Shown: positions 1-64,000 of the stretch, one piece after another | Position numbering within the stretch: position 1 is the first letter of the stretch | Layout: each line of letters starts with the position of its first letter | Source: Escherichia phage AV126 | Reading direction: 5' to 3' (one strand) | Sequence record: OR352956.1 | DNA length: 64,000 bases | Program-made: the position numbers and the translations under genes | Notes under the pieces: generated by a model | Seen by the model: only the letters and a program-made list of their open reading frames with translations | Database searches by the model: none | Told to the model about the DNA's origin: nothing

Positions 1-414
1 ACTAAGACCTTTATCAATGTGCGCACACGTTTGACCTCCATACTGACTGGAGGCAACAGCTTGAATGATTTGAGTTAGCACTGTAGTAGCTACCCCAATA
101 GATTTTGGTTTTTCTATCTGTGCGGCTCCGATCTTAAAACCATTCTCTAACATATCTTGATAATTAACAAGACAACAGTTTGTAAGAGGAGAGAGCAGAT
201 AATCCAAGTCGTGAATATGCCCAAAACCTTCTGTATGCCATTCTGACAAGTTTTTTGGCAGTATCTGTGTCATTGCCATATGTTTGCTTAAAATCCCCGC
301 CAAGAGATCCCTATGCGTGTTAACGAGGTGGGAAGGTTTGTTTGCATTCTCTCTAGTGTATGTTTCTGAAGTGCGATCTAAAAAAGAAAAAACATCTTGG
401 TACAAATCTTTCAT
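1..414 (-). CDS. nrdD: anaerobic ribonucleoside-triphosphate reductase NrdD, N-terminal fragment (gene continues beyond window start)
   Basis: Minus-strand translation from ATG at 414 gives MKDLYQD..ENANK..RDLLAGILSKH..GHIHDLDY..LTNCCLVN..MLENGFKIGAAQIEKPKSIGVATT..QYGG, colinear with the T4 NrdD N-terminus; AAGGA SD upstream. The ORF-track ORF 284..511(+) is antisense to it. Confidence 0.85.
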   Translation of the reverse strand, partial: MKDLYQDVFSFLDRTSETYTRENANKPSHLVNTHRDLLAGILSKHMAMTQILPKNLSEWHTEGFGHIHDLDYLLSPLTNCCLVNYQDMLENGFKIGAAQIEKPKSIGVATTVLTQIIQAVASSQYGGQTCAHIDKGLS

Positions 415-514
415 TATTAATCCTTATTTTGTGAGTAGAACTATTATTCTACCTCTTCCAACCGAAAAAAGCTTTGAGGAAAATCAAAAAAGGCGCAAAG
501 TGCGCCTTTAAGTT

Positions 515-1864
515 TTATCGTTTGGAGAGGAATTGTCTTCCCATGATCTTACCGTTCTTTACAGCGGTCCCATCATGTCCATTATAATCCCAAGTTCCAT
601 CGATATTACGCAAGAAGCTATCACGAACAGTGTAGGCTTTACCGTTCTCTACTTTACTTTCTTCCACAATGATCGCCATAACAAGCTTATTTTCAATTTC
701 GGTAGTAACCGATTCTTTGATACCTTCTGTAACTTCACGATCATATTGGATATAAACTCGCTCCTCAGTCACTTGCACGTCTACCACATTTTTAAATGTG
801 TAGGTCTGTTGTGTAGTGTAGAGGACACGAACGACACTCTTCTTACCTACTGGCGGCTTCTGACGACGCTTGCGGTAACGTGGAGACGGGTTAAGTTTAA
901 TATAGCCTACAATATCTGATCCATCCCCAGAGTGGCTCCAATAAAGTGTCTCTGCCAACAAACCTTTTCCTTGGTCCCCATTTCGAAAAAGAACATCAAC
1001 AGGACCATCACAAGGGCGTTTACCTCCAATGTGGGCTTGGTATTTTGCTGTTCTTGGGAGAACAAAATATTCTTCAATCTGCCATTCACTATCGTATTTC
1101 TCCCATTCAAAGTGGTTGGCTTTGCATACTTCTAAAACACCATTTTTGTAACGGACTTGAACAAAGTCCTCACAAGGTTGAATACCTGTATTAGGAATAT
1201 AGGTAGGCTCTGTGTCTTCTGGTTCAAAAGTCTCTTTTTGTTGTTCCACATCTTCCACTTTTCTTACATGTTTAGTATAAAACATATCTTTAAACTCCTG
1301 TGCTTCAACCTCGACTGCAAATTCATGTTCTCTGACAGCCGGAGGCACAAGGCTTCCACACTCAAGATGTAGAGCATCCAGACCTGCCATTTTATCGTAA
1401 AAGATAACTTTTCGATACTTCTTACCGTCTTCTGGAATAGCAGGGTCTACTCGTTTAAGACGGGAAGCATCGCTTTTAGTCCAAAAACTCTTCCCTGTTG
1501 TATTATTGAAAGTAGTAATCATTTCTCCAATTTCTTCTTCAGAAAGGTTACTAGTGTCTGTGTAAACATCTTCAATTTTTAGCATTTTAGTTTTCTTAAA
1601 AATTAAATCTAGCATTGCATCTCCTGTAAAACGTAGTTCATTATCTCCTACTGTCGGCTCTCCAGTAAATTCATCGGTCCCGACTGTGTGACAGACGTAT
1701 GGAAAATTTGTGCAACCGTGTAAAAGAGCATATTGTCCTGTAAGTTTAGGATCTGTCTCTTTAGTCCAACCATATGCAATCTCAATAGCTTTGCAAAGCT
1801 TATCGAACAAGCCCCGATTGTTTGCCGCTGTTACCAAATCTTGCTTATGTGCATATACATTCAT
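515..1864 (-). CDS. hypothetical protein (449 aa)
   Basis: Long ORF, GAGGAGG SD, ATGA start/stop overlap with upstream gene; no motif recognised. Confidence 0.6.
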   Translation of the reverse strand: MNVYAHKQDLVTAANNRGLFDKLCKAIEIAYGWTKETDPKLTGQYALLHGCTNFPYVCHTVGTDEFTGEPTVGDNELRFTGDAMLDLIFKKTKMLKIEDVYTDTSNLSEEEIGEMITTFNNTTGKSFWTKSDASRLKRVDPAIPEDGKKYRKVIFYDKMAGLDALHLECGSLVPPAVREHEFAVEVEAQEFKDMFYTKHVRKVEDVEQQKETFEPEDTEPTYIPNTGIQPCEDFVQVRYKNGVLEVCKANHFEWEKYDSEWQIEEYFVLPRTAKYQAHIGGKRPCDGPVDVLFRNGDQGKGLLAETLYWSHSGDGSDIVGYIKLNPSPRYRKRRQKPPVGKKSVVRVLYTTQQTYTFKNVVDVQVTEERVYIQYDREVTEGIKESVTTEIENKLVMAIIVEESKVENGKAYTVRDSFLRNIDGTWDYNGHDGTAVKNGKIMGRQFLSKR

Positions 1865-2415
1865 AATAACCCTCCTCGTTTTATTGCAATAGATGCCCTA
1901 GGCTCTGCGATACCAGTGGCGTATAAATATGGATGACCTTGTGGAGAAGTTCTCATCCCAAACGAACCTAATTCTAACCCATACATATCCTCCACGTCAA
2001 GACCAATATCTGTCTCTATGATTTGAGTTTGAACTTTGTAATACGTCCAAAAGAAATAGCGCATAGTTTCGGCATATTCTTTGACGGACGCTCCTGGATA
2101 AAACTCAATAATTTCCAACTTTAAGAAAATGTTAAAGTGAGCATCATCCAACTCTTCTTCTGTTCGGTAGCAAGGTGTTAGAGCCATATAAGGATGATCT
2201 GTTGAAAATTCAAACCCATCTTTCTCCATCTGGAGGAAAGACTGCTCTGCACTGGCTACGTAGAACTTACCATTAGGATGCCCCAAGGGGCGATCCTCTT
2301 TACCTTCTGGTAATGTATATGCAAGGATATCCGCATCTACAAGATAAGGGACTTCCAACATCTCCGCAAATCGCCCGTAGTAATCAATAGCTTGAGCAAT
2401 AACAGCTACGTTCAT
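1861..2415 (-). CDS. hypothetical protein (184 aa)
   Basis: ORF with AGGAGG SD, translationally coupled to neighbours. Confidence 0.6.
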   Translation of the reverse strand: MNVAVIAQAIDYYGRFAEMLEVPYLVDADILAYTLPEGKEDRPLGHPNGKFYVASAEQSFLQMEKDGFEFSTDHPYMALTPCYRTEEELDDAHFNIFLKLEIIEFYPGASVKEYAETMRYFFWTYYKVQTQIIETDIGLDVEDMYGLELGSFGMRTSPQGHPYLYATGIAEPRASIAIKRGGLL

Positions 2416-2663
2416 GATCTTCCTCCTGTGCGGAAAGCGCGTTTAGTAATGTTGGACATAATGATTAAATCTTGTAAAGTCATATCTGGGAACTGTTGTT
2501 CTAAAACTCCCTCAACAGCCCCTATAATATCTGATAATTCCACAAGTTGCATTATTTTGCAATCCTGTTCAACAGCATCAAAAAGTTCTTCTACTTCCTC
2601 TTTAATCTTTTCTATGCTGCCATAAGGTTGTTTCTTAATGTCTGTTATGTGATACCCCGCCAT
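2412..2663 (-). CDS. hypothetical protein (83 aa)
   Basis: ORF overlapping neighbours by 4 nt (ATGA coupling). Confidence 0.5.
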   Translation of the reverse strand: MAGYHITDIKKQPYGSIEKIKEEVEELFDAVEQDCKIMQLVELSDIIGAVEGVLEQQFPDMTLQDLIIMSNITKRAFRTGGRS

Positions 2664-4256
2664 TTAACGATCCTCTCTGATTTGATTAATCTTACGAGCA
2701 AGGGCAGCTATAAGCTTATCTTCTTCAGATACAGGAGCCGTGCTCTTACCTAAACGATGCATGTCTAAAATCTCTTGAACAGTCCGGTTCCATTGCAGAC
2801 ATTTAATACAACGTGTATGTGCAACATACAGAAGATTTCGTTCTGATTCTTCAAGACCTACCCACTCACCCTTCTTATCATAATTAGAAGGGAAGTCATT
2901 TGCAACAATAACCTGATCCCATTCCAAACCTTTTGATTTGTGGGCTGTAGTTAAAGTAACTTTAGCCGTTGGAGAGTTACGGTGCATACGTAAAGTGTAT
3001 GCAATATTATTAGCTTTACCAGAAACAACGATGTTTAAAAGTCGTTTTGCATCAGGATCTGATTCTGCACACTCTACAAATTCTTCCCAAGAAGTGTAAG
3101 GGAGAACTGTCTCATGCTTAACTTTGTCCAAATCACCTCTACGTAAAGCATTAACACTATCAACCATAGAAATGAAATCTTTGGTATCTACGTTAATAAT
3201 AATCTCTTCTCCGTTAGCGATTCGGTCCATAGCTTCGAGCAACAAAGTCAAATTCTTACGGAAAATAATAGTGTAAGGTTTACTATAATCTACCACATCA
3301 GAATGAAAACTTCCAGTGACAGTATCATAACCTTTGCCTACCAACGGATGCTTCAGAGGTGAGCGATCAGAAAGGATCGCATTAGCAATGTCCGCAACTT
3401 TAGGACCAAAGCGAAAACAAGCTGTCAGAGGCAACTCAACCCCATATGTAGCTGTTTGCTTCATCATGTTCTGGCTTCCACGGAACTGATAAATACTCTG
3501 AAATTCATCACCCACAACAACAATACGTTTAGCCGATTTAGCATTGCGAAGGATAGACAGGAATGCAGGGTTAACATCCTGGAATTCATCTCCAAAAATA
3601 ATATCGTATCCTAAGTCTTCTTTGCTCAATTCAAAGAGTTTCACATAGGTGTCATGAGTCATAATGGTTTCTGATTTAGGATCAATACGCTCACGCCAAA
3701 GTTGCTTCGCATATTTAACAACTTCATTAATAAGTTTTTGTTCGTTGATGTTTTTACGTTTTAAGTCTGACATGTGCACTTTAGGAAAATGTTTATGTCC
3801 GATATGTTCATCGTCAGAAAACTCATATTTAGCTAAAGTTTGTTTTACCATTAACCCGATCATTGCACGAGTCAGTAGCACTTTACCATTCTTATCGATC
3901 AAGTTCTGAATCTTGAATTTCTTGGCAATCTCACTACCAGTGCCAGCTACGTTAACATATTGACCTTCTGGACGAGATAATTTGTGTCGAAGGTTTTGTG
4001 GAAGACGCTGGTAACAGATAGAATGTAGCGTTCGGCACATAACATTGGGCGGCATTTTACGTCGAGCTTCCTCTGCCATACTTTTGTTAAATGCTAAGTA
4101 TAGAATACTATCATTTGTGCCATTAGCCAACATATACAGCGTTGACGTTTTACCTGATCCAGATTTAGCTTGAATTGTAACGAAACGATTTTCTTGATAC
4201 CCACTTTCAATAGCGTATTGTTCATCGGTAGGTGTAAAACTCAATTGTGTAGACAC
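2664..4256 (-). CDS. UvrD/Rep-like superfamily-1 DNA helicase (530 aa)
   Basis: SF1 motifs in order: AKSGSGKT (Walker A), GDEFQD (motif II), VVGDEFQSIYQFRG (III), TAHKSKGLEWD (V), YVAHTR (VI). Confidence 0.75.
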   Translation of the reverse strand: MSTQLSFTPTDEQYAIESGYQENRFVTIQAKSGSGKTSTLYMLANGTNDSILYLAFNKSMAEEARRKMPPNVMCRTLHSICYQRLPQNLRHKLSRPEGQYVNVAGTGSEIAKKFKIQNLIDKNGKVLLTRAMIGLMVKQTLAKYEFSDDEHIGHKHFPKVHMSDLKRKNINEQKLINEVVKYAKQLWRERIDPKSETIMTHDTYVKLFELSKEDLGYDIIFGDEFQDVNPAFLSILRNAKSAKRIVVVGDEFQSIYQFRGSQNMMKQTATYGVELPLTACFRFGPKVADIANAILSDRSPLKHPLVGKGYDTVTGSFHSDVVDYSKPYTIIFRKNLTLLLEAMDRIANGEEIIINVDTKDFISMVDSVNALRRGDLDKVKHETVLPYTSWEEFVECAESDPDAKRLLNIVVSGKANNIAYTLRMHRNSPTAKVTLTTAHKSKGLEWDQVIVANDFPSNYDKKGEWVGLEESERNLLYVAHTRCIKCLQWNRTVQEILDMHRLGKSTAPVSEEDKLIAALARKINQIREDR

Positions 4257-4270
4257 GTATTTCTCCTCTC

Positions 4271-4786
4271 TTAATAAAAACTCTTGACAATCCTCATCAT
4301 TTCCTTAGCTCTGCTGGCGTAAGGTTCTTTTAGATTAGGTGGCAAATGTGCATTAATGTATCCCATTTGTTTTTCCCATGTCCACTTATCTTTAAATCTT
4401 GGCATGGTGTCTCCTGCTAAACTGTTTTCTTTTCGTGTTTGAATAATCCAATTACATGGAAAATGCACACCACCTTTACGGAAGGGAATATAATGTCCCA
4501 ATGTGAATGCCTTATTGTTCTTTAAACGTCCAGCTAAATTAAGATTAACAATAAGACTACGAAACACGTAGTATTGATAAAGATTGTCAACAGTATATAC
4601 AGAGTAGTATGCTCTAAGTGCATTATCTCTACTAAGATTACCAACATCCAAACTGCACCAGTTTAAATTACTTGGATCGTAGTTGTGATTATCAATCCAT
4701 TCTTCTCTTTCCTCAAATTCTGCATTAACAGCAGACTGCCCTGCTGTAGATACAAAAAGAGAATTTGCATCAAAGAACATACTCAC
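4271..4786 (-). CDS. hypothetical protein (171 aa)
   Basis: ORF co-oriented and tightly packed. Confidence 0.55.
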   Translation of the reverse strand: MSMFFDANSLFVSTAGQSAVNAEFEEREEWIDNHNYDPSNLNWCSLDVGNLSRDNALRAYYSVYTVDNLYQYYVFRSLIVNLNLAGRLKNNKAFTLGHYIPFRKGGVHFPCNWIIQTRKENSLAGDTMPRFKDKWTWEKQMGYINAHLPPNLKEPYASRAKEMMRIVKSFY

Positions 4787-4793
4787 TCCCCCT

Positions 4794-5147
4794 TTAGTTT
4801 ACATCGTTTAGAGCATTACCAATCTTTAAGATAATAACATCGTTAAGAGCTTCTTCTCCATTAAGGCCAGAGAAAGCAGGAGTAACGAAAGTTACCATAT
4901 AATAATGGTCTTCTTGTAGGATTGCGATAACGCCGTCTAGTTTAACATCTCCTGTGAAACGAAAAACTTTCAACTTTTGTTCTAAAGGAAGATCTCCTTC
5001 AACATTTAAAACCATATCTCCGACACCAAACTTTTCTGCCCCGATGTAGATGTAAGCTTGGTCCTCTTTTTTATGATAATACAATGTTGCTTGTTTGTCT
5101 TGTAGTGTTGTGATACCAAACACATCTACATCAATAATATTTTTCAA
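4794..5147 (-). CDS. hypothetical protein (117 aa)
   Basis: ORF co-oriented and tightly packed. Confidence 0.55.
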   Translation of the reverse strand: MKNIIDVDVFGITTLQDKQATLYYHKKEDQAYIYIGAEKFGVGDMVLNVEGDLPLEQKLKVFRFTGDVKLDGVIAILQEDHYYMVTFVTPAFSGLNGEEALNDVIILKIGNALNDVN

Positions 5148-5260
5148 AAAATTCTCCTCTTATTTTGTGTTGACCTTATTTCACATTAACCTGTGGGATA
5201 CAGAGTTGCGAGATCTGTTTAGAACCTTACCAATCCCTGCATGACTACACCCTTCACTAT

Positions 5261-5623
5261 TTAACCTAAACACATACGTGCGATCAGACCCTGGATGAGT
5301 TTATCTGCTTCTTCACGATCATAGTCGGTATCTTCTATACCACCATCTTCGTCACGATAAACTTTACCTTCCAGGTACCCAGCATCGATCAAACCAATAA
5401 TCAAATCAAACTGCCAGCAAGAGTTACCGAAAGGGCGTTTTCCACTGAAACTGTCTTCTTCTTCCCAAAGTGTAGAGAGCAGTCGTCTGAAATATTCACG
5501 CACAGTAACAGTTCCAAGATCATCGTCTTCAAAAACAACATCTAAAGCATCTGGTTCAGCTTTCTCTACAACAGGCACATAACGTTGACCATTAATAACA
5601 ACATCTACAATCGTTTCTCTCAT
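5261..5623 (-). CDS. hypothetical protein (120 aa)
   Basis: ORF; 4-nt overlap with downstream gene. Confidence 0.55.
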   Translation of the reverse strand: MRETIVDVVINGQRYVPVVEKAEPDALDVVFEDDDLGTVTVREYFRRLLSTLWEEEDSFSGKRPFGNSCWQFDLIIGLIDAGYLEGKVYRDEDGGIEDTDYDREEADKLIQGLIARMCLG

Positions 5624-5982
5624 TTTTCCTCCTTCTTGTATTCTAAGAACATGTCAACTTCATAAGCTGTCCGTTCATCAAATTTGCTAGGATCTACTAA
5701 AATAAAAAGTTGTTTATTTATATCTTGAAACTCTTTTACTACAATGTAAAGGTGTTTCTTACAAGAGAAGCCTGTTGCTTGATAAGCATCACCCCAATCA
5801 TCCACACCTTTTAATGTTTCTACATACTTACATTTTATTTTATCTTTACCGTCTTGGTAAAGTGCTTCACCTCCGAACCATGTGAAGAATTTAGTGCGAT
5901 CTGCCCCAACCTTAAAGCCGTCACGAGCAAAAACACCAGCAGAGGCTAATAACAGCAAGGCAAACAGCACTTTTCTCATCAC
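5620..5982 (-). CDS. hypothetical secreted protein (120 aa)
   Basis: N-terminal signal-peptide-like MMRKVLFALLLLASAGVFA. Confidence 0.55.
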   Translation of the reverse strand: MMRKVLFALLLLASAGVFARDGFKVGADRTKFFTWFGGEALYQDGKDKIKCKYVETLKGVDDWGDAYQATGFSCKKHLYIVVKEFQDINKQLFILVDPSKFDERTAYEVDMFLEYKKEEK

Positions 5983-6287
5983 ATCTCCTCGTCGGACTTC
6001 AAGGCTTTAGAGAATACTACATTAAACATTTCACCGCAACCATTATTAACATAATACATGATGTAATTATCATCTTCGTCTACAGGCGCACGATACTCCA
6101 GTTCATAACTATACAAATTAGAATTACTTGTGCAACCTTGTGGATACCAAAAGTAAAGTTCACCACAAGATTCTACCCATTTAAGACCAGTCCGATCTTC
6201 AAATACTAATGTAGATGGATTTTCTGAATCTTTTACAGCTTCTTCGTAATACTGGTGCACCGTAACTGCTAATGATAATGTACTCAT
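5979..6287 (-). CDS. hypothetical protein (about 102 aa)
   Basis: ORF; ATG at 6287 preceded by GGAGG (ORF track starts at in-frame GTG 6290). Confidence 0.5.
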   Translation of the reverse strand: MSTLSLAVTVHQYYEEAVKDSENPSTLVFEDRTGLKWVESCGELYFWYPQGCTSNSNLYSYELEYRAPVDEDDNYIMYYVNNGCGEMFNVVFSKALKSDEEM

Positions 6288-6460
6288 CACGCCTCCAAAT
6301 AGTGTTTACAAATGACAAAACGCCATGTTTGTTTGTAGTAGTCTCTTTTTTCAAGAGCCTCTTTGTAAGAGGGTATACGTTGCGACAGAAGCGTCCATTC
6401 ACAATCTGCACCCATTCTTCCATAAAGCGCGTAACGGATGTTACTTTGTTTATCTCCCAT
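6287..6460 (-). CDS. hypothetical small protein (57 aa)
   Basis: ATG at 6460 with AAGGAGG SD 5 nt upstream; TGA overlaps next start; in a gap the ORF track leaves to an overlapping out-of-frame ORF. Confidence 0.35.
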   Translation of the reverse strand: MGDKQSNIRYALYGRMGADCEWTLLSQRIPSYKEALEKRDYYKQTWRFVICKHYLEA

Positions 6461-6503
6461 AAATGCCTCCTTAATCTTGTTTACAAGTATACCCTCTAAT
6501 TAG

Positions 6504-6701
6504 TTACACTTTTTCCCAAGTACCAAAAGCACAGGAAGGGTAGATTCCAACTTGAGGGTTTCCGTTATCATCTTTGAAAGTAAAACTGTTGTTGTCTTTA
6601 TCAAGAACTGTAGAATAAATCTTACCAACAGTAACGCAGTTGGAAGCTTGACCCAGTTCAGTGAGAGTAAGACATTTCATTTTCTGTTTCTTTGTAGCCA
6701 T
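6504..6701 (-). CDS. hypothetical protein (65 aa)
   Basis: ORF in gene-dense minus block. Confidence 0.45.
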   Translation of the reverse strand: MATKKQKMKCLTLTELGQASNCVTVGKIYSTVLDKDNNSFTFKDDNGNPQVGIYPSCAFGTWEKV

Positions 6702-6783
6702 TTATAAAATCTCCTTAGTAAGTGAATCTTTATTCTACACAAAGAGCTTTGCACATGTCAAGTAACTCTTTGTCAGATTAGTC

Positions 6784-7053
6784 TTAATGATTAGTGATGT
6801 TGATGACAATCTTAGTTTCAACCTTAGCCCAACAGTAGTCTGCTTCATTAAAACGACTAGTCACAATGTATTCTCCTGCACGAGAACCTGTTAAGCACAC
6901 TGCACCTGTATCTGTAGCTAAGTAGTAGTCCCGTTCTTGTTCACTTACTTCTGAATCGTAGTAGTAGAAAACAGACATAGGTTCAATTTCATCTAAACGA
7001 TATAATTTTGGAACAGGGGATTTCTCGATAAACTCGATAGAAGTCTTACTCAT
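6784..7053 (-). CDS. hypothetical protein (89 aa)
   Basis: ORF; 4-nt overlap with upstream gene. Confidence 0.5.
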   Translation of the reverse strand: MSKTSIEFIEKSPVPKLYRLDEIEPMSVFYYYDSEVSEQERDYYLATDTGAVCLTGSRAGEYIVTSRFNEADYCWAKVETKIVINITNH

Positions 7054-7286
7054 TTGTTTTCTCCTAGATCTAAACTAATTAAGAAGTCACGAAGGATGAT
7101 CATTTGTTCTGTAGATAATGATAATACACCTTCTCCATAAATATCACCAGACCATTCAGCAGTTAGATCTAGTGTACCAGTACCAGGAAACCAATCAACA
7201 GTGATCTGATTACCATTAGAGTCAGGTAGTATTTCACTGACTAACATAACACACTCTCCTATTATTGTTCTTGATCTTACGATCAT
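7050..7286 (-). CDS. hypothetical protein (78 aa)
   Basis: ORF preceded (minus sense) by repeat element at 7364-7422. Confidence 0.5.
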   Translation of the reverse strand: MIVRSRTIIGECVMLVSEILPDSNGNQITVDWFPGTGTLDLTAEWSGDIYGEGVLSLSTEQMIILRDFLISLDLGENK

Positions 7287-7363
7287 CTACCGATAAGAAC
7301 AAGTACTTAAATCTCTGTTCTTCGAACATCTAACGATAGAGATTAATCTATTACATAATCTAT

Positions 7364-7422
7364 ACTCGCTATCGCTCGACCCTTCGGGGTTAGGGTAGCA
7401 TATTTTTTGAAAAAAAGTCAAC
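7364..7422. repeat. ~58-bp repeated intergenic element, copy 1
   Basis: ACTCGCTATCGCTCG + UUCG-loop hairpin + TTAGGGTAGCATATTTTTTGAAAAAAAGTCAAC; second copy at 41294-41351 in same orientation; minus sense reads TTGACT-N18-TACCCT. Confidence 0.6.
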
Positions 7423-7741
7423 ACTTATTTTTGGTAAGTAGAGAAATCAATTGTTCACCTGCTTCTGGTGCATATAGTGCTTTAGTATCGAAGTCAAAGA
7501 AGTGAGTGACCCCTGTTACTTTGGATGCCTGAATAGATAATCGTGCAAGCTTAAGCAGATTATCCATTTCCGCAATCTTTGCACGAAATACTGCACGTGT
7601 AGCGTCAAAAGCTGCATGTGGCATGTATTTACGATTTAGACTACTACGTTTAAATTTACGATAATCTGCAATGATCTTGTTACGTTCTTTGTTCAAGTGC
7701 TTTACCAGTGCAGTGTATACATGTGGTTCTTTGTTAGCCAT
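7418..7741 (-). CDS. hypothetical protein (107 aa)
   Basis: ATG at 7741 with GAGGAG SD chosen over ORF-track start at 7774. Confidence 0.5.
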   Translation of the reverse strand: MANKEPHVYTALVKHLNKERNKIIADYRKFKRSSLNRKYMPHAAFDATRAVFRAKIAEMDNLLKLARLSIQASKVTGVTHFFDFDTKALYAPEAGEQLISLLTKNKC

Positions 7742-7946
7742 TGTTAATCTCCTCTTCATATGTTGGTAGTGCATGGTATGCGATCACAGGTGCCAAGTCA
7801 AAATAAAAATGACCATTGATAACAGCTATCGTGCCATTGCGTGTTTTGTTAACTTCACAGAATCCTTTCTTGCCGTTTGCCATGATTACAAGCCACTCTC
7901 CGATAGGAACATCCTCGGTACCAGATACTTTAATCCATCCACTCAC
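7734..7946 (-). CDS. hypothetical protein (70 aa)
   Basis: ORF, coupled to neighbours. Confidence 0.5.
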   Translation of the reverse strand: MSGWIKVSGTEDVPIGEWLVIMANGKKGFCEVNKTRNGTIAVINGHFYFDLAPVIAYHALPTYEEEINNG

Positions 7947-8200
7947 TTTACTTCCCCTTTGTAATCGGACACTATACCAGGTCTTACTTTTGCCTTAAGA
8001 TGTTTCAACTCTGCCATAGGAGTTGCCACTTGTATAGGGTTAACTTCAACCTCGTAGATAGTATACTCATAACCCGCATACTTCCCGATGGAATGCAGGT
8101 ATTTGATAGCATGTTCAGGTGAATCTGCTTCAACATACCCCAAATCTTTTGTAGTGCGGCCTTCACAGTCGCCTTCTGTAGTTACGTGATAAAGTGTCAT
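7943..8200 (-). CDS. hypothetical protein (85 aa)
   Basis: ORF, coupled to neighbours. Confidence 0.5.
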   Translation of the reverse strand: MTLYHVTTEGDCEGRTTKDLGYVEADSPEHAIKYLHSIGKYAGYEYTIYEVEVNPIQVATPMAELKHLKAKVRPGIVSDYKGEVK

Positions 8201-8520
8201 AAAACCTCCTTCTTGTTGGCTGCTTCAATCATAGCGTTAAGAGTCTCCATACCGCTTTCAACTGCTTGAGCAATCTCTTGGAACACAGACTTCTTAAAGA
8301 TGTATAAAGACCCTGCCTGTAAGCGTTGCACACAACATAAGATCGCTTGGTGATCCATCAGGAAGTCGCCGTAGGCTGAATCAATCTTACCTGTAATTGG
8401 GTTGTCTCGTGAGCGAGGATCGTATTCTAATGTGATATGCGTTACACCAGGTAAAGTAACAAACTGACAACGGATGTTGACACGTGGTGTAATTGACACG
8501 CTAAACAGGCTGTTTGACAT
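8197..8520 (-). CDS. hypothetical protein (107 aa)
   Basis: ATG at 8520 with GAGGAGG SD. Confidence 0.55.
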   Translation of the reverse strand: MSNSLFSVSITPRVNIRCQFVTLPGVTHITLEYDPRSRDNPITGKIDSAYGDFLMDHQAILCCVQRLQAGSLYIFKKSVFQEIAQAVESGMETLNAMIEAANKKEVL

Positions 8521-8667
8521 TTAAACCTCCTCGTAGTAAGGTAAAGCTTTAATCAATTGTTCTGAAGCGCCATTCTCTATCCATGTAGCCCCGTTGTCAA
8601 GAGAAACATACCCTTTCTTATCGATAAATTTACGGAGACAACCAGTGAACTTGTTTTTGTAGATCAT
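8521..8667 (-). CDS. hypothetical small protein (48 aa)
   Basis: ATG at 8667 overlaps TGA of upstream gene (ATGA); AAGGA SD; fills gap between annotated ORFs. Confidence 0.35.
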   Translation of the reverse strand: MIYKNKFTGCLRKFIDKKGYVSLDNGATWIENGASEQLIKALPYYEEV

Positions 8668-9107
8668 TTCTTCTTTCCTTTCTTTAATTTGTTGTGACCT
8701 TTACCCTTATAAAGCTTGTGATTACGAGCAGACGGGTTATTTTGGTTATCCAGTCGGCTAATAGGTGTCTTCCAAAGATTCCCTGCTACAAAAGAGGCTG
8801 CCACAAGTTCTTCCAGGTATACAAAATCCAAAGCAGGTATCTTTGTTTCCCTTATCTCGCGTTCTACATTAGACAACACGCCTTCTTCCTTACTGTCTTC
8901 TTTTTCAATTACAGACCAACCCTCTTCCTGCCAAGCTTCCCCTCTGAACCAAGTTTCCATGTTATAACCTTGTTCGTCGAGAATAACACCATCTCGCATC
9001 TCAAACCATTCGCCACCACAAAAATGGCGGTGCTCAACACGTCTACCTTCCTTCATTGCTTCTTTAGCTTCGGGCCAAGTCAGTTTGATGTTTTGGATGT
9101 TTTGCAT
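8664..9107 (-). CDS. hypothetical protein (147 aa), lysine-rich C-terminus
   Basis: First gene of leftward block; N-terminus LTWPEAKEAMKEGRRVEHRHF faintly resembles DUF2829-type proteins (see rejected notes). Confidence 0.5.
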   Translation of the reverse strand: MQNIQNIKLTWPEAKEAMKEGRRVEHRHFCGGEWFEMRDGVILDEQGYNMETWFRGEAWQEEGWSVIEKEDSKEEGVLSNVEREIRETKIPALDFVYLEELVAASFVAGNLWKTPISRLDNQNNPSARNHKLYKGKGHNKLKKGKKK

Positions 9108-9221
9108 TTGTTTTCTCCTTTTGTTTGGTAGGAGTTGATCTTAACAAGATTAAAAAGTATGTCAATACTTGATCTGAAATTATTTTCAGGTATCATGTAT
9201 GAACATTAACAAGAGAGGTAG

Positions 9222-9515
9222 ATGATGAACATTACTTTAGCAACTAAGAATATTTCTGAAACAATTAACGGTTTTGGTGTTATTGTAGCCTTGCACGGTA
9301 ACAACGAGAAATGGTTGGCTTCTTTTGAAGAGGATCGTCAACACAACATCATTTTAGACGCTCCTATAAAAGTTATGCATATACTTGGTGAAAACAAAGT
9401 GCTCACTTCCTCCCGTTCAAAGGAACAAATTACAAACGAATTAGTAAAACTGCTTGACAATGTTCTTAACATGTTTGATAATGCACCCATCGATACAAAA
9501 CGTGTCTTAATGTGA
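9222..9515 (+). CDS. hypothetical protein (97 aa)
   Basis: First gene of rightward block after divergent intergenic region. Confidence 0.5.
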   Translation: MMNITLATKNISETINGFGVIVALHGNNEKWLASFEEDRQHNIILDAPIKVMHILGENKVLTSSRSKEQITNELVKLLDNVLNMFDNAPIDTKRVLM

Positions 9516-9527
9516 GAGGAGAACAAA

Positions 9528-9815
9528 ATGTACTATTCACAAGACGAAGCAGCAAACATTAAACTGGCAGTGGGCGATCTTATTGTGTCACCTAACTACC
9601 ATTGGGATAACACAGACTTGGTTGAAGTAGTAACCCATGTTGGAGTTGAAGGTATTGTGCTCTACACACTAGGTGGAGGTGTTGTTGGGGAAATGGAACG
9701 TTATACAACGACCAAGAAACTGGTAAGCTCTTATCGCATGTTTTTACACCAAGGTTCTGAAGAGTATACAGCTTTCTTGTCGAAATTAGATGCAGATCGG
9801 GAGAATGCACGATGA
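9528..9815 (+). CDS. hypothetical protein (95 aa)
   Basis: ATG preceded by GAGAGGA. Confidence 0.5.
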   Translation: MYYSQDEAANIKLAVGDLIVSPNYHWDNTDLVEVVTHVGVEGIVLYTLGGGVVGEMERYTTTKKLVSSYRMFLHQGSEEYTAFLSKLDADRENAR

Positions 9816-10168
9816 AAATTGTACACGATGAAATTCAAATAGAAGAAAGTGACCTGATGGATTTGGATGCAGCTTTGGGGAAGGTAATCTATGCAGGAAT
9901 TAAAGCCTTCCGTGAGAAGGCAAACAATAGCACGTTTGTCATGATCCCCACTAAACTGATGCGTGTTTTGTATCCAAATAGAAGTGCGCCGTATACAGAT
10001 GAAGAAGAGGAGACAGGTAGAAGAGAGTGGTTAAATATTTTAGAAAAGATGGAGAATGCTTTTATTGATAGTGGTAATCCAGAAATCGTGTATGCTGAAG
10101 ATCAAAGGAAGGCACGGTTAGAGGGCCGTCTTTTATTCGCTAGTTATTTTGATAATCTTTGGAGCTAA
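9812..10168 (+). CDS. hypothetical protein (118 aa)
   Basis: ORF, 4-nt overlap with upstream. Confidence 0.5.
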   Translation: MKIVHDEIQIEESDLMDLDAALGKVIYAGIKAFREKANNSTFVMIPTKLMRVLYPNRSAPYTDEEEETGRREWLNILEKMENAFIDSGNPEIVYAEDQRKARLEGRLLFASYFDNLWS

Positions 10169-10170
10169 AT

Positions 10171-10347
10171 ATGTCTGAATTCTTCACAATGGCTTTCTTA
10201 GGGATCTATCTGATTATTAGTGCTGTTGGCTTAATCATGTCTCTAATAGAGGAAATGGGAATTAAGTGGAATTGTGCATTCGGTATAGCTCTTATGCTCA
10301 CTCCAGTTTGGATTTACATTTGCAAATCGGTTGAACTAATTGGTTAA
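10171..10347 (+). CDS. hypothetical small membrane protein (58 aa)
   Basis: ATG at 10171 after GGAGC; hydrophobic stretch FLGIYLIISAVGLIMSLI. Confidence 0.45.
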   Translation: MSEFFTMAFLGIYLIISAVGLIMSLIEEMGIKWNCAFGIALMLTPVWIYICKSVELIG

Positions 10348-10357
10348 TGGAGGTAAT

Positions 10358-10696
10358 ATGTTTAGTAAAGAAATGAGAGAGGTGATCGCTACTCTGGTAG
10401 TTGATCATGGTGTTGAAGTTGAGCGTCACGTTTGGAAAGATGAGCCTCCTTTCTTTGATTTGGCATCACGGGCTAAAAGTCACATGTATCTCCTTGAAGA
10501 TGATAAGGATTTTATTCTGCGTATGCGTTATGATCGAGAGTTTAGAATTCCTCTTGACACAGATCCTGATGATGTAGTATTGTGGTTGGCAGAGCATTTC
10601 GCATTTAACGCTCTACATGGAAGAAGTTTTGGTAATGAACGTTGGGATACCATTTGTCGTAAACATAATATTGAACCAGAATACGGGAGTATGTAA
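10358..10696 (+). CDS. hypothetical protein (112 aa)
   Basis: First ATG at 10358 after GGAGGT (ORF track starts at TTG 10340). Confidence 0.5.
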   Translation: MFSKEMREVIATLVVDHGVEVERHVWKDEPPFFDLASRAKSHMYLLEDDKDFILRMRYDREFRIPLDTDPDDVVLWLAEHFAFNALHGRSFGNERWDTICRKHNIEPEYGSM

Positions 10697-10947
10697 TGTT
10701 AAGCGTTAAGCCTAAGATGATCAGTGAAGACCAGAAAGATTTCATTTACAAGTGTGGACGAATCTGGAGAGAGTATACCAAGGGTAACGAGGTCGTGGTG
10801 GTTACTGAACACCAGATTGAAATCTCTGATCTTTTCGGTGATTATTTGCAAGTGATCAAATTAGGCATTGACAGAGGTTTGGTGCAGGTGTTAACATTAT
10901 CCCAAGTTGAAGCAGAACACTTAGACAAAATCATTGTCGAGTTCTAA
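10696..10947 (+). CDS. hypothetical protein (83 aa)
   Basis: ATG overlaps previous stop. Confidence 0.5.
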   Translation: MLSVKPKMISEDQKDFIYKCGRIWREYTKGNEVVVVTEHQIEISDLFGDYLQVIKLGIDRGLVQVLTLSQVEAEHLDKIIVEF

Positions 10948-10960
10948 GAGGAGAAAGAAT

Positions 10961-11125
10961 ATGATCTCTTTAGAATCAATAGCTTTTAAGAAGGGGTATA
11001 CCGCAGGGTTCAAGTTTGGTATGTTTAATAAAGTAAATCCATATTGTCCAATGACACACAAAAAGGAATTCGAAGAATGGGAAGATGGATTTTCTAAAGG
11101 CTATCAGGCAAAAGGTTGGTTGTAA
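10961..11125 (+). CDS. hypothetical protein (54 aa)
   Basis: ATG at 10961 after GAGGAGAAAG. Confidence 0.45.
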   Translation: MISLESIAFKKGYTAGFKFGMFNKVNPYCPMTHKKEFEEWEDGFSKGYQAKGWL

Positions 11126-11134
11126 GGAGAGAAT

Positions 11135-11299
11135 ATGATTTTAAACTTCATCATCAACTTGTGTTTGACATTGGGATTACTCTGTGCAATAGTATCCCCT
11201 CTGGTTGGTGAATATTGTTCTGAACTGGCGATGTTTATAGTTCTTGGTGCGGCTATTGCTAATATGTTTGTCGCTGCGATTTGTATGTTGTGGGAATAG
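11135..11299 (+). CDS. hypothetical small membrane protein (54 aa)
   Basis: ATG at 11135 after AAGGAGAG; hydrophobic throughout; below ORF-track length cut-off. Confidence 0.4.
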   Translation: MILNFIINLCLTLGLLCAIVSPLVGEYCSELAMFIVLGAAIANMFVAAICMLWE

Positions 11300-11310
11300 G
11301 AGGGAAGTTT

Positions 11311-11667
11311 ATGAAAAAATTAATCTTAGCCACATTGCTGGCTACCGTAAGCTTCACCACTTACGCTCAAAAATTTGTAGCAGTTAAAACGGATATTGGT
11401 AAAGATGTTGTGATCACAGGCAACAAGTTTTACTATACACCTGGGAATGGTGTTCTAGAAGAGTGCAAAGATGTTGAGGCATATACAGGAAAAGAAGATA
11501 ACACGGAACGTCCTTTTTATTCGATTATAGCTACTTGCAAAAATGAAATAGTAGCTATTAAACAATACAAAGATGCCCCTGGAGGAGAATACTTATTAGT
11601 CAAGAATATTAAGAGTGAAAAAACTGCAAAGTTTACAGTAATTATTTTAAAAGGAGAAACGTTCTAA
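11311..11667 (+). CDS. hypothetical secreted protein (118 aa)
   Basis: ATG at 11311 after GGAGGGAAG; signal-peptide-like MKKLILATLLATVSFTTYA. Confidence 0.55.
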   Translation: MKKLILATLLATVSFTTYAQKFVAVKTDIGKDVVITGNKFYYTPGNGVLEECKDVEAYTGKEDNTERPFYSIIATCKNEIVAIKQYKDAPGGEYLLVKNIKSEKTAKFTVIILKGETF

Positions 11668-12806
11668 TGAAATACACTATTTTTGGAGATGTAGCGGTTG
11701 TAAATAAGGAATATGGCGTTGAAGCTAATAAACTTCCTGCTGGAGTTTGGGTTGTCAACTGCGATCCGCACGGTAACTACTCTTTAGTGCGTGGCGAAAG
11801 TTTCTCTCTTCCGAACACTCTTTATGGGGAAACTAAAGACCGCGCCGCACATGTTATTAAAACATTTGCTCGTCGTAGTAAAGAAGGTAAAAATACTGGG
11901 GTGTTACTGACAGGGACAAAAGGCAGTGGTAAGACGATGTTAGCTAAACTGATTAGCATGTCTCTAATGTCCACAGAAGGTTTAGGTATTCCAACCATTT
12001 TGGTTACACAGCCTTACACAGATGCTGGCTTCTTAGAATTTATGAGTAAAATTACAGATCGTGCTGTTGTTTTATTTGACGAATTTGATAAAGTGTACGC
12101 TAAGAAAGAAGATCAGGAAGCACTGTTGACCTTGTTGGATGGAACAGGAAGTGGGAATAAACTTTACATCCTCACTAAAAATAGTGGTTATATCTCGGAA
12201 TATTTTGTAAACCGTCCTAGTCGTATCTACTACAGTTTCAATTACGATAAACTGTCTAGTGAAACTATGTTAGATTACTTGGATAAGAACTTGGTAAATA
12301 AAAAGCACGTAGATAACTTCCAACGTTTATGGGATGTTAGCACAGAGTTGTCTTTCGATGTTATTCAAGGCATTGTAGAAGAATTGAATTTCTATCCAAA
12401 AATGACTTTTAAAGAATGTCTTGAAATGATGGGTATTTCTTTAGGGAACGATGCTAAATGGAATGTGGCTTCTATCGTAGCTAATGGCAAAACCTTGAAG
12501 GTGAATTGGATCAATAACTGGCACGACTTCACCCCTACTAAGTTTTTGTCGGGTGCTTGTTCCCTGAACATCTATCTACAAAGTTTGAAAGATGATGAAG
12601 TGGAAGCAATGGAAACCAACAGTTATGTTATCCTGGATGAAGATGGTGATCCACATATTGATCTATGTGCAACGGCTGATGGTCTAACTTGTGATCTGAT
12701 TGAAGGTGGTAAGATTCTGGTTATGAGCACTACACCAGGAAACACTTTGCGAGTGGTGCTGGAGCCTGTAACACAACGTTCCACTACACTTGGTAGCGTG
12801 TTCTAA
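11667..12806 (+). CDS. P-loop NTPase (AAA-like ATPase, 379 aa)
   Basis: Walker A GTKGSGKTMLAK and Walker B-like VVLFDEFDK. Confidence 0.6.
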   Translation: MKYTIFGDVAVVNKEYGVEANKLPAGVWVVNCDPHGNYSLVRGESFSLPNTLYGETKDRAAHVIKTFARRSKEGKNTGVLLTGTKGSGKTMLAKLISMSLMSTEGLGIPTILVTQPYTDAGFLEFMSKITDRAVVLFDEFDKVYAKKEDQEALLTLLDGTGSGNKLYILTKNSGYISEYFVNRPSRIYYSFNYDKLSSETMLDYLDKNLVNKKHVDNFQRLWDVSTELSFDVIQGIVEELNFYPKMTFKECLEMMGISLGNDAKWNVASIVANGKTLKVNWINNWHDFTPTKFLSGACSLNIYLQSLKDDEVEAMETNSYVILDEDGDPHIDLCATADGLTCDLIEGGKILVMSTTPGNTLRVVLEPVTQRSTTLGSVF

Positions 12807-12812
12807 TAAAGA

Positions 12813-12835
12813 TGCCCCGCAAGGGGCATTTGTTA
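12813..12835 (+). terminator. terminator-like hairpin
   Basis: GATGCCCCGCAAGGGGCATTTGTT after stop of ATPase gene; weak T-tract. Confidence 0.45.
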
Positions 12836-12894
12836 TGGAGGGATTTTAGTTATTCTTTTGTTGTAGGCTCGCACTAATAGCTAAAGGGGGAGGT

Positions 12895-14355
12895 GTGCCA
12901 AAAATAGTCACTTGGGAACAATATAAAACAGATATAAAACAAGCTTATCAAGGTAAGTCTTGGACTGTTGTAGATTATATTGAGCCGTGGAACGGCAATA
13001 AAACTAAACTTAGATGCATCTGTGCTCTGCATGGAGAATGGAAAACAACAAGCATAAATACCGCTAAACTAGGGAGGGGTTGTCCAGAATGCGGTAGGGA
13101 GATTATAAGTAAAGCAGTATCTATAAACAAATCAAAAACCTGGGAGCAATATAAAGAAGAAGTGCAAACCGCTTACAATCAGGCAGGTAAGTTTTGGACT
13201 GTTACAGGATGGCACGGAGAATGGAAAGGATGGAATACTAAACTGGTTTGTTGTTGTGCTTTACATGGGGAGTGGAGGTCTACTTCTATATCTTCTGCGA
13301 AAAACGGGAGTGGATGCAGGAAGTGTATGGGAGAAGCAAACAGAGAAAGAACATCGATTGCATGGGAGAAACATAAAGAAGAAGTAGAAGAAGCTTATAA
13401 AGAAAAACCCTGGATTGTTAGAGGCTATGTGGAACCGTGGAACGGTTCCCGCACTAAGTTGATTTGTGAGTGTAAGGTTCATGGTCAATGGTGCACTACC
13501 ACTGTAAACAGTGCTAAACAAGGGACTGGATGCTACAGTTGTCAAAGAGAAATGACGAAACAAAGGAATACAATGGAGGATAAACAACATGTTGAAGATT
13601 TTATAAAAGCTTGTCCTGATAATGTAGAGCGTAAATATTATCGTAGCGATAGAGTAGATAGATTAGGTCGTCAGGTTTACTGGATTGTAGAATGTCCTAT
13701 ATGTGCAGAGGATGATTATTGTAAAGAAGGCTTATGCGATAATAAATTTGAGATGAAGATGAGTCATTTGAAAAGGGGTGGCCTTCCTTGCCGTTGTTCT
13801 AAATATTATCATTACACTCCTGAACAATGGGCCTACCGTATGACCAAAGCTTGCCAGGAACGAGGGGATCAATTTATAGGATTCATTGATAAGGTAAGCA
13901 ATAACAGCAAGTTTAAATATCTATGTAGGGAGCATGGAGAGCAAACGATCACACCTACCGATTATCTCAATGGGAAAGGTTGTCCAGGCTGTAAGAACAG
14001 AAATATGCAAGAATTTTACATCAATATTATTCTTGATGAGTACGGAGAAGACACGGGAGCTTACAAGTTGGGGATTGCAAAGGACAGTGATATCAGGATC
14101 AAAGGGCAGAATGCAAACAACAATTACTTTATGCGCCGTATAGCATTGTTCGATCTGCCGTCCTACCAAGCTTGCAGGGCGTTAGAGAGTAAGCTAAAGT
14201 CTAAGACTGATCAGATTCTACCGTCTATTGGCTGTGTAGAACGCTTGCACATGAAAGATGGTCATAGTGAAACCTTCCTGCGCGAGGATTTGGCTATCGT
14301 CTTAAGTGCTATCAACCAAGCAGGTGGAATAATGAGAGAGGAGGAAACATGTTAG
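12895..14355 (+). CDS. protein with tandem Cys/His zinc-ribbon-like repeats (486 aa)
   Basis: GTG start after AAAGGGGGAGG; three or more repeats of a ~70-aa module W..YK..AY....W.V..Y.EPWNG..TKL.C.C..HGEW.TTS.N.AK.G.GC..C. Confidence 0.55.
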   Translation: MPKIVTWEQYKTDIKQAYQGKSWTVVDYIEPWNGNKTKLRCICALHGEWKTTSINTAKLGRGCPECGREIISKAVSINKSKTWEQYKEEVQTAYNQAGKFWTVTGWHGEWKGWNTKLVCCCALHGEWRSTSISSAKNGSGCRKCMGEANRERTSIAWEKHKEEVEEAYKEKPWIVRGYVEPWNGSRTKLICECKVHGQWCTTTVNSAKQGTGCYSCQREMTKQRNTMEDKQHVEDFIKACPDNVERKYYRSDRVDRLGRQVYWIVECPICAEDDYCKEGLCDNKFEMKMSHLKRGGLPCRCSKYYHYTPEQWAYRMTKACQERGDQFIGFIDKVSNNSKFKYLCREHGEQTITPTDYLNGKGCPGCKNRNMQEFYINIILDEYGEDTGAYKLGIAKDSDIRIKGQNANNNYFMRRIALFDLPSYQACRALESKLKSKTDQILPSIGCVERLHMKDGHSETFLREDLAIVLSAINQAGGIMREEETC

Positions 14356-14714
14356 TTGACGTTCAAATTATGCGCAACGAAAGAATGGACTTCTTTGAAG
14401 CAGTAGAGAAACATCTGATCCGATGGGACTATGAATTTGTTCCTGCTGGATGTGGACCAGTAGAGCATTTAGCGGAAGACGACGATGTATACATGATCAT
14501 TCGTCAAGTGTACCAGACAGACCAGTGTGAAGAAACTCCCGAACTGATTTTGTTTGAGTGTAAAGATCTTGCAAAATATTTTGACTATGGCGGAAAAGAG
14601 GGTCATAATCTCTCCAGATACAATAAACGTCTACTTATCTTAGACTACATGCGGAACAACAAACACAAACTCATCGACGCAGACGCAGTTTATGGCTACT
14701 GGTGGATGGACTAA
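14349..14714 (+). CDS. hypothetical protein (121 aa)
   Basis: ORF with GAGGAGG SD. Confidence 0.5.
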   Translation: MLVDVQIMRNERMDFFEAVEKHLIRWDYEFVPAGCGPVEHLAEDDDVYMIIRQVYQTDQCEETPELILFECKDLAKYFDYGGKEGHNLSRYNKRLLILDYMRNNKHKLIDADAVYGYWWMD

Positions 14715-14727
14715 CAAAGGAGAAACT

Positions 14728-14907
14728 ATGGCACGTTTAGCAGATCATGAAATCTTTAAACCTATTCTGAACCACTATGATGAACTTAAAGCAGTGTTGG
14801 ATTGTTATAGAGAGGATGAAGAACGTTTGGAAGTCAATCTTAAGATAGTTCTGATGAAAGCTTTTCAAGACGGGCAAGCTAAAGTTTTAGAAGGCATGAA
14901 AAAATGA
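14728..14907 (+). CDS. hypothetical protein (59 aa)
   Basis: ATG at 14728 after AAGGAGAAA. Confidence 0.45.
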   Translation: MARLADHEIFKPILNHYDELKAVLDCYREDEERLEVNLKIVLMKAFQDGQAKVLEGMKK

Positions 14908-15446
14908 GAATAACTGATGAATATGTATTCTTCTTTTCACATAAAGATGTGTTTAGTAATTGGTATATTGCACCCTTTACAGAAACTGAACTAGGTTACA
15001 ATGAGACTTTCTGTTGTGTTGAGCAATATATGATGTGGCGTAAGGCTTTGCTGTTCAAGGATCATGCGATTGCAGCAGCTATCCTTGATCACTCAACTAT
15101 ACGTGACAACGAGAGGAAACAAGCATACTACAAACGTATGGGTCGAGCGGTATCTGGTTTTAATAATGATATGTGGGAAGAGAACCGTGAGCGTATTGTT
15201 ATGCGAGGCTTATGCTTGAAATATGTACAGAATCCAGATTTGTATGCAGACTTACACCTTTACCAATACAAAACGTTTGTTGAAGCAAGCCCCTACGATA
15301 AGGTTTACGGAATTGGAATGGGGATGTATGAACCAGGGGTGCTAAACCCTGCTACCTGGAAAGGGCAGAATCTTTTAGGCAAATATCATAATAAACTGAT
15401 CGAAATACTTTTCCCAGACAAAATACCGCAAAGACGATATTTGTGA
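14904..15446 (+). CDS. NADAR-domain protein (YbiA/DUF1768-like, 180 aa)
   Basis: FFFSHKDVFSNWY..., CVEQYMMWRKALLF, RMGRAV and C-terminal EASPYDKVYGIGMG match the NADAR pattern. Confidence 0.7.
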   Translation: MRITDEYVFFFSHKDVFSNWYIAPFTETELGYNETFCCVEQYMMWRKALLFKDHAIAAAILDHSTIRDNERKQAYYKRMGRAVSGFNNDMWEENRERIVMRGLCLKYVQNPDLYADLHLYQYKTFVEASPYDKVYGIGMGMYEPGVLNPATWKGQNLLGKYHNKLIEILFPDKIPQRRYL

Positions 15447-15501
15447 TATTTTAACTTTTTTCATTTTTAGAACAAAGGTGTCACTTTGTAGCACAGAAAT
15501 A

Positions 15502-15537
15502 AGGCTCCTACAGCACCGTAGAGAGCCTGTTATTTTG
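15502..15537 (+). terminator. rho-independent terminator candidate
   Basis: AGGCTCCTACAGCACCGTAGAGAGCCT hairpin followed by GTTATTTTG, downstream of NADAR gene. Confidence 0.55.
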
Positions 15538-15670
15538 TCCTATACAAACCCTTGTCTTTTTCAGTTTGCATCACTAGGATTCGATCTGAGTGGGTTCCTG
15601 AAGGTCTGCCAATAAGATTAAAGGTTATCTCAAATTCCCACTACCTATTATCTCAAAAATCCCTCAAATT

Positions 15671-15737
15671 ATTTAAACTTTTTAAGAATTTACAAAAGTG
15701 AAAGTTGAAAACCAAAATTTAAAGTTTAGGAAAAATT
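15671..15737. repeat. ~67-bp AT-rich direct repeat, copy 1
   Basis: ATTTAAACTTTTTAAGAATTTACAAAAGTGAAAGTTGAAAACCAAAATTTAAAGTTTAGGAAAAATT; about 80% identical to copy at 15809-15875. Confidence 0.7.
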
Positions 15738-15808
15738 ATCTTAGAATGTTAGATACAAACAAAACTCAAAAGTCAAGGAAAATTTTAAAAATTTTGCGCG
15801 CCCACAGT

Positions 15809-15875
15809 ATTTAAAGTTTTTTTGCTTTTACAAAAATGAAAGTACAAAAGCAAAATTTAAAGTTTACAAAAATTT
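15809..15875. repeat. ~67-bp AT-rich direct repeat, copy 2
   Basis: ATTTAAAGTTTTTTTGCTTTTACAAAAATGAAAGTACAAAAGCAAAATTTAAAGTTTACAAAAATTT. Confidence 0.7.
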
Positions 15876-15908
15876 ATGCAGGTGGGAATGAGAAGAGTTC
15901 TCATGTGG

Positions 15909-15935
15909 AAATGCAAATGATAATGATTCGCATTT
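15909..15935. promoter_or_regulatory. Fur-box-like palindromic operator
   Basis: AAATGCAAATGATAATGATTCGCATTT; core TGATAATgATTcgCA matches the 7-1-7 Fur consensus TGATAATnATTATCA at 12/14. Confidence 0.45.
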
Positions 15936-15951
15936 AAGTTTATAAACGAGA

Positions 15952-15993
15952 TTGATTCTTATTCAATAAGGTAAATGATAATCATTCTCATTT
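15952..15993 (+). promoter_or_regulatory. sigma70-like promoter overlapped by Fur-box-like operator
   Basis: TTGATT -35, 17-nt spacer, ATGATA/GATAAT -10 region; operator AAATGATAATCATTCTCATTT (13/14 to 7-1-7 Fur consensus) overlaps the -10. Confidence 0.5.
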
Positions 15994-16221
15994 AGAGAAT
16001 GACGCGCAGGGGCGGTGTTTGTCTCGCGCTCCCGTGTCCCCTCGCCATGTAATAAGAATAACAGATCCAACCAGGAAAGCAAGCGATTATTTTATCTTTA
16101 CATTTCTTTACAAATATATAGCGCCCAGCCTACCGGCGATCAACCTTCCAACCAGCGCCCCTGGTATGTTAGCCCCGCCTTTACGCCGTGGGGTGGCGCT
16201 TCCTCTTCTGTATGTAAAACA

Positions 16222-16262
16222 GTATAAGCCCGATCCCTGGGCTTGTCAAGATTATTTTTTGT
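16222..16262. terminator. hairpin plus T-run (possible bidirectional terminator)
   Basis: AAGCCCGATCCCTGGGCTT then GTCAAGATTATTTTTTGTTTTC; just beyond stop of minus ORF 16252..16518; minus sense also reads TTGACA-17-TATACT. Confidence 0.4.
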
Positions 16263-16518
16263 TTTCTTGCCAGGATAGGACACCTAACCAAAAATGCATA
16301 TCGCCCCGCGCCGCTGGCGGGATCTTGCTTTCCCCGCCGCCACTGCAAGCCCATAAATAACCATCAGCAAACGGATCAAAATGTTCTATCTCTTCCACTT
16401 TATGATCGCCCAGGTTGAGAACGGTTTCAACCTTTAAGCCCGTTGCGCTTGCTACCTGGTGCACCGTGCCGCCTTGCCAGCCCAATGAGTGCATAAGGTG
16501 TAATGTAGTATTTGTCAT
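16252..16518 (-). CDS. hypothetical protein (88 aa) in GC-rich island
   Basis: Only minus-strand ORF in the plus-oriented region; GC-rich codon usage unlike flanks; GGCGATACC upstream of ATG. Confidence 0.45.
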   Translation of the reverse strand: MTNTTLHLMHSLGWQGGTVHQVASATGLKVETVLNLGDHKVEEIEHFDPFADGYLWACSGGGESKIPPAARGDMHFWLGVLSWQENKK

Positions 16519-16626
16519 GGTATCGCCCTTTCTTTGATGTGCGCCCTGGTTGGCGCGGTAGAAAGATAATAGCCCTTTTCTTTATATATAGCAAGCAAAA
16601 AGAAAATAAAAAAGATTGAAAAATGG

Positions 16627-16686
16627 TTGACGTTAACCAGGCGGCGGCGTAGTATTCATCTTATAGGGCGGCAATGGTGCCGCTCA
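16627..16686 (+). promoter_or_regulatory. PeSL-like cassette 1
   Basis: TTGACG / TAGTAT / hairpin GGGCGGCAATGGTGCCGCTC; ORF at 16705. Confidence 0.55.
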
Positions 16687-16704
16687 CTATTTGGAGTTAA
16701 GATC

Positions 16705-16902
16705 ATGGCAACATTGCACATTGTGGCGAAAGCTGGACAAATCAACGTAGTGGTAAACGGTTTTACTGAGTTCAGTCACCCCCAGGATGATCATGAAACG
16801 GTTTTATCTTTCATTGATTCCCTGTTAGAAATGGGAGTCATTACAGAAGACCAGCACGCTACAAAATGCAAGCGCGTTAATCAAATTGCAGGAATAGAAT
16901 AA
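16705..16902 (+). CDS. hypothetical small protein (65 aa)
   Basis: ATG at 16705 after GGAG, directly downstream of PeSL-like cassette. Confidence 0.5.
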   Translation: MATLHIVAKAGQINVVVNGFTEFSHPQDDHETVLSFIDSLLEMGVITEDQHATKCKRVNQIAGIE

Positions 16903-16908
16903 AAACTA

Positions 16909-16968
16909 TTGACAACAAACAACAACCTGATAAGATGTATCACATAGGGCGGGAAGTGGTTTCCCGCT
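16909..16968 (+). promoter_or_regulatory. PeSL-like cassette 2
   Basis: TTGACA / TGaTAAGAT / hairpin GGGCGGGAAGTGGTTTCCCGC; ORF at 16993. Confidence 0.65.
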
Positions 16969-16992
16969 CGTAACAGAAGAGAGATTATCATC

Positions 16993-17265
16993 ATGGCATC
17001 ATATAGCGCAACAATGATCGTAGCTGGCACAACTGGTAAACCTATGAGCGGTGGCGGATCTTTCGCTAATATCAATATTGACGGGCGTTTATCCCTGGAC
17101 GCAGCGATCGCTATTGCACGGGAAACATTTAAGAAAGAATGTAATTTCAACAAGCAAGATTATCTCGGTTTCGCTATTGAAAAAACCGCGCGCTTTGTTG
17201 ATTATAAAAGCCCGAAAATGGTTGATACTACACTAAAAGCGCAAGATGTAGCGTTTTTGCTTTAA
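16993..17265 (+). CDS. hypothetical protein (90 aa)
   Basis: Downstream of PeSL-like cassette. Confidence 0.55.
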   Translation: MASYSATMIVAGTTGKPMSGGGSFANINIDGRLSLDAAIAIARETFKKECNFNKQDYLGFAIEKTARFVDYKSPKMVDTTLKAQDVAFLL

Positions 17266-17268
17266 GGC

Positions 17269-17325
17269 TTGACATTAACGAATAATTTGTTAATATGTTA
17301 CATAAAGCGGGAATAGTTCCCGCTA
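17269..17325 (+). promoter_or_regulatory. PeSL-like cassette 3
   Basis: TTGACA / TAATAT / hairpin AGCGGGAATAGTTCCCGCT; ORF at 17342. Confidence 0.65.
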
Positions 17326-17341
17326 TTTGTAAGGTGGTAGA

Positions 17342-17599
17342 ATGTTTTACATCAAATTAAAAGGTCACGTGATCGCGTTCAAAGATAACGCTTTTTACAG
17401 ATTAGCAAAATATGCGTTAATACATCCCCACTATGTTTATATAAGGGGGCGTGATGAAATAAATATCTTTGATCAAACAACATGCGAGAACATCGAGATC
17501 CGCAAGGTTGGCGTACGTGATTATCGTACATCTTTCTACCCTTGCAAGGATTCAGCAAGTCTTTTTAAAGTATGCCAATTGTTGAAAAAAGGTGGTTAA
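17342..17599 (+). CDS. hypothetical protein (85 aa)
   Basis: Downstream of PeSL-like cassette. Confidence 0.55.
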   Translation: MFYIKLKGHVIAFKDNAFYRLAKYALIHPHYVYIRGRDEINIFDQTTCENIEIRKVGVRDYRTSFYPCKDSASLFKVCQLLKKGG

Positions 17600-17600
17600 T

Positions 17601-18158
17601 ATGGGCCGCGAATATGTGATCCAGTCTTGGGTAAAACATGAAGCAGATGATCCGCGCATCATTCCCGATCATCTTATCGATGAATCCACGGGATATAGCG
17701 GTGAGCAAATAGGTAACAGATTAGCACGTAGTAACGGCAACGTAAAAGCGCGTTATGTGCGCCCTGGCTGGCTGGCAAATGGTAACGCTGATTTATCCAG
17801 TGCGGAAGATGCAAGCGACGGCGCGAAAGATAATCCTTTGTACAAAATTGATCCGGCTTTTCGTGTCCTGGATGAATACCCCAGCAAGATAGCGGCGCTT
17901 GATGAAGCATTGGAAAGTAAGCGCATCACCTGGACCGCTTACAACATGGCAAAAAACGTACTTGATGGTAAATTGATTCAAGCTGAAAGAAAATTAGCCA
18001 AAATTGCAGCCATAGCCCAGGAGGAAGACGAGGAGACAACGGAAGAGGAAGAGTACGAAGAGATCCCGCCGTTGTTGTGTATTGATGCTTTTCCTGATTA
18101 TCAGCCGACAGAGGAAGAAAAAAGGATCGCACTAGAAAACTTTGAAAATAGTCTTTGA
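17601..18158 (+). CDS. hypothetical acidic protein (185 aa)
   Basis: ATG at 17601 after AAGGTGG; its TGA stop lies inside the next TTGACA -35. Confidence 0.55.
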   Translation: MGREYVIQSWVKHEADDPRIIPDHLIDESTGYSGEQIGNRLARSNGNVKARYVRPGWLANGNADLSSAEDASDGAKDNPLYKIDPAFRVLDEYPSKIAALDEALESKRITWTAYNMAKNVLDGKLIQAERKLAKIAAIAQEEDEETTEEEEYEEIPPLLCIDAFPDYQPTEEEKRIALENFENSL

Positions 18159-18212
18159 CATATCGCCGCCACTGGCATAATATTTACCACGTAGGGCGGC
18201 AATGGTGCCGCT
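18155..18212 (+). promoter_or_regulatory. PeSL-like cassette 4
   Basis: TTGACA (contains TGA stop of upstream ORF) / TAATAT / GGGCGGCAATGGTGCCGCTC; peptide ORF at 18241. Confidence 0.65.
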
Positions 18213-18240
18213 CATAGTGAAATTATACAGGAGGTTTACA

Positions 18241-18336
18241 ATGATTAATAAAGAAAATAGCTTGACGGTTGGAACGATTAACGCTATCATTTTCGCCGTT
18301 CCATTTTGGGTTGTAGTAGCGGCTATTATTTTCTAA
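18241..18336 (+). CDS. hypothetical hydrophobic peptide (31 aa)
   Basis: ATG after AGGAGG, downstream of PeSL-like cassette; predicted single transmembrane segment. Confidence 0.35.
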   Translation: MINKENSLTVGTINAIIFAVPFWVVVAAIIF

Positions 18337-18344
18337 AAAATATT

Positions 18345-18406
18345 CTTGACAACGTTTTTTAATCTGATAAGATGTATCACATAGGGCGGCGGAATACTTC
18401 CCCGCC
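18345..18406 (+). promoter_or_regulatory. PeSL-like cassette 5
   Basis: TTGACA / TGaTAAGAT / hairpin; ORF at 18428. Confidence 0.65.
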
Positions 18407-18427
18407 AAAACAAAAAAGGGTAACACA

Positions 18428-18790
18428 ATGAGCAAGCAAATCAATACTATCATGTTTAATCTGGTATCTTTCCGCGATGATATGAAAAATTTACCACGTG
18501 AAACGGTTGATATTCATGTTTCAGCTTATCGCGCCCTTATTGATATGTTACCGCTAAAACGTGATCAACATGCCGCTAATATGATGCTTAATGCTATGCT
18601 TAAAAAGATGATTCAAACGGATCTTACTCTGGCATATGAGTATCAAGGGCGCTTATATGCTACTTACAACAAAGCGGTACCTGGTCTGGGAAGTACCGAA
18701 GAGTTGCACGGCTTAAACCTGGATCAGAACACTTGGGATAGTATGCGCCGCGTTATGGTATGGGCCGAAAGCGGTAAAATTTACGAATAA
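18428..18790 (+). CDS. hypothetical protein (120 aa)
   Basis: Downstream of PeSL-like cassette. Confidence 0.55.
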   Translation: MSKQINTIMFNLVSFRDDMKNLPRETVDIHVSAYRALIDMLPLKRDQHAANMMLNAMLKKMIQTDLTLAYEYQGRLYATYNKAVPGLGSTEELHGLNLDQNTWDSMRRVMVWAESGKIYE

Positions 18791-18796
18791 AAACGG

Positions 18797-18856
18797 TTGA
18801 CACTGTTTAAAATGCTGGTATAGTTTATCACATAGGGCGGGAAGTGGTTTCCCGCC
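18797..18856 (+). promoter_or_regulatory. PeSL-like cassette 6
   Basis: TTGACA / TATAGT / GGGCGGGAAGTGGTTTCCCGCC; ORF at 18879. Confidence 0.65.
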
Positions 18857-18878
18857 AACAATGAAAAAGGTTATCATC

Positions 18879-19244
18879 ATGGCTATTAATATTAATGTTT
18901 CCGCTTATGCTACCCTGGCTAACACGGCTAAAATTGAATTATCCAGCATTGAGGCGGTGCATATTAGCGCCCGTCGCTGGTTTCAACAGTCCTACGGTAA
19001 CACGTATTTTTCTTTAATGGTTGACGTTGAGATCGGCGGTAAACTGATCGAGGTGGTTAACGTTCCGTTTCAATATGGCTATGGTGATCATTTTGATACC
19101 GTCGCCCTGGAAGAATTTAGCAAGGTTATCAACCTTGAGGGCAAGGAATTTTCACGCGGCGCGTATCTTTCCCGTTTTTGCCGTGACAATGGGATCACTG
19201 TATACAGTCATGCAAGCGATGTTAAACGTAAAAAAGATCTATAA
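18879..19244 (+). CDS. hypothetical protein (about 121 aa)
   Basis: Downstream of PeSL-like cassette; ATG 18879 preferred over 18861. Confidence 0.5.
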   Translation: MAININVSAYATLANTAKIELSSIEAVHISARRWFQQSYGNTYFSLMVDVEIGGKLIEVVNVPFQYGYGDHFDTVALEEFSKVINLEGKEFSRGAYLSRFCRDNGITVYSHASDVKRKKDL

Positions 19245-19250
19245 AAAGCA

Positions 19251-19310
19251 TTGACAGCACGAATAAAAAGAGTAAACTGTATTACATAGAGAGCGGGAAC
19301 ACTTCCCGCC
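19251..19310 (+). promoter_or_regulatory. PeSL-like cassette 7
   Basis: TTGACA / TAAACT / GAGCGGGAACACTTCCCGCC; ORF at 19334. Confidence 0.65.
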
Positions 19311-19333
19311 TCACTGAAAAAGAGAGAAAAATC

Positions 19334-19573
19334 ATGGCTAAATCTAAAATGTACAACGGTCACAAAAACAAAACTCATTGGAATGTAAGCCTGTGGATTA
19401 ATAACGATGAGGGATTGTATCGGTTTGCATTGGGATTGATCAATGAGTGCGGTAATAAAGATCAGGCGGCTGATTTAATGTGCTACCGTTTGAAACAGGA
19501 TGGAATCACTACAACGCCAGACGGCTTTAAGTATAGTAAAACTGCAATCCGCGCCGCTATGGTTGGAATGTAA
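19334..19573 (+). CDS. hypothetical protein (79 aa)
   Basis: Downstream of PeSL-like cassette. Confidence 0.55.
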   Translation: MAKSKMYNGHKNKTHWNVSLWINNDEGLYRFALGLINECGNKDQAADLMCYRLKQDGITTTPDGFKYSKTAIRAAMVGM

Positions 19574-19582
19574 TAAAAACAG

Positions 19583-19642
19583 TTGACAACGTTTAAAATT
19601 AGTGTAAGATGTATCACATAGGGCGGGAAGTGGTTTCCCGCC
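19583..19642 (+). promoter_or_regulatory. PeSL-like cassette 8
   Basis: TTGACA / TGTAAGAT / GGGCGGGAAGTGGTTTCCCGCC; ORF at 19665. Confidence 0.65.
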
Positions 19643-19664
19643 AACAACAGAGAGATTAAAGATT

Positions 19665-19892
19665 ATGGCTATCAATATTGTTCGTGTATCCGGCACCGTT
19701 GGCAGTTCCCAGGTTGTAGCAGTTGTAACAAACAAAAAGATTAATGATGTATGTGAGATCTTGAATAAGTGGGCTATTGCTAATTTTGGGGAATATGCAA
19801 GCGTTGAGTACATCGAATCCTACCAGGTGCCGACCATCAGCCTAACCGATCTCAACGTTGATCGCCTGTTATGCCTGGATGAATTAATCTGA
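19665..19892 (+). CDS. hypothetical protein (75 aa)
   Basis: Downstream of PeSL-like cassette. Confidence 0.55.
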   Translation: MAINIVRVSGTVGSSQVVAVVTNKKINDVCEILNKWAIANFGEYASVEYIESYQVPTISLTDLNVDRLLCLDELI

Positions 19893-19901
19893 AAAAGATT
19901 G

Positions 19902-19959
19902 TTGACACGGGAAAGAAAAAGAGTAAACTGTATTACGTAGGGCGGCAATAGTGCCGCTC
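19902..19959 (+). promoter_or_regulatory. PeSL-like cassette 9
   Basis: TTGACA / TAAACT / GGGCGGCAATAGTGCCGCTC; ORF at 19983. Confidence 0.65.
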
Positions 19960-19982
19960 ACAACAGAAGAGAGATTATCACG

Positions 19983-20198
19983 ATGGCTAATATCCGTACA
20001 CTGTTAAAAAATGCAAGTCAAGTTTTATTTTCAGATGACGAGTATTTCAACAAAGACATTACAGGCGTGAAAAATTTAAAAGACGTGAAGGATGTTATCG
20101 GTATCCGTGGATCTTTACGTAAAGGTGATATATACGGTAACAAGGTGCAATATAAACTGTCAAAAGATTATGATTTTACTTTGACAATTATTTCATAA
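19983..20198 (+). CDS. hypothetical protein (71 aa)
   Basis: Downstream of PeSL-like cassette. Confidence 0.55.
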   Translation: MANIRTLLKNASQVLFSDDEYFNKDITGVKNLKDVKDVIGIRGSLRKGDIYGNKVQYKLSKDYDFTLTIIS

Positions 20199-20204
20199 AA
20201 CCGC

Positions 20205-20266
20205 TTGCAATCTTAATAAAATAAAGTAAACTGTATTACATCAAGGCGGCGGAATGGTCCACCGCC
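20205..20266 (+). promoter_or_regulatory. PeSL-like cassette 10
   Basis: TTGCAA / TAAACT / AGGCGGCGGAATGGTCCACCGCCT; ORF at 20291. Confidence 0.55.
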
Positions 20267-20290
20267 TAACAAAGAGAAGAGGAAAATATT

Positions 20291-20458
20291 ATGATCACTT
20301 TCGCTACCCGTGAAGCCGCTCGCAACGTTGCCCGTAAAGTTAACGCCGCCAACCTGGGCGCTACACTTAAAGCCCCGGTAAAAGATGCATCAGGCGCGTG
20401 GATCTTCCCTGGTCTGCGTCACGCTGATAAGCTAGGCACTTTAAGCCTTAAAAAATAA
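20291..20458 (+). CDS. hypothetical small basic protein (55 aa)
   Basis: ATG after GAGGAAAA downstream of PeSL-like cassette; shares MITFA start with next ORF. Confidence 0.4.
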   Translation: MITFATREAARNVARKVNAANLGATLKAPVKDASGAWIFPGLRHADKLGTLSLKK

Positions 20459-20461
20459 TCG

Positions 20462-20500
20462 TTGACTTTTCGTTATAGCGCCTTATAATGGGCGCTATAG
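20462..20500 (+). promoter_or_regulatory. promoter cassette 11 (variant; hairpin overlaps -10)
   Basis: TTGACT / TATAAT flanked by inverted repeat ATAGCGCC...GGCGCTAT; ORF at 20533. Confidence 0.55.
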
Positions 20501-20532
20501 AGAAGAGAAACCACTACTAACAAGGAAACATC

Positions 20533-20754
20533 ATGATCACTTTCGCTATTGTCGCCGTTGTCGCTGGTCAGGTTTACGTAAACGAGACATTTACTACAGA
20601 AGACAAGGCCGCAGGAGATATAACCGCCGTTTACAACGAGTGCAAGGCAGTAGAAAGGATGTTAGCGCCTTGTATGCTAATGAGTGAACGCCAGGACGGG
20701 ATAACAGTATTTACTAACATTGAAACAGGGTACCAAATGGTAGTAACAAAATAA
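20533..20754 (+). CDS. hypothetical protein (73 aa)
   Basis: Downstream of variant promoter cassette. Confidence 0.5.
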   Translation: MITFAIVAVVAGQVYVNETFTTEDKAAGDITAVYNECKAVERMLAPCMLMSERQDGITVFTNIETGYQMVVTK

Positions 20755-20757
20755 AGC

Positions 20758-20814
20758 TTGACACGGATTTAATTTTCAGTAAACTGTTACACGTAGGGCG
20801 GGAATAGTTCCCGC
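20758..20814 (+). promoter_or_regulatory. PeSL-like cassette 12
   Basis: TTGACA / TAAACT / GGGCGGGAATAGTTCCCGCTC; ORF at 20834. Confidence 0.65.
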
Positions 20815-20833
20815 TCAAAAAGAGAGAAAGACT

Positions 20834-21187
20834 ATGAAAGCACAAAATGCAATTAAAGAGTACATCCTTGCCGCTATCGATTTTAATGATTACGGTATTA
20901 CAACCGAAAAAGAGAAGATCGCGGAATTGATGCGCCGTTTTAATTCCGAGTACTGGTACCCTGATAACCAATCACGTTTTAATTATAGTATTGTTAAAGC
21001 ACTTGCATCATGGTTACAAGGTTTGCCATCAGATATCAATATCGCTTTCGAATATTGGGAAATTGATCGCCTGTTAACATCCTGGGGATACATTAAAGAG
21101 AATAGCCGCGATGATAAAATCCAACGAGAAAGGGAAAATTATTGGCTTTATATTGCAGGCGTGATCCTTGCTTGCTCTTATGAATGA
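20834..21187 (+). CDS. hypothetical protein (117 aa)
   Basis: Downstream of PeSL-like cassette. Confidence 0.55.
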   Translation: MKAQNAIKEYILAAIDFNDYGITTEKEKIAELMRRFNSEYWYPDNQSRFNYSIVKALASWLQGLPSDINIAFEYWEIDRLLTSWGYIKENSRDDKIQRERENYWLYIAGVILACSYE

Positions 21188-21193
21188 TAAACC

Positions 21194-21249
21194 TTGACAA
21201 TTTTACAAAACAGTTTAAATTAACAATATAGCGGCAATGGTGCCGCTCA
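21194..21249 (+). promoter_or_regulatory. PeSL-like cassette 13
   Basis: TTGACA / TTTAAAT / AGCGGCAATGGTGCCGCTC; ORF at 21267. Confidence 0.55.
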
Positions 21250-21266
21250 TATGAAGAGGAAACAAA

Positions 21267-21413
21267 ATGAATACATCTAATCGCGCAGAAAAAATTCAAT
21301 CTTCCAAGATCCGCAAGGCCTGGAACGAGGAAGTGATCCGCAAAGGCGACAAGCGTAATAAAACAAAGCGCGGGAAGAGTGACAAATATAATTGGATGGA
21401 TTTAGAGGATTAA
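21267..21413 (+). CDS. hypothetical small basic protein (48 aa)
   Basis: ATG after GAGGAAAC downstream of PeSL-like cassette; followed by terminator at 21421. Confidence 0.4.
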   Translation: MNTSNRAEKIQSSKIRKAWNEEVIRKGDKRNKTKRGKSDKYNWMDLED

Positions 21414-21420
21414 CATAACA

Positions 21421-21448
21421 AGGGCGCACCAAGCGCCCTTTCTTTTTA
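21421..21448 (+). terminator. rho-independent terminator
   Basis: AGGGCGCACCAAGCGCCCT + TTCTTTTT. Confidence 0.8.
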
Positions 21449-21468
21449 CATGTAGAGGATAAACAAAA

Positions 21469-21654
21469 ATGACTTTAAACGAGCTTAAAACAGCGTACAG
21501 CGCAACATTAAAAATAGCCGTGCGTTACCGTGACGAATACGGTTTTATTGCGCAGGGCGTGATCCTGGGCTTTTCTGACGATGGTTTGATCTATGTTGAT
21601 GCACATTATAACAAGGTTAAACCGGAAAACGTTATTAGCATAAAATATCTTTAA
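21469..21654 (+). CDS. hypothetical protein (61 aa)
   Basis: ORF after terminator; GAGGATAAACA upstream. Confidence 0.45.
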   Translation: MTLNELKTAYSATLKIAVRYRDEYGFIAQGVILGFSDDGLIYVDAHYNKVKPENVISIKYL

Positions 21655-21660
21655 AAACGG

Positions 21661-21720
21661 TTGACACCATAACCGGACCTGTTAAACTGTATTACATCAG
21701 GCGGGGAATAGTTCCCCACC
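21661..21720 (+). promoter_or_regulatory. PeSL-like cassette 14
   Basis: TTGACA / TAAACT / GGCGGGGAATAGTTCCCCACC; ORF at 21740. Confidence 0.65.
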
Positions 21721-21739
21721 ATACAAAAAGGTAAATATT

Positions 21740-21946
21740 ATGATCACCGCAAAACAAGAAAAAATCATTATCGACGTTGCAGCCGTTGCCGCTATCGCTA
21801 TTATTGGATCTTATTATGATACCCGTTTCCCGTCGGCTATGCATGAGGTCGCCGCCGTTGCATCAGTTGGCGTACTGTTTTACGTTGGTAAACGCTATTT
21901 ATCACCAATGATTAACAAGCTGACACCGTGGAAAAATAAAGGTTGA
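21740..21946 (+). CDS. hypothetical membrane protein (68 aa)
   Basis: Downstream of PeSL-like cassette; hydrophobic AAVAAIAIIGSYY. Confidence 0.5.
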   Translation: MITAKQEKIIIDVAAVAAIAIIGSYYDTRFPSAMHEVAAVASVGVLFYVGKRYLSPMINKLTPWKNKG

Positions 21947-21998
21947 TCCTGTTTTACATTGTGTTATAGTTATCGTGTAGGGCGGCAATGGTGCCGCG
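21943..21998 (+). promoter_or_regulatory. PeSL-like cassette 15
   Basis: TTGATC / TGtTATAGT / GGGCGGCAATGGTGCCGC; ORF at 22018. Confidence 0.55.
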
Positions 21999-22017
21999 CC
22001 CCTTTGAGGATGCAATC

Positions 22018-22302
22018 ATGAGTAAAGCTAACACCGTGCTAATGTTTTCCCTGATTAATGATCTCGCTTACTTGTCCAACATGACGCAGGAGGGTAACAC
22101 ATTAACGGCAACATTCACCAATAAGCTTGACCGAGTGATCATCGTCTCACTGAAAACAGTTAGTAAAGGCTTTTACTCGTTAGCTTATCATTGTATCACT
22201 GACACCGACGAGACAAGCCAGGACTATAGCGCCCCTTTCCCTGAATCAATGGCACGGGAGATCATCGCCGCCGTTGTAAATGATGGTTTGTTTACTGCAT
22301 AA
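22018..22302 (+). CDS. hypothetical protein (94 aa)
   Basis: ATG at 22018 after GAGGATG; ORF-track start at 21988 lies inside the cassette hairpin. Confidence 0.5.
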   Translation: MSKANTVLMFSLINDLAYLSNMTQEGNTLTATFTNKLDRVIIVSLKTVSKGFYSLAYHCITDTDETSQDYSAPFPESMAREIIAAVVNDGLFTA

Positions 22303-22319
22303 ATAATTTAGAAAAAGGC

Positions 22320-22376
22320 TTGCAATCATTTTGAGATAGTGTATATTTAATTCATAGGGCGGCGGGAATAGTTCCC
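22320..22376 (+). promoter_or_regulatory. PeSL-like cassette 16
   Basis: TTGCAA / TATATT / GGGCGGCGGGAATAGTTCCC; peptide ORF at 22400. Confidence 0.5.
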
Positions 22377-22399
22377 AAAGCAAACGAGAGGATTACACG

Positions 22400-22519
22400 A
22401 TGAGCAAGTACACAGTAGAATACACGGTAGAGAATCCGGCAGTATCCGAAGGTAAAAAGATGACATTTGCCATCAGTATAATCGCTTTCGTTGTCACTAT
22501 CTTATCAATCATCTTATAA
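22400..22519 (+). CDS. hypothetical hydrophobic peptide (39 aa)
   Basis: Downstream of PeSL-like cassette; C-terminal TM-like segment. Confidence 0.35.
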   Translation: MSKYTVEYTVENPAVSEGKKMTFAISIIAFVVTILSIIL

Positions 22520-22529
22520 GGTACACACC

Positions 22530-22691
22530 ATGAAAATAGCAGACATTATCAAAGAGATCGCCCTTGCCACTGGTATCGAGATCGAGGAAGTGATCGCGCT
22601 CAATCTTACAGAAAACGATTTGCGCAACTATGAAGCGGAAAGCGTGAAAGCAAGTGGCGCGGTCCTGGCATATAATCCGGCTAACAAATAG
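22530..22691 (+). CDS. hypothetical small protein (53 aa)
   Basis: First ATG of ORF-track ORF 22491..22691. Confidence 0.4.
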   Translation: MKIADIIKEIALATGIEIEEVIALNLTENDLRNYEAESVKASGAVLAYNPANK

Positions 22692-22692
22692 T

Positions 22693-22750
22693 TTGACAAG
22701 CTGAATCAACCTGATAAGATGTATGACATAGGGGCGACAAGCGCCCCGCC
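22693..22750 (+). promoter_or_regulatory. PeSL-like cassette 17
   Basis: TTGACA / TGaTAAGAT / GGGGCGACAAGCGCCCCGCC; ORF at 22772. Confidence 0.65.
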
Positions 22751-22771
22751 TAACAGAAGAGAGAAAAAATC

Positions 22772-23050
22772 ATGACCATCACCAAATTATCTACCGAAGA
22801 GATCACCAACATTCTGACTACTAATCTGCAAGATTGGAAGCGTGAAGCCGATTTGCAAGCGGTTTGCAAGCTGAATGTAGAGTTAACAGAAAGCGACATT
22901 GACGCCATTATTAACCCTGATTTCTATGATGCTATTCATGATGATTCTATTATCCTTGAAACACTATTAGATAATACTTGGATCAATCCCGATTTGGCAG
23001 CTTATGACCGTAGCGCCTTTATCACTATCCACAATATCTATAACCGTTAA
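22772..23050 (+). CDS. hypothetical protein (92 aa)
   Basis: Downstream of PeSL-like cassette. Confidence 0.55.
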   Translation: MTITKLSTEEITNILTTNLQDWKREADLQAVCKLNVELTESDIDAIINPDFYDAIHDDSIILETLLDNTWINPDLAAYDRSAFITIHNIYNR

Positions 23051-23172
23051 GGGGCGTAGCATGAATCCGAGAGATATGCAATCATGGAAAGGGTGCGACG
23101 ATCTAAGCGCCTTGCGCAATAAGTCAAGCCGTAACCTTAGACGGTTGGAAGCAAAGAAAAAGAAAAAATAGT

Positions 23173-23230
23173 TTGACAAGTCGGCTTAGTCTGGTAATAT
23201 GTATCTTGTAGGGCGGCAATGGTGCCGCTC
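23173..23230 (+). promoter_or_regulatory. PeSL-like cassette 18
   Basis: TTGACA / TGgTAATAT / GGGCGGCAATGGTGCCGCTC; ORF at 23250. Confidence 0.65.
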
Positions 23231-23249
23231 ACAAGAAGAGAGAAAAATC

Positions 23250-23534
23250 ATGGAAATCACAAAAAGCCTAACTAATTATGCAGCACGTCGCGGATTATGT
23301 TTAACCGTTGAAAACTTAGGGAAAGAAGACTTTTTGTGTTTTTGGGAGCTTGAAAATGATTGCGAGTGGATGTTTTCCTATTCTATCTGCGAAGATCAAA
23401 ACGGTTGTTTGTTAACCTGGCGCGGTAATATCTATTTACCGGAAGAAATTAAAGAAGAGTTACCAGGTACAATCATGACAGAGAGACAGCTTAAGGAAGT
23501 GATCAATTTTGTAGGGCAAAACATTAAAAAATAA
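23250..23534 (+). CDS. hypothetical protein (94 aa)
   Basis: ATG at 23250 after GAGAGAAAAA downstream of cassette. Confidence 0.5.
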   Translation: MEITKSLTNYAARRGLCLTVENLGKEDFLCFWELENDCEWMFSYSICEDQNGCLLTWRGNIYLPEEIKEELPGTIMTERQLKEVINFVGQNIKK

Positions 23535-23535
23535 T

Positions 23536-23597
23536 TTGACAGCACGCAAACAACGTAGTAAAGTTTACCACATAGGGCGGCGGAATGGTCCACCGCT
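23536..23597 (+). promoter_or_regulatory. PeSL-like cassette 19
   Basis: TTGACA / TAAAGT / GGGCGGCGGAATGGTCCACCGCTC; ORF at 23620. Confidence 0.65.
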
Positions 23598-23619
23598 CAC
23601 AACAGAAGAGAAACAAATC

Positions 23620-23790
23620 ATGATCCCGACTATGTTTTATGTATCGCGCAAAGGTCACAATATTTTTTGGTCTGAAGATTTAAATGAAGCCATGACGTTT
23701 GCCCGTGATCGTGTTGCTATCGGTGGCGTTAACATCACCGTAACCGATGAAAATGGCATTGAATACTATAACGGCGACGATGAAGAGTAA
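23620..23790 (+). CDS. hypothetical small protein (56 aa)
   Basis: ATG at 23620 downstream of cassette. Confidence 0.45.
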   Translation: MIPTMFYVSRKGHNIFWSEDLNEAMTFARDRVAIGGVNITVTDENGIEYYNGDDEE

Positions 23791-23856
23791 TTAATAAGGC
23801 GGGGAATACTTCCCGCCACGCAGTGAATTTTCCGTTTGGGAAGTAAAAAATAAATC

Positions 23857-23917
23857 TTGACGATAATTTGTTATCTGATAGAATGTATTTCGTAGGGCGG
23901 GGCAATAAGGCAACGCC
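23857..23917 (+). promoter_or_regulatory. PeSL-like cassette 20
   Basis: TTGACG / TGaTAGAAT / GGGCGGGGCAATAAGGCAACGCCC; peptide ORF at 23937. Confidence 0.55.
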
Positions 23918-23936
23918 CATTAATGAGGGTAGAATC

Positions 23937-24041
23937 ATGTTAGAGAAAATTTTCACGGTTGCAGTAGTTGGCCTGGCGTTATCGGTTGGAGTGGTTGCAA
24001 CTATGGCTAATATGATCCTATCTTCCCACGGTATCGGCTAA
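23937..24041 (+). CDS. hypothetical hydrophobic peptide (34 aa)
   Basis: Downstream of PeSL-like cassette; TM-like AVVGLALSVGVVATMANMIL. Confidence 0.35.
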   Translation: MLEKIFTVAVVGLALSVGVVATMANMILSSHGIG

Positions 24042-24051
24042 GGTGAAACAA

Positions 24052-24267
24052 ATGATCACGAATAAGACAGGTAAAACGGAATTTTTACGCGGCTTGCAAG
24101 TTGGTAAACCTGAGATCTGGCATTGTACTAAATCCGCGCATAATGAAATGAAAGATTTTACCGCTACTTTACAACGTGTTAAAATATCTATCACACAGAA
24201 AAAAGCCTTGTTAGTAGTAGAAAACGAGATCCCGCAAACTATTATTATTGTCGAGCGTACAGCATGA
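24052..24267 (+). CDS. hypothetical protein (71 aa)
   Basis: ATG 24052 after AAGGTG (ORF track starts at GTG 24043). Confidence 0.5.
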   Translation: MITNKTGKTEFLRGLQVGKPEIWHCTKSAHNEMKDFTATLQRVKISITQKKALLVVENEIPQTIIIVERTA

Positions 24268-24650
24268 AAACAGAAATCATTATTGAAATCATCAACGGTT
24301 ATAAAGAAGCCTTTATTTTTGCTGAATCAGCAAGGGATCATGAAGGTAATTTTATTGAAAACTTAGACGATTATGATTTTTCTCCTAGCGCGGACGAACG
24401 GATCGCCCAGGATGTAACAGCCTTTATTAATGCTAATCTTGCCGCTATCTCTGAGGCAATGAGCGACGGCGCAACAGCCAACCAGATCGGGAATGATTTA
24501 CATTTTACCCGTAACGGTCACGGCGTAGGCTTTTGGGATCGCCCTGAAATATACACCACTAACACGGCGAACCGCCTAACCAATGCAGCTAAGTTTATGC
24601 CGAACGTGTCGGCTTACATTGGTGAAGATAATTTGATTTATATTGAATAA
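24264..24650 (+). CDS. hypothetical protein (128 aa)
   Basis: ORF overlapping previous stop by 4 nt. Confidence 0.55.
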   Translation: MKTEIIIEIINGYKEAFIFAESARDHEGNFIENLDDYDFSPSADERIAQDVTAFINANLAAISEAMSDGATANQIGNDLHFTRNGHGVGFWDRPEIYTTNTANRLTNAAKFMPNVSAYIGEDNLIYIE

Positions 24651-24656
24651 AAAGTA

Positions 24657-24712
24657 TTGACACAGATCGCCAGTGTGCTAATATTTACCACGTAGGGCGG
24701 CAATGGTGCCGC
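24657..24712 (+). promoter_or_regulatory. PeSL-like cassette 21
   Basis: TTGACA / TGcTAATAT / GGGCGGCAATGGTGCCGCC; ORF at 24732. Confidence 0.65.
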
Positions 24713-24731
24713 CGATAATGAGGAAAGTAAA

Positions 24732-25031
24732 ATGGAAACTATCGCTATTGTTACCGTAGAAAAACTGGTTGTTGGTGATGTATTCGCGTTAATGGTGCCT
24801 AACAGCAGCAAGCTGGGCGCTTATGAAGTAATGGATCATAAAAATGAATCATTTGGCGACGGTTGCACAATGGCGGTAAAATCTTTAAAGGATGGAATCA
24901 TCCGCCAGGCTAACTGGCACAAAGGGAATCAAGTCGGTTTAATATCAGCTAATTTCTTGCCAGAAGAGCAAACGTTAGACCAACTATCAGGCGGTAAGAC
25001 GTTAGCCGAACTACTGGAAACAGCGATCTAA
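24732..25031 (+). CDS. hypothetical protein (99 aa)
   Basis: Downstream of PeSL-like cassette. Confidence 0.55.
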   Translation: METIAIVTVEKLVVGDVFALMVPNSSKLGAYEVMDHKNESFGDGCTMAVKSLKDGIIRQANWHKGNQVGLISANFLPEEQTLDQLSGGKTLAELLETAI

Positions 25032-25075
25032 TCAACAAAGGGGCGGCAACGCCCCACATCAGAAAGGAAAAGATT

Positions 25076-25312
25076 ATGAGTATTGCAACAGTATTAAACG
25101 CCGTTAAAACCGCTGAATCATCCGGCTTGCATGTTGAGCTTATAGATCAACCAGGTGGCGATCTCCTTGTCCAGGTTTACCCGCCGAAAGTAGGGGATGA
25201 TTATTATTGGGCTTATTCTGATACGTTCGAACAAGTAGACACGAAAGCGATCACGGCTTTTATTTTAAAAGCTATTGAAGAAAATAACTTTCATCATAAC
25301 ATCAATCAATAA
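25076..25312 (+). CDS. hypothetical protein (78 aa)
   Basis: ORF preceded by GC hairpin and AGGAAAAG. Confidence 0.5.
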   Translation: MSIATVLNAVKTAESSGLHVELIDQPGGDLLVQVYPPKVGDDYYWAYSDTFEQVDTKAITAFILKAIEENNFHHNINQ

Positions 25313-25366
25313 ACCATAAGCGGGGCGGTAACGCCCCATTAAACGCAATAGGAAGAGGATAGACGC

Positions 25367-25657
25367 ATGAAAAAGATGATCGCAGTAGTTGCCCTGGTTG
25401 TTGGTATTAACGCGCCTGTACTGGCTAATGAGTTGCCAGAATCCATCACGCTAACCGATATCAACGCAATAAACCGGATCGGCGTTAATTATCGCCTATG
25501 CCTTGCCGCTAAAACTTTCCAGGACGGCACGACAGAATACCACGGATTCGAGGGTATCCGCTGCGGTGAGCTTGCACGCGACCTTAAGGAAGATCCAGAC
25601 CTTGAGGCCATACCGATGACCGTAAACGGTAAAGCTTACGTAAACCGCCAACAATGA
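25367..25657 (+). CDS. hypothetical secreted protein (96 aa)
   Basis: Signal-peptide-like MKKMIAVVALVVGINAPVLA. Confidence 0.5.
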   Translation: MKKMIAVVALVVGINAPVLANELPESITLTDINAINRIGVNYRLCLAAKTFQDGTTEYHGFEGIRCGELARDLKEDPDLEAIPMTVNGKAYVNRQQ

Positions 25658-25788
25658 GAAAGATAATCATCACAATGGGGATCGTAGTAGCAACGCTGGC
25701 GCTTATCCCCTTCATGGTTGAACATGTGCTGATCAGTGTTGTCCTTGTAGTCAGTGACCTATTGGAAACGGTTGGCAACTGGTTTTAA
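25654..25788 (+). CDS. hypothetical hydrophobic peptide (44 aa)
   Basis: ATG overlapping previous stop; two TM-like segments. Confidence 0.35.
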   Translation: MRKIIITMGIVVATLALIPFMVEHVLISVVLVVSDLLETVGNWF

Positions 25789-25963
25789 GATAAATAAACA
25801 GGGCTTGTTTTTGTCCTGTTTTTTGTTATACTTATTGAACGGGCGGCACTTGGGAGCAGGTGAAGATAATCACCGGAAGATCCCGCTATATATCGATAGC
25901 TAATACCTATCAAACAACAAAACATCAAAGAGATAAACTATCAAATCTTTACAATCCTACCTA

Positions 25964-26020
25964 TTGACACCGGATCACGCTTACATTATTATTTATCACG
26001 TAGGGCGAGCAATACAGCAA
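25964..26020 (+). promoter_or_regulatory. promoter cassette 22 (degenerate hairpin)
   Basis: TTGACA / TACATT-TATTAT / GGGCGAGCAATACAGCAAGCCC; ORF at 26042. Confidence 0.5.
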
Positions 26021-26041
26021 GCCCACAAAGAGGAAAAGAAG

Positions 26042-26410
26042 ATGAGCAAATCAGCAATTAAAGCAGTTGAAAAAGCGCAAGAAGTGATCGCAACGTCAAC
26101 CACTGGCGCAAAGGTTAATCTCGTTGGTTATCTGACAGATGAAGCTATCCGTAAAAATTGGCGTAATGCTGATTTACTGGCTTGCTTATTGATTAATAGT
26201 GTCGCTAATGCTTTCCAGTGTGAAACAGCCGAGAGCCTGGAGGAAAACTTGTTTGATAATATGGATCAAGCCATTGAAACCTATATACAATCAAACCTGG
26301 ATAGCTGGAACAGTAAGACATGGCCTGACAGCTTACGCGATACAACTGATCAACTGATCCGCCTTGCCCTGATGGTTGAACGCGATAACGTTCACAACCG
26401 CACAAAGTAA
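26042..26410 (+). CDS. hypothetical protein (about 123 aa)
   Basis: First ATG after AGAGGAAAAGAAG; ORF-track TTG start at 25964 is the -35 hexamer. Confidence 0.5.
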   Translation: MSKSAIKAVEKAQEVIATSTTGAKVNLVGYLTDEAIRKNWRNADLLACLLINSVANAFQCETAESLEENLFDNMDQAIETYIQSNLDSWNSKTWPDSLRDTTDQLIRLALMVERDNVHNRTK

Positions 26411-26476
26411 GATTATACAAGGGGCGCACTAAGCGCCCTTTAACGTAAAGAAATGTAAATAATGCGCTATCCCCTA

Positions 26477-26510
26477 TTGACAGGGGATCGGCGTTATATT
26501 ATATTTAACT
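26477..26510 (+). promoter_or_regulatory. sigma70-like promoter
   Basis: TTGACA (inside palindrome CCCCTATTGACAGGGG) / TATATT; ORF at 26551. Confidence 0.5.
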
Positions 26511-26550
26511 CACTGGCAGCAAACAACGAAACGAAACAAAGGACAACACC

Positions 26551-26970
26551 ATGAACATTAAATCAAATAATCCAGCTTACTCCTTCGATAACGCTTTTTG
26601 TCACGGTAGCGCCGCCAAAGGCTTCGAAATCGATGGTAAATTGGTTATCGTGAACGTTGACGGGGAAGAGGTTGCAGTGTATCCGGTAAACGATGTTAAA
26701 AGCCGTTTACAATGCCGCATGGATGTTACCGCATATCAGCTTGATCCGGTCCGTGTAGTTGCCCTGGTATTAGAGGAAGAGATCAAAGCAATGCATCACA
26801 GTAATAAGTTTATTGGTGACGCGCAGGATAATATGAACGTTTGCCGCCATAAAGTTAATGAAGCATTGAAAGAATATGGTTTTAAGGATCTGATGATCAA
26901 ACGTGATGAAAAATTCCGCTTTCGTAATGACCTGGCAAACCGGATCTACTCAATCTATGAAGCGTTATAA
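26551..26970 (+). CDS. hypothetical protein (139 aa)
   Basis: ORF with own TTGACA promoter, followed by strong terminator. Confidence 0.55.
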   Translation: MNIKSNNPAYSFDNAFCHGSAAKGFEIDGKLVIVNVDGEEVAVYPVNDVKSRLQCRMDVTAYQLDPVRVVALVLEEEIKAMHHSNKFIGDAQDNMNVCRHKVNEALKEYGFKDLMIKRDEKFRFRNDLANRIYSIYEAL

Positions 26971-26983
26971 TCGACAACAAAAC

Positions 26984-27012
26984 AAGGGGCGCACCAAGCG
27001 CCCTTTCTTTTT
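26984..27012 (+). terminator. rho-independent terminator
   Basis: AAGGGGCGCACCAAGCGCCCTTT + CTTTTTG; ends the PeSL island. Confidence 0.8.
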
Positions 27013-27218
27013 GCCTGAACAATGTTGATAGCTTTCGCCTATGAAAAACCGACACAGAACAAAACTGAATAAATCGCGGTATCGAGCTAATCAACCATCA
27101 AACGAATAACCATACATCCCAGGGCAACAGGCTGTTAGAGAGCTATTTAGAGCGGTTAAAATCGATCTACAACCAACAACAAACCATCAAAAACACCCTT
27201 TTACCTCCTTTCTAGTGC

Positions 27219-27237
27219 AATGATAACCATTATCATC
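27219..27237. promoter_or_regulatory. Fur-box-like palindrome
   Basis: AATGATAACCATTATCATC; 13/14 match to TGATAATnATTATCA. Confidence 0.5.
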
Positions 27238-27580
27238 TACCCATGATTATCTATGCAATATAAGCGCATAATTATAATGTTGATAATAGTTCGCAACAAC
27301 TAACCAACAAACAACATAAAACAATAAGCAAACTAATCATAATCAAAGGAATAATAGCAAGATGATTGATAACGACAAACAATCAAACCATGATGAATAC
27401 TAAGCAAGATAACGATAACACGACAAAACAACCAACTAACGAACAATAACAAACGAAACCATTAAAAGATCAACTATTAGCAAAATAGTGTCTATTGCCA
27501 TAATAGTGACTGAATGAAATCATTACAAAACGAATCATTCCAAGGATCATCATTAGCACGCTACGCCGGACACGTAGCGA

Positions 27581-27708
27581 GCTAATAATAAGCCAACTAC
27601 ACCCCAACAATCATAACCATCGGTGACGGTTATTTCTTGTTACTGCGTAGCTTGCAATAATTGCAAGCGTAATGACGCTTACACTTATTGCGCTGGCTTA
27701 TTATTAGC
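27581..27708. repeat. 14-bp perfect inverted repeat pair flanking ~100 bp rich in palindromes
   Basis: GCTAATAATAAGCC at 27581-27594 and its reverse complement GGCTTATTATTAGC at 27695-27708; internal palindrome CTTGCAATAATTGCAAG (27651-27668); adjacent hairpin GCTACGCCGGACACGTAGC. Confidence 0.55.
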
Positions 27709-27990
27709 ATTATATGTAATTACCAAGATCATAACATTAGCGCAATAACAATAATCATTACAATAATTACATAAGGAAACAATTAGCATAGCAATAATTA
27801 TGGGGGCAATGGGAGGATGATTATCATCATTCCGATACATTGCACACTATGCACATAATAAGATAAAAAGCAATAATCTTGGGGGCGAAATGTTACCGCC
27901 ACAGGCGGGAATGTTGAGCATCTTCTCTTAAACGTAAATAAAATCAGAAAATTCTTGATTTATTTTAGTTTTTATGTTAATAAACGTTTA

Positions 27991-28008
27991 AATAATAATC
28001 ATTCTCAT
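27991..28008. promoter_or_regulatory. Fur-box-like site
   Basis: AATAATAATCATTCTCAT; shares the 14-mer ATAATCATTCTCAT with the site at 15973-15993. Confidence 0.45.
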
Positions 28009-28148
28009 ATAAATAATAGTCTGCTTGTCATGAGCGGGATTAGTTGACATTGTTCCGTCATATGATGAAGTTGCCAAGCCATTGATAAATAAGTGTTTGT
28101 GTGATTTATAATCAAGTGGCCCACCTTGTCGCTACGTTGGCATGAGCC

Positions 28149-28190
28149 TTGCATAAGTCATTGAATACGAATGATAATTATTCTCATTCG
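28149..28190 (+). promoter_or_regulatory. sigma70-like promoter overlapped by Fur-box-like palindrome
   Basis: TTGCAT -35, ~18-nt spacer, GATAAT -10; 21-bp near-palindrome GAATGATAATTATTCTCATTC (13/14 to 7-1-7 Fur consensus) over the -10. Confidence 0.5.
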
Positions 28191-28529
28191 CATGATATTT
28201 GGGAATTGTCGCTGCGTGGACCTGACGGCCCGAAAATTCGCGTTAAGCACTTCTTACGTATGCGCCATGATTTTTGCCATATCATATTGATTCTATTAGA
28301 TATTCTTGCCATGATTGCCATGAAACAGGGTGTCCCGAAATAATCTCTCCCCGTAGATATTTTGGGTTACTTTTTATACAAGAGTGGGGTGTCAAAAATA
28401 ATCGGTATATATGGGATAATTGATAGGAATCCCCTATGATAATTCGATTGTAATTCCCTAAGATTGATCGTATGATGTTGGTGATTGATGATTGCCATGA
28501 AAGATGGCTAACGATGAGAGGAGATTATC

Positions 28530-28898
28530 ATGCAAGAGAGTAAAAATATTCCGTTGAGCAGTGCAGCATTGATTCAATTCTACAAAGCATGGATGGCTGA
28601 TCACTACAGCATGGATCGCACGGAGAATGGACTGTGTTTATGTATTCATCATTTTGTGCGATCTCATCTTATGAAAGATGTGGAGAATCCCCGATGGTAT
28701 GCCGACATAATAGATAGCTTGTTGTTTGAGATGCGTGCTCAGTTCAAAGACGCTGGCATTGATACGTGCGCACCCTTCAACACTGGATATGCGGATTACT
28801 TGATTGAAGTGGAAGATAAAATGTGTCACCTGAATCCACTTCGCATTCAGTGGGTGAAAGATCGCATTGAAGATGCAAATAATGCTTGCATTGAATAA
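28530..28898 (+). CDS. paralogous family A protein, copy 1 (122 aa)
   Basis: GAGAGGAG SD; shares FY..W..GLC..PF..H.N..R..WVKDR pattern with ORFs at 31968, 35294, 38592, 39897. Confidence 0.6.
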   Translation: MQESKNIPLSSAALIQFYKAWMADHYSMDRTENGLCLCIHHFVRSHLMKDVENPRWYADIIDSLLFEMRAQFKDAGIDTCAPFNTGYADYLIEVEDKMCHLNPLRIQWVKDRIEDANNACIE

Positions 28899-28968
28899 AA
28901 ATGTCTGTATGATGTTTGTATAAGATATGCAATACCGCGCATAACAAACAGCTAATGAGGAGATTGGA

Positions 28969-29199
28969 ATGCATAGCATGAAACGCATGAAAATTCGTAT
29001 TGAGAATGATGGTGGTTATAAAGGATTGGCACATGCAAAATTTCCACTTGTGCTGGAAGCTACGGTGGAATACAGTGGGCTTGCTCATGTGCGATTCTCG
29101 AAGATGATGGAAGTGCAGGAATGGTTTTGGGACGAGATAGATGCACGAGAAGGAGAAGATTATGTTTTCTTTCCTCACGAATATGAAATTATCTATTAA
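28969..29199 (+). CDS. paralogous family B protein, copy 1 (76 aa)
   Basis: Shares E.W.W.E....EG.DYVFF motif with ORF 32678..32899. Confidence 0.5.
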   Translation: MHSMKRMKIRIENDGGYKGLAHAKFPLVLEATVEYSGLAHVRFSKMMEVQEWFWDEIDAREGEDYVFFPHEYEIIY

Positions 29200-29211
29200 G
29201 GGTTGTGTGCA

Positions 29212-29451
29212 ATGATCACACCACAACAGAATGAAGCAGCAATGGATCTTCTTGATAGTTTGTATTTCGATAATTGGTACTCTGAATGTGAATGGATGAA
29301 TGTGCAAACTCTGAAAGAGAAGACAAAAGCGTTGATTACAGTAGATCAATTTCTTGCAGAGACGGAAAGAATGAATTATGATATGGCATCTCGCGCACGA
29401 CGCGTTTCCATTTTCAATAAAATGTTAGCATTATGGGGAGGTAGAAAATGA
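29212..29451 (+). CDS. hypothetical protein (79 aa)
   Basis: First ATG of ORF-track ORF 29203 (TTG). Confidence 0.45.
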   Translation: MITPQQNEAAMDLLDSLYFDNWYSECEWMNVQTLKEKTKALITVDQFLAETERMNYDMASRARRVSIFNKMLALWGGRK

Positions 29452-29909
29452 GACAACCATCTATACTGGAAGCGCATGTGCAGTGTGTTGTAGATTATGT
29501 CAAAGAACACTCAAGTTTATTAAATGTAACCTGTGCAGTGCAAAATGATGTAGGTATTGTCTGTGTGCAACATATCTTATCTGAAACTCGTTATGAAGTG
29601 TTTCGTGCCACGTTGTTTGGATGTGATCGGGTGCATGTAAACTTCCTGGACTCCAATTATCGTTATGCTTTAGAAAATATTGATGACTATCTTCCTTGCT
29701 CTCCGACAGGATATGTAATGGTAACAGCAAACGAAGTAACACCGAGCAACAGTGAACGGGAAGCTTTGTTACGGAAGAAAATACGCCAACTGCAAGTGTT
29801 GAATGAAATGCAAGAAGAGATTGAAAAAGAACTAAAAGAAGATTTTGGTATACTTCCAAAAGACGCTTTGAAATGGTATGATGAACTAGGAGGAGAAAGT
29901 TATGAATAA
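29448..29909 (+). CDS. hypothetical protein (153 aa)
   Basis: GGGAGG SD. Confidence 0.55.
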   Translation: MRQPSILEAHVQCVVDYVKEHSSLLNVTCAVQNDVGIVCVQHILSETRYEVFRATLFGCDRVHVNFLDSNYRYALENIDDYLPCSPTGYVMVTANEVTPSNSEREALLRKKIRQLQVLNEMQEEIEKELKEDFGILPKDALKWYDELGGESYE

Positions 29910-30096
29910 AGGAACCACTGTATATTTAGTGACTAAGAACACCCCATGTTGGAATCAGTGCACAACGACTCCATATAAAATCTGTGCAACACTGGAACTA
30001 GCACAACGTGCAGAAGCAGAAGTTGACGCTATGCATTACAGTTATGGGGAGATCATTCCTTTCACTCTGGAACAAGAAGGAGCATACAATGTTTAA
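29902..30096 (+). CDS. hypothetical protein (64 aa)
   Basis: AGGAGGAGAAAG SD. Confidence 0.5.
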   Translation: MNKGTTVYLVTKNTPCWNQCTTTPYKICATLELAQRAEAEVDAMHYSYGEIIPFTLEQEGAYNV

Positions 30097-30547
30097 AGAA
30101 GGCCATGTCTACCGTTTCCAGGATGAGGATTATATGCGACTGTATTCTACCTTTGATAAAGGTATTGCGACTATCATTGGAGAGAATTTTTTCGAGGTGT
30201 TGAGCACTGATACGAATGGTAATATCTTGTCAATGGTTGTAATAGGTATGAGAGATGGTATTATCACTGCTGGTGATGGGGATCGTTACATAATCAATTC
30301 TGCTCATATAGATTATTTTGTTGACGGTGGTGTTCGTGGTGGTCGTGGAAAACCCCAAGAAGAACCTGTTGATACAACAAAAGAAGAGTGGTATGTTGTA
30401 ATGACTGATGACACATGTATTTCTGGATTTGAAAGTTATGAAGAAGCTTTGAAAGAAGCAGCAGAGCATAAAATGGCTAATCCTACAGAAGAGGTTGAAG
30501 TTTATAAACGTTTGGTTGTTGCTACCATCGGCGTATCTTTTGTTTAA
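30089..30547 (+). CDS. hypothetical protein (152 aa)
   Basis: ATG 30089 after GAAGGAG, overlapping previous stop. Confidence 0.5.
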   Translation: MFKEGHVYRFQDEDYMRLYSTFDKGIATIIGENFFEVLSTDTNGNILSMVVIGMRDGIITAGDGDRYIINSAHIDYFVDGGVRGGRGKPQEEPVDTTKEEWYVVMTDDTCISGFESYEEALKEAAEHKMANPTEEVEVYKRLVVATIGVSFV

Positions 30548-30559
30548 AAGGAGAATGTT

Positions 30560-30997
30560 ATGTTTAAAGTTAATGCTGTTTACTGTTTCAAAAGTAAAGC
30601 TGCATGTGAAGCTTTCTCTATGATCTCTGATGAAAATTTCAAAATGGCAGCTTTGATTGAAGGGTCTTGTTTCCGCGTCGAAGATGTTAGTGAATCAGGG
30701 TCTGTTTGCTCATTGACTTTATTGGACAGCGGGGATATTATTGAAGCTGGACAGTATCCGTTCAGAAGTTGGGAGATATTGTTAGCTCGCGGAGAGCGTA
30801 ACTTTTTTATGTGCGTGTCTGCGGGGGAAGTTGTGAAAGAAACTAAGGATGTTTCTGTTTACAATTCTGAATTTATAAGTTATAGTGAGTATCAACATCT
30901 GGAAGGCATTGTTGGTCACTTGTTATCTCTGATTGACATTGAATGTGACTTGCCTGAATCATTGAAAGAAGAGTTGAAAGCATTAGATCTGTTATAA
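30560..30997 (+). CDS. hypothetical protein (145 aa)
   Basis: AAAGGAGAA SD. Confidence 0.55.
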   Translation: MFKVNAVYCFKSKAACEAFSMISDENFKMAALIEGSCFRVEDVSESGSVCSLTLLDSGDIIEAGQYPFRSWEILLARGERNFFMCVSAGEVVKETKDVSVYNSEFISYSEYQHLEGIVGHLLSLIDIECDLPESLKEELKALDLL

Positions 30998-31024
30998 TGT
31001 TTCGCACAACGAAAGGAGAATAAG

Positions 31025-31324
31025 ATGAATCTGACCGAACAGTTACGCCGTATTGCAAAAGAAGCTTCCTTCAACTTCCCTGTTGAAGAAGTGATCGAGA
31101 CATGTTTTGCTGAAGCACGAGCGGGAAACTCTTCAAGAAATTTCACGCCATCTGATTTTGGTCTGGATAACTCCCCTACCCACCCAGGGGAGATCTACAA
31201 TCAGGTGAAGTGGATGGATGAAGCAGTAGCAATTCTTCGTGAGCGTGGGCTTATTGTTTATAAAGAAATGGATCTGAACGGGGCATACGAGTGGATCACT
31301 ATTGATTGGTCGGAGGTGAAATAA
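31025..31324 (+). CDS. hypothetical protein (99 aa)
   Basis: AAAGGAGAA SD. Confidence 0.55.
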   Translation: MNLTEQLRRIAKEASFNFPVEEVIETCFAEARAGNSSRNFTPSDFGLDNSPTHPGEIYNQVKWMDEAVAILRERGLIVYKEMDLNGAYEWITIDWSEVK

Positions 31325-31533
31325 TGGTTACTATCACATTGACAGTTACACAAGAGCAAGCAGAAGAATTACGTGATGCACTGGCATATATGGGACGCGC
31401 TTATTATATGCCTCATAAATCTCAAGATGTTTTTGCTACAGCCGTTGAGAAAGCTTTAAACAAATACCGAGAAACTCATGCCGTTCCTAAAGTATCAGCA
31501 GAAGAGTTTGGCACTTGGCACGAAGTTCACTGA
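31324..31533 (+). CDS. hypothetical protein (69 aa)
   Basis: ATG 31324 after GGAGGTG. Confidence 0.45.
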   Translation: MVTITLTVTQEQAEELRDALAYMGRAYYMPHKSQDVFATAVEKALNKYRETHAVPKVSAEEFGTWHEVH

Positions 31534-31543
31534 GGAGGTTTCG

Positions 31544-31777
31544 ATGAAAGGTAACAAGATGAAAGTTAGTCAAGTGCCGAGCGCATACACTTTGTGGCTT
31601 GCGCGAGCGTTACACCAGACGATCAAAAACCCTAAGAAGCCAATGAAGAGCGGGAAGAAGTTTATGTCTAAGGGCAAAACAACCTTTGGCTTCACTCGTA
31701 TGTCTGTTAAGATGAAAAGACTGGGATACAAGCCAAACTACGCTCGTTACCCTTCCGAATACAACTGGTTTGACTAA
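31544..31777 (+). CDS. hypothetical basic protein (77 aa)
   Basis: ATG 31544 after GAGGAGG; Lys/Arg-rich. Confidence 0.45.
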   Translation: MKGNKMKVSQVPSAYTLWLARALHQTIKNPKKPMKSGKKFMSKGKTTFGFTRMSVKMKRLGYKPNYARYPSEYNWFD

Positions 31778-31790
31778 AAGGAGAAAGATT

Positions 31791-31967
31791 ATGGCTACTT
31801 TTCAACAATTGAAAGATGTTTCACGTTTAGTAAGAAAAATCCGAGAAGCAGACGCTGCTGTGCGGAATGCACTAACACCAGCAGAGCGTGAAGATCTTGA
31901 AGAGGAGGTGAAAACAGCCGAGAATGCTTTTGCTGCGTATCTTTCAACACTGTACACAGGAGGTTAA
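31791..31967 (+). CDS. hypothetical protein (58 aa)
   Basis: ATG after AAAGGAGAAAG. Confidence 0.45.
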   Translation: MATFQQLKDVSRLVRKIREADAAVRNALTPAEREDLEEEVKTAENAFAAYLSTLYTGG

Positions 31968-32282
31968 ATGTCAGAAGAACTTAAAGAATTTTATCAGGCA
32001 TATCATAACTGGCTGTTAGCTGGTGCTCCAGATAATAATCCTTTCTGGCATGATAAAGGGTTATGTAGTTGCCTCTATCTTTGGTCTGGTGGTTATGATG
32101 ACCTAAATTATGAAATGCAAATGCAATTCCGCGAAGCAGGTTTGTCTGAAGAATACCCGTTTGATGATGGGGATTGGTTTAAATATGATTTTGCACAAAG
32201 AAACGGGCTGCTACATTTAAATGCTGCCCGTATAAAATGGGTAAAAGATCATGCTACACAGGAGGATGTGCAATGCCTATAG
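31968..32282 (+). CDS. paralogous family A protein, copy 2 (104 aa)
   Basis: AGGAGG SD; family A motif. Confidence 0.6.
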   Translation: MSEELKEFYQAYHNWLLAGAPDNNPFWHDKGLCSCLYLWSGGYDDLNYEMQMQFREAGLSEEYPFDDGDWFKYDFAQRNGLLHLNAARIKWVKDHATQEDVQCL

Positions 32283-32473
32283 TGTTTGTTTTCTTGGCAA
32301 TTGTTATGGTTGTTCTTTTCGCCGCATGGCTTTGGGATTTTGACCCAGGAGCCGCGCAGCAAAGAGCTACAGACTTGAAAGAACAATGTATTGTGCTCAA
32401 ACATGAACGAAATGCGGAGAAATTTCTTGACCTGGAGTGTGATCGCCTTGTAAGATACAAGCAAGATAAATAA
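32273..32473 (+). CDS. hypothetical membrane-anchored protein (66 aa)
   Basis: ATG 32273 after AGGAGG; N-terminal TM-like IVFVFLAIVMVVLFAAWLW. Confidence 0.45.
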   Translation: MPIVFVFLAIVMVVLFAAWLWDFDPGAAQQRATDLKEQCIVLKHERNAEKFLDLECDRLVRYKQDK

Positions 32474-32487
32474 CTTTTAGGTGCAAA

Positions 32488-32676
32488 ATGGTAATTGAGA
32501 TTAAACTTGAATATGCTGGGGCTGTTGCCTTGATCGCACAAATGCTTGGAGCAAAGATTGAAGAAGTGTATATCAACGCCTGGAGCGTAGAGATTGATGT
32601 TCCTATGGACAACATTGCTAATCGCTTGCTGGTGGCAGAGTGTGAACGCACCAACATAATCTACAAAGGAGCATAA
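32488..32676 (+). CDS. hypothetical protein (62 aa)
   Basis: ORF in co-oriented block. Confidence 0.45.
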   Translation: MVIEIKLEYAGAVALIAQMLGAKIEEVYINAWSVEIDVPMDNIANRLLVAECERTNIIYKGA

Positions 32677-32677
32677 T

Positions 32678-32899
32678 ATGAAAATTAGAGTTTGTGATGT
32701 ATTGGGTTATGTTGGTTTTGAGAATGTTCAGATTCCTTTTGTTGTTGAAGCACATCTTGTTAGTGAGGATATGACAACATTCTTTGTTACGATAGAAGAA
32801 ATGTCCAAAGTTGAGGGATGGGAGTGGTTTGAAGAAGATGTTTGGGAAGGTTGTGATTACGTATTCTTCTCTGACGAAGTGAATGTTCTTGCGGAGTAG
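32678..32899 (+). CDS. paralogous family B protein, copy 2 (73 aa)
   Basis: Family B motif. Confidence 0.5.
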   Translation: MKIRVCDVLGYVGFENVQIPFVVEAHLVSEDMTTFFVTIEEMSKVEGWEWFEEDVWEGCDYVFFSDEVNVLAE

Positions 32900-32901
32900 G
32901 T

Positions 32902-33108
32902 ATGTCTTGTTTTACAAAAGCAGTGTCCATATGTAAGAAACAGTATGAAAGTGATTACGGAATATTTAATATTCCAGTAGATCATACAGTGTATTGTTCA
33001 TGTGGTGGCAGAATGAAGAAAACAGTGATTTATGCGGATAATGGAGATGAACTTGTTCCAGTTATGGTTTGCAAAGCTTGTCATTCTGTTAAAACATTAA
33101 AAGCGTAA
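32902..33108 (+). CDS. hypothetical Cys-rich protein (68 aa)
   Basis: CxC...CxxC arrangement (CSCGG...CKAC). Confidence 0.45.
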   Translation: MSCFTKAVSICKKQYESDYGIFNIPVDHTVYCSCGGRMKKTVIYADNGDELVPVMVCKACHSVKTLKA

Positions 33109-33204
33109 GGAGTCGGGACACCCGACGATTGGAGCTAAAAATTTTGCGTACAACCCTTTCCGCCCAACAGGGGGCGCATCGGGTAAACAAAGAGGAGAGT
33201 TTAT

Positions 33205-33603
33205 ATGAAAAAGATTATCGTAGGTTTATTGTTACTCATTGCATCTCTTGGAACAGCAAATGCATCTCAAGTTTATGAGTGTGTATCAGACGTAGTTGTT
33301 AAAAATCTGAAAGGTGAAGTGATTTCTGGCCCTAAGAAAATGGCTTCTGTTGTCATTAATAAAGACAACTCCTTTATCCTTAAAAATTCGGGTGGTGCTT
33401 TGATGAGCGGTATTCTTCAAAACACAGGAGGAAAGAGTAAAGATGGAAGTTCTATGTACGGTTCACAGCAGTTTATTGGCACTACCGAAGTTGTGATGAT
33501 GCGCACAGAGTATCGAGATACTTTAGCTTGGTTTGCATTTCTAAAAAATGATAAAACAATAACGAATGTTCTTACTCTAGAAGCTGATTGTACGCAACGA
33601 TAA
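33205..33603 (+). CDS. hypothetical secreted protein (132 aa)
   Basis: Signal-peptide-like MKKIIVGLLLLIASLGTANA; GAGGAGAG SD. Confidence 0.55.
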   Translation: MKKIIVGLLLLIASLGTANASQVYECVSDVVVKNLKGEVISGPKKMASVVINKDNSFILKNSGGALMSGILQNTGGKSKDGSSMYGSQQFIGTTEVVMMRTEYRDTLAWFAFLKNDKTITNVLTLEADCTQR

Positions 33604-33612
33604 GGGGGATTT

Positions 33613-34059
33613 ATGACTAAAGTGAGGCATTACGCTGTAAACTGCAACGATGCTTGGCGTTTGTGTCCTGATGATCCTACAGAAGGGACATTTGTAAGAT
33701 ATGAGGATTATAAAGAGTTATCGGATGCTGTGATCGCATTGTTAACTGATATCCGTTCACGTTATCCAGGACAAGATTTCACTTGCCCTCACATCAAACT
33801 TCTTGCTTGTCTGGTAGAAGGTGAGAAAGAAGTGGAAGATGGCTTCAAGCGTGTAGAGTATCAAGGTGAAACTTTAGATGTTCCTGAGTTTGTTAATTAT
33901 ATTGCAACAGATTCGAGTGGCGAGCGTTATGGCTACAGCCATAAGCCAGAGATTCCTGATTGGATTCCCGCTTGGAGATATTCCGTTAGTACCGGAGACT
34001 ATATCTTCCTTGGTGTAGGTAGTAGTAAGGATTGGCGTTTCTCTTTGACAGAGGTTTAA
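33613..34059 (+). CDS. hypothetical protein (148 aa)
   Basis: AAGGGGG SD. Confidence 0.55.
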   Translation: MTKVRHYAVNCNDAWRLCPDDPTEGTFVRYEDYKELSDAVIALLTDIRSRYPGQDFTCPHIKLLACLVEGEKEVEDGFKRVEYQGETLDVPEFVNYIATDSSGERYGYSHKPEIPDWIPAWRYSVSTGDYIFLGVGSSKDWRFSLTEV

Positions 34060-34063
34060 TAAT

Positions 34064-34327
34064 ATGGAAGAAACATTACCAGCAGCATATCGTTTGAATG
34101 ATGAGCGTATTTGGGAGTGGACCGACGTTTCTTGTTTTTACCCTGAAATAGTTCAGTATTGGCGAGCGAAAGGGTGTATTGTGGTTATCAACCCTTGTGG
34201 ACCAGTGGATGAAGATTGCTTGTATCTCGATGGAAAGTGGCACAGTTATTGTCGCTGGCCTTTTGAGTGGATGTGTAAAGAAGATCTCCCAGAGGGTTGG
34301 GAGTATCCAAAAGCAAATAGGAGATAA
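34064..34327 (+). CDS. hypothetical protein (87 aa)
   Basis: ORF in co-oriented block. Confidence 0.5.
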   Translation: MEETLPAAYRLNDERIWEWTDVSCFYPEIVQYWRAKGCIVVINPCGPVDEDCLYLDGKWHSYCRWPFEWMCKEDLPEGWEYPKANRR

Positions 34328-34328
34328 T

Positions 34329-34691
34329 ATGTCTAAAGATTTTGTTGAAGTGTTTGTCAAAGATGAAGAAACTGGTTTAGGCACGGGTTTCATTTGTGAA
34401 GAAACTTTTAAACGTGAACAAGAAAAAGCTATCCTTATGCGAAACTATGATCATGCATTAGAACAATGGAAAAATGCAGAACAAAAATGCAAAAACCTTT
34501 ATGCAGAAAATAGAAAACTACAAGATCAAATGGAGTTGTTAGCTATCAGTTTACGATCTCTCATTTTGGCTGTAGAAGACGGTTTTAAAAATCCAGATGG
34601 TTTTCCTGTGAGCGATATTGAACATGATTTGTATCTTGCTCGTGGTGCTTACTTTTATGTTAAACAGAAGTCTGTAGAAGGAGAGAAGTGA
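34329..34691 (+). CDS. hypothetical protein (120 aa), coiled-coil-like
   Basis: ATG 34329 after AGGAGA (ORF-track start 34179 overlaps previous gene). Confidence 0.5.
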   Translation: MSKDFVEVFVKDEETGLGTGFICEETFKREQEKAILMRNYDHALEQWKNAEQKCKNLYAENRKLQDQMELLAISLRSLILAVEDGFKNPDGFPVSDIEHDLYLARGAYFYVKQKSVEGEK

Positions 34692-34888
34692 TGGAAGAAA
34701 AACTGGAACGTATTATCGAGTTAGCCATGTCTATTGGCTACGACGATTGTTTTCTCCAAACTATTGGAGAAACACAGAACGATTACGACTCTTGGGTGAA
34801 AGAGTTGGAAGAACTCAAAACTTCCTTGATTGCTGACTTTGCTGAAGCAGAGGATAGAGCGGATCGTTACAACTATCTGTGTCGATAA
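34691..34888 (+). CDS. hypothetical protein (65 aa)
   Basis: ATG 34691 after GGAGAGAAG. Confidence 0.45.
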   Translation: MEEKLERIIELAMSIGYDDCFLQTIGETQNDYDSWVKELEELKTSLIADFAEAEDRADRYNYLCR

Positions 34889-34949
34889 ACCTTGACATTT
34901 CTTTTATGTATGGTATACATACATTATCAACACAGATAAGGAGAGAAAA

Positions 34950-35294
34950 ATGATTAAACTTTTATGTGCAGAGTCTTCTGTCGAGTTCCTTAAAGAGGGT
35001 AAGCAGTATCTAGCTTCCCAAGTTATAGATAATCCAGGTTTGTTTTATATTACAGACGAAGAAGGGGATACCCTGTGTATCTCTTTGATTATGGATTGTG
35101 GTCGGTTTCATGTAATTGAGGATGACACTATTCGTCTCTTTGAGGTTTCCTACACAAAAGACAATGGTCCTGTCCGTAAATATCAAATTCCCGCAAAATC
35201 CGCCTTTAACGCATGTGTACGATTAGGTCAAATCTACGGGGACGATAAAGATTGTCGTGAAGACGTGTTTATCAATGTGATCGAGGTAAAATAA
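34950..35294 (+). CDS. hypothetical protein (114 aa)
   Basis: AAGGAGAGAAAA SD. Confidence 0.55.
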   Translation: MIKLLCAESSVEFLKEGKQYLASQVIDNPGLFYITDEEGDTLCISLIMDCGRFHVIEDDTIRLFEVSYTKDNGPVRKYQIPAKSAFNACVRLGQIYGDDKDCREDVFINVIEVK

Positions 35295-35620
35295 TGAAAA
35301 CAAGTAAAGATTTGATGGAGTTTTATAAAATTTATCTAGCATGGATTGATGTTGGTGCTCCTGATGGTAAACCTTTTCGGCGGGATTGTGGTTTGTGTGC
35401 CAACTTGTTCGATTATGTGCACAGAGGTAATTACAACCCCATTATAACAACCTTATCAGATGAAATGCACGCACAGTTTTACCATAAAAGGTTGAATCAA
35501 GGACTCCCTTTCAATGAGAACTACGATGCATATGTCTTAGAGTCAGATGCAGATGCCTGTCACCTGAACGTGGACAGAATTAATTGGGTAAGAGATCGTA
35601 TTGCAGAGGAGGATGAATAA
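35294..35620 (+). CDS. paralogous family A protein, copy 3 (108 aa)
   Basis: Family A motif. Confidence 0.6.
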   Translation: MKTSKDLMEFYKIYLAWIDVGAPDGKPFRRDCGLCANLFDYVHRGNYNPIITTLSDEMHAQFYHKRLNQGLPFNENYDAYVLESDADACHLNVDRINWVRDRIAEEDE

Positions 35621-35847
35621 TGTCGGATTATAACTGGTATGAACTTGAAGCTGTTTGTCAGTTTTATGATTCAATAGTTCTGCGTGATCCAATCTGTCAA
35701 GAATTGAGTCGCCGTGCAAGTGCATTGGCAATCCGTGTTAAAATAAATGGTTGGAACCCAGACTTGGAAAAAGAGTTGGAATTTCTCTTAGAAACAACAC
35801 GTGTCTTCCACAAAGTGTTCCCTGAATGGTTCGAGATGGAAGAATGA
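35620..35847 (+). CDS. hypothetical protein (75 aa)
   Basis: GAGGAGG SD. Confidence 0.5.
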   Translation: MSDYNWYELEAVCQFYDSIVLRDPICQELSRRASALAIRVKINGWNPDLEKELEFLLETTRVFHKVFPEWFEMEE

Positions 35848-36065
35848 TCATGTGGATTGTACGTCTTAAATATGATGGCCCTGATCCTTGGGTGCATAAC
35901 GTTTGCGGTTGTGATTCCGAACAAGCAGCACATAAAGCAGGAAGAGCAGTAAGTGCCTTCTATAATGACAAACCTCTTTGTTTAGAAATGGCAGGTGTGG
36001 TTTGTATGAGTATGTTCGAATACTACTCTTATGAAATCAAAGAACACCAAGGGGAATGGAAATAA
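35844..36065 (+). CDS. hypothetical protein (about 73 aa)
   Basis: ORF; start 35826/35844/35850 ambiguous. Confidence 0.45.
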   Translation: MIMWIVRLKYDGPDPWVHNVCGCDSEQAAHKAGRAVSAFYNDKPLCLEMAGVVCMSMFEYYSYEIKEHQGEWK

Positions 36066-36127
36066 ATCGTTGACAGAAGGATCTGTCTTTGTCATAATCA
36101 TCTCATCGAAACAAAGAGGAGAAAATC

Positions 36128-36541
36128 ATGAAAAAGTTTATTTGCACCCGTTCCACTAACAGTGATATCCTTGTAGGTAAGGTTATCAAAGGAGAACTCT
36201 TCCATGCAAATGGTAAGAAATATATCCTGCTGAAAGATTCTTTCAACGGGGAATATCCGCGCTGCACTTTCTTCAATTACAACACTCCATTTGCTTTAGA
36301 AGGAGATGCTTGGGAATGGGCTGAACTCAATCCTTGTTGTGAGGAAGAAGAATCTATGTTCTTAGGTTTAAACGTTTACCGTGTAGATTACACCATGTGC
36401 GGAGCGGAACATTCTGTTCGCGTAGAAGCCGAATCCAAACTACAAGCACCTTTCAAGGCGGGGTTGACTTTGGGTCATTGTTTGGCAAACATTGAAGATG
36501 TTGTGATCCAAAGAGTTGTTTTAGAGAAAGAGGCTATTTGA
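36128..36541 (+). CDS. hypothetical protein (137 aa)
   Basis: AGAGGAGAAAA SD. Confidence 0.55.
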   Translation: MKKFICTRSTNSDILVGKVIKGELFHANGKKYILLKDSFNGEYPRCTFFNYNTPFALEGDAWEWAELNPCCEEEESMFLGLNVYRVDYTMCGAEHSVRVEAESKLQAPFKAGLTLGHCLANIEDVVIQRVVLEKEAI

Positions 36542-36594
36542 TAGAAGACGGTGCAATATTTAAAATATAAAAATTAACCACAAAGGAGATAGAT

Positions 36595-36894
36595 ATGCAA
36601 GTTGAAGACCTGATCAACATTCTGAATAAAGCCAAAGAGAAAGGGGCTATTAAGGACTGGAAACGTGAAACAAGTGAAGACCTATCTCACTGTTGCCGAG
36701 AATTTTACATCGAAGGTATTGCTGACGATCATTATATTATCGAATGGTATATCAACTTAATGACTCTTAAGCACGGTTCGTTTGAGGTTTGGTTTGATGA
36801 CATTGATGTAAATGGTTTTCATCCTGGCTATAAAATTGCTATGCAGTTATCTTATCGTAGAGAAGTTGTAGCACATTTGGGTTTACATAACTAA
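36595..36894 (+). CDS. hypothetical protein (99 aa)
   Basis: AAAGGAGATAG SD. Confidence 0.55.
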   Translation: MQVEDLINILNKAKEKGAIKDWKRETSEDLSHCCREFYIEGIADDHYIIEWYINLMTLKHGSFEVWFDDIDVNGFHPGYKIAMQLSYRREVVAHLGLHN

Positions 36895-36904
36895 GGAGAA
36901 AAGA

Positions 36905-37228
36905 ATGCAAGCAGTTGTTAACGAAGCTATTATGAACTTATCCTTCTTGTTAGCTGGTTTAGGAGGTGTTCTCATAGGTTTGGCTCTTATCTGGTGTATT
37001 CGTCGATTAATCGGGTACCGACAAAAAGGTGTTTCATGTTTTGTATCTTACAATTTTACAACTGCTTACAGCAATGAGGTTGGATCTGGTAATGCTCAAG
37101 CATTTTTACCAACATATCCTCCTACAGTAGAAGATATTCGAAACTTGGAAGTAGAACTTATGGGACTAGGTGATAACTATACATCTCTAGTTATTCAAAA
37201 TATTTTTCGACTAAAACAGGAGGCGTGA
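36905..37228 (+). CDS. hypothetical membrane protein (107 aa)
   Basis: TM-like LSFLLAGLGGVLIGLALIWCI. Confidence 0.5.
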   Translation: MQAVVNEAIMNLSFLLAGLGGVLIGLALIWCIRRLIGYRQKGVSCFVSYNFTTAYSNEVGSGNAQAFLPTYPPTVEDIRNLEVELMGLGDNYTSLVIQNIFRLKQEA

Positions 37229-37441
37229 ATGAAGGTACATTACCCTCATCCCTTTGATCCTAAAAACAAAGCCGTAATTCTTCGTCAGTGGCAACGGGTT
37301 TGCCGTACTAAATGTCCAATCAATAGCCCACACAATGTAGACAAGGACTATCTTGGGACATTTATTGAATACACTTACATAGACAAAAACAAGCGTAAAC
37401 AACATGTCGAGGAATACTGCTTAAGAGTAGAATGGCTGTAA
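37229..37441 (+). CDS. hypothetical protein (70 aa)
   Basis: AGGAGG SD. Confidence 0.5.
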   Translation: MKVHYPHPFDPKNKAVILRQWQRVCRTKCPINSPHNVDKDYLGTFIEYTYIDKNKRKQHVEEYCLRVEWL

Positions 37442-37454
37442 ATAATAAATACCT

Positions 37455-37482
37455 TGACAAGTGTTTATTCGTTTTGTAAAGT
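37455..37482 (+). promoter_or_regulatory. sigma70-like promoter for serine recombinase
   Basis: TTGACA - 16 nt - TAAAGT, ~30 nt upstream of ATG 37512. Confidence 0.55.
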
Positions 37483-37511
37483 GAGAATACAGCAATGGTT
37501 TAGGAGTGGTT

Positions 37512-38183
37512 ATGAAAAAGTTTGTTGTTTACAGTCGTCTTTCTAAACAGAAAAAAGGTGAGGCACAATATGGTATGGAGAGCCAAGAGAATGATATCCG
37601 TTACTTCTTAGACTCTGTGCCTGATGCGGAAGTTATTGGTCAATTTTCTGAATACTATTCGGGTAAGGGTGATTGGAAGCAACGTAAGGAACTGGTTAAA
37701 GCGGTTGAAATGTGTAAAGCTACCGGAGCAACTTTATTGGTAGCTAAAGTTGACCGCTTGGGTCGTAACAACGCCTCCGTAGCAACTCTTCTAGAAATGA
37801 TCGATGTTAAGATAGCCATCATGCCAGACGCAGATAAAATGGTTATACAGCTTCTGTCTGTTCTGGCTGAACAAGAAGTTAGAGGTATTGCTGATCGTAT
37901 TAAAAAGGGTCTTGCTGTAGCAAAAAGCAAAGGTGTTTTATTAGGCAGTGCTAATCCTAAAACTGCCGCTGCACGTAGAAAAGGAAAAATGGAATACAAC
38001 TCTGTTAAAGCAGACGCTTTTGCAGAGACATTCCGTGAACGCTTGGAGATCCTTAGAGATTTAAATACACCTTACAAAACTATTGCTGAAAAATTCAATA
38101 GTAAGAAAATAGCAACAGCACGTGGTGGTAAATGGGATGCTAAAACTGTTTCTCGTTTGTGTGCCAGACTGAACATTAAATAG
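37512..38183 (+). CDS. serine recombinase (resolvase/invertase family, 223 aa)
   Basis: N-terminal VYSRLSKQ (YxRVS catalytic-Ser motif), VAKVDRLGRN (DRLGR motif), C-terminal HTH-like; own promoter at 37455-37482. Confidence 0.7.
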   Translation: MKKFVVYSRLSKQKKGEAQYGMESQENDIRYFLDSVPDAEVIGQFSEYYSGKGDWKQRKELVKAVEMCKATGATLLVAKVDRLGRNNASVATLLEMIDVKIAIMPDADKMVIQLLSVLAEQEVRGIADRIKKGLAVAKSKGVLLGSANPKTAAARRKGKMEYNSVKADAFAETFRERLEILRDLNTPYKTIAEKFNSKKIATARGGKWDAKTVSRLCARLNIK

Positions 38184-38191
38184 GAGAGGAT

Positions 38192-38614
38192 ATGAAACAA
38201 GAAAATGAATCTGTAGATCACTTAATCATGCTGTCAGCCCTTTTTGCCGGATGGAACGTATTTTTTGAAAATTTGTTCAATTCTGCTACAGATGGTTCCG
38301 ATTTTATGCGCCAGTTTAAACGACGAACTGTTGAGGACTATGCTTTCTATTCAGGTCGGATTGAAAAAGGTTACGAAGATACAAATACAACACTCACCAT
38401 TAAAGTTTTAGATGTGATGTTTAGTGTTATAGATGCTATCGACGAAAGTCTTCCGATCCTAGACAATTGTAATACGAAAGCCTATGTTTACAAAATAGCT
38501 CGTGCTTATGTGTCTGCAAACAGTTGTCTTCTTTCCGCCCAGATTGCCGTGAACAATCTTGCCAACTTGTTCGATGAAGGAGAAACTTTTTATGACAATC
38601 GATTTGAAGTGTAA
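38192..38614 (+). CDS. hypothetical protein (140 aa)
   Basis: AGGAGAGGA SD. Confidence 0.5.
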   Translation: MKQENESVDHLIMLSALFAGWNVFFENLFNSATDGSDFMRQFKRRTVEDYAFYSGRIEKGYEDTNTTLTIKVLDVMFSVIDAIDESLPILDNCNTKAYVYKIARAYVSANSCLLSAQIAVNNLANLFDEGETFYDNRFEV

Positions 38615-38957
38615 GAGGATTCTTTTAGATTTCTATAATAATTGGTTAGAACACCTCCGTCTCTTTCCAAGAGAAAGTGGTTACGCTGATGTTGGCTTAT
38701 GCCGAGGTCTACGTATGTATATAAGTGATGAATTTCGGGCCGAGCATTCTTTAGCATATTCTGTTTATGGTATGCAATTAGCCAGTTTTGAAAACGCTGG
38801 CTTAGATACAACTTTCCCATTTAACACAGCAAAATCTTTTGAGCAAGAGTGTAAGGAAAAACGTTGCATGTTTAATGAAAAACGTGTACAGTGGGTTAAG
38901 GATCGAGTTAAACAACTGGAACAAGAGTTGGATTTCTTCTATGATGAGGCAGAATAA
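38592..38957 (+). CDS. paralogous family A protein, copy 4 (121 aa)
   Basis: ATG 38592 after GAAGGAG; family A motif. Confidence 0.55.
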   Translation: MTIDLKCKRILLDFYNNWLEHLRLFPRESGYADVGLCRGLRMYISDEFRAEHSLAYSVYGMQLASFENAGLDTTFPFNTAKSFEQECKEKRCMFNEKRVQWVKDRVKQLEQELDFFYDEAE

Positions 38958-39229
38958 TGGATAGACAAACCTTAAAAACAATGGCAGATGCCACTAATTC
39001 CCCGTACTTTGAAAAAGTAAGTAAATTGGTAGCTCAAGCCGCAGAGGAAGGATATTATAACATAAACATCCACAACCCAAGTCTTATACTAGAAATGCCA
39101 AGTGATAAGAAGATACAAGAGAGTATCTGTGAAGGTATTGTTAGTTACTGGCGCGAGCGTGGGTGTGGTGCAAACATGGCTTTAGACAGTGCAAACATTG
39201 TAAGATATATAAATATTTCTTGGGGGTGA
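38957..39229 (+). CDS. hypothetical protein (90 aa)
   Basis: ORF, overlapping start/stop. Confidence 0.5.
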   Translation: MDRQTLKTMADATNSPYFEKVSKLVAQAAEEGYYNINIHNPSLILEMPSDKKIQESICEGIVSYWRERGCGANMALDSANIVRYINISWG

Positions 39230-39233
39230 TTTT

Positions 39234-39845
39234 ATGATTCAATGCACTCATATCCAAATTACTTGGAGAGATGAACTTTACCATTTGGGACAATTTACTG
39301 TAGGGGAAACATACCCTATCATTAAACATAATCCTAACATCGCAAACTTTGACAGGATGGTTCTTGTTGAGGACGATCTAGGTCAAACTTATTCTTTAGA
39401 TCTAAAATATCCGTTTTCTTACGGCTACGATTGGATCGTTACTTTTGAAGACGTGGAGGAAAATAAAACAATGAACGAAAAAAATTCTTGGTATTATCGT
39501 TGTGAACTGCCACCAGTAGGTGAAAAGGTTATCTTTGTCCCTGATTTGGAAAGATATTCTTGGGACAGTTCTTATTCTGTTCCTAAAGAAGGCACCGAAG
39601 TTGAAGTTATTGCACATCGCACAACTTCGCATGGTAACGATGTAGCAGTTGTTTTCTGGGATGATGAAGGCGCTGCTTGTGCAGGTGGCTTTGTTGCAGG
39701 TAATTTTGAACCCCTGCCAGATCCTTTGAAGGAGGCAATTTTAGGCGTAGCTTCTTTTGGACTCTCTTACACATCTGCACAAGAGATCGTAGAAGGTATT
39801 TTAAACGGTACCGTTCCAAACGAAATTTTTAAACAGATTAAATAA
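39234..39845 (+). CDS. hypothetical protein (203 aa)
   Basis: ORF followed by terminator-like hairpin at 39851. Confidence 0.55.
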   Translation: MIQCTHIQITWRDELYHLGQFTVGETYPIIKHNPNIANFDRMVLVEDDLGQTYSLDLKYPFSYGYDWIVTFEDVEENKTMNEKNSWYYRCELPPVGEKVIFVPDLERYSWDSSYSVPKEGTEVEVIAHRTTSHGNDVAVVFWDDEGAACAGGFVAGNFEPLPDPLKEAILGVASFGLSYTSAQEIVEGILNGTVPNEIFKQIK

Positions 39846-39850
39846 TAGTT

Positions 39851-39880
39851 GCACCCCGTTCTGCGGGGTGTTATTGTATA
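39851..39880 (+). terminator. terminator-like hairpin
   Basis: CACCCCGTTCTGCGGGGTG + TTATTGTAT. Confidence 0.55.
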
Positions 39881-39896
39881 TGTAAAGGAGGCGCTA

Positions 39897-40235
39897 ATGT
39901 ATTACACTGAAGACTACATATTGTATAACTTTTTTAAAGGTTGGTTGAAATGGGCGGAACAAGCTCCTGTCGGAGATTGTGTTTTTCCTTGGGATTCTCG
40001 TCAAGGCTTGTGTCGTTGTTTGGAAGATTGGCTTATAACCACAAACTACAATTCAGAAACTAAGAAATCTACATCAAACAGATTAAAAATGTTATTTGAA
40101 GAAGATGGTTTAGATCCAATTTATCCTTTCGGTGCTGAAAGCTTCCACAATGGTCTTTTTCTTGGCACTCAACATTATGACAAAGATCGCGTAGATTGGG
40201 TAAAAGAAAAGGTAGCACAGTATGAATGGGGCTAA
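39897..40235 (+). CDS. paralogous family A protein, copy 5 (112 aa)
   Basis: ATG 39897 after AAGGAGG; family A motif. Confidence 0.55.
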   Translation: MYYTEDYILYNFFKGWLKWAEQAPVGDCVFPWDSRQGLCRCLEDWLITTNYNSETKKSTSNRLKMLFEEDGLDPIYPFGAESFHNGLFLGTQHYDKDRVDWVKEKVAQYEWG

Positions 40236-40425
40236 GACTTATCATCGTTGGTTAGAAAGTTATATTAAGAAATGTGAACTTGGTGTTCCAGGTTATACTT
40301 ACGACACGGACGAGATTCTTGATGAGATGGAAGTTTGGTTTAAAGAGCCTCGTGAACTATTGTCAAATATTCTAATGGCTTGGGATGGTACAGCACAAAG
40401 CATCGGAGGAGGTAGAAATGAGTAA
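40222..40425 (+). CDS. hypothetical protein (67 aa)
   Basis: ORF in co-oriented block. Confidence 0.45.
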   Translation: MNGAKTYHRWLESYIKKCELGVPGYTYDTDEILDEMEVWFKEPRELLSNILMAWDGTAQSIGGGRNE

Positions 40426-40569
40426 GAAATTGTTTAATATTCGTGAGAACCGTGATGGATCGTTCTCTGTAGTTAATGAGTTTAACGTTTCGGTTGGGAC
40501 TTTTATTACTAAACGTCAAGCAGAACAAGTAAGAGATACTTTAAACAAGTAAGTTTTTAAGGGGGACTT

Positions 40570-40989
40570 ATGTTAGGTAAGATCAAAGCTTTTTTCAAAC
40601 GTATTATTGAAGGAAGTCCAACAGAAGGTGCATTAGGAAGATCTCTAACAGGAGAACCACTTTCCATAATTTCTATCAGTCGGTATGGTGGATATTCAAT
40701 TCGACAAACACCTTTAGGTATAGAAGGTAGTATGCTTTCTTGGACAATATCTCAAGTTGGTGATAACAGACTTGCAGCTATAGCGTTACTTCGTGGGGAG
40801 TATGACCACTGTTTATCAGCATCTTGTAAAAAGCACCTCATAGAGCACATTAGAGACAGAGTAGAAAGAGAAGGCGGATACTTCTTCGAAACTAAGAGAA
40901 ACGAACAAGGAACTCTTGACTTCACTAAGGTTTACTGGGACAATCATACTCGTCAAACTGTTGAACAACTTCTGGAGGAAAGATGTTAA
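40570..40989 (+). CDS. hypothetical protein (139 aa)
   Basis: AAGGGGGA SD. Confidence 0.5.
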   Translation: MLGKIKAFFKRIIEGSPTEGALGRSLTGEPLSIISISRYGGYSIRQTPLGIEGSMLSWTISQVGDNRLAAIALLRGEYDHCLSASCKKHLIEHIRDRVEREGGYFFETKRNEQGTLDFTKVYWDNHTRQTVEQLLEERC

Positions 40990-41192
40990 AAGCTTTTGCT
41001 ATATACTCTACTGTAGGATTCTTTTATTGGATTATAGTTATTGTCGGATGTTGGTTAGGTTCTTGTGTTGTGATGGGAGAATGGTTAACATACAATGTAT
41101 TCGAATGGGATGTAGTTTGTAGATCATTACTTGTTATATGGACTGCTATTGTTTGTTGGATAACTGTTAGTCTAACATTAGATCTATATTGA
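40983..41192 (+). CDS. hypothetical membrane protein (69 aa)
   Basis: Two TM-like segments. Confidence 0.45.
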   Translation: MLKAFAIYSTVGFFYWIIVIVGCWLGSCVVMGEWLTYNVFEWDVVCRSLLVIWTAIVCWITVSLTLDLY

Positions 41193-41293
41193 TTAATAGA
41201 TGGTAGATAGATGATCATAGTTTATCTACCTTCACTTACGTTTCATACCTCACTATCGTGAGTAACATGAAACATTATTATATAGAAATCTAC

Positions 41294-41351
41294 TACTCGC
41301 TATCGCTCGTAAACATATGTTTAGGGTACCATACTTTTTTGAAAAAGTCAA
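41294..41351. repeat. ~58-bp repeated intergenic element, copy 2
   Basis: ACTCGCTATCGCTCG + palindrome TAAACATATGTTTA + TTAGGGTACCATACTTTTTTGAAAAAGTCAA. Confidence 0.6.
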
Positions 41352-41485
41352 TGGTGACTCACCTATCAATTATCTGTTTAAGATAAGTCTTACCTATCAA
41401 TCTAACTCTTAACTAGTATTGCACCTATAGTAAGACTATTCCTATAGTTATTAACCCTCTTCTTCTGTAGAATGTAATTAGATCC

Positions 41486-41514
41486 TTGACAAACTCACAA
41501 AACTTGTGTTACAT
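41486..41514 (+). promoter_or_regulatory. sigma70-like promoter
   Basis: TTGACA - 17 nt - TTACAT, upstream of ORF 41553. Confidence 0.55.
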
Positions 41515-41552
41515 TGTGTCTCACAGGTGAATAATACCGAACAGGAGGAAGA

Positions 41553-41768
41553 ATGAGTTCCAATTTTCTATACAAAGCAAAAGATTCACGAGATGGAGAG
41601 AACCATTGGTGGTTGATCACAGAAGATGGTGTTATCATCCTACCGTGGGACGGAGAGACGAAAGTTCAAATATTAGAGAAAGTAAAAGGTGTTAGTTTTA
41701 ATGTTAGTCATGATATAACAACTTTCAAAGCTTTTGCTATGAATCCTAATCTTGTTGCTGAATGGTAA
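41553..41768 (+). CDS. hypothetical protein (71 aa)
   Basis: AGGAGGAAG SD; promoter at 41486-41514. Confidence 0.55.
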   Translation: MSSNFLYKAKDSRDGENHWWLITEDGVIILPWDGETKVQILEKVKGVSFNVSHDITTFKAFAMNPNLVAEW

Positions 41769-41781
41769 TCCAGGAGAAAAT

Positions 41782-42000
41782 ATGACTAAAATGTATGCAG
41801 CCGTTGATAAGCTGGATGGGTCTGATTCTGTTTTTATTTTGAATAAAATGGGTGTCTTAGTTTATGCCCGAACTTCTCAAAACATAGAACACCAAGTGGA
41901 AGCAGCACAAATTTTAGAGCAAATAACCCCTCCATACCTATACTCAAATGTTGAGCGTTTTAACGATGCACTTGGTTTGACGTTAATAGCGGAATGGTAG
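41782..42000 (+). CDS. hypothetical protein (72 aa)
   Basis: ATG 41782 after AGGAGAAAA. Confidence 0.5.
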   Translation: MTKMYAAVDKLDGSDSVFILNKMGVLVYARTSQNIEHQVEAAQILEQITPPYLYSNVERFNDALGLTLIAEW

Positions 42001-42002
42001 TA

Positions 42003-42200
42003 ATGGCGAAAATGTTGGAAATTGATAATGTCGTAACAATCACTACGTCCATACCTTGTCCTCCTATGCCTTGCCCCTATTGTGGTGGTGCAGGATATGT
42101 TATGGCGGACGTAGGTCAAATTTACGAGTGCAACCCGTGCAAAACCACAGGTTATATCCAAATAGAATCAGAGGAGAAACACTATGAGCCAAAACGCTAA
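42003..42200 (+). CDS. hypothetical Cys-rich protein (about 65 aa)
   Basis: CPPMPCPYCGG...CNPC zinc-ribbon-like. Confidence 0.45.
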   Translation: MAKMLEIDNVVTITTSIPCPPMPCPYCGGAGYVMADVGQIYECNPCKTTGYIQIESEEKHYEPKR

Positions 42201-42633
42201 AGAAAAAGAAGTAATCACGGTAATCCGTCAGATGGAAGGTGCCGAAAACAATGCTTTTGTTACTAAGATTCTTCTTAATATCTTTGAAGATGTTATTTTA
42301 AACAACCCTGGTCATAAAGATTATCAGTATGATGTTATGATGGGTGCTTTGCTTGAGATTAACAAAAACACTTTTGCTGAATATGAGCAACACATGCTTT
42401 TACCAGAGGAAGATCAGGATTATTTGTTATCTGGTGCTTTAAGTGCACAAGAAAATTTCTACCACGTTCTTAATATGGCTTATGCAGATGAACTTGCTGT
42501 TTCCCTTGAAGAGCGTATTCAAATGGTTCGTGATGTGATGAATGAACAAATCCAAGAAGTTGAAGACTTGGTAGCAGAACCTTTAGCAGAAATTCGTGCA
42601 GCTATTGAAAAACAAAAAGGAACTCAATCATGA
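42184..42633 (+). CDS. hypothetical protein (149 aa)
   Basis: ORF in co-oriented block. Confidence 0.5.
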   Translation: MSQNAKEKEVITVIRQMEGAENNAFVTKILLNIFEDVILNNPGHKDYQYDVMMGALLEINKNTFAEYEQHMLLPEEDQDYLLSGALSAQENFYHVLNMAYADELAVSLEERIQMVRDVMNEQIQEVEDLVAEPLAEIRAAIEKQKGTQS

Positions 42634-42797
42634 TGCAAGTAGGTGATGTGGTTTGCCTTAAAGGTGCAAACAAACAAATGACAGTAATAGAAAGTTATGG
42701 TGAATCTTGTAAAGTAACTTGGTTCGATGAAAACGGGGAATTGCAACACGCCATATTCGATCAAAAAGCTTTGAGGAAGGTTGAAGAAAAAGAATGA
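42630..42797 (+). CDS. hypothetical small protein (55 aa)
   Basis: ATGA overlap with both neighbours; below ORF-track cut-off. Confidence 0.4.
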   Translation: MMQVGDVVCLKGANKQMTVIESYGESCKVTWFDENGELQHAIFDQKALRKVEEKE

Positions 42798-43057
42798 GCC
42801 ATCCGTCAATATTTTTCTGTTTTGTAGATCTTGAAAACGAGTCTTTAATCGTTGATAGTGAGGGTTACTTCACTTATTGGGAATCCGAGCACGAAACTAT
42901 AAGTGTAGTGAAAGAAATTATGCAAACCAATCCAAGCCTACCAGCGCATAAGTACGGTATTGCAAAAGTGTTTGTTACTAAAACAGAGTACACAAAAGAG
43001 CGAAGCACTTTGTACCATAATATTGAAGTGATTCACTATTTCAAAGATGTTATTTAG
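42794..43057 (+). CDS. hypothetical protein (87 aa)
   Basis: ORF in co-oriented block. Confidence 0.5.
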   Translation: MSHPSIFFCFVDLENESLIVDSEGYFTYWESEHETISVVKEIMQTNPSLPAHKYGIAKVFVTKTEYTKERSTLYHNIEVIHYFKDVI

Positions 43058-43065
43058 GAGGTTAT

Positions 43066-43674
43066 ATGGAAGAGAAGATTTGGGATGGTAAAGATCCTTT
43101 AGAAGTTGGACACGTAGCGCGTGTCAAAAAATCTACTACAGGTCCTGGTTTTTCTGGTTTGTATCATATACCAGAAGAAGGTCAGCACGTTACAATTTTG
43201 GCTCGTGACAAACAAAACGGAGCAACGCCTGTGTGGATTGTTCGTTGGTATGACAAAGATCTTAACATTTGCTTGTCACCTATTATGGCTCATTTGCTGG
43301 AAGCCCCTTGCTCTGAAGAAGCTCTAATTTTTGTTTCGGCTTTTCAGAAAGCCACAGGTTTAACATTAGATGCAAAAGATGTGCAAAAAGCATTTGACAT
43401 TATTCAGGAAGACAACGATACTACATCTAACGACGAACTGGTTGAAGTTACAATCTTATCTTCAGCAGATATCCGAGAGATTGATAATTGTGATTTTCCA
43501 ATCACATTTAAAATGTCGCAGAAAGACATGCAGTCATCTGGAAGTTGTTTTGGTATACCTCGTTGGTTTTTTGATTCTATCAAAAATTCTACTACAGAGG
43601 GATCAGACTATGATCAAGATGACGTGCTTTGGTTCTTAAAAAACCGAGAGATTGTTCTCTCACCACTTAAATAA
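43066..43674 (+). CDS. hypothetical protein (202 aa)
   Basis: AGGAGG SD. Confidence 0.55.
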   Translation: MEEKIWDGKDPLEVGHVARVKKSTTGPGFSGLYHIPEEGQHVTILARDKQNGATPVWIVRWYDKDLNICLSPIMAHLLEAPCSEEALIFVSAFQKATGLTLDAKDVQKAFDIIQEDNDTTSNDELVEVTILSSADIREIDNCDFPITFKMSQKDMQSSGSCFGIPRWFFDSIKNSTTEGSDYDQDDVLWFLKNREIVLSPLK

Positions 43675-43837
43675 GGAGAAATAATGGTTTCATTTATCGT
43701 AGGTGTAGTTGTAGGCTATCTTATTAACAAATATCAAGACGTTATCACGGCAAAAGTAAAAGACATTTTAGACTCATCTAAATAATCTATCAAAGCTGCA
43801 TCTTCAATAGGTGCAGCCTTTTAAAAGGAGATATGGC

Positions 43838-44011
43838 ATGACTAAACGCACTGATTTTAAATGTATGCATTGTGGGAAATCTTTTGGGGATCATCAAGCT
43901 CGCACATTCAACTGTCCACGTAAAGGTCGCGGAAATTTTAAAGGTTTTAATCCCGCACATGTTTATTCTCCAGATTACGATAAGCCAGAAGAAGAAAAAT
44001 TTGTTATTTAA
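43838..44011 (+). CDS. hypothetical basic Cys-containing protein (57 aa)
   Basis: ATG 43838 after AAAGGAG; CMHCG....CPRKG. Confidence 0.4.
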   Translation: MTKRTDFKCMHCGKSFGDHQARTFNCPRKGRGNFKGFNPAHVYSPDYDKPEEEKFVI

Positions 44012-44023
44012 TAAGGAGGTCAT

Positions 44024-44305
44024 ATGGAACTCGTTCAAGAATTGTATAATGCTTTAGGAGCAAAAGGAAAGGATTGGCCCGAACATGCGCTTATCGCTAT
44101 AAGAGACTCCGATGGTGAGATTAAGTTCTCTAGTGTAAGTAAAGAACACATCGTAGAAAATGAGTTTGGTATTTACATGCGTGGAACTTATTGCTTATTC
44201 AACACCAGAATGGTAGAAGCCCCTGTTATTGAGTGTGGAACAAAAGATTGCCCCACAATCGTAACAAAATCTGAATATGAGAAGTTTTTCTACGCTAAAG
44301 CTTGA
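44024..44305 (+). CDS. hypothetical protein (93 aa)
   Basis: AAGGAGG SD; followed by terminator at 44350. Confidence 0.55.
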   Translation: MELVQELYNALGAKGKDWPEHALIAIRDSDGEIKFSSVSKEHIVENEFGIYMRGTYCLFNTRMVEAPVIECGTKDCPTIVTKSEYEKFFYAKA

Positions 44306-44349
44306 CACAGAAACAATACTATAGGATAGTGATTCTATCGTAGCAATAG

Positions 44350-44372
44350 AACCCGCTTCGGCGGGTTTTTTC
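44350..44372 (+). terminator. rho-independent terminator
   Basis: AACCCGCTTCGGCGGGTT + TTTTT. Confidence 0.85.
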
Positions 44373-44396
44373 ATATCTGTAGCAATAGGAGGTCGT

Positions 44397-44627
44397 GTGT
44401 TAAATAAAATCGAAGAAGGTTGTATGGCATTTTTGGTAGATAACCCGTTTCCGTTTATGGTTAAGATCCATGTAGGAGAGTATTTAGGTAATGACGAATG
44501 GGATTGTAGTATCAATAGCGAAATGCACTACTACCAACCAACAATACTTAAGACGGATCAAATGGCGCGTATCACAGTAGAGGATGAATTGATCATTGAG
44601 TTATACGAGAGAGCACTGCACAAGTAA
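44397..44627 (+). CDS. hypothetical protein (76 aa)
   Basis: GTG start after AGGAGG (or ATG 44424); last plus-strand gene before convergent terminator. Confidence 0.45.
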   Translation: MLNKIEEGCMAFLVDNPFPFMVKIHVGEYLGNDEWDCSINSEMHYYQPTILKTDQMARITVEDELIIELYERALHK

Positions 44628-44670
44628 GCTAGAACCCACCTAAATCGAACAGAGACGCTCTAAAATAGAA

Positions 44671-44698
44671 AAGGCACCCACTTGGGTGCCTTTGTTTT
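44671..44698. terminator. bidirectional rho-independent terminator at convergence point
   Basis: AAGGCACCCACTTGGGTGCCTT flanked by A-run upstream and T-run downstream; between last plus gene and last minus gene. Confidence 0.75.
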
Positions 44699-44969
44699 AT
44701 TCTTCGTTAGATTGCGTTTCAGATGCGTTAAATTCGGTTTCAGTACAACTTGCTAGGTAACTTATATTTTGCATCACTACAACTACAGGTGTTTGAAGTT
44801 TATCTTCTAGCCCCGCAGCCACTTGAGCCAAGGCATTATCAATATTTGATTTCCTAACACCTGTTCCATGTCCTGTTGCCAAGTAAAGATTACCTTCCCC
44901 TTTTTGTGTAGCATTAGCAAAGTAGTAAACGTAATGTGCAAGGTAGTAATCACGGATTTCTTCAGTCAT
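44697..44969 (-). CDS. hypothetical protein (90 aa)
   Basis: Last gene of leftward block; AGGAGAA SD. Confidence 0.5.
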   Translation of the reverse strand: MTEEIRDYYLAHYVYYFANATQKGEGNLYLATGHGTGVRKSNIDNALAQVAAGLEDKLQTPVVVVMQNISYLASCTETEFNASETQSNEE

Positions 44970-44986
44970 TTTATTCTCCTGATAAG

Positions 44987-45006
44987 AAAGGGGCCGAAGC
45001 CCCTTG
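44987..45006 (-). terminator. intercistronic GC hairpin with UUCG loop (minus strand)
   Basis: Minus sense AAGGGGCUUCGGCCCCUUU after Sir2 stop, then SD and ATG of next gene. Confidence 0.45.
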
Positions 45007-45012
45007 AGTGGT

Positions 45013-45813
45013 TTATTTGTTTAAATGGTCTTCAACCATTTTGATAAAGCCTTCATCACTGAAGACTGTTCCTGCTTTCTCTCGGTAGACAAGCACTCCA
45101 CGTTCTTCGTAGAGAGTTTGTTCTACAAAATTCAAACCTGGGTTAACTACTACCATCTTAACCCCAATATTCAGGGCAGGGAAGAGTTCCCAGTTGAAGT
45201 TGATTACTTGGTTAGAGCAGCCTACAACGATAACCATATCTTGTGATGTTAGTTGATCCAGTTTGTGATACATGTCTGTGTAGAGTGGTGCATTCTCACC
45301 AAAAAACACCACATTAGGCTTCACATATTTGTAATCGTCTACATCAATAGCTGCGTAACCCACATCTTTGATAATTTTGTTATCAACAACAACTTCTGGC
45401 AAGAAGCCATGAACGTGCAATATTTCTTCTCTATCGATTCCAGCGCGTTCTAATAGATCGTCAACGTTAGTAGTAATGTTAATAATCCTTTCTGCACCGT
45501 ATTTTTCGAACCATTCTCCAATCTGAAGATGTGCTGGATTCGGGTCAACTTTCTCTAATTCCACGCGACGTTTATTGTAGAAGTCGTGAGTTTTACGGTA
45601 GAGGTTATATCCTTCCACATCTAAGCCACCCATAGCATCAGGAATACCCTGTTCTTGCTGATAACCGTCACGGAAGTTGAAAATGTCACAGACTTCTGTT
45701 AAATCGTATTCATCCCATAATGCCTTTCCAGAATCTGTTTCTGTGCGAAATGTTTGGATTCCGCTGTCAGCACTTAGTCCCGCACCACTAATAAAATATA
45801 CACGTCTTGGCAT
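45013..45813 (-). CDS. Sir2-family NAD-dependent protein (sirtuin-like, 266 aa)
   Basis: GAGLSADSGIQTFR (Rossmann NAD motif), TTNVDDLLERAG...HVHG (catalytic His), PNVVFFGE, IVVGCSNQV; no CxxC zinc-ribbon pairs. Confidence 0.75.
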   Translation of the reverse strand: MPRRVYFISGAGLSADSGIQTFRTETDSGKALWDEYDLTEVCDIFNFRDGYQQEQGIPDAMGGLDVEGYNLYRKTHDFYNKRRVELEKVDPNPAHLQIGEWFEKYGAERIINITTNVDDLLERAGIDREEILHVHGFLPEVVVDNKIIKDVGYAAIDVDDYKYVKPNVVFFGENAPLYTDMYHKLDQLTSQDMVIVVGCSNQVINFNWELFPALNIGVKMVVVNPGLNFVEQTLYEERGVLVYREKAGTVFSDEGFIKMVEDHLNK

Positions 45814-46286
45814 TATTCGTCCTCCTCAAATGGATCATAAGAATCATATTCGTAAGTATCATCTTCTGAAAATTCTACTTCGAAATAAATATCAAACTCT
45901 GCAAACAGACGTAGGATGTTAGACATGCTATAATAATTATCGTAGGCAGATTCAGCTTCATAGTAAACATAAAGCAAATGGTTAGCCTTATCATCTTCCA
46001 AATATTTCCCGTCTGCATACGCATAGTCTGCATATGCTTTACCTGCATCTTCTACAAGAGAACGATCAAGCAGAGTAGGAAATGGTTTCTCTTTTTCTTT
46101 TAGTTTGCTCACCAACCAATGTGCAATATCATTCCATTCTGCATCCATACCACTAAAGCAACTTGCTTCTTCTCCAAAAGAAGCTTCTCCTAAATCGCCA
46201 CTAATACGAACAACATTAGATGAATTATAGCCACACGTTTCACAATCAGAGTAACTATTATGCACATTGACATTTACTTGAAACAT
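45813..46286 (-). CDS. hypothetical acidic protein (157 aa)
   Basis: ORF; start overlaps Sir2 stop. Confidence 0.5.
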   Translation of the reverse strand: MFQVNVNVHNSYSDCETCGYNSSNVVRISGDLGEASFGEEASCFSGMDAEWNDIAHWLVSKLKEKEKPFPTLLDRSLVEDAGKAYADYAYADGKYLEDDKANHLLYVYYEAESAYDNYYSMSNILRLFAEFDIYFEVEFSEDDTYEYDSYDPFEEDE

Positions 46287-46344
46287 ATTCCCTCCTATAA
46301 AAGAAAAGCCCCCTGAAACAGGAGGCTTTGTTCAGATGTTGGCA

Positions 46345-46998
46345 CTATACCAGACTTTGTAGGTATTTGTCAAGGGCTTCTTGATCACCTTGGCAAACAT
46401 AGCAACGGAAGTCTTGAGCCGAAGGTTGTTTATTTTCATCCCAATCCCAATAAACGTTACCTTTATAACGTGAACCAGGGAACTCAAAAGAGGCTGTATG
46501 TGTAATGTACCCTGGGCCACCAGTGAAATCACAGAATGAAAATTGAGGGTATGCCGCCTTTACTGCCTCAATAAACCAAGCTTTACGATCTAAGGCTTCA
46601 TTGATGCTATATGCATGTCTCTCCATTTCTTCCCAAGTTTTCCAGACGCTTCTCTCATCAGGAGAGAAGACAAGCCATTCTGGAAGGTAGAGAGTGTCAT
46701 AGTAATCATCATATTCGATCTCGGATGCGCACGAAGCTGACTCCTCCAACTTTGAGTAGTCAAAAGCGGAATATACCCACCAACCATCTTCCAGCAAGGC
46801 TTTGATAGGGACAAAACCTTTATCTGCATATTGATCAAATTGTTTGACACGGTGGCTTGTGCAGTCTTCAAACTCACATTCTAAACGATATGCACCTTTT
46901 CGACGAGCCTCAAGACCGTGTGTACTGAAAATAACAACACTTCCTTCACCATCATTACGATCTACTTGATAAGCAACTACTGGTTTTGAATTTGACAT
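46345..46998 (-). CDS. hypothetical protein (217 aa)
   Basis: ORF in co-oriented block. Confidence 0.5.
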   Translation of the reverse strand: MSNSKPVVAYQVDRNDGEGSVVIFSTHGLEARRKGAYRLECEFEDCTSHRVKQFDQYADKGFVPIKALLEDGWWVYSAFDYSKLEESASCASEIEYDDYYDTLYLPEWLVFSPDERSVWKTWEEMERHAYSINEALDRKAWFIEAVKAAYPQFSFCDFTGGPGYITHTASFEFPGSRYKGNVYWDWDENKQPSAQDFRCYVCQGDQEALDKYLQSLV

Positions 46999-47681
46999 TA
47001 TTTCTCCTTATCTAGAAGATTGTTAGACAAAAACACTGCACGAGCAAAACCACGTGCGGTTAGTGATCTAAGTTGTTTTGTTTTTGCACTGGCTCCGCCT
47101 AAGCTTTTCCAACCCCAGAAGCAGCCTATATGATCTACTGGTTTCTTCACTGGTTGAACAAAACCATTGCCGTGCCAAATACAAGTTTTCTTTGTATACC
47201 CATCACGGGTAGGCATTTTAGGATGAAAGCTTCCTTCCTCTTCAAACAAATACCCACCATACTCATAAGGATCAAAGTAAAAATCGGGTTTACGCCATAA
47301 GGTTGAAAGTTTACCTACTGGGTTTTCAATCATCCAAGGAACATTATATTTGTTACCCAAAGCTTCCACTACACGAATATTAGCTAAAGCTTCGTCTAAT
47401 TCCTCTGTGCTGCGTTCGTGTTTGCTACCACTACCTGCTAACATAGTGCAAGGTGGAAATCCAAAAATAATATCGGGTTTAGGTATTCCATGATCTTCAG
47501 GGTTGAATGTAGAATCTATCCAAGCATTCACATAGGTTATGTTTGGGTGTTCCATCCTAACCTCGTATTTACCGTGGTCCCCTTCATCAGCGTTTACACA
47601 AAAACACTTGTGACCTGCTTCGGCATAACGTAACACCATGATCCCAGATCCGTCAAACATAGACAAAACTGTTTTACTCAT
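46998..47681 (-). CDS. C5-methyltransferase-fold protein (about 227 aa)
   Basis: ATG 47681 after GGAGGGG; FDGSG (motif I-like), GFPPCT (motif IV-like Pro-Cys), ENPVGK (ENV-like); no obvious target-recognition domain. Confidence 0.45.
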   Translation of the reverse strand: MSKTVLSMFDGSGIMVLRYAEAGHKCFCVNADEGDHGKYEVRMEHPNITYVNAWIDSTFNPEDHGIPKPDIIFGFPPCTMLAGSGSKHERSTEELDEALANIRVVEALGNKYNVPWMIENPVGKLSTLWRKPDFYFDPYEYGGYLFEEEGSFHPKMPTRDGYTKKTCIWHGNGFVQPVKKPVDHIGCFWGWKSLGGASAKTKQLRSLTARGFARAVFLSNNLLDKEK

Positions 47682-48087
47682 TACCCCTCCATTCAAGACA
47701 AGCCATAACTTTACGCCAATCACTTTCTGTAAGAAAAATCTCGTTTGCTTTCTTCCACAAATCTAGATCGTGAAGGGTTGGAATACGATATGTTAGTTCA
47801 CAGAATCTATGTTCTTCTTCTGTAATATAACCAAAATGCAAAGCCACATCGTGAAACCAACACCAACCATGCATCTCTCGAACAACATGATCATGTTGAG
47901 ACATTGTTTTATGACGTAAACCTAACCAACAAGGAACAGATACTTTAGTAGTCTTTAATCTGTGATCAACAGTATTAGAGTATTCAATAATAGCTATCAA
48001 TTTCAATCGTGCTTTTTCTAAATCCTCATGCGGCACTTTGAAATAACTTTCTGAAAGATATCCACACATATTAATAACCTCCTTCAA
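47674..48087 (-). CDS. hypothetical protein (137 aa)
   Basis: ORF overlapping neighbours. Confidence 0.5.
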   Translation of the reverse strand: MKEVINMCGYLSESYFKVPHEDLEKARLKLIAIIEYSNTVDHRLKTTKVSVPCWLGLRHKTMSQHDHVVREMHGWCWFHDVALHFGYITEEEHRFCELTYRIPTLHDLDLWKKANEIFLTESDWRKVMACLEWRGNE

Positions 48088-49012
48088 AAGGCTTAACTAC
48101 ATGTTGATTAGCTTTAAAACGTTCAACATAGTCGTTTTCACCCATGTTTTCATATAGCTTAGTAACAACATAAAAGTTCTCCCAAGCATATTCCCTAAAC
48201 CAACCACTAGTGATAGATGTGCAAACTTTAGATAAAGCCATCATAAAACTTTGCTTAGGGGTTGGACCTCCGATCTCTTCACCGAAAGGAATTTGTGAAC
48301 GTTCCAAAGCCAAAACACACGCTTCTTCATAAACACCTAACAGGCGCACATGTTTTGGTTGAGCAAAAAACTTTTCTTTGCTGGTCATAACTTCACTTCC
48401 ATCTTTCATATAAGATTTATATGCTGGAGCATCCATTACTGCGATTGCTTCATGAATAGAGTCATGATCATAAACATACGGAACCTCATCACCTTTAAAG
48501 AAGTCTTTACTTCTCACGTTTAAGTTTGGATGAGAGTAAGTATATGTTTCTTTCTCACGCAACTCATAAATACTCTTAAGATTTTCTGGGATCTTTGCGC
48601 CTAGTGATCGCATGAAATGAATATCTTTCATAGTTTTAAAGAAGTAAGGACTATCCTTTTTAAAACGATGACTCATTTTAAGAAGGTAGAGCACATCTAA
48701 AGGAGCAACAACGTGTCCAGCGTAAGTTCGACGAATATCATCACAGTCTTCACAATAACTAATCAAAGCTTCTGTGCTATTTCCTTGAGAAGCAATATCG
48801 TATTCCAAATGTGCACCCGCTATCATTTTGACATGGCCCTTGTTCCCTTTACGCTCTACAAGTTCAACAAACTCATCTTGAGAGAACATTTTTGATAATT
48901 CTTCCCACTCTTGTTCTGTACAGAGATAATCTAAATCTACACAAGGGCGATACAAGTCTTTTCCCATGTCCATAGCATGAATTTGTAATGCACGGCTACC
49001 AATTAACACCAT
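48071..49012 (-). CDS. hypothetical protein (313 aa)
   Basis: ORF with upstream promoter (TTGACA-17-TAAACT) at 49043-49071; weak nucleotidyltransferase-like GS...DLD pattern. Confidence 0.5.
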   Translation of the reverse strand: MVLIGSRALQIHAMDMGKDLYRPCVDLDYLCTEQEWEELSKMFSQDEFVELVERKGNKGHVKMIAGAHLEYDIASQGNSTEALISYCEDCDDIRRTYAGHVVAPLDVLYLLKMSHRFKKDSPYFFKTMKDIHFMRSLGAKIPENLKSIYELREKETYTYSHPNLNVRSKDFFKGDEVPYVYDHDSIHEAIAVMDAPAYKSYMKDGSEVMTSKEKFFAQPKHVRLLGVYEEACVLALERSQIPFGEEIGGPTPKQSFMMALSKVCTSITSGWFREYAWENFYVVTKLYENMGENDYVERFKANQHVVKPFEGGY

Positions 49013-49042
49013 AATATTTCTCCTCTATTGGTTGATAGGTTA

Positions 49043-49071
49043 AGTTTATCAAGCTTCCAGATTTCTGTCAA
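49043..49071 (-). promoter_or_regulatory. sigma70-like promoter (minus strand)
   Basis: Minus sense TTGACA - 17 nt - TAAACT, directly after terminator 49072-49095 and upstream of ORF 48071..49012. Confidence 0.55.
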
Positions 49072-49095
49072 TAAAAAACCCGCCGAAGCGGGTTA
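49072..49095 (-). terminator. rho-independent terminator (minus strand)
   Basis: Minus sense AACCCGCTTCGGCGGGTT + TTTTTT immediately after stop of ORF 49103..49375. Confidence 0.85.
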
Positions 49096-49102
49096 TTATT
49101 TA

Positions 49103-49375
49103 CTAACACATTGAGGAAGAAGAGATCCAAACACCTCTTGTGGTTAAACCATTTTCATCCAACTCTACACCATAATCTTCACAAATGAAATCAATATAGT
49201 GATCTGCGGCTGGCGTTCCTGTAGGGTAATAAGTTTCTCCGTTGCCGTAGTCACCTATCCAAGCTTGTTCCTGAAACTGTTCACAAAGTTCTTCGATTTC
49301 CTTACGAAACTTTCTTTGTGCTTGTTCCATCTCTTTAACTTTCTTTTTTATCAGCAGTTCGCCTTCAGACTCCAC
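49103..49375 (-). CDS. small acidic protein, W-x-SSS-C family copy 1 (90 aa)
   Basis: C-terminal ...GVWISSSSMC; followed by strong terminator. Confidence 0.5.
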   Translation of the reverse strand: MESEGELLIKKKVKEMEQAQRKFRKEIEELCEQFQEQAWIGDYGNGETYYPTGTPAADHYIDFICEDYGVELDENGLTTRGVWISSSSMC

Positions 49376-49384
49376 AATCTCTCC

Positions 49385-49603
49385 TTAACAGCTACTACTG
49401 TGCCAAACGCCTTGAGAATTAACGACGAAACCATCATCACCTTCACCATAACAAGAAGAGGATTGCCAATCTTCAAAACAGATTGCGTTATCTTCTAAAC
49501 TAAGACCAAAACCAGCATCTTCAGCTTCTTTTGTAAGTTCGTCCACTAAAGCCATAATAGCTTGGGCTTTTTCAGTTAATTCTTCAACATTACGATCACT
49601 CAT
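49385..49603 (-). CDS. small acidic protein, W-x-SSS-C family copy 2 (about 72 aa)
   Basis: ATG 49603 after GGAGG; internal EDWQSSSC and C-terminal GVWHSSSC. Confidence 0.5.
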   Translation of the reverse strand: MSDRNVEELTEKAQAIMALVDELTKEAEDAGFGLSLEDNAICFEDWQSSSCYGEGDDGFVVNSQGVWHSSSC

Positions 49604-49917
49604 TAGTATTTCTCCTCCGGTTGGAAAACTGAACGACAAGCCCACATACTAGCTTCTTTTAAATGTTTAATAGCACAACGGATTTGATCAATACGCTCGT
49701 ATGCAACATCTAATTCTTTTTCTGTGCCGTCAAAAGACCCATGATATGCTTCACAATACTCTTCCTCTAAAGCTTTGAAGATTAAACCTAAACGCTCTTC
49801 TGCATCTTTAATAGCGTTAACCTTGCCAATCTTATCGTCGGTATGCGCCTTATAACCTTTGATATCTTCGATTCCCACTTTACCTCCTATTAACAACTTA
49901 AAGAAGATGGATGCCAA
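49603..49917 (-). CDS. hypothetical protein (104 aa)
   Basis: ORF; TAATG overlap with downstream. Confidence 0.5.
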   Translation of the reverse strand: MASIFFKLLIGGKVGIEDIKGYKAHTDDKIGKVNAIKDAEERLGLIFKALEEEYCEAYHGSFDGTEKELDVAYERIDQIRCAIKHLKEASMWACRSVFQPEEKY

Positions 49918-50087
49918 TTTGTCCCAGTATTCTCATTTTCATCTTCTGGATCATAATAACCACCCATCCCATATTCAGGGGAGAAATGGAAACCTTCTCC
50001 AGTCTCGTCTGCTAACTGCTCTGCTTCCGCTAAAGCATCATAAGCTGCTTTTACGGCTTCTTCTACTGTTTTAAACTTGGTCGTCAT
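49890..50087 (-). CDS. small acidic protein, W-x-SS-C family copy 3 (65 aa)
   Basis: C-terminal ...TNWHPSSLSC. Confidence 0.45.
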   Translation of the reverse strand: MTTKFKTVEEAVKAAYDALAEAEQLADETGEGFHFSPEYGMGGYYDPEDENENTGTNWHPSSLSC

Positions 50088-50361
50088 AAAATTTCTCCTC
50101 TCCTAAAGACATGGTGACATGAAATGCACGATATGTAAATTCGTTGTCCGTTGTATTTGAATAAAACTCAAATTGAACAACACCGTCTTGAGAAGACAAA
50201 TACATGCCAATTTGAACTGTACCTTCTGGTACTAGGTAAGCATACTCTGGGCGTAGTGTTACATTGTAAAAATAAAGTTCACCAACACCCATTTCATCCC
50301 AAGCTTCCCAAGCGGTAACGAAGTTACTTTCAAAACTTGTTACTGATCCGAACTCTGCCAT
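50071..50361 (-). CDS. hypothetical protein (96 aa)
   Basis: ORF in co-oriented block. Confidence 0.5.
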   Translation of the reverse strand: MAEFGSVTSFESNFVTAWEAWDEMGVGELYFYNVTLRPEYAYLVPEGTVQIGMYLSSQDGVVQFEFYSNTTDNEFTYRAFHVTMSLGEEKFYDDQV

Positions 50362-50852
50362 AAAACCTCCTCAATTTTGTAGTTTGACTCCATCTCCAAC
50401 ACATTTCCACGAACGTCTCTCCGAAGAAAGGCATAAGCTTTATTAGGTATTGTAGACTCATATTTAACCATATCTGGCACAGCAAAAGATACTACTACTC
50501 CTTCTGGGCTTCTGTCAAGAGCCTTATTAATATTTCTAAGGATATCGTTAGCCAAGATTTCTGCCAATTCTCCAAGAACAGTTTCGGTTATATCTTTATA
50601 CCCCATTAAATATTTGTTAATATCTTTCATCTCTGCATTGTTCAGAGTATAGTCTAAAGGATAGAAATTCAAAGCGGAGTCACTTTTATGTGTCCACATG
50701 AAATGTACCCGATCCGAGCAGAATCGTAACCCTCTACGAAGAATGTCTTCTACAACAGGGAGAATTTCTTTTGTCACATCATTAACCATGTTGTAATCTA
50801 AGATTTCTGCCAAGTTTGTTCTTTGTTCACCACGTTTACGTTTAGGAATCAC
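50340..50852 (-). CDS. hypothetical protein (170 aa)
   Basis: ORF in co-oriented block. Confidence 0.5.
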   Translation of the reverse strand: MIPKRKRGEQRTNLAEILDYNMVNDVTKEILPVVEDILRRGLRFCSDRVHFMWTHKSDSALNFYPLDYTLNNAEMKDINKYLMGYKDITETVLGELAEILANDILRNINKALDRSPEGVVVSFAVPDMVKYESTIPNKAYAFLRRDVRGNVLEMESNYKIEEVLWQSSDQ

Positions 50853-51423
50853 TTGTTATTGCCCTCATTACCAAAGGTCGTAGAAAATCATAAATCTCTT
50901 GTTTTGTTTTCCCACGAATGTTTAAACAAGGAACATTATTTGCTTTAGCTATCTTCCAAGCCGTAGCTGTTCCGCCTTTTGCATCTCCGTGTTTATCAGT
51001 ATCGGCACAAGCCAACAAGAAACATGATGGAGCAGGATTCTCCAAATCTTTACCTAACACCTGATGCACATTACGTTGGTGCAATTTTCTAGCGCCCTGC
51101 TTAAGCTTTTCATAAGCTGGGTGAACATCTTTGATCCATTGCACAGAGATAGCATAGTTCATTGTATCTGGTTTTGCAAGAACAATAACATCACCTGGAA
51201 TCTGATTACCTTTGAAATTTTCCCAAGGTACATAAATCTCCTTGTTAGTAGGATTTTCAGACTCTTGGACACCTGTTTCAAAAGCAGAATCACTACCCTC
51301 TGCCTTCCCAGACCTTAATTTAAACCCAAGGTTTGAAAGCCATTTCCCTATGCCTACCATCAAAGCCCACTCTTCTTCAGATATGTCTCTACTTCCAACT
51401 CCCGTATAGAACAGTTCTGCCAT
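50842..51423 (-). CDS. SLOG/DprA-like Rossmann-fold protein (about 193 aa)
   Basis: ATG 51423 after GAGGTGAT; TGVGSRDIS...RSGKAEGSDSAFETG resembles GxGSR / SGGAxGxD motifs of DprA/LOG-like folds. Confidence 0.45.
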   Translation of the reverse strand: MAELFYTGVGSRDISEEEWALMVGIGKWLSNLGFKLRSGKAEGSDSAFETGVQESENPTNKEIYVPWENFKGNQIPGDVIVLAKPDTMNYAISVQWIKDVHPAYEKLKQGARKLHQRNVHQVLGKDLENPAPSCFLLACADTDKHGDAKGGTATAWKIAKANNVPCLNIRGKTKQEIYDFLRPLVMRAITSDS

Positions 51424-51430
51424 AATCACC

Positions 51431-51739
51431 TCAACAAGTAATTTCAAAAGGTGTATAGGGTTCCGTATTTCTCATGATCCAAGGACTGCTAGGATTGCTC
51501 GGATCATAAGGACCAAAAGGTTTTATGGTAGGTTGTGTCTCTTTCTTCTGAATCTCTTCAAAAATACGACGAAGTTCAGAATATTCTTGATCCACCATAA
51601 GATTCGGTGCATCTGATTCTACAGCTTGCAGGTTATCTTCCTTAAAAATAATCTCTCGAACAAGATTAACATCTTCTGTTTCTAAGATAACTTCTTTACG
51701 GATATTACCTACACTTTGAATAATTGTAATCTTATACAT
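51431..51739 (-). CDS. hypothetical protein (102 aa)
   Basis: ORF; ATGA-type coupling. Confidence 0.5.
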   Translation of the reverse strand: MYKITIIQSVGNIRKEVILETEDVNLVREIIFKEDNLQAVESDAPNLMVDQEYSELRRIFEEIQKKETQPTIKPFGPYDPSNPSSPWIMRNTEPYTPFEITC

Positions 51740-52482
51740 TAATCCTCCTCAAGAGTTGAATAAAATTGAAGACCACCGTCCATATCGAAATAAGCAAATG
51801 TTAAGTTATTATTGAACACAGATCCAGTATCCATATAAACACGATTCGCATTGATAATAGGTGTTTTTACATAAGAGTGTCCATGAAACACATAGTCCAC
51901 ACCCATCACAACAGGAAGTTTCATTCCCTCTTTAGCACAGTCCACCATATCTCTGTCCCACATAAGTGCTTCAGCAAAACGGTTTTCCTGTGTTTTTGTC
52001 ATCTTCAAAGTGTATTCTGGAATATCTGTTACAGGGAGATATTCCAAAGAAGATGGATACCCACCATGAATAAACGCAAGTTTCATGCCTCTGTAGTTAA
52101 CAATGAGAACAACAGGTAAATCTTCTGTCATCATTGCTAAGGCTGTAGCTCCTTCTTCACCACATTCTTCAAGGACTGTATATCCTCCATTTTGATACCA
52201 ACACTCGAAGTAGCTACGATCTCCTTCCAGCATACCTTTAATCATCATGTCTTCATGATTTCCACGAATAGCATAGCGGTTGTGTTTACGAGTAAATTCT
52301 AAAACACAACGAAAGTTTTGCTTTCCACGGTCAGTAAGATCTCCTAAAGATACAACTACATCTGTATCTCGGATACCTAACTTTGCCTTTCCTTTTTCAT
52401 ACAAATTATAACAACCGTGTAGATCTCCAATTATAAAAAGATCTTGATCGCTTTTAACAGTAATTTCTCTATGTATGATCAC
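51739..52482 (-). CDS. Ser/Thr protein phosphatase (calcineurin-like metallophosphoesterase, 247 aa)
   Basis: IIGDLHGC, GDLTDRG, RGNHE metallophosphatase motifs. Confidence 0.8.
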   Translation of the reverse strand: MIIHREITVKSDQDLFIIGDLHGCYNLYEKGKAKLGIRDTDVVVSLGDLTDRGKQNFRCVLEFTRKHNRYAIRGNHEDMMIKGMLEGDRSYFECWYQNGGYTVLEECGEEGATALAMMTEDLPVVLIVNYRGMKLAFIHGGYPSSLEYLPVTDIPEYTLKMTKTQENRFAEALMWDRDMVDCAKEGMKLPVVMGVDYVFHGHSYVKTPIINANRVYMDTGSVFNNNLTFAYFDMDGGLQFYSTLEED

Positions 52483-52808
52483 TTATCCTCCTCAAAATCT
52501 AAGAAAATAAAAATATTCACCTTTCCTTCAATCTCTTGTTCTAAAACAAGATCGGCAAATTCTGCATAAGCTTTCTCTTCAACTTTTTCAATATGCTCTG
52601 CGGCATCTTTAAAAGGTGTATCCCCATCCACCTTTACTAATAAGAAAAGAGATCGCATTTCGACGCTTTTACTGTTACGAGGAAGGAAATCTACAGCTTC
52701 AACAATTCTCCAACCCAAATAGCCAGGAGTTTTATGAATCTCCCCTAAATGCTTTTCTAAGATTTTACGACCCTCGTCGATAAGGGCTTGTTCTGTAGTA
52801 ATTTCCAT
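52479..52808 (-). CDS. hypothetical protein (109 aa)
   Basis: ORF; GAGGAGG SD. Confidence 0.5.
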   Translation of the reverse strand: MEITTEQALIDEGRKILEKHLGEIHKTPGYLGWRIVEAVDFLPRNSKSVEMRSLFLLVKVDGDTPFKDAAEHIEKVEEKAYAEFADLVLEQEIEGKVNIFIFLDFEEDK

Positions 52809-52818
52809 TCCTTCCTCC

Positions 52819-53409
52819 TCAAATTATTAACGAAACCGCATGACTAAATTTTGGTTCAGATATAACCTCTGCTACAGTCACATATGTATCGTGCAGCCAA
52901 AAAGATTCTACTCTACAAACACAAATACCGTTGATAATGAAATCTACACAGGCTTTATTATTTTCGCACACTTGTTGACTATAAACAACCCCTAAAGAGT
53001 CATAAAGTGATCTAACTGTTGCTACCATTTCATCTGTTTCATCTTCGTGCGAAACAAAGAAAACGAATACAGACAAGTTGTTAGCGAAAGTACTGCTATT
53101 CTCTACTTCAACCGACTTACAAGGTAAAAAGGAGTAATATTTACCGTTAGGTATCAATTTCGCCTCAACCTGGTTAAGTATGCTTTGAGATGGTTTTGTT
53201 ACATAAAAAAGATTTTCTGTTGGGTTTTCAACATTACTCCTTACTATGCAACGAGTGGGGTTCGAAGGATCAAAAACATGATCAAAATCGACACACACAG
53301 GTAGGTTAACAACTTTAAACTTTTTGCTAAGAATGCTTACTGCTGTAAAAATCAAACCAGCATTTATTTTGCCAGTGAAAGTTGAACGCATAACTACTCC
53401 TCGGATCAT
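52819..53409 (-). CDS. hypothetical protein (196 aa)
   Basis: ORF in co-oriented block. Confidence 0.5.
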   Translation of the reverse strand: MIRGVVMRSTFTGKINAGLIFTAVSILSKKFKVVNLPVCVDFDHVFDPSNPTRCIVRSNVENPTENLFYVTKPSQSILNQVEAKLIPNGKYYSFLPCKSVEVENSSTFANNLSVFVFFVSHEDETDEMVATVRSLYDSLGVVYSQQVCENNKACVDFIINGICVCRVESFWLHDTYVTVAEVISEPKFSHAVSLII

Positions 53410-53600
53410 TCTACCAAAGAGAATTCCGCCTCTTCCAGGTAGATTACAGACCTTGTTGCATGATATTTAACGCTCCAGAAATTACCTTCGCGCCGTAAAA
53501 GTATCTCATTCACATCAAGATTGCTTAGAAAAACCATATAACTTAAAGCTTGTTGACGCGTTGAGAATTGTTTCTCTAAAAGTTCTTCTCCGCTCTGCAT
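53406..53600 (-). CDS. hypothetical protein (64 aa)
   Basis: ORF; AGGAGGGA SD. Confidence 0.45.
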   Translation of the reverse strand: MQSGEELLEKQFSTRQQALSYMVFLSNLDVNEILLRREGNFWSVKYHATRSVIYLEEAEFSLVE

Positions 53601-53646
53601 AATCCCTCCTTAAAAATACTCCCTCCGAGAAGGGAGTATAAGTATA

Positions 53647-53850
53647 TCACGTAGTTGTTATGTTGCCTTCTTGGATACTAGAATCCACTTCTGCAAACAT
53701 ATCTTCTGCACTGTAATTATTTCCAGTCCAGCGTGATAAAAGGATAGCACCAATCTCTTTTGCATGAGATTCAGACTCCGCATAAACGTTAGTCCCAGTG
53801 TCACCTTTCTTCTTTTCATGTGCATAAATGCAGTAATAATTGTAAGCCAT
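53647..53850 (-). CDS. hypothetical protein (67 aa)
   Basis: ORF in co-oriented block. Confidence 0.45.
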   Translation of the reverse strand: MAYNYYCIYAHEKKKGDTGTNVYAESESHAKEIGAILLSRWTGNNYSAEDMFAEVDSSIQEGNITTT

Positions 53851-54086
53851 TAGTCTTCCCAGTCATTGTCCTCGGTAGAGTGAACCAAAGCTCGCACGAT
53901 ACCACCGTAATCTACTGCCTGATTTGCAGCATGTTCGGCATAAACTTCAATGGCTTTTTTGAAGAAAAGAGCAGTAGCTGCTTCAATATTATCCATTTCG
54001 CCGTCTACATCAGTAGAAAGTGAAAGGTTGAGGCTTTCATCTACTTCATCAAAATCAATAGCCACTGTCATAATTAGTTTACCCAT
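53850..54086 (-). CDS. hypothetical acidic protein (78 aa)
   Basis: ORF; AAGGAGTG SD. Confidence 0.5.
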   Translation of the reverse strand: MGKLIMTVAIDFDEVDESLNLSLSTDVDGEMDNIEAATALFFKKAIEVYAEHAANQAVDYGGIVRALVHSTEDNDWED

Positions 54087-54098
54087 AGTTCACACTCC

Positions 54099-54608
54099 TT
54101 AAACAAAATAAAATGGTTGAGAGAGGCCCAAACGATTCTTTGGGTCGTATACATACCAAGCGTATGCTGTCTTATCTGTTCCACCTGCAACAAACGAAGG
54201 CCGTTCTGAAAGAACTATAAGGTTTGTCGGTGGATTCTTTTGATGGAACTCTCGTCGTTTCTTTGACTCCAAGAAGCCCAACCGAAGAAGATAAATACAA
54301 ACATCCGCCTCTTTTAAGCTCTTTTCCAAGAACTCCATTGCTAACTTAAATGGAGGGTTTGTGATTATAATGTCGGGACGATTTTCCCACTCGTGACTAA
54401 AATAATCCTTACCTTCTTCAAGTTCACAATATTCTGAACCTTCAGGAAAATGGCGATAAATCGCTTCAGCTTCACCTCTGCAAGGTTCTGCAAAAACCCA
54501 ACCTTCTTCCTTTAGATTTTTGAAATCTATAACACTAAACAAACTGTTGATTGCTTTTTGCGGTGTCGGATAATAATCGCTCGTTGGGCGATCATAATCT
54601 AATGCCAT
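54099..54608 (-). CDS. small methyltransferase-like protein with NPPF motif (169 aa)
   Basis: DIIITNPPF matches motif IV (N/D-PP-F/Y) of amino-methyltransferases; short. Confidence 0.45.
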   Translation of the reverse strand: MALDYDRPTSDYYPTPQKAINSLFSVIDFKNLKEEGWVFAEPCRGEAEAIYRHFPEGSEYCELEEGKDYFSHEWENRPDIIITNPPFKLAMEFLEKSLKEADVCIYLLRLGFLESKKRREFHQKNPPTNLIVLSERPSFVAGGTDKTAYAWYVYDPKNRLGLSQPFYFV

Positions 54609-55026
54609 CTAAAATCTCCTCTTTTGTAATATTATCCAACTCTTTAAAGGATGAAATCTCGTTTAATAATCCTATTTGATCAGCCTCTAGAGGATAAGTG
54701 TTTTTATCTGTTTTTCTAGACAGAATATCTTCAACAAACTTATCAATAGCCAAAGAAGAATCATAAAATTTTAAAAGTTGGTAATCCATAGGAGATATTT
54801 TGTCATCTCTTAGAAATATTTCTAACATGTTTTCAGGAGTATCGTGGTTTAGTTTATGTTCACCAAAAATATTAACTTCGTAAACATCTTTGCCAAACCA
54901 ACGTTTTTTCTTTTCAACAGTATAGGTTTTTGCCACCAGACCATCTAAACAGTTTCTTGCCCTCTTACATGTTTGACGGTAAGAGTGGATAGCGCCTTCA
55001 ACAAACTTAGCAGGAACTTGTAACAT
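54592..55026 (-). CDS. hypothetical protein (144 aa)
   Basis: ORF preceded by hairpin and AGGAGA SD. Confidence 0.5.
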   Translation of the reverse strand: MLQVPAKFVEGAIHSYRQTCKRARNCLDGLVAKTYTVEKKKRWFGKDVYEVNIFGEHKLNHDTPENMLEIFLRDDKISPMDYQLLKFYDSSLAIDKFVEDILSRKTDKNTYPLEADQIGLLNEISSFKELDNITKEEILDGIRL

Positions 55027-55046
55027 TATTAATCTCCTATGTTTAA

Positions 55047-55068
55047 GAAATGCCCCCGAAGGGGCAGT
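55047..55068 (-). terminator. intercistronic GC hairpin with UUCG loop (minus strand)
   Basis: Minus sense CUGCCCCUUCGGGGGCAUUUCUU between HslV-like gene and next ORF. Confidence 0.4.
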
Positions 55069-55071
55069 TTG

Positions 55072-55764
55072 TTAAATAGCGGTTCCTTCGAAATCCGCCA
55101 CATTTACGAGATTAATATTTTCAGATTTAGAAGTCAAGTTGTTTTCTGCAACAGATTTTTCTTCAGTATCCGCCTCGTTACCTGCCACGTTACGAGGTTC
55201 TTCTTCACCGTAGGGATTACCGAATTTCAAAAGATTGATCAATTCTTCTTTGGAGAAGTTTTCTAAATCATCGTCTGTTAATTCAATAATCTCATCTTGT
55301 TCTTCAACAAATGTTTCACCACCAGAAAAAGCATCTCGCTTTTTAGCTACTTCCATAGCCTGTTCTGGTGTTGCCCCTGCATCAAGAGCAGCTAAAGCAA
55401 AGTCTGACCCGCTTCCTACCGCATAATATTCTTCATCAATCGGATATGCACGTGTTGGGTTGTTACCTTCGTGCAGGAAAATACGTCCGTCAGGATGAAC
55501 AACAAGTGCAATAAACTCTTCATCTTCTTTATCTGGATCAGAGTGAATCATCAAACCAGGGACAGCATCACGTGCTGCTTCGCACTGTAGGTTTTGTTCA
55601 AACCATTGAAAGAAAGAAAGCACGGAGGTCAGACGACCAGCACCACCTACAAGGTAATCTCCAATTTTTCGGACCTTTTTGAAATTAATAGAATCTACAC
55701 GTCCGCCAAAAGTTACCTTACCATCACTCAAAATCTTATTCTTGGTTGCAATAATTGTCGTCAC
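55072..55764 (-). CDS. HslV-like Ntn-hydrolase peptidase with acidic C-terminal extension (230 aa)
   Basis: MTTIIATKN (Thr after Met as in HslV TTIVSV), KKVRKIGDYLVGGAG, YYAVGSGSDFALAAL align with E. coli HslV blocks; ~60-aa Glu/Asp-rich tail. Confidence 0.65.
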   Translation of the reverse strand: MTTIIATKNKILSDGKVTFGGRVDSINFKKVRKIGDYLVGGAGRLTSVLSFFQWFEQNLQCEAARDAVPGLMIHSDPDKEDEEFIALVVHPDGRIFLHEGNNPTRAYPIDEEYYAVGSGSDFALAALDAGATPEQAMEVAKKRDAFSGGETFVEEQDEIIELTDDDLENFSKEELINLLKFGNPYGEEEPRNVAGNEADTEEKSVAENNLTSKSENINLVNVADFEGTAI

Positions 55765-56267
55765 TATTCTTCCTCCTCTGTTAATGTTTTAAGAACCGCT
55801 TTCCCGCCATTCACATATTTGCAGATGTATTCTATCGCACGTAGTGTCTCTTTGTCAACAAAAATTTGATCAGACGTTGCGAGCGGGTTATTAAGAAGAT
55901 CACTGCAATCACGAACAAGCAGTGCTTTCTTATTAAACAAATTACTTAAGAACAGTAACTTCGCCTCTTCTTCTGTTATGTGCAGAAGGCTAGGATCGGA
56001 GCCAGCTATTCCTATTATACAATCAAACAAGCTTTCTTTACTATCAGAAAGTTCTTGAAAATGGTTTAAAAGCCAATCTTCTCCTAGACACCAACATTTA
56101 AACATTTCCAGTTTATCTCGGAGGGTCATATTCTCTAAAGTAAGAGCAATCTCTTTTTCAATATGGTTTACACAAATTTGACGAAATTCGTTAGGTTTTA
56201 CGAGTCCCGTTTGATAGCACTCATCTATACCGCTTCTTCCGATAGCTATTGTTGCTACACCCATCAA
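55764..56267 (-). CDS. hypothetical protein (167 aa)
   Basis: ORF; AGGAGGATTG SD. Confidence 0.5.
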   Translation of the reverse strand: MMGVATIAIGRSGIDECYQTGLVKPNEFRQICVNHIEKEIALTLENMTLRDKLEMFKCWCLGEDWLLNHFQELSDSKESLFDCIIGIAGSDPSLLHITEEEAKLLFLSNLFNKKALLVRDCSDLLNNPLATSDQIFVDKETLRAIEYICKYVNGGKAVLKTLTEEEE

Positions 56268-56299
56268 TCCTCCTTATAAATGGCTTCCCTGCCACGTTA

Positions 56300-57058
56300 T
56301 TAAATAAACACTTCAGTAATCAGTTTAGACAAACGTCCACGTTTATTATCGTCCGTTGTCAGTTCAACATATCCAATAAAATCTACAATTGGCTCACGAA
56401 CACCTTCTTCATTTTCTGGATATAAAAGTTCCAAAATTTGATGCAGACCATTGCTACGTTTTTTAATTGCATATGTCTGGCGAACATCACCTAATACAAT
56501 AACATGCGTATTAATACCTGCACGTTCAATAAGAAGTTTAAGTGTTTCTGTTGACATAAGTTGTGCTTCGTCAATAATGACAATTGTATTATCCAGGGTA
56601 GCTCCCAACAAATAGTTAGGAATATTCAATTCGATCTTACCTGATCCAATATCGTTTTCCAATTTGTTGGCTGTCATGAATTGCTGGAAAATACGTTTTG
56701 TAGATTCATAGTGTGCTGCTAGTTTATCTGTTTTATCCCCAGACAAGAAACCAATCTGGTCATCTCCGACTTCAGTAGGGTTTTTGATAAAAAGTAGTTT
56801 ACGGAAGTCTCCTGAACGAAGCATCTGCAAAGCTTTCCATAAAGCAACAGAGGTTTTACCAGTCCCTGCCGGAGCATTTACAACAGTCAGATCATTCCAA
56901 ATCATGCTTTGAACAATCTTATTTTGGTCCCCTTCAGGCATAAATTCATCTAAACGGTAATCGTCATTACCTACCGCTTTTGCTGCATAACGGCTTTCAA
57001 TCTTTGCTGAATTAGCCAGTTTCTGCCGTTGTGTTTTAGCTGCGGTTTTATTTCCCAT
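56300..57058 (-). CDS. phoH: PhoH-like ATPase (about 252 aa)
   Basis: ATG 57058 after AAGGAG; VNAPAGTGKTSVAL (Walker A), VIIDEAQLMS (Walker B). Confidence 0.8.
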   Translation of the reverse strand: MGNKTAAKTQRQKLANSAKIESRYAAKAVGNDDYRLDEFMPEGDQNKIVQSMIWNDLTVVNAPAGTGKTSVALWKALQMLRSGDFRKLLFIKNPTEVGDDQIGFLSGDKTDKLAAHYESTKRIFQQFMTANKLENDIGSGKIELNIPNYLLGATLDNTIVIIDEAQLMSTETLKLLIERAGINTHVIVLGDVRQTYAIKKRSNGLHQILELLYPENEEGVREPIVDFIGYVELTTDDNKRGRLSKLITEVFI

Positions 57059-57065
57059 AGTAGCA

Positions 57066-57090
57066 CTCCTTTTAGAAGGGGCCGAAGCCC
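57066..57090 (-). terminator. intercistronic GC hairpin with UUCG loop (minus strand)
   Basis: Minus sense AAAGGGGCUUCGGCCCCUUCU between lysozyme stop and phoH SD. Confidence 0.4.
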
Positions 57091-57095
57091 CTTTA

Positions 57096-57596
57096 TTAGT
57101 TGTAAGCATCTAAAGTTCCAGAAGTCAGAACTTTAATTACTCGTTCAGCACGGTTTGGCGTCTGGCTATACCATCGGCTTTTACGCATGTTTTTACCTGC
57201 TTGAGTATAATATGCATTGCTGATTAAAGTCAAGCTATTTTGAAACCCTTCAGCACCTTTTAACCCCAACTGGAAAACCATGTTGATTATTCCCAATTTA
57301 CGAGTATCACTCACCTTATCATAGATTGGTGATAAGATAGCACTGTTTTTTATGTCTCTCTTCACTTTTGCAACATCGTCAGCAAAGATTTGACGGGCTT
57401 CTTTTTCTGTGATAACTCCATTGGTCTTACGACCAAGGAGATTATCTAAGATTTGAATAGCCTTTGCTTTATCTTTTATTTTAGTCAGAAGGTGTCCTAT
57501 GCCGACTGTCCAATAACCAAGATGGTCTTGATAAACAGTAAGCTTCAGTCCTTCATCGACTCGTAGCATATCAAACTCATCTACTACTTTAGCCAT
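57096..57596 (-). CDS. e: T4-type lysozyme (endolysin, 166 aa)
   Basis: Colinear with T4 lysozyme: ...RVDEGLKLTVYQDHLGYWTVGIGHLLTK...GVITEKEA...INMVFQLG...SRWYSQTPNRAERVIKVL..GTLDAYN. Confidence 0.9.
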   Translation of the reverse strand: MAKVVDEFDMLRVDEGLKLTVYQDHLGYWTVGIGHLLTKIKDKAKAIQILDNLLGRKTNGVITEKEARQIFADDVAKVKRDIKNSAILSPIYDKVSDTRKLGIINMVFQLGLKGAEGFQNSLTLISNAYYTQAGKNMRKSRWYSQTPNRAERVIKVLTSGTLDAYN

Positions 57597-57603
57597 TTAC
57601 TTC

Positions 57604-57753
57604 CTATTCGTCGTCTCCTACTCCGTGATCCAACTCGTTAAACAATAGATGTTCTGGAGAAGTTTCACGTTTTGGTTTCGTTTTCTTTATGTTGGACTTC
57701 AGCTCATTTGCCAAAGCACGAGAAAAGATCTTACGTTTCTGTTTACTTTTCAT
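57604..57753 (-). CDS. hypothetical small basic protein (49 aa)
   Basis: ATG 57753 after GGAG; fills gap between glutaredoxin and lysozyme; below ORF-track cut-off. Confidence 0.35.
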   Translation of the reverse strand: MKSKQKRKIFSRALANELKSNIKKTKPKRETSPEHLLFNELDHGVGDDE

Positions 57754-57758
57754 AATTG

Positions 57759-58019
57759 TTACTCCGCAATTTGAGCCATGAGATCACGCAGTTCGGTAAA
57801 ACCGCCTACGTATGTTACCTCCCCGTTCACTTCAGACAGAATTTGTGGAAATGTGCGTGGAGGAACTCCGGTAAGATCAACAACTGTTTTAGTCATTGAT
57901 TCTAAATCGTAGTCTTGGTCAAGACTTAAATATTCAAACTGTTTATTGCGCATGGTTAATAGTTGTTTTGACATTTCACAAAATTGACAGTTAGGTTTAC
58001 CAAAAATTACAAATTCCAT
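57759..58019 (-). CDS. glutaredoxin-like thioredoxin (NrdC/NrdH-like, 86 aa)
   Basis: N-terminal active site GKPNCQFC (CxxC) in glutaredoxin-fold-sized protein; GGAG SD. Confidence 0.7.
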   Translation of the reverse strand: MEFVIFGKPNCQFCEMSKQLLTMRNKQFEYLSLDQDYDLESMTKTVVDLTGVPPRTFPQILSEVNGEVTYVGGFTELRDLMAQIAE

Positions 58020-58861
58020 TACCTCTCCTTATTAAGTAATACTGCTAAAGACTGTTCAATACCTTTATTTAAATCTGATTTTGTAAGATAGTGACTGGTT
58101 ACTAGTTGTGACTTCACCGGACGTGCTGCTGGAGCATTATAGGTTGAAGCTGATACCGCCGATATCTTAACAGGTTCTGGCATCTGTGTCAAGATCTTTT
58201 CCGCAAACTCCGCCCAAGAAATAAGATGGCTTCCTGCAAAATGGTAAGTCTTAACAGATCTTGACCAACCTGTTTTTAATACTTCAAAAATAGCTTCTGC
58301 TAAATCTGGGGCATATGTTGGACAAGAGAACTGATCAGCAACAATAATAAAATCACGTTGTCCATCATTATAGCGAGACAACATGGTTTTTAGAAAGTTA
58401 TTTCCAAATTCGCTATATACCGAGGCTGTTCGAATAATATATGCATTTGGGTTAACTCCTCGCACCATTTTTTCACCAAGTTCTTTCGTATACCCATAAT
58501 TGTTTATTGGGTTAGGTGTAGTATCTTCAAAAATAGGATGAGAATAATTAAAAATATAGTCTGTAGAAATATGCACAAAATCAATTTTAAGTTTGCTGCA
58601 CACTGCCGCAATATTTGCAGGTCCATACGCATTAACAGCCAAAGCAGTAGCAAATTCATGTTCTGCTTTATCTACCGCCGTATAAGCGGCGCAATTAATA
58701 ACACCATCTACATAATCTTCAACAATAGCGTTTCGCACAGCTTCAAAATTTGTAATATCTACACGTTCTTTAGGATAAATTAAAGATACATTTGCAGGGG
58801 CAACTTTACGTAAAGCTTGTCCCAGTTGTCCATTACCACCCAATACCAAATATGTTAGCAT
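58019..58861 (-). CDS. rmlD: dTDP-4-dehydrorhamnose reductase (RmlD, 280 aa)
   Basis: N-terminal Rossmann LVLGGNGQLGQAL; size and operon position after rmlC. Confidence 0.75.
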   Translation of the reverse strand: MLTYLVLGGNGQLGQALRKVAPANVSLIYPKERVDITNFEAVRNAIVEDYVDGVINCAAYTAVDKAEHEFATALAVNAYGPANIAAVCSKLKIDFVHISTDYIFNYSHPIFEDTTPNPINNYGYTKELGEKMVRGVNPNAYIIRTASVYSEFGNNFLKTMLSRYNDGQRDFIIVADQFSCPTYAPDLAEAIFEVLKTGWSRSVKTYHFAGSHLISWAEFAEKILTQMPEPVKISAVSASTYNAPAARPVKSQLVTSHYLTKSDLNKGIEQSLAVLLNKER

Positions 58862-59421
58862 ACACCCTCGCTACGTAACTGTTGAAAAGATTTAGCCATT
58901 GCATCTTTTGTTGATAGGATAGGTTTAAAACCTTCATCAAAAATCATATCGAAGCCCCAATCGATCCCTATATCAGGATCATCCCAACGTAAACTTTGTT
59001 CACTAGAAGAGTCGTATGGAGTTGTGCATTTGTATTCAAAGATAGCATCCATACTCAAAACTATAAAACCATGTGCCAAACCAGGTGGAAGCCAAAACTG
59101 CGTATGGTGTCGTGCACGAAGAACAACACCGTCCCAAGCACCGTAAGTAGGACTATCTTTACGTAAGTCTACAGCGAAATCCAATACTTCACCACTTACA
59201 CAACGAACAAGCTTACCTTGCGGATTATTTGTTTGAAAGTGCATTCCTCGCAAAACACCGAAGTTTGATTTAGACATGTTATCTTGAACGAAAGTTTGTC
59301 TACCAATAATATCTTCGTATTTTTGTTCATTATATGTTTCTAAAAAGAAACCACGGTCATCTTTATAAACGTCTGGTTTGATAATTACCGCACCTTCAAT
59401 TTTTGTCTTTTCTACTTTCAT
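58855..59421 (-). CDS. rmlC: dTDP-4-dehydrorhamnose 3,5-epimerase (RmlC, about 188 aa)
   Basis: ATG 59421 after GGAGAGAAA; cupin-type RmlC sequence (GVLRGMHFQ...); ORF-track 5' extension overlaps rmlA. Confidence 0.75.
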
Positions 59422-60296
59422 TTTCTCTCCGCTAATTTGAGTAGGTATTGCCCGTACTCTGTTTTCTTCAGTGAGTTTCCATGATATACCAAAGTCTCTA
59501 AAGAAATCCACCCTTTTTTGAAAGCAATTTCTTCCAGGCACGCAATCTTCAACCCTTGACGGTTCTCAATAGTCTGCACGAATTGACCAGCTTCCATCAG
59601 ACTGGCGTGTGTTCCTGTGTCAAGCCAAGTAAATCCTCGTCCGAGAACTTCCACTTGTAACTTCCTGTCTTCGAGGTAGCTGCGATTGATATCTGTGATC
59701 TCCAGTTCTCCCCGCGCGGAAGGGGTTACTTCTAATGCACGTTCAACAACAGAGTTATCATAGAAATACAAACCTGTGACAGCATAATCTGATTTAGGAT
59801 TTTCAGGTTTCTCTTCAATAGAAATAGCTTGACGATTACTCCCAAATTCAACCACACCGAATCGTTCAGGATCTTTCACCAAATACCCGAAGATACAAGC
59901 TCCGCCACAAACATCTACCATCTCACTGGCGTTAATCAGTAGTTTACCAAAGCTTTGTCCGAAGAATAGGTTGTCACCTAAAATAAGAGCAACAGAGTCT
60001 TCTCCGATAAAATCTTTACCGATGATGAAAGCGTCCGCAAGACCTCGTGGCTCGGATTGGATTGCGTAAGTGAGTTTTATCCCAAACATAGACCCATCTC
60101 CGAGAAGATACTCAAAGTCTTCCTGATCGCCTGGTGTGGTGATGATTAAGATATCCTTAATGTCAGCCAACATCAATACCGATAAAGGGTAGTAGATCAT
60201 GGGTTTGTCATACACAGGGAGCAATTGCTTGCTCACACTGCGTGTTACCGGATGAAGGCGGGTTCCACTTCCTCCCGCCAAAATAATACCTTTCAT
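59418..60296 (-). CDS. rmlA: glucose-1-phosphate thymidylyltransferase (RmlA, about 292 aa)
   Basis: ATG 60296 after GGAG; [18 protein letters not shown]...VEFGSN...VTGLYFYD typical of RmlA. Confidence 0.85.
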
Positions 60297-60304
60297 AGCC
60301 CTCC

Positions 60305-61297
60305 TTAAATCTTCCCACTCCACCATTGAGGGTTGTTTAAGTACCATTCAATCGTTGAGTAGAGATCTTGTTCAAATGTAGAGTTTGCACTCCAACCCAG
60401 TTCAGACTCTATTTTAGAAGGATTGATTTCATAACGCAAGTCATGTCCTTTACGATCTTCAACAAAAGTTATCAAGTTGGAAGAAGGGTAGGTTCCTGCT
60501 TCTGGATGTACAGCATCCATGTAGTCACAAACCATATAGATGATCTCCATATTGGTTTTGGGATTACGTGTTCCAACATTATACGTTTGACCTGGTTCTC
60601 CACCTGTTGCCACTTGAAGAATAGCTCGCGCATGATCCTCAACAAAAAGCCAGTCTCGCACCTGATCGCCTTTACCATACACCGGAATCTCTTTATTCGT
60701 CAAGATACTTGTGATGATTTTTGGGATCAGCTTTTCTGGATGTTGATAAGGTCCAAAGTTATTGGAGCAGTTGGTTATCACAACAGGTAAACCGTAGGTA
60801 CGGTACCAAGCTTTCACAAGATGGTCAGATGCTGCCTTAGACGCACTGTACGGGCTTGAAGGGGCATAAGCTGTCTCTTCGGTAAAGGGAACGCCAGAGT
60901 CTGCCATATCGCCGTACACTTCGTCTGTGGAGACGTGTACGAACATCTTCAGTTTATTTTTTGGGAGGAGCCTTGCAGCTTCCAATAAATTGTATGTGCC
61001 AATAATATTGGAGTCGATGAAAACTCGTGGATTCTTGATAGAATTATCCACATGACTCTCTGCCGCTAAGTGAATGATGAAATCGGGATTGCACTCTACT
61101 ACTAAACTTTTGACCTGGGTTTCGTTTGCCAAATCTGTTATGCTTAGTTTAACGTGAGTGATATCGCCTACATTCTCAATATCTGCTGCATAGCCCATCT
61201 TATCAACGACAAAAACTTCGTTATTGGGATCTTGACAAAGAGAGCGCACCACGGCACTCCCAATAAAACCAAGACCACCTGTTACCAGATAGCGCAT
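60305..61297 (-). CDS. rmlB: dTDP-glucose 4,6-dehydratase (RmlB, 330 aa)
   Basis: [16 protein letters not shown], ...HLAAESHVD..., YSASKAA (YxxxK) SDR motifs. Confidence 0.85.
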
Positions 61298-61306
61298 CAG
61301 TTCTCC

Positions 61307-61633
61307 TTACCAGACATGTTGAGAAATAATAGTTTCCGTTTTAATGTTATATTTTTCAAGTAGCTTTGCATAGGCTTCTTTTGCATTCTCATTCAATTGC
61401 TCAAGATCTACAGCTATGCTTCCTTCTCCGCCTTCTAAATCAAGGCCATATATGCAATAAGACTCATCCGCATCGTAGAAAGGAGAGATGCGGCTTAAGT
61501 CAAGACCTTCTTGTAAGAACCAGTTAAAATCTCCGTCAAATTCTTCTTCAATTCTAGGATCTTCTCCTACAGCCTCTTCCCACTTATTAAAAGGTGCACC
61601 CTGTAACATACGCCATTCGATATCAATACCCAT
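61307..61633 (-). CDS. hypothetical acidic protein (108 aa)
   Basis: ORF in co-oriented block. Confidence 0.5.
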   Translation of the reverse strand: MGIDIEWRMLQGAPFNKWEEAVGEDPRIEEEFDGDFNWFLQEGLDLSRISPFYDADESYCIYGLDLEGGEGSIAVDLEQLNENAKEAYAKLLEKYNIKTETIISQHVW

Positions 61634-61928
61634 TTTTCATCTCCTCCTCTTCTTGAGCAGCTTTAATAATTGCTTCATAAATATCGTAAGCAATGCCTCC
61701 ACAACATCTAGCTTCGAAAGCTATTGCTTCTGCAATGTGATCTGTTAATTCTCGTGGAATGCGAACATACTCTTTTTCACTCTCCATCTTCTACCTCCAA
61801 CCCTTCTTTTTCAAAGACTACTACTCGTCCCTCACCATGACAATTCAGGCAAGGAAATGTTACCATAATTTCCACTTCCATCTGTCCCGTCCCACCGCAC
61901 ACAGGACAAAAAATAAGTTTTTCAGCCA

Positions 61929-62138
61929 CTATTCCTCCTTAATTATTTCAAATTTGGCAACACCATTTACAATAATATGACCACAAGACATAACTCCTAG
62001 CCAAGGATCGCCGTTTTTCTTCAGGCGTTTACCGAATACATCACAAAAACCATTCTTCATTTCAGAGGCTTCATAAGAAGCCCCTTTATCAAAAACGTCT
62101 TTGAATGTGTCGATTATACCAACACATTTCAAAATCAT
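61929..62138 (-). CDS. hypothetical protein (69 aa)
   Basis: ORF; start overlaps nrdB stop. Confidence 0.45.
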   Translation of the reverse strand: MILKCVGIIDTFKDVFDKGASYEASEMKNGFCDVFGKRLKKNGDPWLGVMSCGHIIVNGVAKFEIIKEE

Positions 62139-63223
62139 TCGAAGTCAAGCTCCTCATCATCAGAGAGATCTTTGTTAGCTGAATTCAATTTGTAATTAGT
62201 TAACTGAATCTCTTGGGCTGCTGACTGAATCAAATCAGGATTCAACCATTTTTCCATCCAAGCTAAAGGACTGTGTTTAGGTGCTTTAAACTTGGCTTTC
62301 ATTTTCAATCGACGATAAATAGGAGCAGCATTGAAATAAACCCACTGTTTAGACAATTCGGCGTTAAGACCTACAATAAAACGACCTTCACTAAACAGGT
62401 AGTCACACCACTGTTCCTCTTGTTCAACAACAGTGTCGAGGATCAAAGTCAACTCTTCAATATTGTCTTCGTAAATTTTACGCCAAATTGGGTCATGCAT
62501 CAATGCATCAATTACAGCATAATCCATCTTAACATGCAAGATTTCATCTAGCATAATTTTCTGGATCAGTTTACAAGCTCCAACAAACAGTTGTTGTTCT
62601 GCCATAGCAAAAGTAGCAGAGAAGGAAGATATAAACTGGATACCTTCTAACCCAATCAGGGCTACCATCCCTTTAAGAATCAGCAATCGAAGTTCATCGT
62701 TAGCTTCAATCAATCCTAGAGCATACTTATGACCAGCTTCTTCCAACTGACCCATGATATCAGCAATGATACCCATACGATTGAAAATTTTATCATTAAC
62801 CATAATCTGATTGATGACTTCAATTGGATCTGGAGTACATTGACGGATTATTTCAGAATACGTTAACGCATGGAGAACTTCCATTTCACTCTGCTTCATC
62901 ATCATAGCACAGGCTTCATTGTTACTCAAGAATGGAGAGAACAAAGTGATGATTGATTTTGCAAGAGAATCATTTTCCCATTGGAACGATAAGTTTTTAA
63001 TCATAACATCATAGTTGTTTTTAGAACAAGCTACGAAATCTTTACGTGTCTGATCTAGATTAACTTCGTTTTCATCCCAATCTTGTGCTTTTTGAAGTTT
63101 GTAGAGTTTGTGCATTTCTGGATAAGTTACGTTAACAGAATCAAAGATCCCTAATTGCTCCCCCAAAAATACTGGATATTTTCCTGTTTTGTAAACTTCA
63201 TTGTGTAAATTAATTGCTGCCAT
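62135..63223 (-). CDS. nrdB: ribonucleotide reductase small subunit (NrdB, 362 aa)
   Basis: Ferritin-like diiron protein; C-terminal ...WMEKWLNPDLIQSAAQEIQLTNY resembles T4 NrdB C-terminus; adjacent to nrdA. Confidence 0.85.
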   Translation of the reverse strand: MAAINLHNEVYKTGKYPVFLGEQLGIFDSVNVTYPEMHKLYKLQKAQDWDENEVNLDQTRKDFVACSKNNYDVMIKNLSFQWENDSLAKSIITLFSPFLSNNEACAMMMKQSEMEVLHALTYSEIIRQCTPDPIEVINQIMVNDKIFNRMGIIADIMGQLEEAGHKYALGLIEANDELRLLILKGMVALIGLEGIQFISSFSATFAMAEQQLFVGACKLIQKIMLDEILHVKMDYAVIDALMHDPIWRKIYEDNIEELTLILDTVVEQEEQWCDYLFSEGRFIVGLNAELSKQWVYFNAAPIYRRLKMKAKFKAPKHSPLAWMEKWLNPDLIQSAAQEIQLTNYKLNSANKDLSDDEELDFE

Positions 63224-63240
63224 TTAAAATTCTCCTCAAT

Positions 63241-63262
63241 AAAAGGGGGCCGAAGCCCCTTT
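63241..63262 (-). terminator. intercistronic GC hairpin with UUCG loop (minus strand)
   Basis: Minus sense AAAGGGGCUUCGGCCCCCUUUUAUU between homing-endonuclease-like ORF and nrdB SD. Confidence 0.45.
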
Positions 63263-63266
63263 ATAT

Positions 63267-63923
63267 TTAGCCTCGAAATACTGTTTTTGTTTCCGCCAGG
63301 TGCCAATAGAAATCAGCTTTGTTTACAAGAGTGTTGTACACCTCTGGATAAAAATGTTCTTCCTCTTTGTAACGATCTGCTGTTTCCCTGATTGACTTAG
63401 CTTTATCCTTTAGCCAAGCGAAGTGTGCCTCTTCCTCTGTAGAGAAGTAGCCTAAATGCTTTCCTTTACTCCCAGAAGCTTTGGCATAAATCTTACCATC
63501 TTTCCTAACATGTGCTCCTAGTAAGTATTTTCTTTCATACCTCTTAGCATAACTTAAGAGTGTATTTATATAAGGAGGAACAAACCTACAATATTCAGGA
63601 CAATAAACAGTATTTCCTTCAAGAACAAGATCTTTATCTAAAACAAAGCCTTCCACATTGTGTTCTTGATACTAGTTATCAAAGTTTGAAAAGGTGAACC
63701 AAGCATCACACACAGTAACATCTTTATAACCTGGTCTAATGTTTTCCATACGATATGCACGATTAAACATGCCTTTCCAAGCTGCATAGGAAGGGTCTAT
63801 GAATGTATTAACCCTTTTCCCATTGATAACACCACCTTCCCACAATCTACGTTCAACATCCACAATCAAGGGGATTTCTCCCCTCTCTGTGAGAACGGTA
63901 ACTTTACGTTTACCCTTCTTCAT
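63267..63923 (-). mobile_element. homing-endonuclease-like ORF (AP2-domain family) interrupted by an in-frame TAG at 63672-63674; possible pseudogene
   Basis: ORF-track ORFs 63672..63923 and 63267..63656 are in the same frame 5 codons apart; upstream part W.GMFNRAY...YKDVTVCDAWFTFSNF and downstream GKIYAKASGSKGKHLGYFSTEEEAHFAW (AP2-like); sits between nrdA and nrdB as T4 mobE does. Confidence 0.5.
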
Positions 63924-63934
63924 CTGTTCTCCTA

Positions 63935-64000
63935 CTACATTTTACAGGCACTACACCCTTCGTCTTCAGAATCTTCTTGTGCTAAAGAATCTGCTGATTT
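63935..64000 (-). CDS. nrdA: ribonucleotide reductase large subunit NrdA, C-terminal fragment (gene starts beyond window end)
   Basis: Minus-strand translation of the last ~65 nt ends ...EDSEDEGCSACKM-stop, the conserved Cys-pair tail of class Ia NrdA; coordinates uncertain by 1 nt. Confidence 0.7.
   Translation of the reverse strand, partial: KSADSLAQEDSEDEGCSACKM

Follow-up and report, generated by a model that had tools for sequence, protein, structure and literature searches.

Five old paralogs of the PHROG 2510 protein family in Escherichia phage AV126, with a recombination-swapped cassette at the first slot

Five related genes and their surroundings

The window, i.e. the whole stretch of 64,000 nucleotides analysed here from Escherichia phage AV126 (OR352956.1), carries five open reading frames that had been proposed as a paralogous family in a first-pass annotation, and all five are present at the starts given there (Table 1; lengths are from the ORF map). 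Each has an ATG start with an upstream Shine-Dalgarno sequence (GAGGAG, AGGAGG, GAGG, AGGAG and AAGGAGG for copies 1 to 5, respectively). The start of copy 3 overlaps the stop codon of the preceding gene (ATGA) and copy 4 overlaps the 3' end of the gene at 38192-38614. At the site equivalent to the hairpin upstream of copy 5, a terminator is annotated in phage Schickermooser.

Table 1. Features of the locus, in window coordinates. Residue numbers at degenerate positions follow copy 3.
Feature	Position	Strand	Description
Non-coding stretch	27007..28529	.	Upstream of copy 1; downstream of the terminator of the preceding unit (26984-27006)
Copy 1	28530..28898	+	122 aa; variable slot; opens the rightward block; exact match to WPK38217.1 (phage AV126)
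Hypervariable core of copy 1	28599..28845	+	Codons 24-105; roughly 250 nt
Copy 2	31968..32282	+	104 aa; canonical type; strongly conserved
Copy 3	35294..35620	+	108 aa; canonical type; nearest to the family consensus among the five
Copy 4	38592..38957	+	121 aa; degenerate type: M57, S61, F80, M90
Terminator-like hairpin	39851..39871	+	Between gene 39234-39845 and copy 5, just upstream of copy 5
Copy 5	39897..40235	+	112 aa; degenerate type: R57, L61, F80, G83, D92

The five open reading frames are true, old and diverged paralogs of one small protein family. A leave-one-out scheme was used, in which an HMM built from the other four copies scored the remaining one at 51-82 bits, compared with at most 9.7 bits for 1000 shuffles of each tested copy. 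Pairwise BLASTP among the copies gave E-values as low as 1e-16, the pair of copies 1 and 5 being the only one that was non-significant by itself. Full-length matches to PHROG 2510 were obtained for copies 1 to 5 with E-values of 1.5e-20, 6.4e-29, 2.8e-31, 2.2e-26 and 1.1e-26, respectively. No sixth copy was found when the six-frame translation of the window was searched with a five-copy HMM, the next match having E > 1. The shared residue pattern described earlier is essentially right, with two exceptions: copy 4 has Met for its 'H' and copy 5 has Asp for its 'N'. All five aligned copies share L, F, G-L-C, F, P-F, R and W-V without change. The copies are 19-38% identical to each other by BLASTP and synonymous sites are saturated in the paralogs compared, in agreement with the old duplications that had been suggested. 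PHROG 2510 and the related PHROGs 6418, 27059 and 2176 are all labelled 'unknown function', and the PHROG 2510 entry comes without function, structure or literature. The literature searched had no mention of PHROG 2510, searches on PHROG 2510, on N4 gp3 and on anti-defence in Stephanstirmvirinae gave nothing concerning the family, and we found no earlier description of the multi-copy arrangement, the cassette at slot 1 or the split into canonical and degenerate types.

The copies belong to a run of small genes without known function that occupies 16 kb on one strand. As the first-pass annotation stated, copy 1 is the first gene after a non-coding stretch of roughly 1.5 kb, in agreement with the annotation of a 98%-identical relative. 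This stretch contains promoter-like sites, and the records of several relatives begin at about 27700-28170 in window coordinates; it is probably an early promoter region or a genome-end region. The further suggestion of a Fur-regulated promoter is not supported: upstream of copy 1 the Fur consensus is nowhere matched with 3 or fewer mismatches, and a hand count gave only two sites matching at 14/19 positions. Both are members of a repeated motif, ATAAT[CT]ATTCTCAT, which occurs twice, at 27995 and 28174. A segmental duplication as the origin of the regular 3.3-kb spacing has little support, only the neighbours at 28969 and 32678 also being paralogous. The goF-like label 'mRNA metabolism modulator' used in relatives belongs to two neighbouring genes (30089-30547 and 30560-30997), which match PHROGs of unknown function and share the early block with the PHROG 2510 family, and not to the family itself. 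The block is mosaic: in four of six relatives the identity of gene 29448 is 57-58%, and variation is likewise seen in 35844 and 33613. The position of the copies among small early genes, and of family members in the early regions of unrelated virulent phages, fits a host-interaction or accessory role. Judging from gene position and by analogy to T7 and N4, the five genes would be expressed early.

Selection on the copies and exchange at slot 1

Values of dN/dS were calculated by the Nei-Gojobori method, gene-wide and by region. Across all slots and allele classes dN/dS was 0-0.5, with at most 0.71 in any central region; every slot is well below 1 and the five copies are real, selected genes. 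For copies 2, 4 and 5, the five closest of the relatives compared gave 97-100% identity and dN/dS of about 0-0.1. Within this group, copy 2 is 98-100% identical across five relatives (dN 0-0.004 vs dS 0.09-0.36), copy 4 likewise 98-100% with dN/dS of at most about 0.1, and copy 5 has dN/dS of about 0.05-0.08. Copy 3 is more relaxed, with 87-99% identity in the five closest relatives and dN/dS of 0.25-0.5 against six relatives. The diversifying pressure that had been suggested for the family is thus not seen at the level of point mutations, where dN/dS never exceeds 1, and it holds only as allele swaps and copy-number change at slot 1. Ordinary purifying selection acts on four of the five copies, which counts against direct antagonism of a host protein, since direct host-protein antagonists typically show positive selection at the level of sites.

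In copy 1 the segments on either side of the hypervariable core are conserved, the 5' one reaching to about 28597 and the 3' one starting at 28846. According to blastn, the 5' flank is 95-98% identical up to 28597-28599 in five relatives (L001, L002, L007, L008 and L009) and the 3' flank is 91-95% identical from 28842-28846 onward in L001, L002 and L007; in the more distant relative L010, identity is as low as 69% in the 5' flank and 89% in the 3' segment. Copy 1 reaches an amino acid identity of 50-65% at best against six relatives and of no more than 66% across 50,697 phage records. Relatives have 5 to 9 family copies per genome, with 1-3 copies at slot 1. These tandem slot-1 copies are 45-66% identical to copy 1 of the window, and the conserved 5' segment reappears at the start of every one of them. 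Two allele classes also occur in the divergent phage phiWec181, with dS of 0.05-0.29, although the adjoining genes have dS > 1. Copy 1 is a recombination-swapped cassette, in which whole alleles are replaced and the tandem copy number changes.

The dynamics of slot 1 are arms-race-like. Gene 'accordions' are known from virus-host arms races, e.g. poxvirus K3L and the amplification of T4 tifA; the likeness is that the tandem copy number at slot 1 shifts between very close relatives, whereas the difference is that the tandem copies are old, distinct recombined alleles and not recent identical amplifications. A cassette that is swapped by recombination makes a host-interaction or counter-defence role a reasonable hypothesis.

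Distribution, predicted fold and conserved residues

The PHROG 2510 family is widespread in virulent phages of Proteobacteria. It was found in 258 phage records at 627 places, comprises about 2000 clusters at 50% identity, and its carriers include T7-like, N4-like and T1-like phages as well as large myoviruses. Counted from the left end, the third ORF of an N4-species genome encodes a family member, as does ORF5 of the T7-like phage RSB1, upstream of a gp0.7-type kinase; two metagenomic phage contigs of 40-45 kb carry a member close to where a rightward block of small ORFs begins. As far as tested, the family is phage-restricted: the sole plasmid match is a phage-plasmid, and no nucleotide match was found across 5,426 complete E. 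coli genomes. When the C-terminal motif was searched as a degenerate DNA pattern, 185,579 species genomes gave no true match, with one chance match in genome contigs; this negative result is a weak one of low sensitivity, since the same pattern recovers only three loci in viral contigs.

AF2 models were obtained for copy 3 (pLDDT 94, pTM 0.86, five helices) and copy 5 (pLDDT 94.2, pTM 0.88, same order of the five helices). The predicted fold is a confident one, and the model is unlike any solved structure: no fold match was found among solved structures, including anti-defence, sponge and inhibitor proteins, and profile searches of the PDB with three alignments gave no match. With pI values of 4.5-5.3 and no hydrophobic N-termini, the five products are predicted to be cytoplasmic, soluble and mildly acidic. 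The median pI of the family is 5.6, 13% of the domains have a pI above 8, and hydrophobic N-terminal extensions occur in 4 of 188 family proteins, possibly as a result of start-site calls.

None of the five copies had a match above the curated cut-offs of Pfam-A and NCBIfam, the best being HNH_2 with 15 bits against a cut-off of 21, and 55 diverse family members have no Pfam family in common. The weak matches to HNH_2, Imm45, YaeQ and ARMC9_LisH were rejected because they are below the cut-off and inconsistent among the copies. The PADLOC-DB defence profiles gave no match to the five copies at E-values up to 1, and no sequence or fold likeness was found to Ocr, ArdA/ArdB, Acb2, Tad1/2, Gad or Acr proteins as present in the PDB. 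A helical RNase of the HEPN type is not indicated, as an R-x(4-6)-H motif on a four-helix core was not found. DNA mimicry of the Ocr/ArdA type, which we defined by a very acidic surface (pI of about 4 or lower) together with an elongated mimic fold, is not indicated either, the pI being too high and the fold unmatched.

In 212 domains of about 30% identity, C35, P72, F73 and R95 are 100% conserved (copy-3 numbering, used throughout), followed by N92 (94%), Q61 (84%), E57 (82%) and H90 (77%, with Y in another 12%). Copy 1 retains the canonical polar positions E57, Q61, Y80, H90 and N92. E57 and Q61 are lost jointly (odds ratio 35, p 7e-16, uncorrected for phylogeny), often in the N-terminal domain of fusions. 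The polar residues may cluster in space and bind a ligand; they may instead cap helices and form buried salt bridges. Many natural fusions join 2-3 family domains in tandem, and overlapping tandem pairs and triplets of family genes occur in unrelated phages, which suggests that the proteins may dimerise. A homologue search with 40 diverse domains added just 8 close matches and no informative fusions.

Possible roles of the family

We propose tentatively, and somewhat short of an even chance, that the five genes encode early host-directed binding modules which work as dimers through a polar site, with specialised paralogs and a swapped slot 1. Under this proposal five soluble, mildly acidic proteins of roughly 105-120 aa, each a single five-helix domain, would be expressed from the early (left-end) transcription block of a virulent phage and would bind stoichiometrically at the phage-host interface, most likely for host take-over or counter-defence. 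The working unit would probably be a dimer, and the recognition site would be made up of E57, Q61, Y80, E83, H90 (or Y), N92 and the invariant R95, together with the invariant C35. The target of this site would be common to Proteobacteria; it could be a small molecule of the nucleotide type or a host protein that is conserved. Specificity or role would vary among the paralogs, copies 1-3 retaining the site. Copies 4 and 5, having lost E57 and Q61 like the degenerate half of many two-domain fusions, may be partner subunits, or else binders of something else. The variability of slot 1 would be maintained by recombination between the conserved gene ends, which would exchange whole allele cores and let the tandem array grow or shrink. 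Given that there is no PADLOC match and no resembling anti-defence, sponge or inhibitor structure, the host-directed role is argued solely from context.

Two groups of known proteins are worth comparing. The immune-signal sponges Acb2, Tad1 and Tad2 are small, soluble and oligomeric proteins carried by many unrelated phages, usually in single copy, and their pocket residues are conserved while the remainder diverges. The PHROG 2510 family resembles them in its small soluble proteins, unrelated carriers and conserved residues, but it has no sequence or fold similarity to them and is present here in five copies. T7 Ocr, T7 Gp2 and T4 AsiA are early, small, acidic inhibitors of host proteins of about 100 aa; early-region position, acidity and length are as in the PHROG 2510 family, which differs in being no strong DNA mimic, in its unmatched fold and in being far broader than typical inhibitor families. 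Atd1, a reported Phapecoctavirus anti-defence gene which we take to encode a MazG-like enzyme, was set aside as unrelated. A more specific reading, which we hold to be doubtful, is that of a large, unrecognised counter-defence family with a new fold and with dimers of one canonical and one degenerate subunit. A conserved immune signal would be sequestered or destroyed by the dimers, or a conserved defence or host protein neutralised; separate paralogs would cover separate targets, and in the field the swapped first slot would follow host immunity.

The conservation of Cys35 and Arg95 in all 212 domains would also suit a small enzyme, with these two residues catalytic and aided by Glu57, Gln61, His/Tyr90 and Asn92, and with a nucleotide, a protein or the end of an RNA as substrate, for instance in the cleavage or modification of an immune signal or host RNA; copies 4 and 5 would then be partners lacking catalytic activity. 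Sets such as Glu/Gln/His-Tyr/Asn/Arg are typically seen at sites that handle phosphate and ribose. E57 and Q61 are lost jointly, and the active-plus-degenerate arrangement of the fusions is like that of pseudo-dimeric enzymes. We nevertheless consider an enzyme unlikely: about one domain in four has Tyr, Phe, Met or Trp in place of His90, a 100-aa all-helical domain of this kind is without precedent among known enzyme folds, no catalytic family of Pfam or NCBIfam was matched, and 5-9 paralogous enzymes per genome would be unusual.

The purifying selection on four slots, and the retention of the family in very different virulent phages, would agree with a part in the phage's own programme, the proteins being cofactors or adaptors for transcription, replication or assembly and their multiplicity reflecting several phage partners. 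The first two early ORFs of the N4-species genome are directly followed by the family gene, and the first two early products of N4, gp1 and gp2, are transcription cofactors (PMC4496689). The transcription and replication machineries of the carriers (T7-like, N4-like, T1-like and large myoviruses) are however unrelated, so that a shared phage partner is unlikely, and a copy number from 1 to 9 with freely swapped slot-1 alleles is accessory-like rather than core; we rate this explanation as quite improbable. Least of all do we expect redundant leftovers of duplication in a recombination-prone region, with no distinct function for each copy. Allele replacement does affect genes of the mosaic block besides the family, and copy number differs between close relatives, but slots 2-5 are each kept in the five closest relatives compared with dN/dS of about 0-0.5, paralogs of 19-38% identity are too old and too diverged for redundant recent copies, and both predicted folds (copies 3 and 5) are intact.

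The analysis corrects two tempting readings of the locus, in that diversifying selection by point mutation is not seen and Fur control is not supported. Near-isogenic phages that differ mainly in the slot-1 allele offer a natural experiment, open to comparison on identical host panels, and with about 100 aa, a confident model and no solved relative the family is a clean target for structural genomics. A very broad host range has been reported for AV125 and AV126 (PMC10844046); if the counter-defence reading is true, the swapped slot 1 may add to this breadth. If the proposed role holds, a single profile would pick out a candidate module for host interaction or counter-defence in hundreds of phage isolates, including phage N4 and the therapy and biocontrol genera Phapecoctavirus, Justusliebigvirus, N4-like, T7-like and T1-like.

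Five related genes in the probable early block

Approximately 39 small genes are packed tightly on the + strand from 28.5 to ~41 kb, and five of them (copies 1-5, see the table) each begin with an ATG behind a good Shine-Dalgarno sequence. The five proteins can be aligned end to end, with invariant L, F, G-L-C, F, P-F, R and W-V. BLASTP comparisons between the copies gave E-values down to 1e-16, the sole pair insignificant by itself being copy 1 against copy 5. Each copy scored 51-82 bits against a leave-one-out HMM built from the other four, compared to at most 9.7 bits for shuffled controls (1000 per copy), and all five matched PHROG 2510 ('unknown function') with E-values from 1e-20 to 3e-31. 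The five-member family arising from old duplications, as proposed in the first-pass annotation, is thus real, well delimited and located at the coordinates given there, and its members belong to a catalogued, functionally uncharacterised phage family. A search of all frames of the 64-kb window with the five-copy HMM found no sixth copy.

At 96-98% identity, the region matches many genomes of Phapecoctavirus (subfamily Stephanstirmvirinae), phAPEC8-like myoviruses that infect E. coli and have genomes of ~150 kb. Escherichia phage AV126, to whose proteins copies 1, 2 and 3 correspond exactly, has a genome of 149,254 bp. It came from wastewater and has a host range among the broadest of its collection (PMC10844046). 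All deposited relatives annotate copies 1-5 as 'hypothetical protein'. The label 'goF mRNA metabolism modulator', used in two relatives, was rejected as a name for the copies because it sits on neighbouring genes. These are two adjacent genes, both matching PHROG 3710 (unknown function), with weak mutual similarity (phmmer E 0.05).

Ten larger genes of the block were scanned and all but one fell into PHROGs of unknown function. The exception, a serine recombinase gene (Pfam Resolvase N-terminal domain, E 5e-18; PHROG 125, DNA invertase), lies inside the probable early block of this virulent phage. The label 'methionine ABC transporter ATP-binding protein' is given to some gene of the block in several relatives; phAPEC8_ev052 has it on the 672-bp equivalent of the recombinase gene, where it looks like a mis-annotation. 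A second paralogous pair (37% identity, E 1e-10 to 1e-11) has its members shortly 3' of copies 1 and 2, respectively, an arrangement that hints at a single old duplication spanning two genes. The member behind copy 2 is named 'protein ea8.5' in one relative, and the 3' end of copy 2 itself is overlapped by a small ORF having a hydrophobic, membrane-spanning-like segment.

Coordinates of the family copies and of other features in the window
Feature	Position	Strand	Length	Remarks
Copy 1	28530 (start)	+	122 aa	
Copy 2	31968 (start)	+	104 aa	
Copy 3	35294 (start)	+	108 aa	
Copy 4	38592 (start)	+	121 aa	
Copy 5	39897 (start)	+	112 aa	
Strong terminator	26984-27006			precedes the non-coding stretch
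Non-coding stretch	27007-28529		~1.5 kb	A+T-rich; short direct and inverted repeats
ATAAT[CT]ATTCTCAT motif	15978, 27995, 28174	+		
ATAAT[CT]ATTCTCAT motif	58538	-		
Genes labelled goF in some relatives	30089-30547, 30560-30997			
Serine recombinase gene	37512-38183			
Second paralogous pair	28969-29199, 32678-32899		76 aa, 73 aa	
ORF overlapping copy 2	32273-32473		66 aa	
Mosaic gene	29448-29909			57-58% identical in four of six relatives
Mosaic gene	29902-30096			missing from four relatives
Mosaic gene	33613-34059			75% identical in two relatives
Mosaic gene	35844-36065			58-61% identical in three relatives

Copy 1 is the first gene downstream of the non-coding stretch. The genome records of several relatives start inside this stretch (approximately 27700-28170 of the window), so the boundary of a terminal repeat, or the physical end of the genome, may be located there. 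The Fur-regulated promoter suggested earlier for this position was not supported: upstream of copy 1 no sequence matches the 19-bp Fur consensus with three mismatches or fewer, and the window has a single site of that quality, at 15971. By hand count, 14 of the 19 Fur positions are matched at ~27988 and ~28166, both belonging to the ATAAT[CT]ATTCTCAT motif, of which the window has four copies where 0.21 would be expected by chance. The two motif copies in the non-coding stretch overlap Fur-box-like sequence, and the motif may serve as a promoter or operator of the phage or represent a weak Fur box.

Selection and allele replacement

Every gene of the block was compared with six relatives, five of them close and one, phiWec181, much more divergent. 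Purifying selection is strong on copies 2, 4 and 5, whose amino acid identities to the five close relatives are 98-100% (dN 0-0.004, dS 0.09-0.36), 98-100% (dN 0-0.007, dS 0.03-0.09) and 97-100% (dN 0-0.013, dS 0.02-0.23), respectively. Copy 3 is more relaxed (87-99% identity, dN/dS 0.25-0.5), and likewise so against phiWec181 (78% identity, dN/dS 0.44).

For copy 1, the best match in all six relatives is 50-65% identical, and across 50,697 phage records identity does not exceed 66%. The DNA on both sides of its core is 91-98% identical in the close relatives. Identity is lost at 28598 and regained at 28846, which leaves 23 codons conserved at the start and 17 at the end, with a replaced core of ~250 nt between them. 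Relatives hold 5, 6, 8 or 9 family genes; the extra genes are one or two more tandem copies at this first place (slot 1), each beginning with the conserved 5' segment of copy 1, a gene in another slot ~750 bp past copy 3, and additional dispersed copies in phiWec181. Two allele classes common to phiWec181 and the close relatives have a dS of 0.05-0.29, whereas neighbouring genes have a dS above 1, a sign that family cassettes have been exchanged laterally.

Within the allele classes dN/dS was 0.05-0.5, and it exceeded 1 in no comparison. Given this and the replacement at slot 1, the variation consists of swapping of old alleles and copy-number change at one slot. Diversifying pressure, previously suggested for the whole family, therefore holds in this form for slot 1 only, and not as a fast build-up of point substitutions in all five copies. 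Replacement of alleles characterises the block as a whole and is most extreme at slot 1. Four other mosaic genes are listed in the table, found among relatives otherwise 96-100% identical.

Distribution, predicted fold and conserved residues

A profile search without word index retrieved 1995 clusters (50% identity) at E<=1e-3 and 1020 at E<=1e-10. Using tblastn, copy 3 matched 627 places in 258 phage records, among them Stephanstirmvirinae with 3-9 copies, and a jumbo phage and phages of the N4-like, T7-like and T1-like kinds with mostly one or two. Hosts of carrier phages are Escherichia, Klebsiella, Salmonella, Erwinia, Pectobacterium, Rhizobium, Achromobacter, Delftia, Burkholderia, Ralstonia, Xanthomonas and Pseudomonas. 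The family member is ORF 3 from the left end in one genome of species Enquatrovirus N4, ORF5 upstream of a gp0.7-type kinase in T7-like RSB1, one of the small genes adjoining helicase and nuclease genes in T1-like Sf12, and close to the head of a rightward small-ORF run in metagenomic phages of 40-45 kb; these positions point to early regions. Tandem pairs and triplets are also found in unrelated phages, and many family proteins are natural two- or three-domain fusions. Among 188 family proteins from elsewhere, 4 had hydrophobic N-terminal extensions.

The family appears confined to phages. Outside them we found one phage-plasmid carrier; 5,426 complete E. coli genomes gave no nucleotide match, and a motif scan of low sensitivity over 185,579 species genomes gave a chance hit only. 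Five 'Campylobacter phage' records of the MG0656xx series (B15, A150, A145, C3, A110a) either match the AV126 region, as B15 does at ~97% identity, or carry the family, as the other four (~146 kb) do with three places each. The Campylobacter jejuni host label on these records looks doubtful.

The AlphaFold2 model of copy 3, made from a 46-sequence alignment (pLDDT 94, pTM 0.86), has helices at 5-19, 34-43, 50-64, 77-85 and 93-107, and that of copy 5, the most divergent, has five helices in the same order (pLDDT 94.2, pTM 0.88). The predicted fold is without an experimentally characterised relative, and judged by these models the family is outside every solved inhibitor, sponge or anti-restriction family.

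Conservation was taken from 212 aligned domains of ~30% identity (copy-3 numbering). C35, P72, F73 and R95 are present in 100%, W17 in 98%, G33 in 97%, L34 and W98 in 96%, F10 and Y11 in 95%, N92 and F62 in 94%, Q61 in 84%, E57 in 82%, Y80 in 80% (F in a further 17%), H90 in 77% (Y in a further 12%) and E83 in 74%. The conserved aromatic and aliphatic residues are spaced with helical repeats and therefore probably form the core. Helices 3-5, together with the loop preceding helix 5, carry a polar set (E57, Q61, Y80, E83, H90, N92, R95). E57 and Q61 are lost jointly (odds ratio 35, p 7e-16, uncorrected for phylogeny), and in two-domain fusions it is often the N-terminal domain that is missing them. 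The polar set is kept in copies 1-3 and altered in copy 4 (M57, S61, F80, M90) and copy 5 (R57, L61, F80, G83, D92), so canonical and degenerate types can be distinguished, in parallel with the fusions.

Possible function

The five proteins are soluble, with a mildly acidic pI of 4.5-5.3 (family median 5.6). Copy number in the family is accessory-like, yet the genes are retained by selection. This last property makes it very improbable that the copies are redundant leftovers, as purifying selection at each slot contradicts it. An enzyme could be read from the invariant Cys and Arg together with Glu, Gln, His/Tyr and Asn; we consider this unlikely, as His90 is variable and the fold is not enzyme-like. 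A cofactor internal to the phage programme is about as unlikely, since the core machineries of the carrier phages are unrelated.

We tentatively prefer host-directed binding, because the genes open a left-end block and family members lie in early regions of unrelated virulent phages, and because the proteins are soluble and mildly acidic, appear confined to phages, are accessory-like yet selected, recurrently form tandem pairs and fusions, and have a conserved polar constellation that a subset has jointly lost. The proteins would be small early binding modules acting on something common to Proteobacteria, probably as dimers, with paralogs covering differing targets or serving as degenerate partners. 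The target might be a conserved host or defence protein or a nucleotide-type small molecule, both of which would fit host-directed binding, and the anti-defence role raised in the first-pass annotation is a reasonable hypothesis.

PHROG 2510 is a large family with an orphan fold that behaves like accessory early genes. There are many such dark-matter families in phage early regions. This one is distinguished by its breadth, which includes phage N4, a confidently predicted novel fold, the pairing of canonical and degenerate types and a first slot that is swapped naturally, and is therefore directly testable.

Follow-up and report, generated by a model that had tools for sequence, protein, structure and literature searches.

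A serine recombinase gene and repeated 58-bp promoter-like elements in a Phapecoctavirus genome

The recombinase gene and its product

The window analyzed here, a 64,000-nucleotide stretch of Escherichia phage AV126 (OR352956.1), contains a gene for a small serine recombinase at 37512..38183 on the plus strand, and copies of a ~58-bp element, here called A and B, lie on either side of it. The gene encodes 223 amino acids from an ATG start and corresponds to gp216 of phage phAPEC8. Leftward genes occupy the left part of the window to ~9.1 kb, followed by ~35 kb of small rightward early genes which extend to ~44.6 kb and, past that point, by leftward nucleotide-metabolism genes. A tRNA scan of the window found no tRNA genes and an Rfam scan found nothing. 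The 3-kb stretch around the recombinase gene shows 98-99% identity to 64 phage records, nearly all of them Phapecoctavirus, a genus with genomes of ~150 kb. A T4-type context had been assigned in the first-pass annotation; this is wrong, as the window as a whole is 98-99% identical to phAPEC8-like Phapecoctavirus genomes of the Stephanstirmvirinae. The source phage belongs with the large virulent myoviruses of the rV5/FelixO1-related lineage. Window positions are converted to approximate phAPEC8 coordinates by subtracting 20885, wrapping round the arbitrary ends of that record.

A sigma70-type promoter lies at 37454..37482 on the plus strand (TTGACA-17-TAAAGT, 10/12 consensus matches), in agreement with the earlier prediction that the gene has such a promoter of its own, and a ribosome-binding site, AGGAG, is found at 37502-37506, 6 nt 5' of the ATG. 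All five relatives examined have a host-type promoter immediately 5' of the recombinase gene, whichever locus the gene occupies. The -35 hexamer is overlain by a 26-bp imperfect palindrome, AATAAATACCTTGACAAGTGTTTATT (37444..37469, no strand), a candidate operator or recombinase-binding site. Nucleotide homology with phage phiWec181 starts exactly at the left edge of this palindrome. The palindrome is not kept in relatives with similar recognition helices, which counts against such a role, and no second copy was found in the window or in phAPEC8 at up to 4 mismatches. The flanks of the recombinase gene likewise have no second copy elsewhere in the genome, and no flank motifs are common to the recombinase loci of the window, Justusliebigvirus alia and the Klebsiella phages.

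The protein comprises a catalytic domain with a long E-helix (alpha-E; aa 1-~145) and a C-terminal helical DNA-binding domain (aa ~149-223). Residues 5-142 match the Pfam family Resolvase (PF00239) with an E-value of 5.2e-18 and 66 bits, against a cutoff of 23.3, and the catalytic motifs YSRLSKQ and DRLGRN pointed out previously are both present. The best PHROG family is 125 'DNA invertase', with a further match to PHROG 95 'integrase'. No NCBIfam equivalog was matched above its cutoff; the Mpi master invertase was a weak match. The sequence aligns to Tn3 and gamma-delta resolvase with every catalytic position present (reference set in Tn3 numbering: Y6, R8, S10, R45, D67, R68, R71, E118 and R125). 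Across the 35-36 homologs aligned, Y7, R9, S11, R58, E120, the DRLGR motif and the E-helix Arg are invariant; this includes D81, R82 and R85 of DRLGR, numbered as printed in the homolog alignment, and S11, the catalytic serine on whose presence the first-pass identification had been made to depend.

An AlphaFold model built on the homolog alignment (pLDDT 89) has a mixed alpha/beta catalytic fold followed by an E-helix at residues 109-139. Foldseek searches with this model retrieved the catalytic domains of Sin, gamma-delta resolvase, TP901-1, Bxb1 and phiC31, with a probability of 1.00 for the first four. Four helices with an HTH-like 'LN..G..T.RG..W....V.R' signature are predicted in the C-terminal 75 residues, and a weak match to PF07508 'Recombinase' at aa 187-216 covers only positions 19-48 of the 102 in the model; both are consistent with the HTH-like end described earlier. 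HTH_7 (PF02796) was not detected in a Pfam search at E-values up to 0.1, which returned Resolvase and the weak PF07508 match only. The linker after the E-helix reads LLGSANPK (family consensus LGGA) and contains no Gly-Arg minor-groove arm. The protein belongs to the serine recombinase superfamily but, with HTH_7 undetected and the Gly-Arg arm absent, is not a textbook member of the resolvase/invertase subfamily. The open reading frame is a genuine, intact serine recombinase gene with a complete set of catalytic residues, and its product is very probably functional.

Distribution and genomic setting of the recombinase

An identical recombinase (100% aa) is encoded in 62 public phage records, and every member of the Stephanstirmvirinae carries one. 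The gene is therefore not unusual in this lineage; the first-pass annotation had called such recombinases untypical of strictly lytic T4-type genomes. Homologs with 52-80% identity are found in other Stephanstirmvirinae (Justusliebigvirus, Citrobacter phage Tr1 and Klebsiella phages) and homologs with 24-38% identity in large Vibrio and Shewanella phages and some ICP1 isolates. The GenBank note on phAPEC8 gp216 reads 'putative site-specific recombinase', while other records label the protein as hypothetical protein, resolvase, DNA invertase or serine recombinase and some, wrongly, as methionine ABC transporter ATP-binding protein. The recombinase is thus already annotated in public records and is not new. 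Two papers nevertheless say that no recombinase is present, and one speculates that the recombinase keeps concatemers as single genomes. We found no functional study in the literature, where the gene is either overlooked or credited speculatively with concatemer resolution.

Compared with phAPEC8, the gene has three synonymous and no non-synonymous differences, and dN/dS is 0.17-0.20 against phiWec181 and a Klebsiella phage, showing that the recombinase is under purifying selection. In phage Schickermooser the reading frame is shifted by several small indels, which reflect either sequencing errors or a pseudogene; if real, they would make the gene dispensable.

No sequence similar to the recombinase DNA was found in 5,426 complete E. 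coli genomes. The closest non-phage relatives of the protein are encoded on non-mobilizable plasmids of 5-30 kb and share at most 35-40% identity with it. Given this absence from E. coli genomes and the plasmid identities of no more than 40%, we conclude that there is no integrated or plasmid-prophage form.

The recombinase gene is found within the rightward early region in Phapecoctavirus, phiWec181 and Tr1. Its place in Justusliebigvirus alia and Klebsiella phage phi1_175008 is on the opposite strand, in the nucleotide-metabolism module, where two small ORFs flank it; in Phapecoctavirus the counterparts of these ORFs have only a hairpin between them. In the window, this 'empty' alternative locus, occupied by the recombinase in Justusliebigvirus and related Klebsiella phages, is marked by the hairpin ACTCCCTCCGAGAAGGGAGT at 53618..53637 on the minus strand. 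ICP1 carries its recombinase within an isolate-specific variable island, in only some isolates. Between the phAPEC8-type and phiWec181-type proteins the catalytic domain is ~95% identical and the C-terminal domain is replaced; nucleotide homology of the two types is confined to 37444-37945, from the promoter edge to the domain boundary.

Whole-genome self-comparison revealed no recombination-site pair. Self-BLAST of the genome returned only PeSL promoter repeats, the A/B pair, a palindrome and terminators, and no terminal repeats or target duplications were found around the recombinase gene. Two further candidates, the inverted pair at phAPEC8 23461/28192 and the 26-nt repeat at phAPEC8 1/5495, were rejected because each proved to consist of ordinary terminators. 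We also examined a distant homolog in a prophage-like context, P0071, as a possible Gin-like tail-fiber switch and did not find it convincing.

These observations bear on the possibility that the protein takes no part in rearrangements of the phage genome and is instead a selfish relocating gene, a domesticated regulator or an enzyme directed against host or competitor DNA. The occurrence of an intergenic, self-contained promoter-plus-gene unit at two loci within one subfamily would fit such a role, as would the variable island of only some ICP1 isolates, the exchange of the DNA-binding domain between close relatives with breakpoints at the promoter edge and the domain boundary, the lack of a cognate site pair in the phage genome and the possible pseudogene in Schickermooser. 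However, the gene shows no presence/absence polymorphism in Phapecoctavirus or Justusliebigvirus, with a fixed locus and a 100% conserved protein; neither terminal repeats nor target duplications lie around it, and E. coli genomes contain no homologous DNA. A pure regulator, moreover, would not need all catalytic residues to be invariant. We consider this reading somewhat unlikely, but a serious rival to the role proposed below.

The 58-bp elements

The 15-mer ACTCGCTATCGCTCG occurs exactly twice in the window, at 7364 and 41295. At up to 3 mismatches it has 3 matches in the window against 0.32 expected, a number reached in 1 of 100 shuffles. On its 3' side a variable stretch of 11-12 nt is followed by TTAGGGTA(G/C)CATA...GTCAA, with one indel between copies. 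The window holds no element copies other than A and B, and their positions and direct orientation had been given correctly in the first-pass annotation. They are not a pair, however: a scan of the whole phAPEC8 genome identified a third copy, C, at phAPEC8 57861-57918. This copy is inverted and lies beyond the window, in a divergent intergenic region ahead of gp005, tRNA genes and late genes.

Read on the other strand, all three copies have the form TTGACT, 14-15 nt, TGn, TACCCTA, ~12 nt, CGAGCG(N1-3)AGCGAG(T). This corresponds to a -35 hexamer, a spacing of 17-18 bp, an extended TAnnnT -10 and a box at about +8 to +22. Element A (7364..7422, minus strand) aims at a leftward gene starting near 7247 and consists of a -35 TTGACT at 7421-7416, TGC at 7400-7398, a -10 TACCCT at 7397-7392, a hairpin at 7390-7379 and the box CGAGCGATAGCGAGT at 7378-7364. 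Element B (41294..41351, minus strand) is leftward, antisense to the rightward early genes, and has a -35 TTGACT at 41351-41346, TGG at 41331-41329, a -10 TACCCT at 41328-41323, a palindrome at 41322-41310 and the box at 41309-41295. B points against its flanking genes, unlike an ordinary promoter. The stretch after the -10 forms a small hairpin in many cassette copies, with differing sequences such as ACCC-CGAA-GGGT, CAC-GAA-GTG, ACCT-GAA-AGGT and AAAC-ATAT-GTTT.

Viral contigs in IMG/VR were searched with a pattern made up of the -10 and the box only, with no -35 required. In every Stephanstirmvirinae-like match, TTGACT was nevertheless recovered 17-18 bp upstream together with TGn. Approximately 28 small IMG/VR contigs matching TACCCTA-N10-CGAGCGNAGCGAG were set aside as an unrelated sequence family with no -35. 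The B copies of Justusliebigvirus-type genomes have TTTTAC as the -35 in place of TTGACT. In 12 copies from five genomes the spacer and the sequence after the -10 are variable while the promoter hexamers, TGn and the box are conserved. Genes co-oriented with A and C are found downstream of them, both here and in a divergent IMG/VR genome, and these genes have ribosome-binding sites 115-250 nt downstream of the elements. Justusliebigvirus has an orthologous antisense B copy 5' of the homolog of o41553. The elements are also kept in relatives whose recombinase has another DNA-binding domain or occupies the other locus.

The elements thus show the features of a sigma70 extended -10 promoter, namely a -35, a 17 +/- 1 bp spacing, TGn, TAnnnT and conserved position, although A and B fell below threshold in a simple promoter consensus scan, the -10 TACCCT being weak. 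No dyad symmetry and no inverted-repeat subsites for dimer binding, which the first-pass annotation had proposed to look for, were found in A, B or C. The conserved pattern is the footprint expected of a promoter and not of a serine recombinase site, for which dyad-symmetric half-sites and an identical core are required. We therefore find it likely, judging from the conserved bases, that the 58-bp elements are a conserved promoter cassette present three times per genome and not recombination sites. This bears out what had originally been offered as a fallback, that they could simply be shared promoter or regulatory elements, as only the hexamers, the extended -10 and the box are conserved across genera. 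The annotated early promoters of phAPEC8 share the promoter-plus-stem-loop layout but have TAnAAT and a GGGCGGCAATGGTGCCGC hairpin, and the cassette appears to be a second promoter class beside these PeSL ('promoter early stem loop') early elements.

It is also conceivable that A, B and C serve as origins of replication, or as promoters for R-loop primers, instead of as gene promoters. Origins of T4 and T7 consist of a promoter and an AT-rich unwinding element. Three copies per genome, the lack of a co-oriented gene for B, and five GTACT repeats with a ~50-bp nearly all-A/T stretch downstream of C would be in keeping with such a function. The densest TAGAT/ATCTA clusters of the genome also lie just downstream of B and A. 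Eight of these motifs occur in 200 bp at 41101..41300 (no strand), just downstream of B, the densest cluster in the 64-kb window, with the equivalent stretch being the densest in the whole phAPEC8 genome; six occur in 200 bp at 7161..7360 (no strand), downstream of A, the second densest. The background is 2.5 per kb. These clusters, and the AT-rich stretch and GTACT repeats by C, could have an origin function or another protein-binding function. On the other hand, the TAGAT clusters are not kept downstream of the Justusliebigvirus B copy, and A and C lead into genes with ribosome-binding sites at the distances given above. We regard an origin function in place of a promoter function as unlikely.

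Rearrangements at the elements were sought in public records using 1-kb probes centered on A, B and C. All three probes gave single-piece, full-length matches with concordant strands in >60 records, in which the A-B distance is 27-36 kb. No deletion or inversion ending at an element was found in about 60 genomes, and the orientation of B was the same in 64/64 records with full-length matches and in Justusliebigvirus. The WPEC1, 2, 4 and 6 records are scrambled. Of these, WPEC6 was mapped: its breakpoints are in genes or other intergenic regions and show microhomology, and none is at A, B or C. Chimeric assembly is the most likely source of the WPEC rearrangements. In the surroundings of the recombinase gene and of A, B and C, as in the tail-fiber module, inverted repeats did not exceed chance level.

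These results argue against a DNA invertase of the Gin/Cin/Mpi type which would switch gene expression by flipping some segment, or a promoter such as element B. This idea draws on the name of the best PHROG family, the weak NCBIfam match to the Mpi master invertase and the 'wrong' direction of B, whose inversion would turn it towards the rightward genes from 41553. Yet the places just named hold no significant inverted repeats, those of the whole genome amount to one PeSL-type promoter copy, terminators and a palindrome, the orientation of B is constant throughout and HTH_7 is undetected, making an invertase quite improbable. Finally, resolvases act on directly repeated sites, and A and B are directly repeated and flank the recombinase gene, but the original proposal that they are res-like sites bracketing a 34-kb early segment for excision or inversion is extremely improbable: the copies include a third, inverted one, conservation falls on the -35, TGn, -10 and a non-palindromic box, the copies differ in the sequence between these, where identity would be needed for a crossover, no dyad-symmetric subsites are present, about 60 genomes are collinear with A, B, C and their flanks intact, Justusliebigvirus keeps element B with its recombinase ~12 kb away in another module, and excision would take out the early region and the recombinase gene itself.

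Possible roles and comparison with known systems

The explanation we favor, with moderate confidence, is that the recombinase and the 58-bp elements are two unrelated things. Early expression of the recombinase would depend on host RNA polymerase acting at the gene's own sigma70 promoter. Because no recombination-site pair exists within one genome copy, the enzyme most likely acts at a single site, present once per genome, and directly repeated copies of that site would be recombined in terminally redundant or multimeric phage DNA. A role in circularization or multimer resolution, by functional analogy with Cre/lox, is the leading and most economical candidate, though a doubtful one. Phage Ro121lw, which has the identical recombinase, was reported to be circularly permuted with P1-like headful packaging according to PhageTerm (PMC6454146), and this report, like the location of the nearest non-phage homologs on small plasmids, supports such a role. 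The only candidate site is the palindrome at 37444-37469, and its lack of conservation in relatives with similar recognition helices speaks against it. Virulent phages that package from concatemers have no obvious need for resolution.

As for the cassettes, copy A would drive the leftward replication module and copy C the gp005/tRNA side of the other divergent region, while copy B would fire antisense into the early region; transcription from all three is inferred from their sequence. In a broader and rather speculative version, to which we give little weight, this virulent headful-packaging lineage would use an early serine recombinase for a site-specific step of lytic replication, and the three cassettes would form a regulatory or origin circuit in which B shuts off the early region.

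The recombinase triggers 'recombinase/integrase' flags in safety screening of therapeutic phages, and its annotation is inconsistent. Those flags are easier to read once the gene is recognized as one that stands alone, is fixed in a virulent lineage and has left no integration footprint in E. coli genomes. Understanding why a whole subfamily of virulent phages, and also Vibrio and Shewanella phages, keep an intact serine recombinase could bring to light a site-specific step of lytic replication. The promoter cassette extends the regulatory map of these phages modestly and provides three precise places at which non-early transcription or replication could start.

Among known systems, the Tn3 and gamma-delta resolvases and Sin are the best PDB sequence matches and the best structural matches of the recombinase, and they share its catalytic fold, catalytic residues and long E-helix. 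The palindrome overlapping the gene's own promoter is also reminiscent of autoregulation at res. Unlike in these proteins, HTH_7 is not detected and the Gly-Arg arm motif is changed to G-S/G-A; a three-subsite res, a transposon or plasmid context and a second cis site were not found. A res system has two direct sites with inverted-repeat subsites and an identical core, features which A and B do not combine.

Gin of Mu, Cin of P1 and Hin resemble the protein as small serine recombinases, phage-encoded as here, in keeping with its PHROG family 125 'DNA invertase'. In contrast to these systems, the gene has no adjacent invertible segment and no flanking inverted repeats, no orientation polymorphism was seen in about 60 genomes, and the C-terminal domain is of a different type. 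With the phiC31, Bxb1 and TP901-1 integrases the protein shares the N-terminal YxRxS...Q...G.S..Q motif, and its C-terminal 'LN..G..T.RG..W....V' HTH resembles the start of their 'recombinase domain'. These large serine integrases exceed 400 aa, whereas the recombinase has 223 aa and lacks a zinc ribbon, a coiled coil and the remaining part of the recombinase domain, and the 5,426 E. coli genomes contain no sign of integration.

Cre/loxP of P1 and plasmid multimer resolution offer a functional analogy only, in which a single site per genome would suffice. Unlike the protein and the phage described here, Cre belongs to the tyrosine recombinases and P1 is a temperate phage; the role proposed here is inferred. 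PeSL cassettes are found in T4-type and rV5-like phages. The 58-bp elements are like them in being repeated and in that a promoter of host type precedes a small stem-loop, which would come to lie at the transcript's 5' end. They differ from PeSL cassettes in their -10 (TGnTACCCTA versus TAnAAT), in the extra box CGAGCG(N1-3)AGCGAG, and in having only three copies, which lie outside the PeSL array and one of which is antisense.

Annotation, promoter and domain organization of the recombinase gene

Public annotation is inconsistent for both the serine recombinase gene (window 37512-38183) and the 70-aa ORF upstream of it (37229-37441). The former is labelled "methionine ABC transporter ATP-binding protein" in several records and the latter "putative ABC transporter ATP-binding protein" in others, and two papers have asserted the absence of any recombinase from phAPEC8-like phages.

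An imperfect 26-bp palindrome (37444-37469) overlaps the -35 element of the recombinase promoter, and its left edge is the exact start of homology with phage phiWec181. Palindromes are also found over the recombinase promoters of relatives, but with other sequences and at other positions. The recombinases of phAPEC8-type and phiWec181-type Phapecoctavirus have ~95% identical catalytic domains but differ by a swap of the C-terminal DNA-binding domain (window 37945-38183 versus L015 2934-3175, the phiWec181-type sequence). In phage Schickermooser, several indels of 1-7 nt within ~400 bp (L014 2350-2760) affect both the recombinase gene and the end of the gene preceding it, in a region that is otherwise near-identical. 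These indels mark either a pseudogene or a local sequencing error.

Justusliebigvirus and related Klebsiella phages have an alternative recombinase locus (L008 28493-29155; L010 3998-4660), which is flanked by small ORFs belonging to the nucleotide-metabolism module. The counterpart of this locus in the window (53618-53637) contains only a terminator-like hairpin.

Surroundings of the promoter-like cassette copies

Clusters of TAGAT/ATCTA motifs, often taking the form TAGATCTA, were detected downstream of the promoter-like cassette copies B (41294-41351) and A (7364-7422), at 41101-41300 and 7161-7360, respectively. With 7-8 motifs per 200 bp at B and 5-6 at A versus ~0.5 expected, these are the two densest 200-bp intervals for TAGAT/ATCTA in the whole phAPEC8 genome. 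The cluster is not kept downstream of the Justusliebigvirus B copy. Element B is antisense to the early genes on either side, a placement that is kept across genera, and a search downstream of it found no minus-strand ORF or terminator.

Copy C, the third, inverted copy of the cassette, lies with the region 3' of it outside the window at phAPEC8 (L003) 7861-8160, corresponding to record positions 57861-58160. Between copy C and gp005, phAPEC8 has five GTACT repeats, a near-pure A/T stretch of ~50 bp and further GTAC-containing repeats. The region looks like an origin or a complex control region. Three Danish records annotate a "repeat_region" at the copy C locus.

About 28 small viral contigs of 4-60 kb from IMG/VR (L016-L050) share the string TACCCTATCCCCCCC(A/T)ACGAGCG(A/G/C)AGCGAG. 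They belong to an unrelated family, lack the -35 element and present a different context; the likeness of the strings is probably a coincidence.

Apparent rearrangements and the early region

Four 155-161-kb "complete genomes", WPEC1, 2, 4 and 6 (PV659873, PV691511, PV682947 and PV763039), are scrambled relative to ~60 collinear relatives. Since the WPEC6 breakpoints lie within genes and show microhomology, the WPEC rearrangements are probably assembly chimeras.

Several indels of 1.4-4 kb each separate the early region from that of phage nieznany. PeSL-type (promoter early stem loop) cassettes, each an early promoter followed by the hairpin GGGCGGCAATGGTGCCGC, are located at window positions 16666, 18194, 19940, 21229, 21980, 23211 and 24695, and two of the block boundaries versus nieznany (near 19946 and 24645) coincide with such cassettes. 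The small early proteins encoded at 35294-35620, 38592-38957 and 39849-40235 are mutual paralogs by tblastn, and by the same method their family is also multicopy in the Justusliebigvirus phage alia and the Citrobacter phage Tr1.

What the first reader, a model, noticed from the sequence alone, without database searches (positions are those of the whole stretch)
45013..45813. Zinc-less Sir2-family protein in the phage
The ORF has the sirtuin NAD-binding motif GAGLSADSGIQTFR and catalytic HVHG, and is colinear with CobB-like sirtuins, but lacks the CxxC...CxxC zinc ribbon. Sir2 domains without the zinc module include NADase or ADP-ribosyltransferase effectors of bacterial defence systems. A phage-encoded copy could act in host takeover, superinfection exclusion or counter-defence. 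Together with the NADAR gene at 14904, the phage appears to manipulate NAD/ADP-ribose chemistry.
Basis: partly seen in the sequence, partly recalled or inferred. Interest (0 to 1): 0.65.

Follow-up and report, generated by a model that had tools for sequence, protein, structure and literature searches.

The report
Zinc-free sirtuin of a coliphage
This phage gene encodes an intact, CobB-like NAD-dependent sirtuin that has lost its zinc-binding cysteines; the gene is already annotated, belongs to a phage family already described as zinc-less, and its real substrate has never been tested.

Summary
Window 45013-45813 (minus strand) encodes a 266-aa Sir2-family protein (Pfam PF02146, E=1.4e-20; PHROG 2162, E=1e-96). 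It has GAGLSADSGIQTFR and HVHG and only two cysteines, neither in a CxxC motif.

The window is a Phapecoctavirus. A 100% identical protein is already deposited as "NAD-dependent protein deacylase". Homologues occur in 980 phage records.

- The catalytic Asn, Asp and His and the class-III Tyr-x-x-Arg dyad are conserved.
- There is no PADLOC hit.

Zinc loss defines a whole clade and goes with one substitution: TQN(I/V)D becomes TTNVD. The clade also includes chromosomal genes of Marinobacterium.

Prior work noted zinc loss in KVP40-type homologues (2016). A 2022 study predicted an RNA-repair, Tpt1-like role from gene neighbourhoods. This phage has no RNA ligase, and the protein is very acidic.

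Best guess: an NAD-dependent deacylase of host or phage proteins (about 0.45). Interest is modest: a known, widespread, biochemically untested family.

The parts
45013..45813 (-). Sir2-family CDS, 266 aa plus stop codon
   Evidence: ORF list and sequence. Pfam SIR2 E=1.4e-20. PHROG 2162 E=1.1e-96. AlphaFold2 model pLDDT 94.6, pTM 0.91.
45745..45786 (-). NAD-binding motif GAGLSADSGIQTFR (residues 10-23), start of the cofactor-binding loop
   Evidence: G10, G12, G18 and R23 are invariant; A11, S14, S17 and F22 are at least 90% conserved in 54 relatives. The following residues 21-40 have the lowest pLDDT (68-84), as expected for a mobile cofactor loop.
45604..45666 (-). Lineage-specific insertion, residues 50-70 (GYQQEQGIPDAMGGLDVEGYN)
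   Evidence: These columns are gaps in more than 85% of both family clades. Modelled without regular secondary structure at pLDDT 90-93.
45565..45579 (-). Y79-N-K-R82-R83, equivalent to the class-III Tyr-x-x-Arg dyad (CobB FYNARR; SIRT5 Tyr102/Arg105)
   Evidence: Alignment to CobB. F78 and Y79 are invariant and R83 is at least 90% conserved; R82 is present in 108 of 146 sequences. Role of the dyad taken from PMC9340778.
45460..45474 (-). TTNVD (residues 114-118), the variant of the sirtuin TQN(I/V)D motif: Gln replaced by Thr, Asn116 and Asp118 kept
   Evidence: Position 115 is T in 83% of the zinc-less clade and Q in 100% of the zinc-containing clade. It is the only sharply discriminating column apart from the cysteines.
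45406..45417 (-). HVHG (residues 133-136), with catalytic His135
   Evidence: H135 and G136 are invariant in 146 and in 54 sequences. The reverse complement of 45406-45417 reads CAC GTT CAT GGC.
45322..45405 (-). Cysteine-free remnant of the zinc module (residues 137-164), with the conserved D-V-G-Y hairpin
   Evidence: No Cys here, whereas sister sequences have CxxC...IGY...CxxC at the same place. Modelled as beta-strands 136-143 and 147-150 with pLDDT of about 97.
45295..45321 (-). KPNVVFFGE (residues 165-173), the FGE substrate/NAD loop
   Evidence: F171 is invariant; K165, P166, G172 and E173 are at least 90% conserved.
45813..46286 (-). Upstream ORF, 157 aa, very acidic, with conserved SDCETCG...C. 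Its TAA stop overlaps the Sir2 ATG by one base (TAATG).
   Evidence: PHROG 9509, function unknown; no Pfam hit. Directly upstream of Sir2 in 6 Phapecoctavirus-type loci. No PDB relative.
44697..44969 (-). Downstream ORF, 90 aa, last gene of the leftward unit
   Evidence: PHROG 15991, function unknown. Follows Sir2 in the same 6 loci.
44988..45005 (-). GC-rich hairpin (AAGGGGC-UUCG-GCCCCUU) between the Sir2 stop and the next gene's ribosome-binding site
   Evidence: RNA fold of the 56-nt stretch: -13.9 kcal/mol, z=-2.27. The simple terminator scan did not call it.
46305..46329 (-). Terminator-like hairpin with T-run, upstream of the 157-aa ORF
44670..44693 (.). Bidirectional terminator-like hairpin closing the convergent units
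   Evidence: Together with 46305-46329 it brackets a likely three-gene unit (157 aa, Sir2, 90 aa). This is an inference.

Best explanation
Shown: the gene encodes a complete, canonical-type sirtuin that descends from small CobB-like (class III-like) sirtuins. The four zinc-ligand cysteines are gone, but the small beta-hairpin module that carried them remains. All residues that bind NAD and carry out sirtuin chemistry are kept.

Inferred: it is an active, zinc-independent, NAD+-consuming enzyme made during infection. Its most likely activity is lysine deacylation. An acyl-lysine of a host or phage protein attacks C1' of NAD+ and releases nicotinamide. His135 then activates the ribose 2'-OH, and the acyl group leaves as O-acyl-ADP-ribose. 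The retained Tyr79/Arg82 dyad points to short or negatively charged acyl groups, or more generally to an anionic substrate.

The Gln-to-Thr change next to the NAD ribose tracks zinc loss across the clade. This suggests a shift in substrate or in the second chemical step. The direction of that shift is unknown.
For: - Family: Pfam SIR2 at 74.5 bits and PHROG 2162 at E=1e-96.
- Closest sequences in the PDB are Af2 Sir2 and E. coli CobB (E about 1e-14), followed by SIRT5.
- The model is confident (pLDDT 94.6, pTM 0.91). All top 50 Foldseek hits are canonical deacylase sirtuins, led by CobB 1S5P (TM 0.86 over the target, 26% identity).
- Invariant or nearly invariant residues: G10, G12, G18, R23, F78, Y79, R83, H95, T114, N116, D118, H135, G136, F171, E173, G198 and S200.
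- The SIRT5 equivalents of these residues bind the NAD ribose (Asn141), nicotinamide (Asp143) and acidic acyl-lysine (Tyr102, Arg105), and provide the catalytic His158 (PMC9340778).
- Zinc is structural, not catalytic, in CobB (PMC8556138).
- The same zinc-less TTNVD type is a stand-alone chromosomal gene in many Marinobacterium species, among ordinary metabolic genes. That fits a housekeeping enzyme.
- The family persists in 980 phage records from at least five phage groups, which argues for a selected activity.
Against: - No biochemical data exist for any member in the literature I could search.
- Gln115, which contacts the NAD ribose in canonical sirtuins, is replaced by Thr. The same change is seen across the whole zinc-less clade.
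- In canonical sirtuins the zinc module helps build the peptide-binding cleft, so peptide binding could be altered.
- The protein scores far below every NCBIfam CobB cutoff (94.5 against 243 bits).
- In other phages the gene lies beside RNA-end-processing or NAD-resynthesis genes rather than obvious protein-modification partners.
- E. coli already has CobB, so a plain duplicate of its function would need a separate rationale (my own knowledge).
Confidence: 0.45

Rival explanations
1. RNA-repair sirtuin (Iyer et al. 2022). [quoted passage not shown] It would be a sirtuin-fold analogue of Tpt1/KptA that helps the phage undo host anticodon nucleases.
For: - The window protein belongs to the clade that paper names. 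It is 49% identical to the homologue in Vequintavirus nom (rV5-type), 53-59% to T5-like homologues and 39% to that of Serratia phage BF.
- In Vequintavirinae the gene lies in a run of phosphoesterase, Rnl1-type RNA ligase, cREC, P-loop kinase, Sir2, DNA ligase and a MazG-like gene.
- In T5-like phages a HAD_SAK_2 'Swiss-army-knife RNA repair' phosphatase follows it.
- Sirtuin chemistry (attack on C1', then the 2'-OH forming a 1',2'-cyclic species) parallels the two Tpt1 steps (PMC9503650; Tpt1 abstracts).
- The Tyr/Arg anion-binding dyad could hold a phosphate (inference).
Against: - This phage lacks the partners. tblastn with the Vequintavirinae RNA ligase, kinase, 2H, HAD and Nudix proteins finds nothing in the 64-kb window. 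It also finds nothing in about 131 kb of the 145-kb nearly identical nieznany genome; the remaining 14 kb is annotated as structural genes and tRNAs.
- The cREC, phosphoesterase, DNA ligase and MazG-like genes of nieznany lie about 28 kb from Sir2.
- The protein is very acidic (pI 4.65, net charge about -19; clade median pI 5.09). This is unlike an RNA-binding enzyme, although a local basic patch was not examined.
- The '2H' neighbour in jumbo phages matches the anti-CBASS Acb1 family better than RNA ligase-type 2H (56.4 against 22.3 bits).
- A T4-type Pnkp/Rnl1 pathway leaves no 2'-phosphate to remove (my own knowledge).
Confidence: 0.2
2. NAD+-consuming effector for host takeover or counter-defence. 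The enzyme would ADP-ribosylate a host protein (for example a defence or transcription/translation factor), or process an NAD-derived molecule, as part of the phage's NAD/ADP-ribose toolkit.
For: - In jumbo phages (Serratia BF type) the gene is embedded between NMNAT-Nudix, NAMPT (the NARP2-type NAD+ resynthesis pair), an Acb1-like 2H phosphodiesterase and a Nudix-cREC protein.
- A NAMPT-like gene is the neighbour shared by the largest number of Sir2 lineages (7 of 18 in my clustering).
- The window also carries a NADAR gene.
- Some sirtuins are ADP-ribosyltransferases (SirTM; PMC8556138).
- The Q115T change could favour a different second step (inference).
Against: - The catalytic His is kept. 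It is dispensable or absent in ADP-ribosylating SirTM.
- Structure and sequence are nearer to deacylases than to SirTM or defence NADases.
- There is no PADLOC hit.
- No Macro-domain partner is found next to the gene.
- NAD+-resynthesis neighbours are equally expected for any NAD+-consuming deacylase, because nicotinamide is the by-product (PMC5107563).
- The NADAR gene is 30 kb away on the other strand, so no functional link is shown.
Confidence: 0.2
3. Catalytically dead binder or decaying gene. After losing zinc the protein would only bind NAD/ADP-ribose-like ligands (a sponge), or would be drifting towards loss.
For: [quoted passage not shown] Skliros et al. raised the stability question for the Vibrio phage protein.
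Against: - Every catalytic and NAD-binding residue is invariant or nearly so across a deep clade.
- The module is modelled confidently without zinc.
- Full-length copies occur in 910 of 980 phage records.
- Chromosomal Marinobacterium orthologues are conserved across species.
Confidence: 0.05

Closest known systems
E. coli CobB and other class III sirtuins (Af1 Sir2, SIRT5)
   Same: Best sequence and structure matches. Colinear catalytic core. Shares GAGxS...TFR, the N-x-D pair, catalytic His-Gly, FGE, and the class-III Tyr-x-x-Arg dyad that recognises acidic acyl-lysines.
   Different: No zinc-ligand cysteines. Thr replaces the Gln of TQN(I/V)D. G-C-S replaces G-T-S. Has a 21-residue insertion (50-70). 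Only 26% identical to CobB and far below the NCBIfam CobB cutoffs. Very acidic.
Phage Sir2/CobB proteins of KVP40-type Vibrio phages (phiSt2, phiGrn1; Skliros et al. 2016, PMC5107563)
   Same: Same family: about 36% identity to the Vibrio phage VH7D homologue, in the same zinc-less clade of the tree. Zinc ligands absent and catalytic His kept. That paper already names T5, SPC35, GAP32, My1 and JD001 as carriers.
   Different: Different phage lineage and gene neighbourhood. The Vibrio proteins have Ala rather than Thr at position 115. Their proposed role (Acs reactivation) is as untested as any proposed here.
'Distinct clade of phage sirtuins' predicted to act in RNA repair (Iyer et al. 2022, PMC9503650)
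   Same: The window protein is a member by sequence, with 39-59% identity to homologues in the phage groups of the named exemplars (rV5/Mydo-type, T5-like, BF).
   Different: The defining neighbourhood (RNA ligase, kinase, 2H, HAD, Nudix) is missing from this phage. Here Sir2 lies between genes of unknown function, downstream of a Dcm-like methyltransferase.
SirTM (macrodomain-linked ADP-ribosylating sirtuins)
   Different: SirTM is reported to lack the catalytic His and is encoded with a Macro domain, GcvH-L and LplA2. Here the His is invariant and no such partners are present.
Defence-associated SIR2 NADases (ThsA, DSR1/2, SIR2-HerA/Nezha, SPARSA, Avs5; PF13289)
   Same: Distant Rossmann-type SIR2 core that also lacks a zinc ribbon.

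Membership tests
Canonical Sir2/sirtuin family (Pfam PF02146) | Profile match above the curated threshold over the whole catalytic core | tested here: met
   74.5 bits against a cutoff of 24; residues 10-203 cover model positions 1-178 of 180.
Canonical Sir2/sirtuin family (Pfam PF02146) | Catalytic residues: Asn and Asp of TQNxD, and the His of the HG motif | tested here: met
   N116 and H135 are invariant; D118 is at least 90% conserved.
Canonical Sir2/sirtuin family (Pfam PF02146) | Gln of the TQN(I/V)D motif, which contacts the NAD ribose | tested here: not met
   Thr115. T, A or S throughout the zinc-less clade; Q in 100% of the zinc-containing clade. Role of the Gln from PMC9340778.
Canonical Sir2/sirtuin family (Pfam PF02146) | Four-cysteine structural zinc site in the small domain | tested here: not met
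   No Cys in residues 137-164 and only C42 and C199 in the whole protein.
Canonical Sir2/sirtuin family (Pfam PF02146) | Rossmann domain plus small domain fold | tested here: met
Canonical Sir2/sirtuin family (Pfam PF02146) | NAD+-dependent deacylase activity | not testable with these tools
   Needs enzyme assays. No published assay was found for any clade member.
CobB / class III sirtuins (NCBIfam equivalogs) | Score above the NCBIfam equivalog or subfamily cutoffs | tested here: not met
   Best scores are 94.5 against 243 bits (NF001753) and 79.7 against 320 bits (NF040867).
CobB / class III sirtuins (NCBIfam equivalogs) | Tyr-x-x-Arg dyad for acidic acyl-lysine | tested here: met
   Y79 and R82 align with CobB FYNARR. 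Y79 is invariant; R82 is present in 108 of 146 sequences.
Phage sirtuin clade (PHROG 2162; Iyer et al. 2022; Skliros et al. 2016) | Sequence membership | tested here: met
   PHROG 2162 E=1.1e-96. Groups with the homologues of Vequintavirus nom (rV5-type), Tequintavirus OSYSP (T5-like), Mydovirus KB57, Serratia phage BF and Vibrio phage VH7D in the NJ tree.
Phage sirtuin clade (PHROG 2162; Iyer et al. 2022; Skliros et al. 2016) | Absence of zinc ligands | tested here: met
   Reported for the KVP40-type proteins in PMC5107563.
Phage sirtuin clade (PHROG 2162; Iyer et al. 2022; Skliros et al. 2016) | Neighbourhood of RNA-end-healing and sealing genes (RNA ligase, kinase, 2H, HAD, cREC, Nudix) | tested here: not met
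   None within 6 kb either side or anywhere in the window. No RNA ligase, kinase, 2H, HAD or Nudix in the reference genome.
Tpt1/KptA-like RNA 2'-phosphotransferase (functional analogy only) | Presence in the same genome of a pathway that creates RNA 2'-phosphate (2H esterase or yeast/plant-type ligase) | tested here: not met
   tblastn and the deposited annotation of the nearly identical nieznany genome find none.
Tpt1/KptA-like RNA 2'-phosphotransferase (functional analogy only) | Nucleic-acid-binding (basic) surface | tested here: inconclusive
   Whole-protein pI 4.65 and charge about -19.
SirTM | Loss of the catalytic His, and an operon with a Macro domain, GcvH-L and LplA2 | tested here: not met
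Defence-associated SIR2 (PF13289; ThsA, DSR, SIR2-HerA, SPARSA) | SIR2_2 or PADLOC profile match, and a fused or adjacent sensor or partner | tested here: not met

The most novel reading that the evidence does not exclude
Zinc loss and the Gln115-to-Thr change together mark a real change of job. The clade would no longer deacylate lysines. It would use the retained Tyr/Arg anion pocket and sirtuin chemistry on a phosphorylated or NAD-derived substrate. Candidates are RNA 2'-phosphate (a sirtuin-fold Tpt1 analogue) or an ADP-ribose-based immune signal or product. That would make it a widespread phage counter-defence or repair enzyme of a new biochemical type, also used chromosomally by Marinobacterium.
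Probability: 0.2. Interest if true: 0.75.

Novelty: already known. Interest (0 to 1): 0.3.

Why it matters
Sirtuins of this type occur in about 980 sequenced phages, including the T5-like, rV5-like, phAPEC8-like and KVP40-like groups and some jumbo phages. Many of these are model or therapy phages. No member has been assayed. NAD+ is now known to be a central battleground between phages and bacterial immunity, so a conserved NAD+-consuming phage enzyme is a clear gap.

If it is a deacylase, it would be the first known phage-encoded eraser of host protein acylation. It would also be a natural example of a sirtuin that folds without zinc. If it acts on RNA 2'-phosphate or NAD-derived molecules, it would add a new reaction to the sirtuin fold.

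For this window, though, the gene is an ordinary, already annotated member of that family.

Tried and rejected
2. RNA-repair context in this phage: searched the window and the reference genome with RNA ligase, kinase, cREC, MazG-like, HAD, 2H, Nudix, NAMPT and NMNAT proteins from other Sir2 loci. Only the cREC, phosphoesterase, DNA ligase and MazG-like genes were found, and they lie far from Sir2 and outside the window.
3. Function of the immediate neighbours (157-, 217- and 90-aa ORFs, the Dcm-like methyltransferase, the DUF7275/7277 protein): Pfam, PHROGs and PDB sequence searches gave no functional lead. I did not model them.
4. Whether the upstream CxxC-containing acidic protein supplies a zinc ribbon in trans: it occurs only in Phapecoctavirus-type loci (6 of 85) whereas zinc loss is clade-wide, so it cannot explain the loss. 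No complex prediction was possible.
5. Names and origin of the zinc-containing sister sequences: cluster look-up returned only unnamed metagenomic entries.
6. Bacterial operon context as a functional clue: the Marinobacterium neighbours are unrelated metabolic genes and vary between species.
7. tRNA genes in the window: none.
8. Literature on characterised zinc-free sirtuins (Sir2La preprint, bacterial sirtuin review): nothing relevant.
9. The first genome-contig scan with the wide alignment failed for lack of a conserved stretch and was rerun with a narrower alignment.
Full report
**The object.** Window 45013-45813 holds a 266-aa ORF on the minus strand. Its ATG lies 6 nt after a GAGGAGGA ribosome-binding site and overlaps by one base (TAATG) the stop codon of an upstream 157-aa ORF. 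GAGLSADSGIQTFR is residues 10-23 and HVHG is residues 133-136. The protein has two cysteines (C42, C199) and no CxxC. Pfam assigns the canonical SIR2 family (PF02146) at 74.5 bits against a cutoff of 24, covering nearly the whole model. PHROGs places it in phrog_2162, 'Sir2 (NAD-dependent deacetylase)', at E=1e-96.

**Where it comes from.**
- The window is 98-99.8% identical to Escherichia phage nieznany and other Phapecoctavirus genomes, where this gene is annotated as a Sir2-family or NAD-dependent deacylase.
- A 100% identical protein is deposited for phage KKP 3954.
- tblastn finds homologues in 980 phage records, 910 of them essentially full length. They include Phapecoctavirus, T5-like Tequintavirus and relatives, Vequintavirinae (rV5 and Mydovirus types), KVP40-like Schizotequatrovirus and jumbo Eneladusvirus (Serratia phage BF).

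**What kind of sirtuin it is.**
- The nearest solved proteins by sequence are Af2 Sir2, E. coli CobB and SIRT5.
- An AlphaFold2 model built on 54 relatives is confident (pLDDT 94.6, pTM 0.91).
- All top 50 Foldseek hits are canonical deacylases. E. coli CobB leads, with TM 0.86 normalised to CobB and 26% identity.
- PF13289 is below threshold and PADLOC has no hit.
- The zinc-less state is therefore not a sign of kinship with defence NADases. It is a secondary loss inside the CobB-like branch.

**Anatomy of the loss.** I aligned 146 sequences: 141 of the 150 representatives from an exhaustive profile-free search, kept by length, plus five phage homologues from fetched loci.
- The family splits cleanly in an NJ tree.
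- One clade contains every phage sequence. It has no cysteines between HG and KPNVVFFGE, and it has Thr (sometimes Ala or Ser) where all canonical sirtuins have the Gln of TQN(I/V)D.
- The other clade has Gln and CxxC...IGY...CxxC.
- The counts are Q with Zn 73; T, A or S without Zn 47; Q without Zn 10; non-Q with Zn 15. These counts are clade-structured, so they are not independent events.
- A few basal members of the T clade still keep 3-4 cysteines. A second small group lost the cysteines but kept Gln.
- Position 115 is the only column, apart from the cysteines, that sharply separates the two clades.
- The hairpin that carried the ligands is retained, including its conserved D-[VI]-G-Y tip. 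It is modelled as two strands at pLDDT of about 97.
- Residues 50-70 of the window protein are an insertion that most of the family lacks.

**Catalytic competence.** G10, G12, G18, R23, W33, F78, Y79, H95, T114, N116, H135, G136, F171, Y178 and G198 are invariant. S14, S17, F22, R83, P91, N92, D118, E122, K165, P166, G172, E173 and S200 are at least 90% conserved. In SIRT5 the equivalent Asn141 contacts the NAD ribose, Asp143 binds nicotinamide, His158 is the catalytic base, and Tyr102/Arg105 bind the carboxylate of succinyl-, malonyl- or glutaryl-lysine. Gln140, replaced here by Thr, also contacts the ribose (PMC9340778). Zinc in CobB is structural, not catalytic, and SirTM ADP-ribosyltransferases are reported to lack the catalytic His (PMC8556138). 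The protein therefore looks like an active NAD+-consuming sirtuin with an anion-friendly acyl pocket and a modified ribose contact.

**Surroundings in the window.**
- Terminator-like hairpins at 46329-46305 (minus strand) and 44693-44670 bracket a probable three-gene unit. It consists of the 157-aa acidic ORF (PHROG 9509, conserved SDCETCG...C), Sir2, and a 90-aa ORF (PHROG 15991).
- A GC-rich hairpin (44988-45005) lies between Sir2 and the last gene.
- Upstream lie a 217-aa ORF (PHROG 8514), a Dcm-like DNA methyltransferase (PHROG 757), a 137-aa ORF and a DUF7275/DUF7277 protein.
- Further up are a DprA-like protein and a calcineurin-like phosphoesterase.
- None of these gives a functional clue. 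The 157- and 90-aa partners occur only in Phapecoctavirus-type loci.

**Surroundings elsewhere.** I clustered the ORFs within about 6 kb either side of the gene in 85 phage loci and checked key proteins with Pfam. There are four recurrent contexts:
- Phapecoctavirus and related types, as described above.
- Vequintavirinae: phosphoesterase, Rnl1-type RNA ligase, cREC, AAA_33 kinase, Sir2, DNA ligase and a MazG-like gene.
- T5-like phages: PhoH, NrdD, small ORFs, Sir2 and a HAD_SAK_2 phosphatase.
- Jumbo BF-like phages: NMNAT-Nudix, NAMPT, a 2H protein that matches the anti-CBASS Acb1 family (56.4 bits), Sir2, Nudix-cREC and PhoH.

A NAMPT-like gene is the neighbour shared by the most Sir2 lineages. 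These contexts fit any NAD+-consuming enzyme whose nicotinamide is recycled. In jumbo phages they look at least as much like a counter-defence island as like RNA repair.

**Testing the published RNA-repair idea on this phage.** Iyer et al. (PMC9503650) proposed that this clade removes RNA 2'-phosphates as Tpt1/KptA does.
- Here the partners are missing. There is no tblastn hit for RNA ligase, kinase, 2H, HAD, Nudix, NAMPT or NMNAT in the window.
- The same search finds nothing in 131 kb of the nieznany genome. The remaining 14 kb is annotated as structural genes and tRNAs.
- Homologues of the cREC, phosphoesterase, DNA ligase and MazG-like genes exist, but about 28 kb away and outside the window.
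- The protein is strongly acidic (pI 4.65, charge about -19; clade median pI 5.09 against 6.31 for the zinc clade).
- These points lower the idea but do not exclude it.

**Cellular relatives.** Among one genome per species of 185,579 prokaryotic species, the nearest relatives are at most 43% identical. Most are chromosomal genes of Marinobacterium species, with a few in other genomes. The Marinobacterium copies are also cysteine-free with (T/S)-T/S-NVDDL. They sit next to ordinary metabolic genes such as indolepyruvate oxidoreductase-like, amino-acid dehydrogenase-like, sodium symporter-like and MetE-like proteins, in varying arrangements. The neighbour identities were read from the sequences and not profile-checked. 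The zinc-less T-type enzyme is therefore not phage-exclusive, and in those bacteria it behaves like a housekeeping gene. This modestly favours a CobB-like role.

**Prior art.** Skliros et al. 2016 modelled the Sir2/CobB of KVP40-type Vibrio phages on CobB. They noted the missing zinc ligands (also in KVP40), proposed salt bridges as a substitute, and suggested deacetylation of host acetyl-CoA synthetase. They saw peak transcription at about 20 min after infection and listed T5 and other phages as carriers (PMC5107563). Iyer et al. 2022 singled out the clade on gene-neighbourhood grounds. I found no biochemical or genetic study of any member. Papers outside the searchable library could exist.

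**Verdict.**
- The sequence observation is right.
- The reading 'zinc-less, therefore like defence NADase/ART SIR2' is not supported.
- The gene is a known, annotated member of a known zinc-less phage sirtuin clade.
- Most likely mechanism: NAD+-dependent lysine deacylation of host or phage proteins (about 0.45).
- Rivals: RNA 2'-phosphate removal (about 0.2), an ADP-ribosylating or NAD-processing effector (about 0.2), and an inactive binder (about 0.05).

Three modest additions come from this analysis. Zinc loss is tightly coupled to the Gln115-to-Thr change. Chromosomal Marinobacterium orthologues exist. An RNA-ligation partner is absent from this phage.

Noticed in passing
window 14904-15446 (+): A 180-aa ORF is a clear NADAR domain protein (PF08719, E=3.9e-35). 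It lies about 30 kb from Sir2 on the other strand, and no link between the two is shown.
   Followed up: partly
window 45813-46286 (-): A 157-aa, very acidic ORF with conserved SDCETCG...C has a stop codon that overlaps the Sir2 start (TAATG). It is found only in Phapecoctavirus-type loci, always directly upstream of Sir2. It might be a partner, regulator or DNA mimic. It has no Pfam or PDB relatives.
   Followed up: partly
L005:4281-4727 (Serratia phage BF, gene just upstream of Sir2): The '2H/RNA ligase' neighbour used in the literature as evidence for RNA repair matches the anti-CBASS Acb1 family (PF23474, 56.4 bits) much better than 2_5_RNA_ligase2 (22.3 bits). With the NAMPT and NMNAT-Nudix genes next to it, the locus looks like a counter-defence island.
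   Followed up: partly
L093-L113 (Marinobacterium spp. chromosomes), match at about 5001-5600 of each locus: Zinc-less sirtuins of the TTNVDDL type, 36-40% identical to the phage protein, are conserved chromosomal genes across many Marinobacterium species. They lie among metabolic genes, not in prophages.
   Followed up: partly
window 12895-14355 (+): A 486-aa ORF is built from several repeats of an approximately 80-residue unit with paired cysteines (...TKLxCxCxxHGEWxxTxIxxAKxGxGCxxC...) followed by a C-terminal domain. The nieznany record annotates it only as 'endonuclease'.
   Followed up: no
window 46998-47723 (-) and 48071-49012 (-): A Dcm-like DNA methyltransferase (PHROG 757, no Pfam hit) and a DUF7277+DUF7275 protein are syntenic with Sir2 and the 217-aa ORF in three related groups of phages of about 140-150 kb.
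   Followed up: no
window 46344-46373 (-) and 46305-46329 (-): A near-consensus sigma-70-like promoter (TTGACA-18-TATAGT with an extended TG) lies immediately upstream of a terminator-like hairpin, in the order promoter then terminator, just before the 157-aa ORF. The arrangement is unexplained.
   Followed up: no
NJ tree (P0219, P0220, P0236, P0240, P0242, P0262, P0265): A second, separate group within the zinc-containing clade has also lost the cysteines, and most of its members keep Gln115. Zinc loss therefore happened more than once in small CobB-like sirtuins.
   Followed up: no
L088:2224-7443 (phage nieznany, outside the window): The cREC, phosphoesterase, ATP-dependent DNA ligase and MazG-like genes that flank Sir2 in Vequintavirinae are clustered here without Sir2 or RNA ligase. 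The module has been rearranged between the two phage groups.
   Followed up: partly
window about 56306-56896 (-) and 1-408 (-): A PhoH-like gene and the 5' part of an NrdD-like anaerobic ribonucleotide reductase gene are present. In nieznany NrdD is annotated in separate pieces, which suggests an intervening element. No tRNA genes occur in the window.
   Followed up: no
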